A stretch of 32,000 nucleotides of DNA. It comes from Candidatus Hermodarchaeota archaeon (GTDB taxonomy: Archaea > Asgardarchaeota > Heimdallarchaeia > Hodarchaeales > Hodarchaeaceae). Under the pieces are notes generated by a model. It was given only the letters and a program-made list of their open reading frames with translations, was not told the origin of the DNA and ran no database searches. This document shows positions 1 to 32,000 of this stretch, piece by piece. The first letter of the stretch is position 1. Each line of letters opens with the position of its first letter. The DNA is taken from the NCBI GenBank assembly GCA_048886185.1, contig JBHLKY010000012.1, positions 37,981-69,980 on the forward strand. Direction: 5' to 3'. Made by a program: the position numbers and the translations under genes.

Positions 1-2
1 CC

Positions 3-455
3 CGCCATCCCGAATAAAGCATCATATTCAACGGTGCCAGTCATATGGTATTTAGTGTTTTTTAGATTGGTTAAACCTGCATCATATCCCCAAAGGACAA
101 TGTTACCTTTTACAAAGGTGTCATGAATTAGGTTCCCAGATTCATCAAATTCATACTCTAAAGTGCCAACTTCGTAGATTTCATAAATCTCCTTGAAGAA
201 ATGTACACTTGCACTAGGATCCCCATGAACTGGTTTTCCTGATCCGATAGCATAGAATGCCATGCCATACTCTACACCATCGAAGGTAATGGTTCCTACC
301 CAATCAGGAAAATCAGTTTGGTCTGGTCCAGGCCATGCTAGATTAAACTGTAGATCCATTGTACCGATATGAGGTTTCTTAGCATTTACCGATACTGCTG
401 GTATTAATGTCAGAATGAAGACCGAAAGCAATAATAATGCTATCTTTTTCCTCAT
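3..455 (-). CDS. Secreted/surface protein of unknown function, 3' end runs off the window (not in ORF track)
   Basis: ATG at 455-453 with GGAGG at 471-467. Open to the window edge: MRKKIALLLLSVFILTLIPAVSVNA|KKPHIGTMDLQFNLAWPGPDQTDFPDWVGTITFDGVEYGMAFY... It has a basic N-terminus, a hydrophobic core and a VNA cleavage-like site. Confidence 0.8.
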   Translation of the reverse strand, partial: MRKKIALLLLSVFILTLIPAVSVNAKKPHIGTMDLQFNLAWPGPDQTDFPDWVGTITFDGVEYGMAFYAIGSGKPVHGDPSASVHFFKEIYEIYEVGTLEYEFDESGNLIHDTFVKGNIVLWGYDAGLTNLKNTKYHMTGTVEYDALFGMA

Positions 456-487
456 GCTACTGTTTTCCTCCTATATTTCTCTTTTTT

Positions 488-524
488 CATTAAGATATAA
501 TCATGAAAACATTATATCTTAATG
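488..524. promoter_or_regulatory. Perfect 14-bp inverted repeat (operator-like)
   Basis: CATTAAGATATAAT (488-501), 9-nt spacer, ATTATATCTTAATG (511-524), lying between divergent genes. Confidence 0.6.
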
Positions 525-635
525 TTTATCATTGAAAAATAAAAGCATTTATAAATTTTACTATACTTACATTAAACCATAATGATATATGTTATTTTAC
601 GTAATCCATATTAACCTTAATTTACAATTGACTCC

Positions 636-1181
636 TTGGTGTATGTATTGCCTAGTGATGATGAAAAACGTCAAAAATTCCCAATTCGAGTGGATCTCGA
701 TAAGGAGGATGCTAGGAAGTTTCGAAGTGTTCAGAAGAAGTTTAAATTAAAGAATAAAGCTGAAGTTCTTCGTTTTTGTGTTAATAAAGTCTACCATGAA
801 ATGGTTTTGGAAATAGATGATGATTTATATGCTGAAATCCATAAAATAATCTCTAGTCGAGATATTAAAATCAGATATGCAATAACCAGCGTTGATGATT
901 TCATCAAGCGAGCAATAAGTGAATTTTTGACAACTTTAAAAAAAGAATGGAGTTTGAAGAACTGGAGTATGCGCCAAACGCTCTCACAAGAAGAAAACGA
1001 TACAGCTGTGGCCCTACTTGAATTACAGTTAGAAAAGATCCCAGGAGTGACAATAGAAGATTTAGCTGAATACTTGAAAAAAGATCAGAAAACATTAAGT
1101 CTACATCTTGAAAAATTCATTGATGATGCACTTCTTGATTTCAGAGAGTCACAAGGTAAGATATATTATTATGCTCGCTGA
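636..1181 (+). CDS. DNA-binding protein: two ribbon-helix-helix-like repeats plus a C-terminal winged HTH
   Basis: RHH-like IRVDLDKEDARKF..KNKAEVLRFCVNKVY and LEIDDDLYAEI..SVDDFIKRAISEFL; wHTH-like GVTIEDLAEYL..KTLSLHLEKFIDDALL..QGKIYYY. The true start may be TTG 648, which has GGTG at 638-641. Confidence 0.65.
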   Translation: MVYVLPSDDEKRQKFPIRVDLDKEDARKFRSVQKKFKLKNKAEVLRFCVNKVYHEMVLEIDDDLYAEIHKIISSRDIKIRYAITSVDDFIKRAISEFLTTLKKEWSLKNWSMRQTLSQEENDTAVALLELQLEKIPGVTIEDLAEYLKKDQKTLSLHLEKFIDDALLDFRESQGKIYYYAR

Positions 1182-1200
1182 TGATTAGGAGGTAGTTCCT

Positions 1201-1950
1201 TTGGAAAAAATTCTTATTCATAGCTATAAAGGAGGGACTGGAAAAACAACTGTGGCTGTAAACATAGCAAATATTCTATCAAAAGATCACAAAATACTAC
1301 TCATAGAAAATGACTTCATGATGCCATCTTTTTTCGACATCTTTAAGCGTGATCCAGATACATATTTCAATGATTATTTCAACGGAAATGCCACCTTCGA
1401 TGAAGTAATCCAGCATGAAGTTAGATCTAACTTAGACGTGGTTTTTACCAACAAAAAATTCGATCCTAACGAGAAAGTCATGAGCTCAGATCAGGAATGG
1501 TTTCTCTCATTTTTAAAACAAATGATAGGAGATTTAAAAACCCTGGAAAAGAAATATGACTATATTATTTTCGACACACCTCCAGGATGGCATTTAATTG
1601 TTGTTAATCTGATCGCGCTTTCAAATAAGGCGATTCTGTTACTTCGTCCGAACTCTTATGAGGTAAATGGCACAAAAATATTGATTGAAATTCTTTACAA
1701 AAGAGCGAAACCAATCACCAGCTGGGAAGTCTATTTACTTTTCAATCAGGTTCCAGAAGTGAATATGAAAACCGATCTAGAGAGATGGACTGAGGATTTA
1801 AAAAAGGATGGAATAAAATACGCTGGCCAAATCTCATGTTCTTGTGAAACTGCTTATCAAATGGCTCACGAAACAAAAATTCTTGATCTTGAACATGAAT
1901 TTAACAAATCACTACAAAATGCTTTGAATATAATATCAGGAACAGATTGA
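1201..1950 (+). CDS. ParA/MinD-family ATPase
   Basis: Deviant Walker A SYKGGTGKTT, A' LLIEND, Walker B YIIFDTPPG. TTG start with AGGAGG at 1187-1192. Confidence 0.9.
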   Translation: MEKILIHSYKGGTGKTTVAVNIANILSKDHKILLIENDFMMPSFFDIFKRDPDTYFNDYFNGNATFDEVIQHEVRSNLDVVFTNKKFDPNEKVMSSDQEWFLSFLKQMIGDLKTLEKKYDYIIFDTPPGWHLIVVNLIALSNKAILLLRPNSYEVNGTKILIEILYKRAKPITSWEVYLLFNQVPEVNMKTDLERWTEDLKKDGIKYAGQISCSCETAYQMAHETKILDLEHEFNKSLQNALNIISGTD

Positions 1951-1955
1951 CTAGA

Positions 1956-1963
1956 TTTTTTTT
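1956..1963 (+). terminator. Archaeal oligo-T terminator candidate after parA
   Basis: T8 run starting 6 nt after the TGA. Confidence 0.4.
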
Positions 1964-2032
1964 AGAGACTACTTAAATTAAGATATCTTTTAAATAGACT
2001 CGTGTGTTAGCTGAAATCTAGGAAGATGAGGA

Positions 2033-2608
2033 GTGTATGTCCTTAAGACCTTCTCAAAACTCTTTTTGAGTCCCAGAGGTTTCTTTAAGACTAGCACACG
2101 TTTAAAAGATAGAGTGAAGGCTCAAGAACTATTTCAGCAAGTAGTAGACTCCGATAAAAGTGGGCATTGGTTGACAATTACAGCACATCTCAATCTTGTT
2201 GAACTTCTTCTCTCTGAAGCTAAATAGATTGGAGACGATGATGTATTTCGAGAGGCTAAATCACGAGTCAATAATCTTAGTGAAATAACAAATGATCAAA
2301 AAATTGTTGATCTGGAGATTAACACTTTAATTCTTCAAGCTCAATTTGAAGTTATTGAAGGAAACTTCACAACAGCTATGGAATTATTGGCCAATGCGAT
2401 AACAACAGCTAAGAAAAATGATCTAAACTTATTAATTGCAAAAATAACTGAAATTAAAAGTCGAATTGAAGCTGAATTAAAGAAATGGGAAATTCTTTTT
2501 CAACGTAACGCATTTCTTCAAGAGCGACTAGAACAAGCACGTTTTGAACGATATATAGAAGAACTAAAGAAGTATATCACTCATGTGACTAGATTCGGTA
2601 GCGGATAG
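2033..2608 (+). pseudogene. Helical-repeat (TPR-like) C-terminal module interrupted by one in-frame TAG; probably 5'-truncated
   Basis: ORFs 2033..2227 and 2378..2608 share a frame. The only break is TAG 2225-2227: LLSEAK*IGDDDVFREAKSRVNNLSEITNDQKIVDLEINTLILQAQFEVIEGNFTTAMELL... Confidence 0.7.
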
Positions 2609-2616
2609 ATTATCAT

Positions 2617-3579
2617 TCAACCATATTGTTGCATCAACATGAGTAATTGAAAAGTGGCTGCTTCTTTTTGTCGTATGGATTCCTGTATTTCCTTTCCAGT
2701 ATAATCATGAAATCCTTTTCCACTTTTTGTACCAAGCTCCCCTGCTTTAATCATTTGTTTTAAGAATGTAGGAGGTGTTGTTGAACAATCTAAAGTAGGA
2801 TAGAGATAAGTAAGCACATTTTGAATTGTATCTAATCCCATAAGATCCACCATTTCAAACACTTTCATAACAGGTAAGCGTAAACCTAGCCCATACTTCA
2901 CTGTTGTTTCTAAGTCCTGAACTTCCATTATTTCTTCATCTAATAGGTGCATTACTTCCCTAAATAATGCTGCTTGTAATCGATTGTGAACATAGCCAGG
3001 GATATCTTTCTTAACTAGTACTGGTCGTTTATTGATATTTAAAATAAGTTCTTTTATTGTTTGAACAGTCTGATCTGATGTTTGTCGGCCTTTGACTATT
3101 TCAACTAGAGGCATAAGAAGTGGCGGATTCATAAAATGTGTACCAATGCATAATTCAGGACGATTCGTGACAGAGGCAATTTCAGTAATACTCAAACCAG
3201 ATGAATTGGTTGCTAAGATAGTTGAGGGTGGTGTTAAATCATCCAATTGTTTGAAAAGTGTGCGTTTTAAGCTCAAATCCTCGGGAATAGCTTCAATGAC
3301 AAGATGAGAATCTGAAATTGAGTTAATATCATTCTCTAGATGGATACTTTGACGAGCTACTTTTAAGTCTGCGGCAGCAAAAAAACCAGTTTTAAAAACC
3401 TTGGTAAAATCCTCTCTTATACGAGTCTTAGTATTTTTTAACTGAGAAGAGGAGATATCGAAAATTATTATCTCAAAATTATAAGATGCCCCAAAAATTG
3501 CAAGAACTTCAGCAATTCCAGGACCCATAATTCCTGCACCAATAACTCCGATTCTCTTAATGTGTTCCATTTCCATCAC
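2617..3579 (-). CDS. 3-hydroxyacyl-CoA dehydrogenase family protein (NRLQ subgroup, lambda-crystallin/carnitine-DH-like)
   Basis: GAGIMG Rossmann motif, EAIPEDL, TNSSGL, GTHFMNPP, GYVHNRLQ, GTKSGKGF. Confidence 0.9.
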   Translation of the reverse strand: MMEMEHIKRIGVIGAGIMGPGIAEVLAIFGASYNFEIIIFDISSSQLKNTKTRIREDFTKVFKTGFFAAADLKVARQSIHLENDINSISDSHLVIEAIPEDLSLKRTLFKQLDDLTPPSTILATNSSGLSITEIASVTNRPELCIGTHFMNPPLLMPLVEIVKGRQTSDQTVQTIKELILNINKRPVLVKKDIPGYVHNRLQAALFREVMHLLDEEIMEVQDLETTVKYGLGLRLPVMKVFEMVDLMGLDTIQNVLTYLYPTLDCSTTPPTFLKQMIKAGELGTKSGKGFHDYTGKEIQESIRQKEAATFQLLMLMQQYG

Positions 3580-3594
3580 TACACTAGCGTTTTT

Positions 3595-4554
3595 CTAAAT
3601 TTGATAATGAGGATTCCTTCGAATTTCAGCTATAAAATCTTTAACGAATTCTTTAGGGGGGTAGTTTGGGGTAAATTCTAAATCTTTACGAGCCAATTTA
3701 CCATCACCTTTCATCATTGATAAGAATCTTAGCAAATAAGATAATTCAAGATCTGGTTCATATTTGACAATTGTGTCAGGTATTTCATTCTGGACAAGTT
3801 CAGCTAAGTTCAGAGCTGATATCCAATACCCATCAAGATTATATGCTGATTCACTAATAGTTTCTCGCTCTAAGAGACTTCCTAAGAGTTTTACAGCATC
3901 TTTAACATATAAGATTGGAATTGTGATGTCTGGTTCTACATTACATACCGCTGGTAAGCCTTGAGCAGGATATTGAATAATATTATTAGCGTACATTGTC
4001 ATACCAGTACCAGTTCTCCCAGGCCCAATAATCGCAGGAAATCTAAGGGTAAGGAATGCGATATTCTTCCGTCGATGGTAATAACCTCCCATAACTTCTG
4101 AACACACCTTACCAACGCCATACATTGTCAATGGTTCCCGGTATGTCTTTTCATTTATTGGGAGATCAACACCTGGACTGTAAATGGCAGCACTACTGGA
4201 ATAAAAAACACTTGAAACACCAAACAGGTGTGCACATTCAAGAATATTAAAAGTACCTTGGATATTGATCCGAAAAGCTGTTTGTGACTTATTTTCGGTG
4301 AATGGAGGCATTAAACTTCCGAAATGATATATCGTTTTGATTAAAGATTGAGACTGGAACAGTGGTATTACTTCTGACCAACAGGATATATCCCCTTGAA
4401 TAATTTGAATTTTTGGATGCTTTTCAATATCTCTGATACGTTTTTGATTGATGATATAATCAAAAAGAATGAGTCTTTCATCTGTTATTTCTAGTAAATG
4501 ACGGGCTAAAAACGACCCTAAATGTCCTGTCCCTCCTGTTATTAAAATTGTCAT
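3595..4554 (-). CDS. NAD-dependent epimerase/dehydratase (extended SDR, threonine-dehydrogenase-like)
   Basis: TGGTGHLG, SSS catalytic Ser region, YGVGK (YxxxK). Confidence 0.88.
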   Translation of the reverse strand: MTILITGGTGHLGSFLARHLLEITDERLILFDYIINQKRIRDIEKHPKIQIIQGDISCWSEVIPLFQSQSLIKTIYHFGSLMPPFTENKSQTAFRINIQGTFNILECAHLFGVSSVFYSSSAAIYSPGVDLPINEKTYREPLTMYGVGKVCSEVMGGYYHRRKNIAFLTLRFPAIIGPGRTGTGMTMYANNIIQYPAQGLPAVCNVEPDITIPILYVKDAVKLLGSLLERETISESAYNLDGYWISALNLAELVQNEIPDTIVKYEPDLELSYLLRFLSMMKGDGKLARKDLEFTPNYPPKEFVKDFIAEIRRNPHYQI

Positions 4555-4561
4555 GATAATT

Positions 4562-6280
4562 TCACCTAAACGATTCCCAATAGCTCGGGTCAGCTGCAGC
4601 AGCTGCTCGTTGGTTCAAAATATTTATTTCTCTATCATCTACTCTAACATCTACCAGTGTAACATGGCCACTTTGACGGGCACGTTTTATTGCTCCTGAA
4701 ATGTCTTCTGGACGTGTAACTAGTTCTCCTTGAGCACCTAAACTTTCTGCGAATTTGACGTAATCTATTTTCTCATTTAACTCCGAACCAATCCGGTAAC
4801 CCCATGATAAATCTTGATTGTGAGCTATCATTCCCCAAGCAGAATCATTTTCAATAACAATGACGAGGGGAAGATCATAACGAACAGCAGTATCTATTTC
4901 CGCCCCGTTAAAGAGGAAGCTCCCATCCCCAGTCAAAACCATTATATCCTTGTCGGGTTCCGCGAGTTTAGCTCCAATCCCCATTGGTAATCCAGCACCT
5001 AGATGTCCTACTGGACCATGTGCCATGAATATTTGACCTGGATAACTTGATTTCAGGATTAATAACGCCCATACAGTAGTATCCCCTCCATCTAAGATTA
5101 ATCTCGTGTTTTCGTCTAAAAATGATTGAATTTCTTTTGTAAGCCGCTGAGGTTTGATGGGAATATCATTTGAATCAATAGGTCCCATAAGCGTTGATTC
5201 TAAATCAAGGCGGTTCCGTTTCACTAATGTACTCCAGTCTCCAAAGAGATTATCTTTTATCGTTTCCTTTTGTAGAGCTAATAATAATTCCTTAAGAAAA
5301 GGTGCTATGGAAGAAGTTATTCCAAGTTCAAAAGGACGGTTCTTGCCAATAACTTGTGAATCAGGATCGACCCAAATTACTTTGACATCCCTATTGTAGA
5401 TATTTGGATCGGTTCCAAATCCTTGCATCTCTCCAAACGTTACACCTAACACAAGCACAACGTCAGCGTCTTTAAGGAGGATATTTTGGACTACACTTCC
5501 AATTGAGAGAGGATGTAGTCCAGGAATGCAACCCATACCTAGCTCATCATGAGCTATAGGAATTGAAAGAAATTCTGCTACCCGTAATAGGCTTTCAGAA
5601 GCATTCCCCCAATAAACACCACTTCCTGCAATGATAACAGGTTTTTCTGCAGTTAGAAGAAGCTGGCAAGCTTTTTTAACCAATAAAGGGTCTGGAAATG
5701 TTCTGCTATTGCATCGATACGTCTTAGGCTTTCGATTGAAGAAGTAGTCTTCATCTTTGGGCTTCCAATGTAGTGTTTGAATATCTTGAGGGATATCTAA
5801 TAATACAGGCCCCATATTCTCTGATGTAGCAATACGAAAGGCTTCTTGAATATATTCTGGTATCCTGGCAGTTTGATGTATCATCTTGGCATATTTTGTA
5901 ACAGGTATTGCTAAGGGAATCTGATCAATTTCCTGATTAGCATATTTATTGATGTGACACAATGCACTATGACCTGCTAGAGCCACAATAGGACTTCGGG
6001 CATAATAAGCTGAAACAAGCGCTGGAAGAACGTTGGTGAATCCTGGGCCAGCAGTAACTAAACAAACACCAGGTGTACGGGTCGTTATCGCCCAACCTTC
6101 AGCAGCATTCCCAGCTGCCTGTTCATGACGAGTGGTGATGATCTGGATACCTTCTTCTTCTAAAGCTTTGAATATGGGATTGATATGTCCCCCACAAATT
6201 GAGAACACATATTGTACCCCCTCATGGGCTAGACTTTTTGCGACCAACGAACCACCATATAAAGACATTTTTTCAGACAT
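4562..6280 (-). CDS. ThDP-dependent enzyme, acetolactate-synthase-like / 2-hydroxyacyl-CoA lyase (ILVBL/HACL)-like
   Basis: CGGHI, RHEQAA catalytic Glu, TAGPGFTN, ThDP motif GDGSFLF...NDSAWG. Confidence 0.85.
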   Translation of the reverse strand: MSEKMSLYGGSLVAKSLAHEGVQYVFSICGGHINPIFKALEEEGIQIITTRHEQAAGNAAEGWAITTRTPGVCLVTAGPGFTNVLPALVSAYYARSPIVALAGHSALCHINKYANQEIDQIPLAIPVTKYAKMIHQTARIPEYIQEAFRIATSENMGPVLLDIPQDIQTLHWKPKDEDYFFNRKPKTYRCNSRTFPDPLLVKKACQLLLTAEKPVIIAGSGVYWGNASESLLRVAEFLSIPIAHDELGMGCIPGLHPLSIGSVVQNILLKDADVVLVLGVTFGEMQGFGTDPNIYNRDVKVIWVDPDSQVIGKNRPFELGITSSIAPFLKELLLALQKETIKDNLFGDWSTLVKRNRLDLESTLMGPIDSNDIPIKPQRLTKEIQSFLDENTRLILDGGDTTVWALLILKSSYPGQIFMAHGPVGHLGAGLPMGIGAKLAEPDKDIMVLTGDGSFLFNGAEIDTAVRYDLPLVIVIENDSAWGMIAHNQDLSWGYRIGSELNEKIDYVKFAESLGAQGELVTRPEDISGAIKRARQSGHVTLVDVRVDDREINILNQRAAAAADPSYWESFR

Positions 6281-6310
6281 TATACGACACCTGAGAGATT
6301 TTTAGTTAAT

Positions 6311-6370
6311 TTCACATTCTTATATGAAATTTTCATGATTTGCACTAAAAGTTTTATCAACTTCACATTC
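6311..6370. promoter_or_regulatory. Divergent promoter region with a palindrome, a direct repeat and a TATA-like box
   Basis: ATGAAA-T-TTTCAT at 6324-6336; TTCACATTC at 6311-6319 and 6362-6370; TTTTATCA at 6352-6359 preceded by purine-rich AAAAG. Confidence 0.45.
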
Positions 6371-6390
6371 ATTCTTCTTTCTGATTTATA

Positions 6391-8220
6391 ATGGCTAATA
6401 ATGGTTACATTAATCGTCTAGCTCGAATCAACCTAAGTACGAATCAAATAACCACTGAACCTCTACCAAATATAATAGAAACTTTTCTTGGGGGAAAGGG
6501 TTTAGGTGTTTATATTCTAACACGAGAACTGACAGCAAATATCGACCCTCTTGGTCCAGAAAATAAGCTAGTAATTGTAACAGGGCCTCTTCAAGGCTCA
6601 ATTGTACCAATCTGTGGACGCTATACAGTTGTAACTAAATCTCCATTAACTGGTCTCATCTTAGATTCACATGCAGGAGGAACAATAGGCCCAGAAATAA
6701 AATTTGCTGGATACGATGCTTTAATCATTGAAGGTGTTTCTTCGGAACCATGCTATGTATCGATTCTTAATAATGAAATTGAAATTCGAAATGGGAAGCA
6801 TTTAAAGGGATTATCGACGTTAGAAAAGGAAAATCAAATTAAAAAAGATCTAGATGATGAAGAAGTAAAGGTCTTGTCAATTGGGGTGGCTGGAGAAAAT
6901 ATGGTTAAATTTGCTTGTATAACTGGTGAAAGTTTTCGTAATGTAGGCCGGGGTGGAGCAGGAGCAGTCTTTGGTAGCAAGAAATTATTAGCTATTGCAA
7001 TCAAAGGCTCGACCAAAGATATACCAGTAGCAGATTTCGAAACTTTAAATACACTGGCCAATGATTTCCGTAACAGGGCAACAAAAGGTCGTACGTCTGG
7101 CCTTAGAATATATCGAATTGGAACGCCTAATTTGGTGACCGTAGCGTCTAATAGGGATCAGATTCCTGTTCGTAACTTTCAAGAAGGTACAATTGAAAAT
7201 CCAGCATCACTTGAAGAAGAAGCCATTATTAAACATTCAACGAAAAAGAAACCCTGTTATAAATGTGTGATTTCTTGTTCACATATTTTTACAGATGAAT
7301 TCCCATTTGTTAAAGAAAATCACATCGTACCAGTCCCTGAATACGAAACACTTGGGATGATCGGTTCTAATTGTGGTATCGATTTTGAGACAGTTATTGA
7401 GGCAAATTATCTTGCTAATATGTATTCTCTTGACTCAATTTCTTTAGGCTCAACAATTGCTTTTTTCATGGAATGTTCTGAAAAGGATCTAGTCCCCAAA
7501 AAGTACAAATCTGATAAAATCTCCTTTGGTGACAAAGAAGGGTTAATAAATTTAATTCATAAGATTGCTAAGAGACAAGGTGTAGGTGAATTATTGGCAG
7601 AAGGGACGAAAAAAACTAGTGAAGCATTTAACCAAGAGACAGAGGATTTTGCGATCCATGTTAAAGGCTTAGAAATGGCAGCGTGGGATCCACGAGGGAG
7701 ATTAGGTTTAGGCTTAAGTTATGCTTCTGCTGCAGTTGGTGCTTCTCATTTACGTGGTTGGCCAGCTACTACTAAACTTCCTAGAGACGAACCAGTTGCA
7801 ATTGAGATTGTTGAAAGCTTAATAAAAGAGCAAGATTTGAAAATCATTAAAGATTCCTTAATTATCTGTCATTTTACTCATTCAATTATCCCTGCTATGG
7901 ACTTAGAAGATGGTCAAGCGCTTTATTCTGCAGTTACTGGATCTCAAACTGACGTGCGTGAGATTGCTCAGAATATCTGGAGCTTATCACGCTATTTCAA
8001 CATGAGAGAGTTTGAAGAACCTGCAGGAGTTTATGATCAATTACCCTTCCGTCTACTTAACGAACCTCTCCCATCAGGATCCGCAGAAGGATCAAAAGCC
8101 TTTCAATCGATTGATGACTTCAAAAATGGACTAAAAATGTTGTATCAGATGAGACGATGCCAAGAAAACGGTGATCTCATTCCTGAGGAGAAACAAAGAA
8201 TTGAGGAACTTATAGCCTAA
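6391..8220 (+). CDS. aor: Tungsten/molybdenum aldehyde:ferredoxin oxidoreductase family
   Basis: KSPLTG, GRGGAGAVFGSKKL, CxxCxxxC (CYKCVISC), EYET, DSISLG, DPRG, and a fourth Cys in DSLIIC. Confidence 0.9.
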   Translation: MANNGYINRLARINLSTNQITTEPLPNIIETFLGGKGLGVYILTRELTANIDPLGPENKLVIVTGPLQGSIVPICGRYTVVTKSPLTGLILDSHAGGTIGPEIKFAGYDALIIEGVSSEPCYVSILNNEIEIRNGKHLKGLSTLEKENQIKKDLDDEEVKVLSIGVAGENMVKFACITGESFRNVGRGGAGAVFGSKKLLAIAIKGSTKDIPVADFETLNTLANDFRNRATKGRTSGLRIYRIGTPNLVTVASNRDQIPVRNFQEGTIENPASLEEEAIIKHSTKKKPCYKCVISCSHIFTDEFPFVKENHIVPVPEYETLGMIGSNCGIDFETVIEANYLANMYSLDSISLGSTIAFFMECSEKDLVPKKYKSDKISFGDKEGLINLIHKIAKRQGVGELLAEGTKKTSEAFNQETEDFAIHVKGLEMAAWDPRGRLGLGLSYASAAVGASHLRGWPATTKLPRDEPVAIEIVESLIKEQDLKIIKDSLIICHFTHSIIPAMDLEDGQALYSAVTGSQTDVREIAQNIWSLSRYFNMREFEEPAGVYDQLPFRLLNEPLPSGSAEGSKAFQSIDDFKNGLKMLYQMRRCQENGDLIPEEKQRIEELIA

Positions 8221-8254
8221 ATCATTCTTAGATTTTACAAATTCCCTTCCTTAA

Positions 8255-9487
8255 TCATGTAATGATTGAGAAAAAGTTAATAATCCAGGGACGAATTTCT
8301 ACGAGCAATTTTTCCGTTTGTATTTCATCTCTTGATTTTAATTCGGTACTAATCGAACAAAGGAACAACATAAGGGAATCAAATTCTAATCTATCAATTA
8401 TAATAAATATTCCTCCCAAATGACTTAAAATCTCAAGCTTCTTATGCTCTTCATCACTCTCGTACACTTCTTTACGTATTGCTTCCATTATTTCTAAAAA
8501 TATCTCCCCACGCTGCTCATTTGTCAATTGATCAGTCCACTCGGCTGCTATAAAACAATTTTCAGTCAATAAGAAACTTGCTGTCAAACCATGAGTTTCA
8601 GAGTAAAATGCTAAAGAGTCACTCAAGATAGTACTCAAGGGGGAAACATCTGCAAAAACTCTTGAGAAGAGTTTAACCAATCCTTCAACATCGAAAATAC
8701 TTGTTTTTAAAACCTGATATTGGTCTTGGTACCCATGTTTATTTAATACAGGAGTAACATCATTTAAGATCTTATCAATAGATCCATTGAGATAGTTTTT
8801 GTCGAGAATTGGATCATATTTATGCAAAACAATGTAAATTTTTGGTTTTTCTTTTAAATAAGCAAATTTTACTAGCAGGTTATTGAGATATTGGGCTGCT
8901 TCTATTGACCGTTCTTCTCTCTGGCTATCCAACACGAAAATAAGTAACATAGTCTTTGATAGAAACTGCCTAGGATCATCCAAGTAGAGGCTTTGGAAGC
9001 TTGCTTGACCTCCAAGATCCCAAACAGCTATCTGAAGCCCAAGAAATTTGAGGTGTTCAATTGACGCTCCTAGGGTAGGAAAATTAACAGGTGTAGTTTT
9101 CTGTTTTTGAAGAGTTTTTATAAGACTAGATTTTCCTACTGCACCTAAACCAGCAATACAAACACGATGTGACGATAAGGGGATTTCGGTACTAGAGGAA
9201 AACCTGTAAATAATGGAGGCTGAAAGGGTCCATTTTTCTAACAGTTTTCGACTAATTCCTATTTCCTCAGATATTTCAGGATCGAGATTTGCAAGATCAG
9301 ATATCGTACTTACCTTAGCTCGTCTTTTTAACTTCATTGCGTAATACTTACCAATCCCAATGATAGCTTTAGTTGTAACTCCAGCTAAGTCCTCTCGATT
9401 GTACCTGTTAATTGGTTTCTCAAGATAATTGTCCATTATTAGACTCTTTATTCTATCTGGAATAGTTTTTTTTGAGCCACTGGACAT
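8255..9487 (-). CDS. HhH domain + Arf/Rag-like small GTPase + longin/roadblock-like domain fusion
   Basis: HhH IIGIGKYYAMKL; G1 GLGAVGKS, G2 PTLG, G3 DLGGQ, G4 HKYD, G5 TSI; C-terminal alpha/beta module (LTASFLLTENCFIAAE). Confidence 0.8.
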   Translation of the reverse strand: MSSGSKKTIPDRIKSLIMDNYLEKPINRYNREDLAGVTTKAIIGIGKYYAMKLKRRAKVSTISDLANLDPEISEEIGISRKLLEKWTLSASIIYRFSSSTEIPLSSHRVCIAGLGAVGKSSLIKTLQKQKTTPVNFPTLGASIEHLKFLGLQIAVWDLGGQASFQSLYLDDPRQFLSKTMLLIFVLDSQREERSIEAAQYLNNLLVKFAYLKEKPKIYIVLHKYDPILDKNYLNGSIDKILNDVTPVLNKHGYQDQYQVLKTSIFDVEGLVKLFSRVFADVSPLSTILSDSLAFYSETHGLTASFLLTENCFIAAEWTDQLTNEQRGEIFLEIMEAIRKEVYESDEEHKKLEILSHLGGIFIIIDRLEFDSLMLFLCSISTELKSRDEIQTEKLLVEIRPWIINFFSIIT

Positions 9488-9817
9488 TCTAAGCCACCAC
9501 TTCTTTCACAATCTTTACAAAAATTGATTAAATGTTTTTTTCCTTTTTCATACAATTTTCTCTTTTCAATGGTAAATTAGGATGGTCAACATTTATTTGT
9601 CAAACTCCTTAACCTTTGCGAGAAATAGTCGAATCTTGTTCATCTAGGTTTCATATGTCTTCATAACTATAATGTCATTGAAATCATATCTGAATATTGA
9701 CAGAAACAGAGTATATTTTTTTCTTTTATCAAATATAAAAGTCCTTAACTTATTCCTCAATGCGACCGTATTTAAGTATTTTAACTTTTAATAACTTACA
9801 AATCTGGTGATATCTCA

Positions 9818-10510
9818 ATGGAAGCAATCATTGAAGTAAAAGACCTCTACAAGACATTTAAAGTTCCTGGTGGCGAAGATATTCAAGTACTCAAGGGAAT
9901 TTCGCTAAAAGTTAAATTAGGTGAGTTTATTGCCATTATGGGTCCTAGTGGGAGTGGAAAGTCAACTTTTCTGAACATTTTGTCTAGTATTGAAGACATT
10001 ACGAATGGAAAAGTGCTAATTGACGGTGAGGATCTTTCTACAGCAAATTTGGTAAAAACCCGAAGATATAAATCTTCAATTATTTTTCAAGATTTCAATC
10101 TACTTGCGTATTTAACAGCTTTAGAGAATGTTATGTTCCCAATGATGTTAACGGGCACAAACGAGGAAAAAGCTAAACAGAAAGCTTTGGAATTACTTGA
10201 AAAAGTGCACTTAGCCCATCGAGCTGACCATATCCCTGATGATCTAAGTGGAGGGGAAAAACAGAGAGTAGCAATCGCTCGTGCACTAGTAAATGACCCC
10301 AAAATACTATTGGCTGATGAACCAACTGGGAATCTGGATTCGAAAACTGGAGATTCCATTATAAAATTATTCAGAGAAATTATCTTAGAGAAAAAAATTA
10401 CAATAATTATTGTTACTCATGATATTCAAGTAGCTAAGAAAACTGATCGAATTTTAATCCTTAGAGAGGGAACTTTACACCGAGAAGATGAAATTTTGGA
10501 GGATCTCTAA
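9818..10510 (+). CDS. ABC transporter ATP-binding protein (LolD/MacB type)
   Basis: GPSGSGKST, LSGGEKQR, DEPTGNLD, THD; GGTGA RBS upstream. Confidence 0.95.
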   Translation: MEAIIEVKDLYKTFKVPGGEDIQVLKGISLKVKLGEFIAIMGPSGSGKSTFLNILSSIEDITNGKVLIDGEDLSTANLVKTRRYKSSIIFQDFNLLAYLTALENVMFPMMLTGTNEEKAKQKALELLEKVHLAHRADHIPDDLSGGEKQRVAIARALVNDPKILLADEPTGNLDSKTGDSIIKLFREIILEKKITIIIVTHDIQVAKKTDRILILREGTLHREDEILEDL

Positions 10511-10512
10511 AA

Positions 10513-13500
10513 ATGGACGAAAAAACATCCGTAGTTCCAAAGGCAGGCCGCCTCAGGCCTCAGGATAGACTCTCGTATATCTGGCACGCGATCCGTTCAT
10601 TACAAAGAAATAAAAGACGTTCATTGTCAATGACTGCAGGTTTAATCTTAGGAATTTCAATATTATCTGGGATCTCTCTTTACTCTACAGTACTAATGGC
10701 GAATGTGTACGAAAGCATTATTGAGGGGTCTCCTTATGAAATTAGGATGGATTTTAAAGAAGTTTTAAATGATACTCAAATTGAAGATTATAATGCTATT
10801 TTCTCTTCTCATCCTTGGATTTCCGATTCTCAAATTCTCTATGGTAACGCCAGGACAATTATACAAACAACTGGTACGTCAACTACGATTTACGTACCGG
10901 CATATCTTGAAGCGGAGATATTAGTTGAATATAGTAATGAAACACACGGTGGTTCATTTGGTGTAATTTTTTCTTCTGAAATGTACCAAAGTAAATACAT
11001 TGGAAAGAATATTAGAGATAGGTTAATTACAGGATCAGACCCAGGTATTTATACTGAAAATAGTTCTTATTATCATGGAGTATTAATCTCCGAATCCTTA
11101 GCAGAATCAGCAAAATTACAACAGGGAAATACATTATCCGAATTAAAATTATCAATTGCAATTGAAGATCCAAATAATCCGGGTTATCCTTTTGTTGAAA
11201 GAGAAAAAATATCAAGCATTGTGCTAGTAAATGTTTCTATAGCTGGCATCATGGCAACTGGGGATGAAGCATCTGCAGGACTATTCACGGAAGCTATTCA
11301 AGGTTTATCTGGAGGTGGGGAAATTTATATTCCTAAAGAACTCCTTGTGGATTCTAATAAAAACTCATTCCTTGAGGAATTGAATAAAAATGAAATGAGA
11401 TATTGTGCTATAAAAATTGATGAAGCTGATTTTGATTTATCAAATCCATCAGGAGTCTCTGGTAAGATAAATCGGCTAATAAATGAATTTGAAGCTGACG
11501 AACTCCTTGTAGGCTCGAATTTAGTTGAAGGAAAATTACTTCCTTTTCAAATCATGAGTATCTTCATATTCATTTTTGATGGAATTTTAACAATTCCAGT
11601 AGCTATGTTGTCTCTCTATCTGCTATCATTCGGCATAGATATCTCCCTACATGAAAGACGCTATCAGGTTGGCATCTTGAAGACTCAGGGCGCCAGTCCA
11701 AAACAGATTAAACGGAAGATTCTTTTTGAAGCTCTCCTGTTAGCTATATTAGGATTAATAATTGGTTATATTGTTGCAGTATTTGGAGCATGGGTTATTG
11801 GAACTGCAACTGGTTTCATGAAGTGGAGTGACACGGCCATTTCAGAATTACCTGATTTTCTGCTTTTACTTATCAGAATAGATCAAACTGCATTTTTTGT
11901 TGTTGGAGGATTTATTGTTATTATCCTTATAATCATGGTGAATGGAAAGACAAACACCTTCATTTCTATGGAGATTACCGAAACAGTTCGTCGAACAGAT
12001 GAAACCAAAAAGCAGAATTTTCTCCGAAGGAATAATCTTGACATTGCTTTCTTTGGAATTGGTCTTTTTGTACTTATCCTTGTCTTTTTGCAAGAGTTTG
12101 GAGTTTCAATAAATCTTGGGCCGATGATAATTTTCCTTGCACTTTTGGGCCCCCCATTTTTCTGGATTGGGGGTGCTGCGGTTGTGGCTAGGTTAGCAGT
12201 CTGGATTCCCTCAAAAACAGATCCAATCGTGAAAAGAATTGGCTTTCTCAAAGATGTATCAGTTCTTATTAAAGGGAATATTTTTCGAAAATCAGGAGAT
12301 ATTCCTAGGCTTGCACTTATTATTGCTTTAACTGTTTCGTTTGCTATCCTTGCTGCTGTTCATGGTGCTTCGGGAGAAGTACACCAAGAACGTTTAATCA
12401 CTCATAGTGTTGGTGCGGATTTAGCTATCACGACTGCGATGGATTTTTCTTCCTTAACAATTTCAAGAATTAAAGCGATAGATGATGTCCAAGAAGCAAT
12501 GGCCATAACATCAACCTCAGGGATGCTGCGTAATGATCCAGTTTTAATTTATAGTGTTGATCCAGAAGTGTATGCCACAGTTGGAATATGGCACAGTGAT
12601 GCAGTACCAGATAATGGAAATAAGGATGAATTAATGGCAGCCCTCAAGGAAAATCCGAATGGTTGCTTAATAGGACATAGTGCTTTAACTGAAAAAGGAT
12701 TAAAAATAGGCCAAAATGTTTCCATGGAAATCTTAACATATTATTTCAATAGCACAAGTTTAATGATCGAATTTGGTTATGTACCGTTTAATACTACGAT
12801 TCTTGGCGAGTTTGACCATACTCCAGCTGGTATAGGTAGCAGTTCCTTGATTATTAGTCATAATTTGCTTCATGATTTGATGGATTTTTCCACTATAGTT
12901 GCCATTTTTGACACATTCCCCGACGAATACAAAGAAAACTTCCCCCCATTTCTTGTACAATTGATCACCAATTTTATTGAGAATCCAAAAGAGATTCTAT
13001 CCTCAAAATATCTTGTCAAGTTAGACAAATCTGCTAATGTTACAAAAATACAAGAAGATTTACGTACCGATTGGGTTATTAAAGTAACAACTCTAAAGGG
13101 TGAGCTGCGAAAAGCTAATGAAATTAAACAAATGGATTACGGTATTCCAGGCCTTCTTACCGCGGATTTTGTAATCTCACTTGTTGCCGCCACTTTAGCG
13201 ACATTCATTTTTATGAGTATTTTAATGGAGCAACGAAAGAAAGAATTTGCCATTCTACGCAGCTATGGTGCATCACAACGGCAAATTTACAAAGTTGTTT
13301 TTAGTGAAACCATTGTTTTACTTTTAACATCTGTAATCTGGGGTTTATTCATAGGATTAGGCCTTTCTATTCTCTTCAATCCTTTCTTTGAGTTTATGGA
13401 TGTTTTCATTACTCCATTGAGTGCTCTAACAAGCGGTGGTTCCCAAGTTAAAAGACTCTTAATCTTTAACTGGCTAGATTTACTAATAACAATGACTATC

Positions 13501-13587
13501 ACATTTCTAGCTATGCTTTTAGCAACATTCCTTAGCGTACGTGGAGCATCACGAGCAAAAATTTCAACAGTAGTTAGGGAATTATGA
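10513..13587 (+). CDS. FtsX/MacB-like ABC permease, double-length
   Basis: Two large extracytoplasmic domains and two FtsX-like TM blocks (ERRYQVGILKTQGAS; QRKKEFAILRSYGAS). Confidence 0.9.
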   Translation: MDEKTSVVPKAGRLRPQDRLSYIWHAIRSLQRNKRRSLSMTAGLILGISILSGISLYSTVLMANVYESIIEGSPYEIRMDFKEVLNDTQIEDYNAIFSSHPWISDSQILYGNARTIIQTTGTSTTIYVPAYLEAEILVEYSNETHGGSFGVIFSSEMYQSKYIGKNIRDRLITGSDPGIYTENSSYYHGVLISESLAESAKLQQGNTLSELKLSIAIEDPNNPGYPFVEREKISSIVLVNVSIAGIMATGDEASAGLFTEAIQGLSGGGEIYIPKELLVDSNKNSFLEELNKNEMRYCAIKIDEADFDLSNPSGVSGKINRLINEFEADELLVGSNLVEGKLLPFQIMSIFIFIFDGILTIPVAMLSLYLLSFGIDISLHERRYQVGILKTQGASPKQIKRKILFEALLLAILGLIIGYIVAVFGAWVIGTATGFMKWSDTAISELPDFLLLLIRIDQTAFFVVGGFIVIILIIMVNGKTNTFISMEITETVRRTDETKKQNFLRRNNLDIAFFGIGLFVLILVFLQEFGVSINLGPMIIFLALLGPPFFWIGGAAVVARLAVWIPSKTDPIVKRIGFLKDVSVLIKGNIFRKSGDIPRLALIIALTVSFAILAAVHGASGEVHQERLITHSVGADLAITTAMDFSSLTISRIKAIDDVQEAMAITSTSGMLRNDPVLIYSVDPEVYATVGIWHSDAVPDNGNKDELMAALKENPNGCLIGHSALTEKGLKIGQNVSMEILTYYFNSTSLMIEFGYVPFNTTILGEFDHTPAGIGSSSLIISHNLLHDLMDFSTIVAIFDTFPDEYKENFPPFLVQLITNFIENPKEILSSKYLVKLDKSANVTKIQEDLRTDWVIKVTTLKGELRKANEIKQMDYGIPGLLTADFVISLVAATLATFIFMSILMEQRKKEFAILRSYGASQRQIYKVVFSETIVLLLTSVIWGLFIGLGLSILFNPFFEFMDVFITPLSALTSGGSQVKRLLIFNWLDLLITMTITFLAMLLATFLSVRGASRAKISTVVREL

Positions 13588-13597
13588 GGTGAAACTA

Positions 13598-14629
13598 ATG
13601 AGTGCTAAAGATAATTCAATGATTAATCAGGATACAGAAATGCCTGCTTCTGAATCTTATCCATTACTCTCTGCTAAAAGTATCTATCACATTTACCGAG
13701 GGAAAGTAGAACATTCATCAGTTGTTGCCTTGAAAGGTGTAAGTTTTGATCTCGATTATGGTGAATTTGTTTCAATTGTTGGGCCTTCAGGATCAGGTAA
13801 ATCTACATTATTACAAATTATTGGAGGACTGATGCGTCCAACAGCTGGTTCTGTATTCTTTGAAGGCCAGGAGATAAACAAAACTCCAGAAGAGGAACTG
13901 ACTATGTTTAGAAGGAAGCAAGTTGGTTTTGTCTTTCAAGAAGGAAACCTACTTCTTGATCTTTCTGCTTTTGATAATGTTAATCAGAGTATGGCACTTT
14001 CTGGTCTTCCGTATCAATACCGGAAGAAGCGTACACTCGAATTACTTGATCTGATGGGTGTCCTTCACAGGAAAAATCAAAGAGCCAATCGTTTAAGTGG
14101 TGGAGAAAGACAAAGGGTAGCAATTGCGAGAGCAATGGCAAACAATCCTAAACTCATTATTGCTGATGAACCAACTGGGAATGTTGATTTCAGTACTAGC
14201 GTCAGGCTTTTAGAGCTCTTCAAAGAGCTAAACCGTGAGACTGGAATGACCATGCTTACAGCAACACATAGTAACCACGTTGCTGGGTACGCTGATCGAA
14301 ATATCGAGTTAAGAGATGGACTATTATTGGGATTGCATGGAAAAGGGATTGATCTCTCGCAATTGGACTTATCTCGGATGGTTGTGATGGATAGTGACAA
14401 TCGAATCACCCTTCCTGCAAACATAATTGAAAGATTGGGTTCTTTTGGTAGTTTATGGACTATTGATGTTGTTGATCATACAAAAATACTCTTGACCTCA
14501 CTAGAATCCCTCACTGAACAAGTCCCACAGACAATCAGTGAAACTGATGAAAATAAAGTATGTCCTGTCTGTAGTGCACTAAATCCTATTCGTGGGCTAT
14601 ATTGTATTTCATGTGGAGCAAAATTCTAA
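13598..14629 (+). CDS. Second ABC ATPase with C-terminal AbrB-like and zinc-ribbon extensions
   Basis: GPSGSGKST, LSGGERQR, DEPTGNVD; AbrB-like MDSDNRITLP; CPVC..CISC. ATG 13598 is preferred over GTG 13589 because GAGGTGA at 13586-13592 sits as an RBS. Confidence 0.9.
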   Translation: MSAKDNSMINQDTEMPASESYPLLSAKSIYHIYRGKVEHSSVVALKGVSFDLDYGEFVSIVGPSGSGKSTLLQIIGGLMRPTAGSVFFEGQEINKTPEEELTMFRRKQVGFVFQEGNLLLDLSAFDNVNQSMALSGLPYQYRKKRTLELLDLMGVLHRKNQRANRLSGGERQRVAIARAMANNPKLIIADEPTGNVDFSTSVRLLELFKELNRETGMTMLTATHSNHVAGYADRNIELRDGLLLGLHGKGIDLSQLDLSRMVVMDSDNRITLPANIIERLGSFGSLWTIDVVDHTKILLTSLESLTEQVPQTISETDENKVCPVCSALNPIRGLYCISCGAKF

Positions 14630-14740
14630 TGAAATTTGAAGTGAAGATAAACACAAAAATGCTTCCCAAGATTTTAATATGCTAAATAAATTTTTCACAA
14701 ATAAATATTCTGGGATTCTTGAGATATTAGAGGTTAAAAT

Positions 14741-14878
14741 ATGAATAAAGAAGTTCCTGAAGACAAACCTGATGAAGAAAACAATAAAGACGAGAAAAAG
14801 AAAAAGGATTCAACTGCTAAATTATTATACTCCTATCCTCTAGGCCCTAAACTCAAAAAAGGAACAGGACGTAAATAA
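14741..14878 (+). CDS. Small 45-aa charged protein (below ORF-track cutoff)
   Basis: MNKEVPEDKPDEENNKDEKKKKDSTAKLLYSYPLGPKLKKGTGRK*, with GAGGT 6 nt before the ATG. Confidence 0.55.
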   Translation: MNKEVPEDKPDEENNKDEKKKKDSTAKLLYSYPLGPKLKKGTGRK

Positions 14879-15343
14879 TTAACAAAGAAGACCGAAGAAT
14901 TGGTCAATCTATCAGAAAATAAAGATTGTTTCTAGTGAATAATCCCATAAGACTTGGTTTAAATTGAACTACCTTCTAAAGAACTCCAATATATCCCAAA
15001 AACCAATGGTTACTTTCAAAATTCTTATATATTAATGTTATTTCTAATATTGTTATATTTAGTTTATTTTTAATCATCACAGAGATAAATCTTTTGTTTT
15101 TTGCCTGGAATCTATATAAAAAAAGAAAATAATGTCAAAAAATAGAAGATAATGAATTATAAATACTAATCCGAATACAATAGTATTAAAGGAAATAGAA
15201 GTAATAAAACATCAAGACATTTTATCTTGCTTCAATTGGAATATTCCTTTTAATGAAGCCAAATAAGAGTGAATTCAATTCTCTTATATTCCGAGGGCTG
15301 ATAAAGTAACAAAGACAGGTCTCAGGTAGAGATGGATAGGTAG

Positions 15344-15877
15344 ATGACCGAAATCACATCGAGAGATGAATTCAAAGTTAAAGTTTGTATTCTTAGTCAT
15401 CCTGAAGAACTTGTTAGTCATTTTATCCAGAAACTACTGCAGAAACATAAAGAAAGAGCATTAAATCGCAATTTCGCAGCTTTAGGTCTTAGTATATCAA
15501 CAATAAGCCTTTTTGCTGATGATAAACCAGTAAAACTTATTCTTATTCAGACGAGTGGTCAAAAATTTATGGAAAAACTACGTGTTTACTATCAAGGTGC
15601 ATCAGGAGCTATCATTCTTTTTGAACGGAATAATTCTGACTCATTTGAATCCGCAAAGCGTCATTTTCATTATTTTCAAAATATTATTCTGAATCCAAGG
15701 GCTCCAATCATTTTTATTGATGTTCTTGAAATCAATCCTCTCATTGATGACCCTGAAAGATTAACAGGTTCACCAAATGTCCTATACTATGAGATCAATG
15801 AGAACAATTTTCAGGCTTTTAATGATATTATTGAGTCTATCATTTACACCTATATTTCAACTAGGGTAACGTCTTAA
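15344..15877 (+). CDS. Rab-like small-GTPase-fold protein with degenerate nucleotide-binding motifs (pseudo-GTPase)
   Basis: Keeps the Rab-like scaffold (FKVKVCIL, LGLSISTISL, VKLIL, YYQGASGAIILF), but G1 = SHPEELVS, G3 = QTSGQ and NKxD is absent. Confidence 0.7.
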   Translation: MTEITSRDEFKVKVCILSHPEELVSHFIQKLLQKHKERALNRNFAALGLSISTISLFADDKPVKLILIQTSGQKFMEKLRVYYQGASGAIILFERNNSDSFESAKRHFHYFQNIILNPRAPIIFIDVLEINPLIDDPERLTGSPNVLYYEINENNFQAFNDIIESIIYTYISTRVTS

Positions 15878-16277
15878 CGTTAAATATTCCTTTTTTGTCA
15901 CGAATTAGGTATAATAAATGTTAAAGCTAGCTTTCTATAAATTTTAAATTGAAAAATTCATGAATCTGTCGTTTAACATTAATTTTAGATTTATTTATTT
16001 CTTAATTAAACAGGAGCATAAAGGCTGTTTATGTGGACAATTTCTTATTACAAAAATAACAGCTCTCGGTTAGGACTATTATTGCACGCAAGGCAAGGCA
16101 CTGGAACTCATAGAGGCCGAATGAGGCTAAAGTTAAGAGTTATAATAACTTCAGGACACTTTTACATAAATAATAGTGTATCATCTAGGTTCTTATTCGG
16201 TGATTTTGGTTCTCATCAGAATAACGATCAAATGTCAAATATTGAATTCGGAATTCTGTAAATGGTTAACGTTTTTT

Positions 16278-25239: not shown

Positions 25240-26190
25240 GTGATTCTCTTGTCAATGAAATCAATGCAAAAACACGAAGAAGCTACCTTTAACGTTAAAG
25301 ATCAAACCTTAATGACATTTAAAGTCCAAACTGAAGCATTAATGGCCATACATGAGTTTCTTTACCAAGCTAATTTGATTCAACTCATGCCAGTGATTCT
25401 TTCTCCCATTACAGATCCCCTAAGCCACCCTGTTCATGAAGCTCATATTGAATATTTAGGACAGCGATTTCAGCTTACCAAGAGTATGATTTTCCACAAA
25501 CAGATTGCTATTGCAACTTTAGATGTTAATGGTATTTATATTATGTCACCAAATGTTCGTTTAGAATTGAATGACCTTAAGAATAGTGGAAAACACTTAA
25601 TAGAATTTACTCAGTTAGATATCGAATTGAAAGAAGCTACATCTAACGATTTTATGTCGCTTACAGAAGATTTAATTATCTATATTTTTTCTCGAGTAAA
25701 AGATTCTTGTAAAAAAGAATTAGAGGCCTCTGATATTGATATCCACATTCCAAGAAGACCATTTAATGTCTTCTCAAGCCTAAATTTAGAGGAGGAGTAT
25801 GGAAGTGATTATGGATTGAAGATTTCGCTTCATGAAAAAGACCCTTTCTGGATTACGGACTTTGAGAGAGAATTTTATGATAAAGAAGATCCAGAAAGAA
25901 AAGGACATTATATTAACTATGATTTATTTTACCCTGAAGGTTTCGGGGAAGCTCTCTCTGGAGGAGAACGTGATTATCAATATGAAATCCTCTTAAGAAA
26001 GCTAAACGAACGGAAACAAGACCAGAAACAATTCGAAGCTTACTTAAGGAAATCAAAGCAAGGAGTTTTGGTACCTAGCGCAGGTGGTGGACTTGGAATT
26101 GAAAGATTGGTAAGATTCTTAACCAAACGAAAACATATTAAAGATGTATCTCTTTTTCCTAAGGTTCCTGGCGAAAAAATAGAGTTATAA
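25240..26190 (+). CDS. asnA: Archaeal-type asparagine synthetase A (AsnRS-catalytic-domain paralog lacking the anticodon-binding domain)
   Basis: SPITDPL, LTKSMIFHKQ, SPNVRLE, HLIEFTQLDIE, GEALSGGER, GGGLGIERL; about 316 aa with no OB fold. The true start may be TTG 25249 or ATG 25255. Confidence 0.85.
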   Translation: MILLSMKSMQKHEEATFNVKDQTLMTFKVQTEALMAIHEFLYQANLIQLMPVILSPITDPLSHPVHEAHIEYLGQRFQLTKSMIFHKQIAIATLDVNGIYIMSPNVRLELNDLKNSGKHLIEFTQLDIELKEATSNDFMSLTEDLIIYIFSRVKDSCKKELEASDIDIHIPRRPFNVFSSLNLEEEYGSDYGLKISLHEKDPFWITDFEREFYDKEDPERKGHYINYDLFYPEGFGEALSGGERDYQYEILLRKLNERKQDQKQFEAYLRKSKQGVLVPSAGGGLGIERLVRFLTKRKHIKDVSLFPKVPGEKIEL

Positions 26191-26214
26191 CCTTTCTTTT
26201 AGAAAAAAGTGATG

Positions 26215-26760
26215 CTAATCCGCATAAAGCTGTTTTATTGGTTGAATAACTTTATCGAATAATTGAGCTAAATATTTTTCAGGAAATCCAGCTACTTTCG
26301 CAAGAGTGGAAATAGAGGGAATCAACCATTTGCTATCTGCTTCTGCAAGTAATAATCCATTCTCAGAAGTAATTTTTGATCGAACATCCACAACTTTCTC
26401 ATTAAAACTGACAATTTCTGCTGCAACACGAATTATAGTATTTGTTGGAACTGGATTTAGATATCGTGTTGTAATTTCATGTGTAATCGCAATTTTAAAA
26501 AGCTGGGAAATGATAGTCCATGCTGCAACTTCATCGAGAAGAGTTGTTATGATTCCTCCATGAACAAACCCATTAAAACCACAATACTGATCTGAAATTT
26601 TACATTCAGTAAAACATTCATTATCACCTGAAAGATAAAATTGGAGCTGCAAACCGTATTTATTTGTGGAGGAACAGCCAAAGCAATTGAATTCCCATAA
26701 ATTCGGAATCTTCCGAGGTTTGATGCTGTTACCACCTTTCTTTTGTCTCTCAGTTCTCAT
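26215..26760 (-). CDS. PaaI-family hotdog-fold thioesterase
   Basis: CFGCS..N..GL, HGGIITTLLDE. Confidence 0.9.
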   Translation of the reverse strand: MRTERQKKGGNSIKPRKIPNLWEFNCFGCSSTNKYGLQLQFYLSGDNECFTECKISDQYCGFNGFVHGGIITTLLDEVAAWTIISQLFKIAITHEITTRYLNPVPTNTIIRVAAEIVSFNEKVVDVRSKITSENGLLLAEADSKWLIPSISTLAKVAGFPEKYLAQLFDKVIQPIKQLYAD

Positions 26761-26880
26761 AAAATCACCATAATAATGAGCTCTAGGAAATAGTAAATAA
26801 AAGCAATATATGATTAATATTCAATGAATTTTTATCAATTTTCGCTGCCTCTTGTTTAACATTTGGATTTTCAATTATTT

Positions 26881-27480
26881 TCAATGCAACTTATTTTTGC
26901 TTTGAAATGTCAGTATTTTTTGAAAACCCTTGAAAATGAGTGATAATGACAATAAAAGAACAAATAGTACATCCATCGTCGTCAAGAGTGATCCTTCATG
27001 GTCATAGGTTAGAGTAAAATCAAAAGGTTCCCTCATGATACCAAAATGAAAATCAGTTATTGTTGGGAGTAATGATTGCTTGATAACAATTTGGAAATCA
27101 AACTTGTAACCGTTCAAATCGATTGGATAAAAGAGAGGTACAAAACCTTCTAAATCCATTATCGGATGACTGACAAAAGAAAGTGAGATCAGTAACAAAT
27201 AGCTGGAAATCATTGGATATTTAGCTGCCAAAGACGTGTGCAGATTTAAATTGTATTTTATAGATACATTAATAATTATTAGGATCACGACCGAGATTAA
27301 AAGAGAATGAAATGGAAAACGTGATCCAGTTAACGCTTTATCAAGAATATCTGGTAATAATGCGCTAAATGATAAAATAATAAGATGCTCTAGAGGAATT
27401 TTAAATCCAAAGAAATTGTTTACAATGACGAGTACCACAAAAGCAGCAATTATATGAAGGAGAGGTGTAGTCATTTTCAT
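26881..27480 (-). CDS. Membrane-bound metal-dependent hydrolase (YdjM-like)
   Basis: H..A, LPDILD, HSLL, SHPIMD motifs with several TM segments. Confidence 0.75.
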   Translation of the reverse strand: MKMTTPLLHIIAAFVVLVIVNNFFGFKIPLEHLIILSFSALLPDILDKALTGSRFPFHSLLISVVILIIINVSIKYNLNLHTSLAAKYPMISSYLLLISLSFVSHPIMDLEGFVPLFYPIDLNGYKFDFQIVIKQSLLPTITDFHFGIMREPFDFTLTYDHEGSLLTTMDVLFVLLLSLSLIFKGFQKILTFQSKNKLH

Positions 27481-27545
27481 ACCAATCTTTTTTTTCTTCT
27501 AGAAGTACTTTCCCACATTGTATAGTAGACTAATCCCGTTATTTC

Positions 27546-29048
27546 TCAATGTCGAAAGCACCTGATTCCAGTCCAAACCATAGCAATATCATATTCATTT
27601 GCAGTTTCGATGGAATCACTATCTCTGATGGACCCCCCTGATGCAATTACAGCCGTTATACCTTTTTCCCCAGCTGCTTGGACAGAATCTTTGAATGGGA
27701 AGAAAGAGTCTGATGCGAGTACAGCACCTTTGACTTGGTCTTTAGCCCGCTCTAATGCTTGAGTGACCGCATCTATCCTTGAGGGTTGACCTACCCCTAT
27801 TCCCAGCGTTTTAGTACCGATACTTACAACTGCAGAATTGGATTTTACATATTTCACAACCTTCCACGCAAAAAGTAAATCCTTTATTTCTCGAGTGGTA
27901 GGTTTCCTTTTTGTCACGAAATTCAAATCATTTTCAGTAATAATCCGCATATCTGTTGGTTGTACCAAAATACCGTTAGGAATCAACCGAATTGAATGTT
28001 GAGGTATCTCATAGTCATTTAGTTCACAAAGAATAATTTTCTCTTTTCTTTTGAGCGTTTCAAAAGCCTTCTCTTCATATTTTGGTGCGATTATTGCGTC
28101 AATAAATATCTCATTTAGTTTTTCTGCTAATTTCTCGGTTATTATCCGATTAAATCCCATAGCTGAACCAAATGCTGAAACCTTATCAGTAGAAAAAGCA
28201 AGATCAAACGCGGTTTCAATATTTTCCGCACAGGCAAAACCACATGGACTAGAATGTTTGATGATAGCGCATGCAGGATCTTGATGTTCTGAAAAAAGTC
28301 CTAAAGCTGTGTAGAAATCCACTAAATTATTTAGGGAGACAATTTTTCCATGTAATTGAGTATAGAAAGGCTTTTTATTAGATTCTAAATAATATCGTGC
28401 TTCCTGATGCCAATTTTCACCATATCTCAAGCCCTTTGGAGTACCAAAGCTCAATATGTACGTACTTGGAAACGGATCATAGGTCTTTTCAACAAAATAT
28501 TTGCTTATAATAGCATCATAATTGGCAGTATAGAGAAAAGCTTTTTTTGCCAACTCCTTTCGCATATCCAAGGTTACTGTATCGTTAATAATCGCCTCAC
28601 AAACAGAATGGTAATCGTTAGGATTACAAATAACAATTACTTCTTGAAAATTTTTCGCAGCGGCCCGGAGAAGAGTAACACCACCAATATCGATGTTTTC
28701 TAATGCTTTTGTAAAATTATGTGATTGTGAGACAACTTTTTGGAAGGGATAAAGATTTACTACAACTAATCCGAACGGAAAAATGCCCAATTCTTCCATC
28801 TCAGATGCATGATCGATCGTTCCAAGAATTCCTCCCAAGATATGCGGATGGAGGGTTTTAACTCTCCCATTCAATATTTCAGAAAAGCCTGTATATTTAC
28901 TGACCTTTTCCACTTGAATATTAGCTGTTGCGAGCATTTTAGCTGTATTTCCTGTACTAATGAGAGTGAATTTTAGTGAAATCTGTTTACAAAAATCTAT
29001 TATCCCAGTTTTATCGTAAGTGCTGATTAATCCATGTTTTCTTTGCAA
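27546..29048 (-). CDS. purH: Bifunctional AICAR formyltransferase/IMP cyclohydrolase
   Basis: GRVKTLHP, ENIDIGG, LRYGEN.HQ, IIKH..PCG, ASDSFFPF, GGSIRD, R.FRH. Confidence 0.95.
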   Translation of the reverse strand: MQRKHGLISTYDKTGIIDFCKQISLKFTLISTGNTAKMLATANIQVEKVSKYTGFSEILNGRVKTLHPHILGGILGTIDHASEMEELGIFPFGLVVVNLYPFQKVVSQSHNFTKALENIDIGGVTLLRAAAKNFQEVIVICNPNDYHSVCEAIINDTVTLDMRKELAKKAFLYTANYDAIISKYFVEKTYDPFPSTYILSFGTPKGLRYGENWHQEARYYLESNKKPFYTQLHGKIVSLNNLVDFYTALGLFSEHQDPACAIIKHSSPCGFACAENIETAFDLAFSTDKVSAFGSAMGFNRIITEKLAEKLNEIFIDAIIAPKYEEKAFETLKRKEKIILCELNDYEIPQHSIRLIPNGILVQPTDMRIITENDLNFVTKRKPTTREIKDLLFAWKVVKYVKSNSAVVSIGTKTLGIGVGQPSRIDAVTQALERAKDQVKGAVLASDSFFPFKDSVQAAGEKGITAVIASGGSIRDSDSIETANEYDIAMVWTGIRCFRH

Positions 29049-29167
29049 ATAGGTACACCATCATCAAAAGAGTATAAATCTTCAAGAAAAGAGAGAATAA
29101 AAGGAATAAAAAAATGCTTTTCCTTTAAGTGCTGAATCATCCTCGTTGTCTTTTGTTTCCTTTTTCT

Positions 29168-29380
29168 TCAGATATTATCAGTAGTATTCAGTGCAGTTTC
29201 AATAACAATTGGAGTATTAGCACCAATTATCAGTAATGAATCATCATGATCCCTTAAAGCCATCACCCATAATAATGTGAGTAATTCAGAGGATGTTAAG
29301 TTTAATTGTTGACCTATAGCCTAATATGAGAGCCTTTCAGCGGTCAGAGTAATGTTTAGAGCCTTTGCTTGGGCTTCCAT
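29168..29380 (-). pseudogene. Possible aldo/keto-reductase C-terminal remnant
   Basis: MEAQAKALNITLTAERLSY*AIGQQLNLTSSELLTLLWVMALRDHDDSLLIIGANTPIVIETALNT; loosely resembles the AKR tail IA.ELG.T.AQLALAWVL....IIGAS.PEQ. Internal TAG at 29323-29321. Confidence 0.35.
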
Positions 29381-29479
29381 ATTGATGAGATATACTTAGC
29401 AAATTGAAAATGTTAAGTTTGTAAGATTTATTTCAACAAGTTTCGTTCATATTCAATATACTAAACAATGGCCTCTGGC

Positions 29480-31999
29480 TTATTCCAGACCTTCTCTTTT
29501 CAGCGACTCGAGAGCTTCCCTGATGTAAGCATGAAGCATCCGTTCCTGTTCTTCAGGAGATAGAGGCTTTTCACTTTCAAGAATGGCTGATACTTGCTGC
29601 TTGTGAATAGCCAATGTGTCTAATTCTTTTAAAGCCTGATCACGGTAAATAACTAGGTTATTTTCCTCTGCTGTTCGTAAACACTTGTTAAGCCACTCCT
29701 CCACTTTGTCAAACTGGACAGATGCGAAAGCAATCTGGGAACGGAGGAAGTATCCTTGGCAGAGGCTGGCATGCTGCAAATTAATTTCACAGTCCTCTAG
29801 CCATTCATCCAGCTGGCTTATCAAGAATTTAGGGGGAGTAGTATCGGGATTATCAAGCCAGTTCCTAACAGCAAACCCAGCCAACGATCCTTGGCATTTT
29901 ATCTGAAATTCTTTACTCAATACACCGATATCGAGAGCTGCCTGCCACGCCTGATTGGCTAATCCCCAATTCATTTCATTTTCCGCTAATAGGGCCTTAA
30001 TCATCTGGTCGATGGCTTCAACAACGGGTTCTTTCCACGGTGAAGGTGGGAAGCGCTTCAGAATCTCACTATCCATTTCCAATTCACGAGTTTCTTTCAT
30101 AACGCTAGCCATCCTAAATATTGTTTCAGCAACCAAGGATTTGCTATCCACACGATCAAAAACCGCGAGAGCTTGTCCGTACAAATTTTTAGTCCTAGTT
30201 GGATCACCCTGATAGTATGCAGCAGTACCATCCTCTACCAGTTTCTGTGCACCAGAAATTGCTCTTATATATTCAAAGTAATCTATATAATTCGATTGCA
30301 CGATTTTTAACGCTGTCTGGTAATCTGGCGCTTTCAAACGCGCAGTGAGGAGCATTTGTTTCTCTCTTCTCCGTTTTAACATTGAGAAAACAGCTACAAT
30401 GCTTATCAATAGAAGTAATAATCCTACCAGTGCATGGAAAATGCTGAAACTTAGTAATGGAACACTCCAGAAGTTTTTTGGGTTGGTTCCCGCCCGGAAT
30501 TCATCAACATTCATGACCCAATCCCCATCTGAATCAATCCATGCATCATTTGGATTAGTAGCATTAAAATCATTCTGGTATTCCCAGAGGTTAGTCATGC
30601 CATCATTATCCGCATCACCACTAGCATCATTTGGATCAGAAGCGTTAAGCTCGTGGATGGCTTCGTACTGATTGACCATGCGGTCTTCATCCTTATCAAG
30701 TAAAGCATCATTGAAATTTGTTGCATCGAGGCCGTGATAGTACTCATAGAGATTATTCATCAAGTCATTATCCTCATCGAGCCATGAGTCATTAATCTGG
30801 GGATTAAGCCCGTGTTTGTATTCAAAGTCATCAGGCATACCATCTAAGTCACTATCACTCTGATTAGCCCAGCTCCCGTAGTGGAACTCCTGCAAGTTAG
30901 TCAAACTATCTCCATCCTTGTCTCCAACTCCATCATCGTGCCATGGATCCAATCCCATCTGGTATTCATACAGAGCTGTAATATAATCGCCATCGCTATC
31001 AGTATCATTATCGGGAACAGCAGGATCAGTACCAGATAGGTGTTCCCATCCATCAGGCATTCCATCGCCATCAGAATCTCTTTCTAGGGGATTGCTTCTC
31101 CGGAAATACTCCAAGCTGTTCATGAGTCCATCATTATCCTGATCATTAAACTTATCCCAGAAGTCAACTGGATCAAGGTTGTATTCAGATTCCCAATTAT
31201 CAGGCATTCCATCCAGATCTCCATCTGGATTTGCATTAACGTTCCAGAGTTTGATATTACCATTATTATCACTCGAGACCAGAGTATTCCCATCAGGAGA
31301 GAAATCGATTGAAAAAACGGAAGCAGCAGGGATATAAATCGTTTTAATTGGTGATTTTTCTCCATTGGTCAAGTTCCAGAGCTGGATTACGCCTTCAATA
31401 TTCCCTGCAGCTACCAAATCTCCACCAGGTGAAATCGCTACTGAACTTATCGCGCCGCCTTGTCCTTCCAGCTTTGTAAAGTTCCCGTTTGTAACGTCCC
31501 AGATCCTTACAATGCTATCTGAGCCACCTGAAGCCAAGTGCTCCCCATTGGGCAAAAAAACTACAGATCTAATATATGCTTCGTGATCATTCAAGGTTCT
31601 TATTGGTTGCCTACTTGTGATATTCCAAATAATGATGGTAGAATCCCAGCTTCCTGAAGCCAATAACGAACCATCAGGAGATAATGCTAGGCTACTAACA
31701 TCATAACTATATCCTTCTAGGGATGGTAATAATTCTTTTTCATCAGTAACATTCCACAGCCTGATAGCATTTTCTGGGCGATAGCTTCCAGACATTACAA
31801 CCGTTCCATCAAGCGAAAAAATAACGGGCCATACGGCCATAGTATTAGCATGATGTGCAAGAGGAGAAGCTGGGGGGGGTAATTCTATTCCCTCGGTCAC
31901 ATTCCAGAGCCTAACAGTAGTGTCCCGGCTACCTGAAACTAACAGCTTACCATCAGGTGAAAAGGCAACTGAATGAACTGCAGCATCATGACCTGCCAA
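29480..31999 (-). CDS. Receptor-like membrane protein: WD40 repeats + 10 TSP3-like Ca-binding repeats + TM + cytoplasmic TPR-like helical domain; 5' end beyond the window
   Basis: Six WD40 repeats in the window; the first codon is TTG read as internal Leu (LAGH). DxDxDGxx(D/N)xxE repeats x10; TM LLSFSIFHALVGLLLLLISIVAVFSML + KRRREK; helical C-terminal ~295 aa. Confidence 0.85.
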   Translation of the reverse strand: MAGHDAAVHSVAFSPDGKLLVSGSRDTTVRLWNVTEGIELPPPASPLAHHANTMAVWPVIFSLDGTVVMSGSYRPENAIRLWNVTDEKELLPSLEGYSYDVSSLALSPDGSLLASGSWDSTIIIWNITSRQPIRTLNDHEAYIRSVVFLPNGEHLASGGSDSIVRIWDVTNGNFTKLEGQGGAISSVAISPGGDLVAAGNIEGVIQLWNLTNGEKSPIKTIYIPAASVFSIDFSPDGNTLVSSDNNGNIKLWNVNANPDGDLDGMPDNWESEYNLDPVDFWDKFNDQDNDGLMNSLEYFRRSNPLERDSDGDGMPDGWEHLSGTDPAVPDNDTDSDGDYITALYEYQMGLDPWHDDGVGDKDGDSLTNLQEFHYGSWANQSDSDLDGMPDDFEYKHGLNPQINDSWLDEDNDLMNNLYEYYHGLDATNFNDALLDKDEDRMVNQYEAIHELNASDPNDASGDADNDGMTNLWEYQNDFNATNPNDAWIDSDGDWVMNVDEFRAGTNPKNFWSVPLLSFSIFHALVGLLLLLISIVAVFSMLKRRREKQMLLTARLKAPDYQTALKIVQSNYIDYFEYIRAISGAQKLVEDGTAAYYQGDPTRTKNLYGQALAVFDRVDSKSLVAETIFRMASVMKETRELEMDSEILKRFPPSPWKEPVVEAIDQMIKALLAENEMNWGLANQAWQAALDIGVLSKEFQIKCQGSLAGFAVRNWLDNPDTTPPKFLISQLDEWLEDCEINLQHASLCQGYFLRSQIAFASVQFDKVEEWLNKCLRTAEENNLVIYRDQALKELDTLAIHKQQVSAILESEKPLSPEEQERMLHAYIREALESLKREGLE
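31872..31879. repeat. G8/C8 homopolymer within the WD40 gene
   Basis: tggggggggt at 31871-31880; encodes LPPP. Confidence 0.9.
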
Positions 32000-32000
32000 T

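What the first reader, a model, noticed from the sequence alone, without database searches (positions are those of the whole stretch)
29480..31999. Receptor-like protein: extracellular WD40 propeller, Ca-binding stalk, TM and cytoplasmic TPR-like domain
Seen: WD40 x6 or more, then ten DxDxDGxx(D/N)xxE repeats, one TM with a positive-inside KRRREK, then ~295 helical residues with no recognisable enzyme motif. Established: WD40 propellers are typically cytoplasmic scaffolds. Inference: a single-pass signalling receptor that transmits through a helical adaptor domain, a eukaryote-like design without a kinase.
Basis: partly seen in the sequence, partly recalled or inferred. Interest (0 to 1): 0.65.

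Follow-up and report, generated by a model that had tools for sequence, protein, structure and literature searches.

The report
Exported WD40 receptor-like protein, TPR tail
An Asgard (Hodarchaeales) archaeon makes a single-pass surface protein with two WD40 propellers outside the cell and a TPR scaffold inside; its family swaps the outer domain and sits next to genes for anchored surface binding proteins, so it looks like a kinase-less receptor or co-receptor, but no function has been shown.

Summary
The ORF runs off the window. The full gene (1280 aa) has a signal-peptide-like N-terminus, 14 WD40 blades (2x7), ten TSP3-type Ca-binding repeats, one TM helix followed by KRRREK, and a 298-aa tail. 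AlphaFold models the tail with high confidence (pLDDT 93.6) as a TPR solenoid.

The topology is ectodomain out, tail in. This rests on flanking charges, N-glycosylation sequons confined to the ectodomain, and sister proteins that carry a solute-binding protein (SBP_bac_5) in place of the WD40 array.

The genome has four paralogs. Among 400 Asgard genomes, the tail was found only in the window's own genus (14 of 21 sister species).

New here: the constant module is last TSP3 repeats + NPxDFWSVP + TM + TPR tail. The ectodomain is exchangeable (WD40, SBP_bac_5, beta-helix). WD40-type genes usually lie directly downstream of a gene for a C-terminally anchored surface protein. That partner is SBP_bac_5 in five clades and a beta-sandwich protein in the focal clade.

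The best reading is a kinase-less transmembrane receptor or co-receptor. A structural surface-coat or adhesion role is the main rival. Signalling is inferred, not shown. First readers of this scan had already noted two paralogs on another contig of this genome.

The parts
31235..31999 (-). WD40 blades 9-14 (residues 442-696). This is the in-window part of a 14-blade (2x7) exported WD40 array. Residues 1-441 (signal peptide and blades 1-8) lie beyond the window end, at L008:3981-5303.
   Evidence: Pfam WD40 E 2e-123. 14 FSPDG markers spaced about 42 aa apart. Five WNx[ST] sequons at blade ends 431-649.
30500..31225 (-). Ten TSP3-type acidic Ca-binding repeats (residues 700-941), the stalk.
   Evidence: Motif scan. 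Pfam TSP3_bac 25.1 bits against cut-off 25. NCBIfam MtsD and CglD TSP3 regions E 1.5e-12 and 2.4e-5, below their cut-offs.
30458..30484 (-). Conserved juxtamembrane motif NP(K/R)(N/D)FWSVP (residues 947-955).
   Evidence: Conserved in the four paralogs and in alignment A2. Also present in the SBP-type members, which align with the focal protein from about residue 838 onward at about 40% identity.
30377..30457 (-). Single transmembrane helix (residues 956-982; hydrophobic peak at 964-982).
   Evidence: Kyte-Doolittle 19-residue window 2.87. Followed by KRRREK.
29483..30376 (-). Cytoplasmic tail (residues 983-1280). It holds the KRRREK stop-transfer, an LxAPDYxTA motif and a TPR solenoid with the signature AE.E.NW..A..AW..AL.
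   Evidence: No Pfam match. AlphaFold pLDDT 93.6, 14 helices. Foldseek best matches are LGN/Pins, KLC and Rap TPR domains. VIA Z 15-10 to TPR proteins. Profile search against PDB hits consensus TPR at E 1.7e-6. Atlas gives TPR_12 clusters.
29480..29482 (-). Stop codon.

Best explanation
This is a type I single-pass cell-surface glycoprotein of a Hodarchaeales (Asgard) archaeon.

Shown by sequence or computation:
- A signal peptide exports a 14-blade double WD40 propeller.
- Ten TSP3 Ca-binding repeats hold the propellers off the membrane.
- One TM helix links the ectodomain to a 298-aa cytoplasmic TPR solenoid.
- The protein belongs to a genus-restricted family. The module 'last TSP3 repeats + NPxDFWSVP + TM + TPR tail' is constant, and the ectodomain is exchangeable (WD40 double propeller, SBP_bac_5, beta-helix).
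- WD40-type genes usually lie immediately downstream of, and co-oriented with, a gene for a C-terminally anchored surface protein. That partner is SBP_bac_5 in most clades and a beta-sandwich, adhesin-like protein in the focal clade.

Inferred mechanism: the propellers act as an extracellular docking platform for the co-encoded anchored protein, or for that protein bound to its ligand. Occupancy or clustering is passed through the single TM helix to the TPR tail. The tail has no enzyme domain, so it would recruit cytoplasmic partners. Candidates are the expanded soluble TPR proteins of the same lineage that share this TPR module; some of them carry HisKA/HATPase or CN-hydrolase domains.

In short, this would be a kinase-less receptor or co-receptor that works through an adaptor domain.
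For: Architecture and topology.

Four paralogs in the genome share the architecture.

The profile search found 73 clusters at E<1e-30, nearly all signal peptide + WD40 + TSP3 + TM + tail.

The same tail occurs on other ectodomains. SBP_bac_5 carries it in P0020 and in eight sister-genome proteins, at about 40% identity to focal residues 838-1271. A NosD beta-helix carries a truncated tail in P0121. On a tail tree the SBP-type members form one clade nested among the WD40-type members.

Gene pairing. An anchored SBP_bac_5 gene lies directly upstream on the same strand, with gaps of 11-148 nt, in loci L015, L017, L030-L035, L043 and L049. In L044 it is divergent. These loci fall in five separated tail clades. 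No ABC permease genes were seen in the flanks fetched.

Rosetta-stone link. The best non-self match of the SBP fused to the tail is the anchored SBP encoded next to a WD40-tail gene in L043, E 2.6e-180.

In G000 all four paralogs have an anchored surface protein directly upstream: two SBP_bac_5, and two of one unnamed beta-sandwich family. The background rate of such anchored proteins is about 4% of genes, and the genome has about 21 SBP_bac_5 genes.

The tail is a TPR fold. It is homologous to soluble TPR_12/MalT-like proteins of the same lineage, including one with HisKA + HATPase_c at E 1.5e-49.

The same genome also has beta-helix + TM + MarR/wHTH proteins, so pairing an ectodomain with a cytoplasmic output across a single TM helix is a local theme.
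Against: No cytoplasmic partner gene is consistently linked. Downstream neighbours vary. The TPR-CN_hydrolase gene is adjacent in only 2 of about 16 loci.

The focal gene's own neighbour is not an SBP. It is an adhesin-like beta-sandwich protein, which fits a structural or adhesive role equally well.

The signal peptide and topology rest on hydropathy, charge and sequon statistics, not on a dedicated predictor or an experiment. Glycosylation is not shown.

The loci in sister species are related by descent, so the counts overstate independence.
Confidence: 0.5

Rival explanations
1. It is a structural surface-coat or adhesion protein. The glycosylated propellers on a Ca-stiffened TSP3 stalk would form part of the amorphous protein coat that replaces an S-layer in Asgard cells, or would mediate cell-cell or cell-substrate adhesion. 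The TPR tail would merely anchor or organise the protein on the cytoplasmic face, for example to the cytoskeleton or a membrane scaffold.
For: The TSP3 region resembles the Myxococcus cohesion and gliding proteins MtsD and CglD. The focal neighbour is a multi-domain beta-sandwich protein whose best fold matches are integrin alpha chains (very low TM-scores; which domains align was not checked) and Gram-positive adhesin domains. The genome encodes about 154 C-terminally anchored surface proteins. Cultured Asgard cells show an amorphous coat and no S-layer proteins (10.1101/2025.11.06.686947; PMC11284389). Sequons are enriched in the ectodomain.
Against: A 298-aa tail that is at least as conserved as the ectodomain is not needed for anchoring. 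In the focal orthologues the tail is 80% and 66% identical, against 73% and 63% over the whole protein. The same tail is fused to a ligand-binding SBP. The family has only 1-5 copies per genome and is absent from 7 of 21 sister species.
Confidence: 0.3
2. It is a nutrient-capture scaffold. The WD40 platform would hold anchored SBPs at the surface to feed transporters. The tail would couple to, or regulate, an uptake system rather than signal.
For: Anchored SBP_bac_5 genes are the commonest partners. In the cultured Asgard archaeon P. syntrophicum, the main N-glycoprotein is an extracellular SBP thought to serve oligopeptide transport or chemoreception (PMC11284389).
Against: No Opp/Dpp-type permease or ATPase genes lie beside the pairs in the flanks fetched. 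The ABC genes upstream of the focal locus include an ABC ATPase, a second ATPase-like ORF and a 12-TM ORF, and no SBP. The focal clade's partner is not an SBP.
Confidence: 0.12
3. It is a cytoplasmic WD40 scaffold, as the database name 'eIF2A-related protein' implies, with an inverted or no membrane topology.
For: NCBI names an orthologue 'eIF2A-related protein'. WD40 proteins are usually cytoplasmic.
Against: There is an N-terminal signal-like segment and a TM helix with +6 charge on the tail side. Ca-binding TSP3 repeats are present. Sequons occur only outside the tail. A sister clade carries an SBP ectodomain. In this genome WN at blade ends occurs only in the WD40 proteins with a signal segment and TM (35 of 44 are WNx[ST]), and never in the three cytoplasmic ones.
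Confidence: 0.03

Closest known systems
Bacteroides hybrid two-component sensors with a periplasmic double beta-propeller (Reg_prop/Y_Y_Y type, e.g. BT4663). This comparison rests on my own knowledge.
   Same: Two seven-bladed propellers outside the membrane, one TM helix, and a cytoplasmic transducing part.
   Different: Their propellers are Reg_prop repeats, not WD40. Their output is a histidine kinase, receiver and AraC domain. Here the tail is a TPR solenoid with no enzyme or DNA-binding domain.
Plant CRINKLY4 (ACR4) receptor kinases.
   Same: An extracellular WD40-type propeller on a single-pass receptor (bioRxiv 10.1101/2020.08.10.245050, found).
   Different: They have one propeller plus a cysteine-rich domain, and a cytoplasmic kinase. 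They are eukaryotic. No homology beyond the repeat type was tested.
SBP-coupled sensors (LuxP-LuxQ, TorT-TorS, BvgS with fused periplasmic binding domains). This comparison rests on my own knowledge.
   Same: A solute-binding protein is either a separate partner of a membrane sensor or is fused to it. Both forms occur in this family.
   Different: Those sensors are histidine kinases. Here the partner SBP is itself membrane-anchored and the sensor has a TPR tail. Interaction is inferred from gene order only.
Myxococcus TSP3-repeat surface proteins MtsD and CglD.
   Same: Arrays of thrombospondin type 3 Ca-binding repeats in a surface protein.
   Different: The matches are far below the family cut-offs (46 against 800 bits; 22 against 400 bits). 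Those proteins have no WD40, TM or TPR arrangement.
TPR_12/TPR_10-type peptide-binding TPR domains (LGN/Pins, kinesin light chain, RNPP regulators Rap/NprR/PlcR).
   Same: The fold of the tail: Foldseek E about 3e-3 with TM-score 0.40-0.47, and VIA Z 13-15.
   Different: Identity is only 6-14%. The scores are in the range typical of any helical repeat. None of these domains is tethered to a TM helix.
Integrins (an analogy of working principle only).
   Same: A propeller-bearing, Ca-binding, glycosylated ectodomain, a single TM helix, and no enzymatic tail, with signalling through adaptors.
   Different: Integrins are heterodimers with FG-GAP propellers and short tails. There is no sequence relationship.

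Membership tests
WD40 repeat (PF00400) | Tandem repeats of about 40 aa matching the WD40 profile above the gathering score, in a number sufficient for a closed propeller. | tested here: met
   398 bits against a cut-off of 27, with 12 scored stretches. 14 blade markers.
Bacterial TSP3 repeat (PF18884) | An acidic DxDxDGxxDxxE Ca-binding repeat that matches the profile. | tested here: met
   25.1 bits against a cut-off of 25, which is marginal. Ten motif copies at residues 700-941 (nine by pattern, one by eye). Ca binding was not tested.
TPR superfamily (TPR_12 / MalT-like TPR) | Helix-turn-helix repeats forming a solenoid, with sequence or profile similarity to TPR families. | tested here: met
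   There is no direct Pfam hit. However, the tail profile retrieves TPR_12/TPR_MalT proteins at E down to 1e-49 and consensus TPR in the PDB at E 1.7e-6. The model is a 14-helix solenoid with Z 10-15 to TPR proteins.
Type I single-pass membrane protein | A cleavable N-terminal signal peptide, one TM helix, N-terminus out and C-terminus in. | tested here: inconclusive
   Hydropathy, positive-inside charge, sequon distribution and the SBP swap all agree. Cleavage of the signal was not tested, and no dedicated predictor was available. An uncleaved signal anchor would still leave the ectodomain outside.
eIF2A (name given to an orthologue by NCBI) | A soluble cytoplasmic translation factor with a beta-propeller and a C-terminal helical domain, and no signal peptide or TM helix. 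| tested here: not met
   A signal-like segment, a TM helix, TSP3 repeats and ectodomain-restricted sequons are present. The name reflects generic propeller similarity.
Hybrid two-component propeller sensors (Reg_prop + HisKA/HATPase) | Reg_prop repeats and a cytoplasmic histidine kinase. | tested here: not met
   There is no HisKA, HATPase_c or Reg_prop match in the protein.
Protocoatomer-like (beta-propeller followed by alpha-solenoid) | The propeller and the solenoid lie in one soluble polypeptide on the same side of the membrane. | tested here: not met
   The domain order is propeller then solenoid, but they are separated by TSP3 repeats and a TM helix and lie on opposite sides of the membrane.

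The most novel reading that the evidence does not exclude
This family is the membrane-spanning core of a signalling system specific to Hodarchaeales. A glycosylated, exchangeable ectodomain (WD40 double propeller or SBP) would work with a co-encoded anchored binding protein. It would relay occupancy through one TM helix to a TPR tail. The tail would then assemble soluble TPR effectors of the same module family (histidine kinase, CN-hydrolase and others). That would be an adaptor-based, kinase-less receptor logic not described in prokaryotes.
Probability: 0.2. Interest if true: 0.8.

Novelty: new variant of a known kind. Interest (0 to 1): 0.6.

Why it matters
Hodarchaeales are among the closest known archaeal relatives of eukaryotes. 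What covers their S-layer-less surface, and how they sense partners or nutrients, is largely unknown.

This family gives a concrete, testable set of surface proteins:
- exported, sequon-rich canonical WD40 propellers, which are an unusual location for this fold;
- a conserved TM-plus-TPR module reused on different ectodomains;
- a conserved pairing with anchored solute-binding proteins, including a fused form.

If the coupling is real, it would be a transmembrane signalling design without a kinase in a lineage relevant to eukaryogenesis. If it is not, the family is still a likely major component of the surface coat.

One caution follows. Structure-only screens could mistake this propeller-then-solenoid order for a protocoatomer, which it is not.

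Tried and rejected
1. WD40 fused to CN_hydrolase. Frames of 1264-1286 aa with the CN-hydrolase-like end turned out to be long soluble TPR proteins. The TPR-CN_hydrolase gene is adjacent to a tail gene in only two loci, so it remains a lead only.

2. A four-Cys metal site in the tail. Four Cys are invariant in the four paralogs, but only one is at least 90% conserved in 34 sequences. The idea was dropped.

3. The window 2030-2608 remnant as a receptor tail. It is a stop-split C-terminal fragment of a soluble TPR protein. Read through with X at the stop, it scores E 1.5e-28 to such proteins and only about 3e-4 to the tail profile.

4. An anchored propeller as a regular partner of the SBP-type members. 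An anchored Kelch propeller next to an SBP-type gene was seen once (L036). The other SBP-type loci lack one.

5. A specific structural relative of the tail. Foldseek found nothing at E<=0.001. VIA scores are in the range common to helical repeats.

Adjacency of the focal orthologues P0003 and P0004 to their beta-sandwich neighbours is therefore inferred only from matching longest-contig lengths (10055 and 168906 nt).

7. Literature searches found no description of this family.

8. No SignalP or DeepTMHMM was available. Model coordinates could not be read, so conserved residues were not mapped onto the tail.
Full report
**1. What is at the coordinates**

Window 29480-31999 holds a minus-strand ORF that runs off the window end. 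The window is G000:C12:37981-69980, in a 4.84-Mb, 75-contig genome.

Taking more of the contig (L008) gives the whole gene, L008:1461-5303(-). It encodes 1280 aa from a GTG start. An identical 1280-aa protein is on record, and orthologues at 73% and 63% overall identity are named as coming from Candidatus Hodarchaeales. Other family members are named Hodarchaeales, Heimdallarchaeota or Promethearchaeota.

**2. Anatomy**

| Residues | Feature | Evidence |
|---|---|---|
| 1-25 | Basic n-region plus hydrophobic core, then SGS | |
| about 95-696 | WD40, Pfam E 2e-123; 14 FSPDG blade markers about 42 aa apart, i.e. two seven-bladed propellers | |
| 700-941 | Ten acidic DxDxDGxx(D/N)xxE repeats; TSP3_bac at threshold; MtsD and CglD TSP3 regions below their cut-offs | |
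| 947-955 | NPKNFWSVP motif, conserved across the family | |
| 956-982 | The only strong internal hydrophobic segment | |
| 983-988 | KRRREK | |
| 983-1280 | Tail; no Pfam match | |

Only blades 9-14 lie in the window.

**3. Topology**

Across 73 family members with a TM helix, the mean net charge of the 12 residues before the TM is -0.2, and after it +3.0.

N-x-S/T sequons occur at 1.75 per 100 residues in ectodomains, against 1.12 expected from composition. In tails they occur at 0.30, against 0.46 expected.

In the focal protein all 11 sequons lie between residues 432 and 920. None is in the first propeller or in the tail.

Many blades end in WNx[ST] instead of WD. This holds for 237 of 367 WN ends in the family.

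The genome has only about ten WD40 proteins. In the seven with a signal segment and a TM helix, 35 of 44 WN ends are sequons. The three cytoplasmic ones have no WN at all.

N-glycosylation at N-X-S/T is documented in a cultured Asgard archaeon (PMC11284389). It has not been shown for this protein.

The strongest topology argument is independent of these statistics. A sister clade carries SBP_bac_5, an extracytoplasmic fold, in place of the WD40 array on the same TM helix and tail.

**4. The tail**

AlphaFold2 was run with a 34-sequence alignment. It gives a confident all-helical model: pLDDT 93.6, pTM 0.86, 14 helices.

Foldseek's best PDB matches are TPR domains of LGN/Pins, kinesin light chain, Rap and SNAP. 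E-values are about 3e-3 and TM-scores 0.40-0.47. VIA-align gives Z 15-10 to TPR proteins: TSK, APPBP2, LGN, PlcR, NprR, Rap and APC subunits. These values are typical of helical repeats, so they identify the fold class and not a specific relative.

A profile of the four paralog tails hits consensus TPR in the PDB at E 1.7e-6. The ESM Atlas returns TPR_12 clusters.

The family signature is AE.E.NW..A..AW..AL, plus a Cys, two further Trp and a C-terminal Tyr that are nearly invariant.

**5. The family**

The genome has exactly four members: C12 (the focal gene), two on C19, and one on C7. All have the same architecture. Tail identities to the focal protein are 32-45%.

A profile search of 1.84 billion representative proteins gives 73 clusters at E<1e-30. 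Nearly all full-length ones are signal peptide + WD40 + TSP3 + TM + tail.

Two further classes also match:
- Proteins with the same tail but another ectodomain. P0020 has SBP_bac_5 (E 2e-82). P0121 has a NosD beta-helix plus TSP3, with a truncated tail.
- Soluble TPR_12/MalT-like proteins of 460-810 aa that match most of the tail. One of them carries HisKA + HATPase_c (E 1.5e-49).

So the tail is a membrane-tethered copy of a TPR module that is greatly expanded in this lineage. Searching with one 836-aa TPR-CN_hydrolase member gave mostly 1-15 matches per genome in 20 of 21 sister genomes.

Among 400 genomes of the phylum, the tail (E<=1e-20) occurs only in the window's own GTDB genus. It is in 14 of 21 sister species and in 0 of 379 other genomes.

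**6. The constant module and the ectodomain swap**

The SBP-type proteins (1039-1050 aa, in eight sister genomes) align with focal residues 838-1271 at about 40% identity, E about 1e-100. That stretch covers the last TSP3 repeats, the FWSVP motif, the TM helix and the tail.

On a tail tree they form one clade nested among the WD40-type members, which indicates a single ectodomain replacement.

**7. Gene neighbourhood**

I fetched 20 homologous loci from 14 sister genomes and listed their ORFs.

WD40-type genes are usually preceded, on the same strand and after only 11-148 nt, by a gene for a 580-800-aa protein. That protein has a signal segment, a C-terminal TM anchor (often PGF-like) and a basic end.

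Pfam identifies the upstream protein as SBP_bac_5 in L015, L017, L030, L031, L032, L033 (two copies), L035, L043 and L049. L034 is the counterpart of L033, judged from ORF length and C-terminus. In L044 the SBP gene is divergent.

These loci fall in five separate clades of the tail tree and involve two SBP subtypes. No Opp-type permease genes lie in the flanks fetched.

The SBP that is fused to the tail in P0020 has, as its best non-self match, the anchored SBP encoded next to a WD40-tail gene in L043 (E 2.6e-180). The same SBP kind is therefore either fused to the tail module or encoded beside a WD40-tail gene. This is a Rosetta-stone pattern.

In G000, two paralogs (C19B and C7) have SBP_bac_5 directly upstream. 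The other two (the focal gene and C19A) have members of one unnamed family (E 1.6e-36 between them).

The focal neighbour (621 aa) folds as a string of beta-sandwich domains (pLDDT 84). Its best Foldseek matches are integrin alpha chains and Gram-positive adhesin domains, at very low TM-scores.

About 4% of genes in G000 encode C-terminally anchored proteins (154). The genome has about 21 SBP_bac_5 genes. Four anchored neighbours out of four, and two SBPs out of four, are therefore unlikely by chance, at roughly 3e-6 and 1e-4. The loci in sister species are related by descent and do not count as independent.

Orthologues of the focal gene and of its neighbour have matching longest-contig lengths in two other assemblies (10055 and 168906 nt), which suggests they share a contig.

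**8. Interpretation**

Shown:
- the architecture;
- strong indirect evidence for ectodomain-out, tail-in topology;
- the TPR fold of the tail;
- the modular exchange of ectodomains on a constant TM and tail module;
- the conserved pairing with anchored surface proteins;
- the restriction to one genus.

Inferred:
- the propellers dock the co-encoded protein or its ligand complex;
- the tail recruits cytoplasmic partners.

The presence of a ligand-binding SBP on the same tail speaks for sensing or coupling rather than mere anchoring. So does the conservation of the tail, which in the focal orthologues is 80% and 66% identical against 73% and 63% for the whole protein. The same genome also encodes beta-helix + TM + MarR/wHTH proteins, which look like membrane-tethered regulators.

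Against signalling, no cytoplasmic partner is consistently linked. The focal clade's partner looks like an adhesin. Asgard cells carry an amorphous protein coat with no S-layer, and this protein could simply be part of that coat.

I put the receptor or co-receptor reading at about 0.5, the structural or adhesive reading at 0.3, a nutrient-capture scaffold at 0.12, and a cytoplasmic protein at 0.03.

**9. Comparison with known systems**

The protein works most like single-pass sensors with propeller ectodomains (Bacteroides hybrid two-component sensors, plant CRINKLY4) and like SBP-coupled sensors (LuxPQ, TorTS, BvgS). It lacks their kinase.

It is a member of the WD40, TSP3 and TPR repeat superfamilies only. 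It is not eIF2A, whatever the database name says. It is not protocoatomer-like, because the propeller and the solenoid lie on opposite sides of the membrane.

I found no paper describing this family.

**10. Verdict**

This is a real, well-defined, uncharacterised and lineage-specific family. It is a new variant of a known kind, the single-pass receptor-like surface protein, with two unusual features:
- exported, sequon-bearing canonical WD40 propellers;
- a reusable TM-plus-TPR module paired with anchored binding proteins.

Interest is 0.6.

First readers of this scan had noted the same protein and, on another contig of this genome, two paralogs with the shared tail.

Noticed in passing
window 1951-2616 (remnant at 2030-2608, + strand): In sister genomes (L033, L034, L035, L049) an anchored-SBP plus WD40-tail gene pair sits next to the MinD-like and 181-aa genes. 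In L034 the hydroxyacyl-CoA dehydrogenase and epimerase genes lie on its other side. In this genome that slot is only about 660 bp. It holds a stop-split C-terminal fragment of a soluble TPR protein (E 1.5e-28 to paralogs when read through with X), not a receptor remnant.
   Followed up: partly
L008:5439-7301 (-), 1.4 kb beyond the window end: The 621-aa neighbour of the focal gene has a signal segment, two repeated all-beta units, a Thr-rich linker and a PGF-CTERM-like anchor, and no Pfam match. AlphaFold gives pLDDT 84. The fold is a string of beta-sandwiches; its best matches are integrin alpha chains and Gram-positive adhesin domains, at very low TM-scores. Paralogs lie on C2, C52, C31 and upstream of the C19A paralog.
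   Followed up: partly
G000:C2:75778-87840 and other contigs: About 11 of the roughly 21 SBP_bac_5 genes match the Pfam profile in permuted order (profile positions 147-365 first, then 2-141). This suggests circularly permuted solute-binding proteins. Six lie in tandem on C2. Several partners of WD40-tail genes are of this type.
   Followed up: no
L050:382-2664 (-), L051:216-1901 (+), L052:217-1953 (+): These are single-pass proteins with an extracellular NosD/beta-helix domain, one TM helix and, in two of the three, a cytoplasmic MarR-type winged helix. They look like membrane-tethered transcription regulators. They are encoded next to anchored beta-helix and beta-sandwich surface proteins.
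   Followed up: partly
L053:2544-4952 (-) = G000:C4:218543-220951: Another exported WD40 protein (803 aa, all six WN blade ends are sequons) has a TM helix and a different 214-aa cytoplasmic tail. That tail has sub-threshold zinc-ribbon and RING-like matches. The gene is convergent with an anchored VWA-domain protein. Two further exported WD40 proteins (on C14 and C3) have only a C-terminal anchor.
   Followed up: partly
G000:C7:19271-21778 (+) and C2:290673-293405 (-): These are the genome's only two TPR + divergent CN_hydrolase proteins. One lies directly downstream of the C7 WD40-tail gene. The other lies about 450 nt downstream of two beta-sandwich surface-protein genes on the same strand. 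The same arrangement is seen in L046. It is a possible cytoplasmic partner, but only 2 of about 16 tail loci have it.
   Followed up: partly
G000 genome-wide; C7:165684-166007 and C8:72080-72403: About 154 proteins have a single C-terminal TM anchor with a basic end, and 48 of them have a PGF-like motif before it. Only two weak, sub-threshold archaeosortase A-like matches exist (30 and 24 bits against a cut-off of 75). The sorting enzyme, if there is one, is divergent.
   Followed up: no
L038:147-3413 (+): A 1089-aa anchored protein with WD-like and DxDxD motifs but no Pfam match lies about 1.3 kb upstream of an SBP-type tail gene, on the same strand, with one opposite-strand ORF between them.
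   Followed up: no
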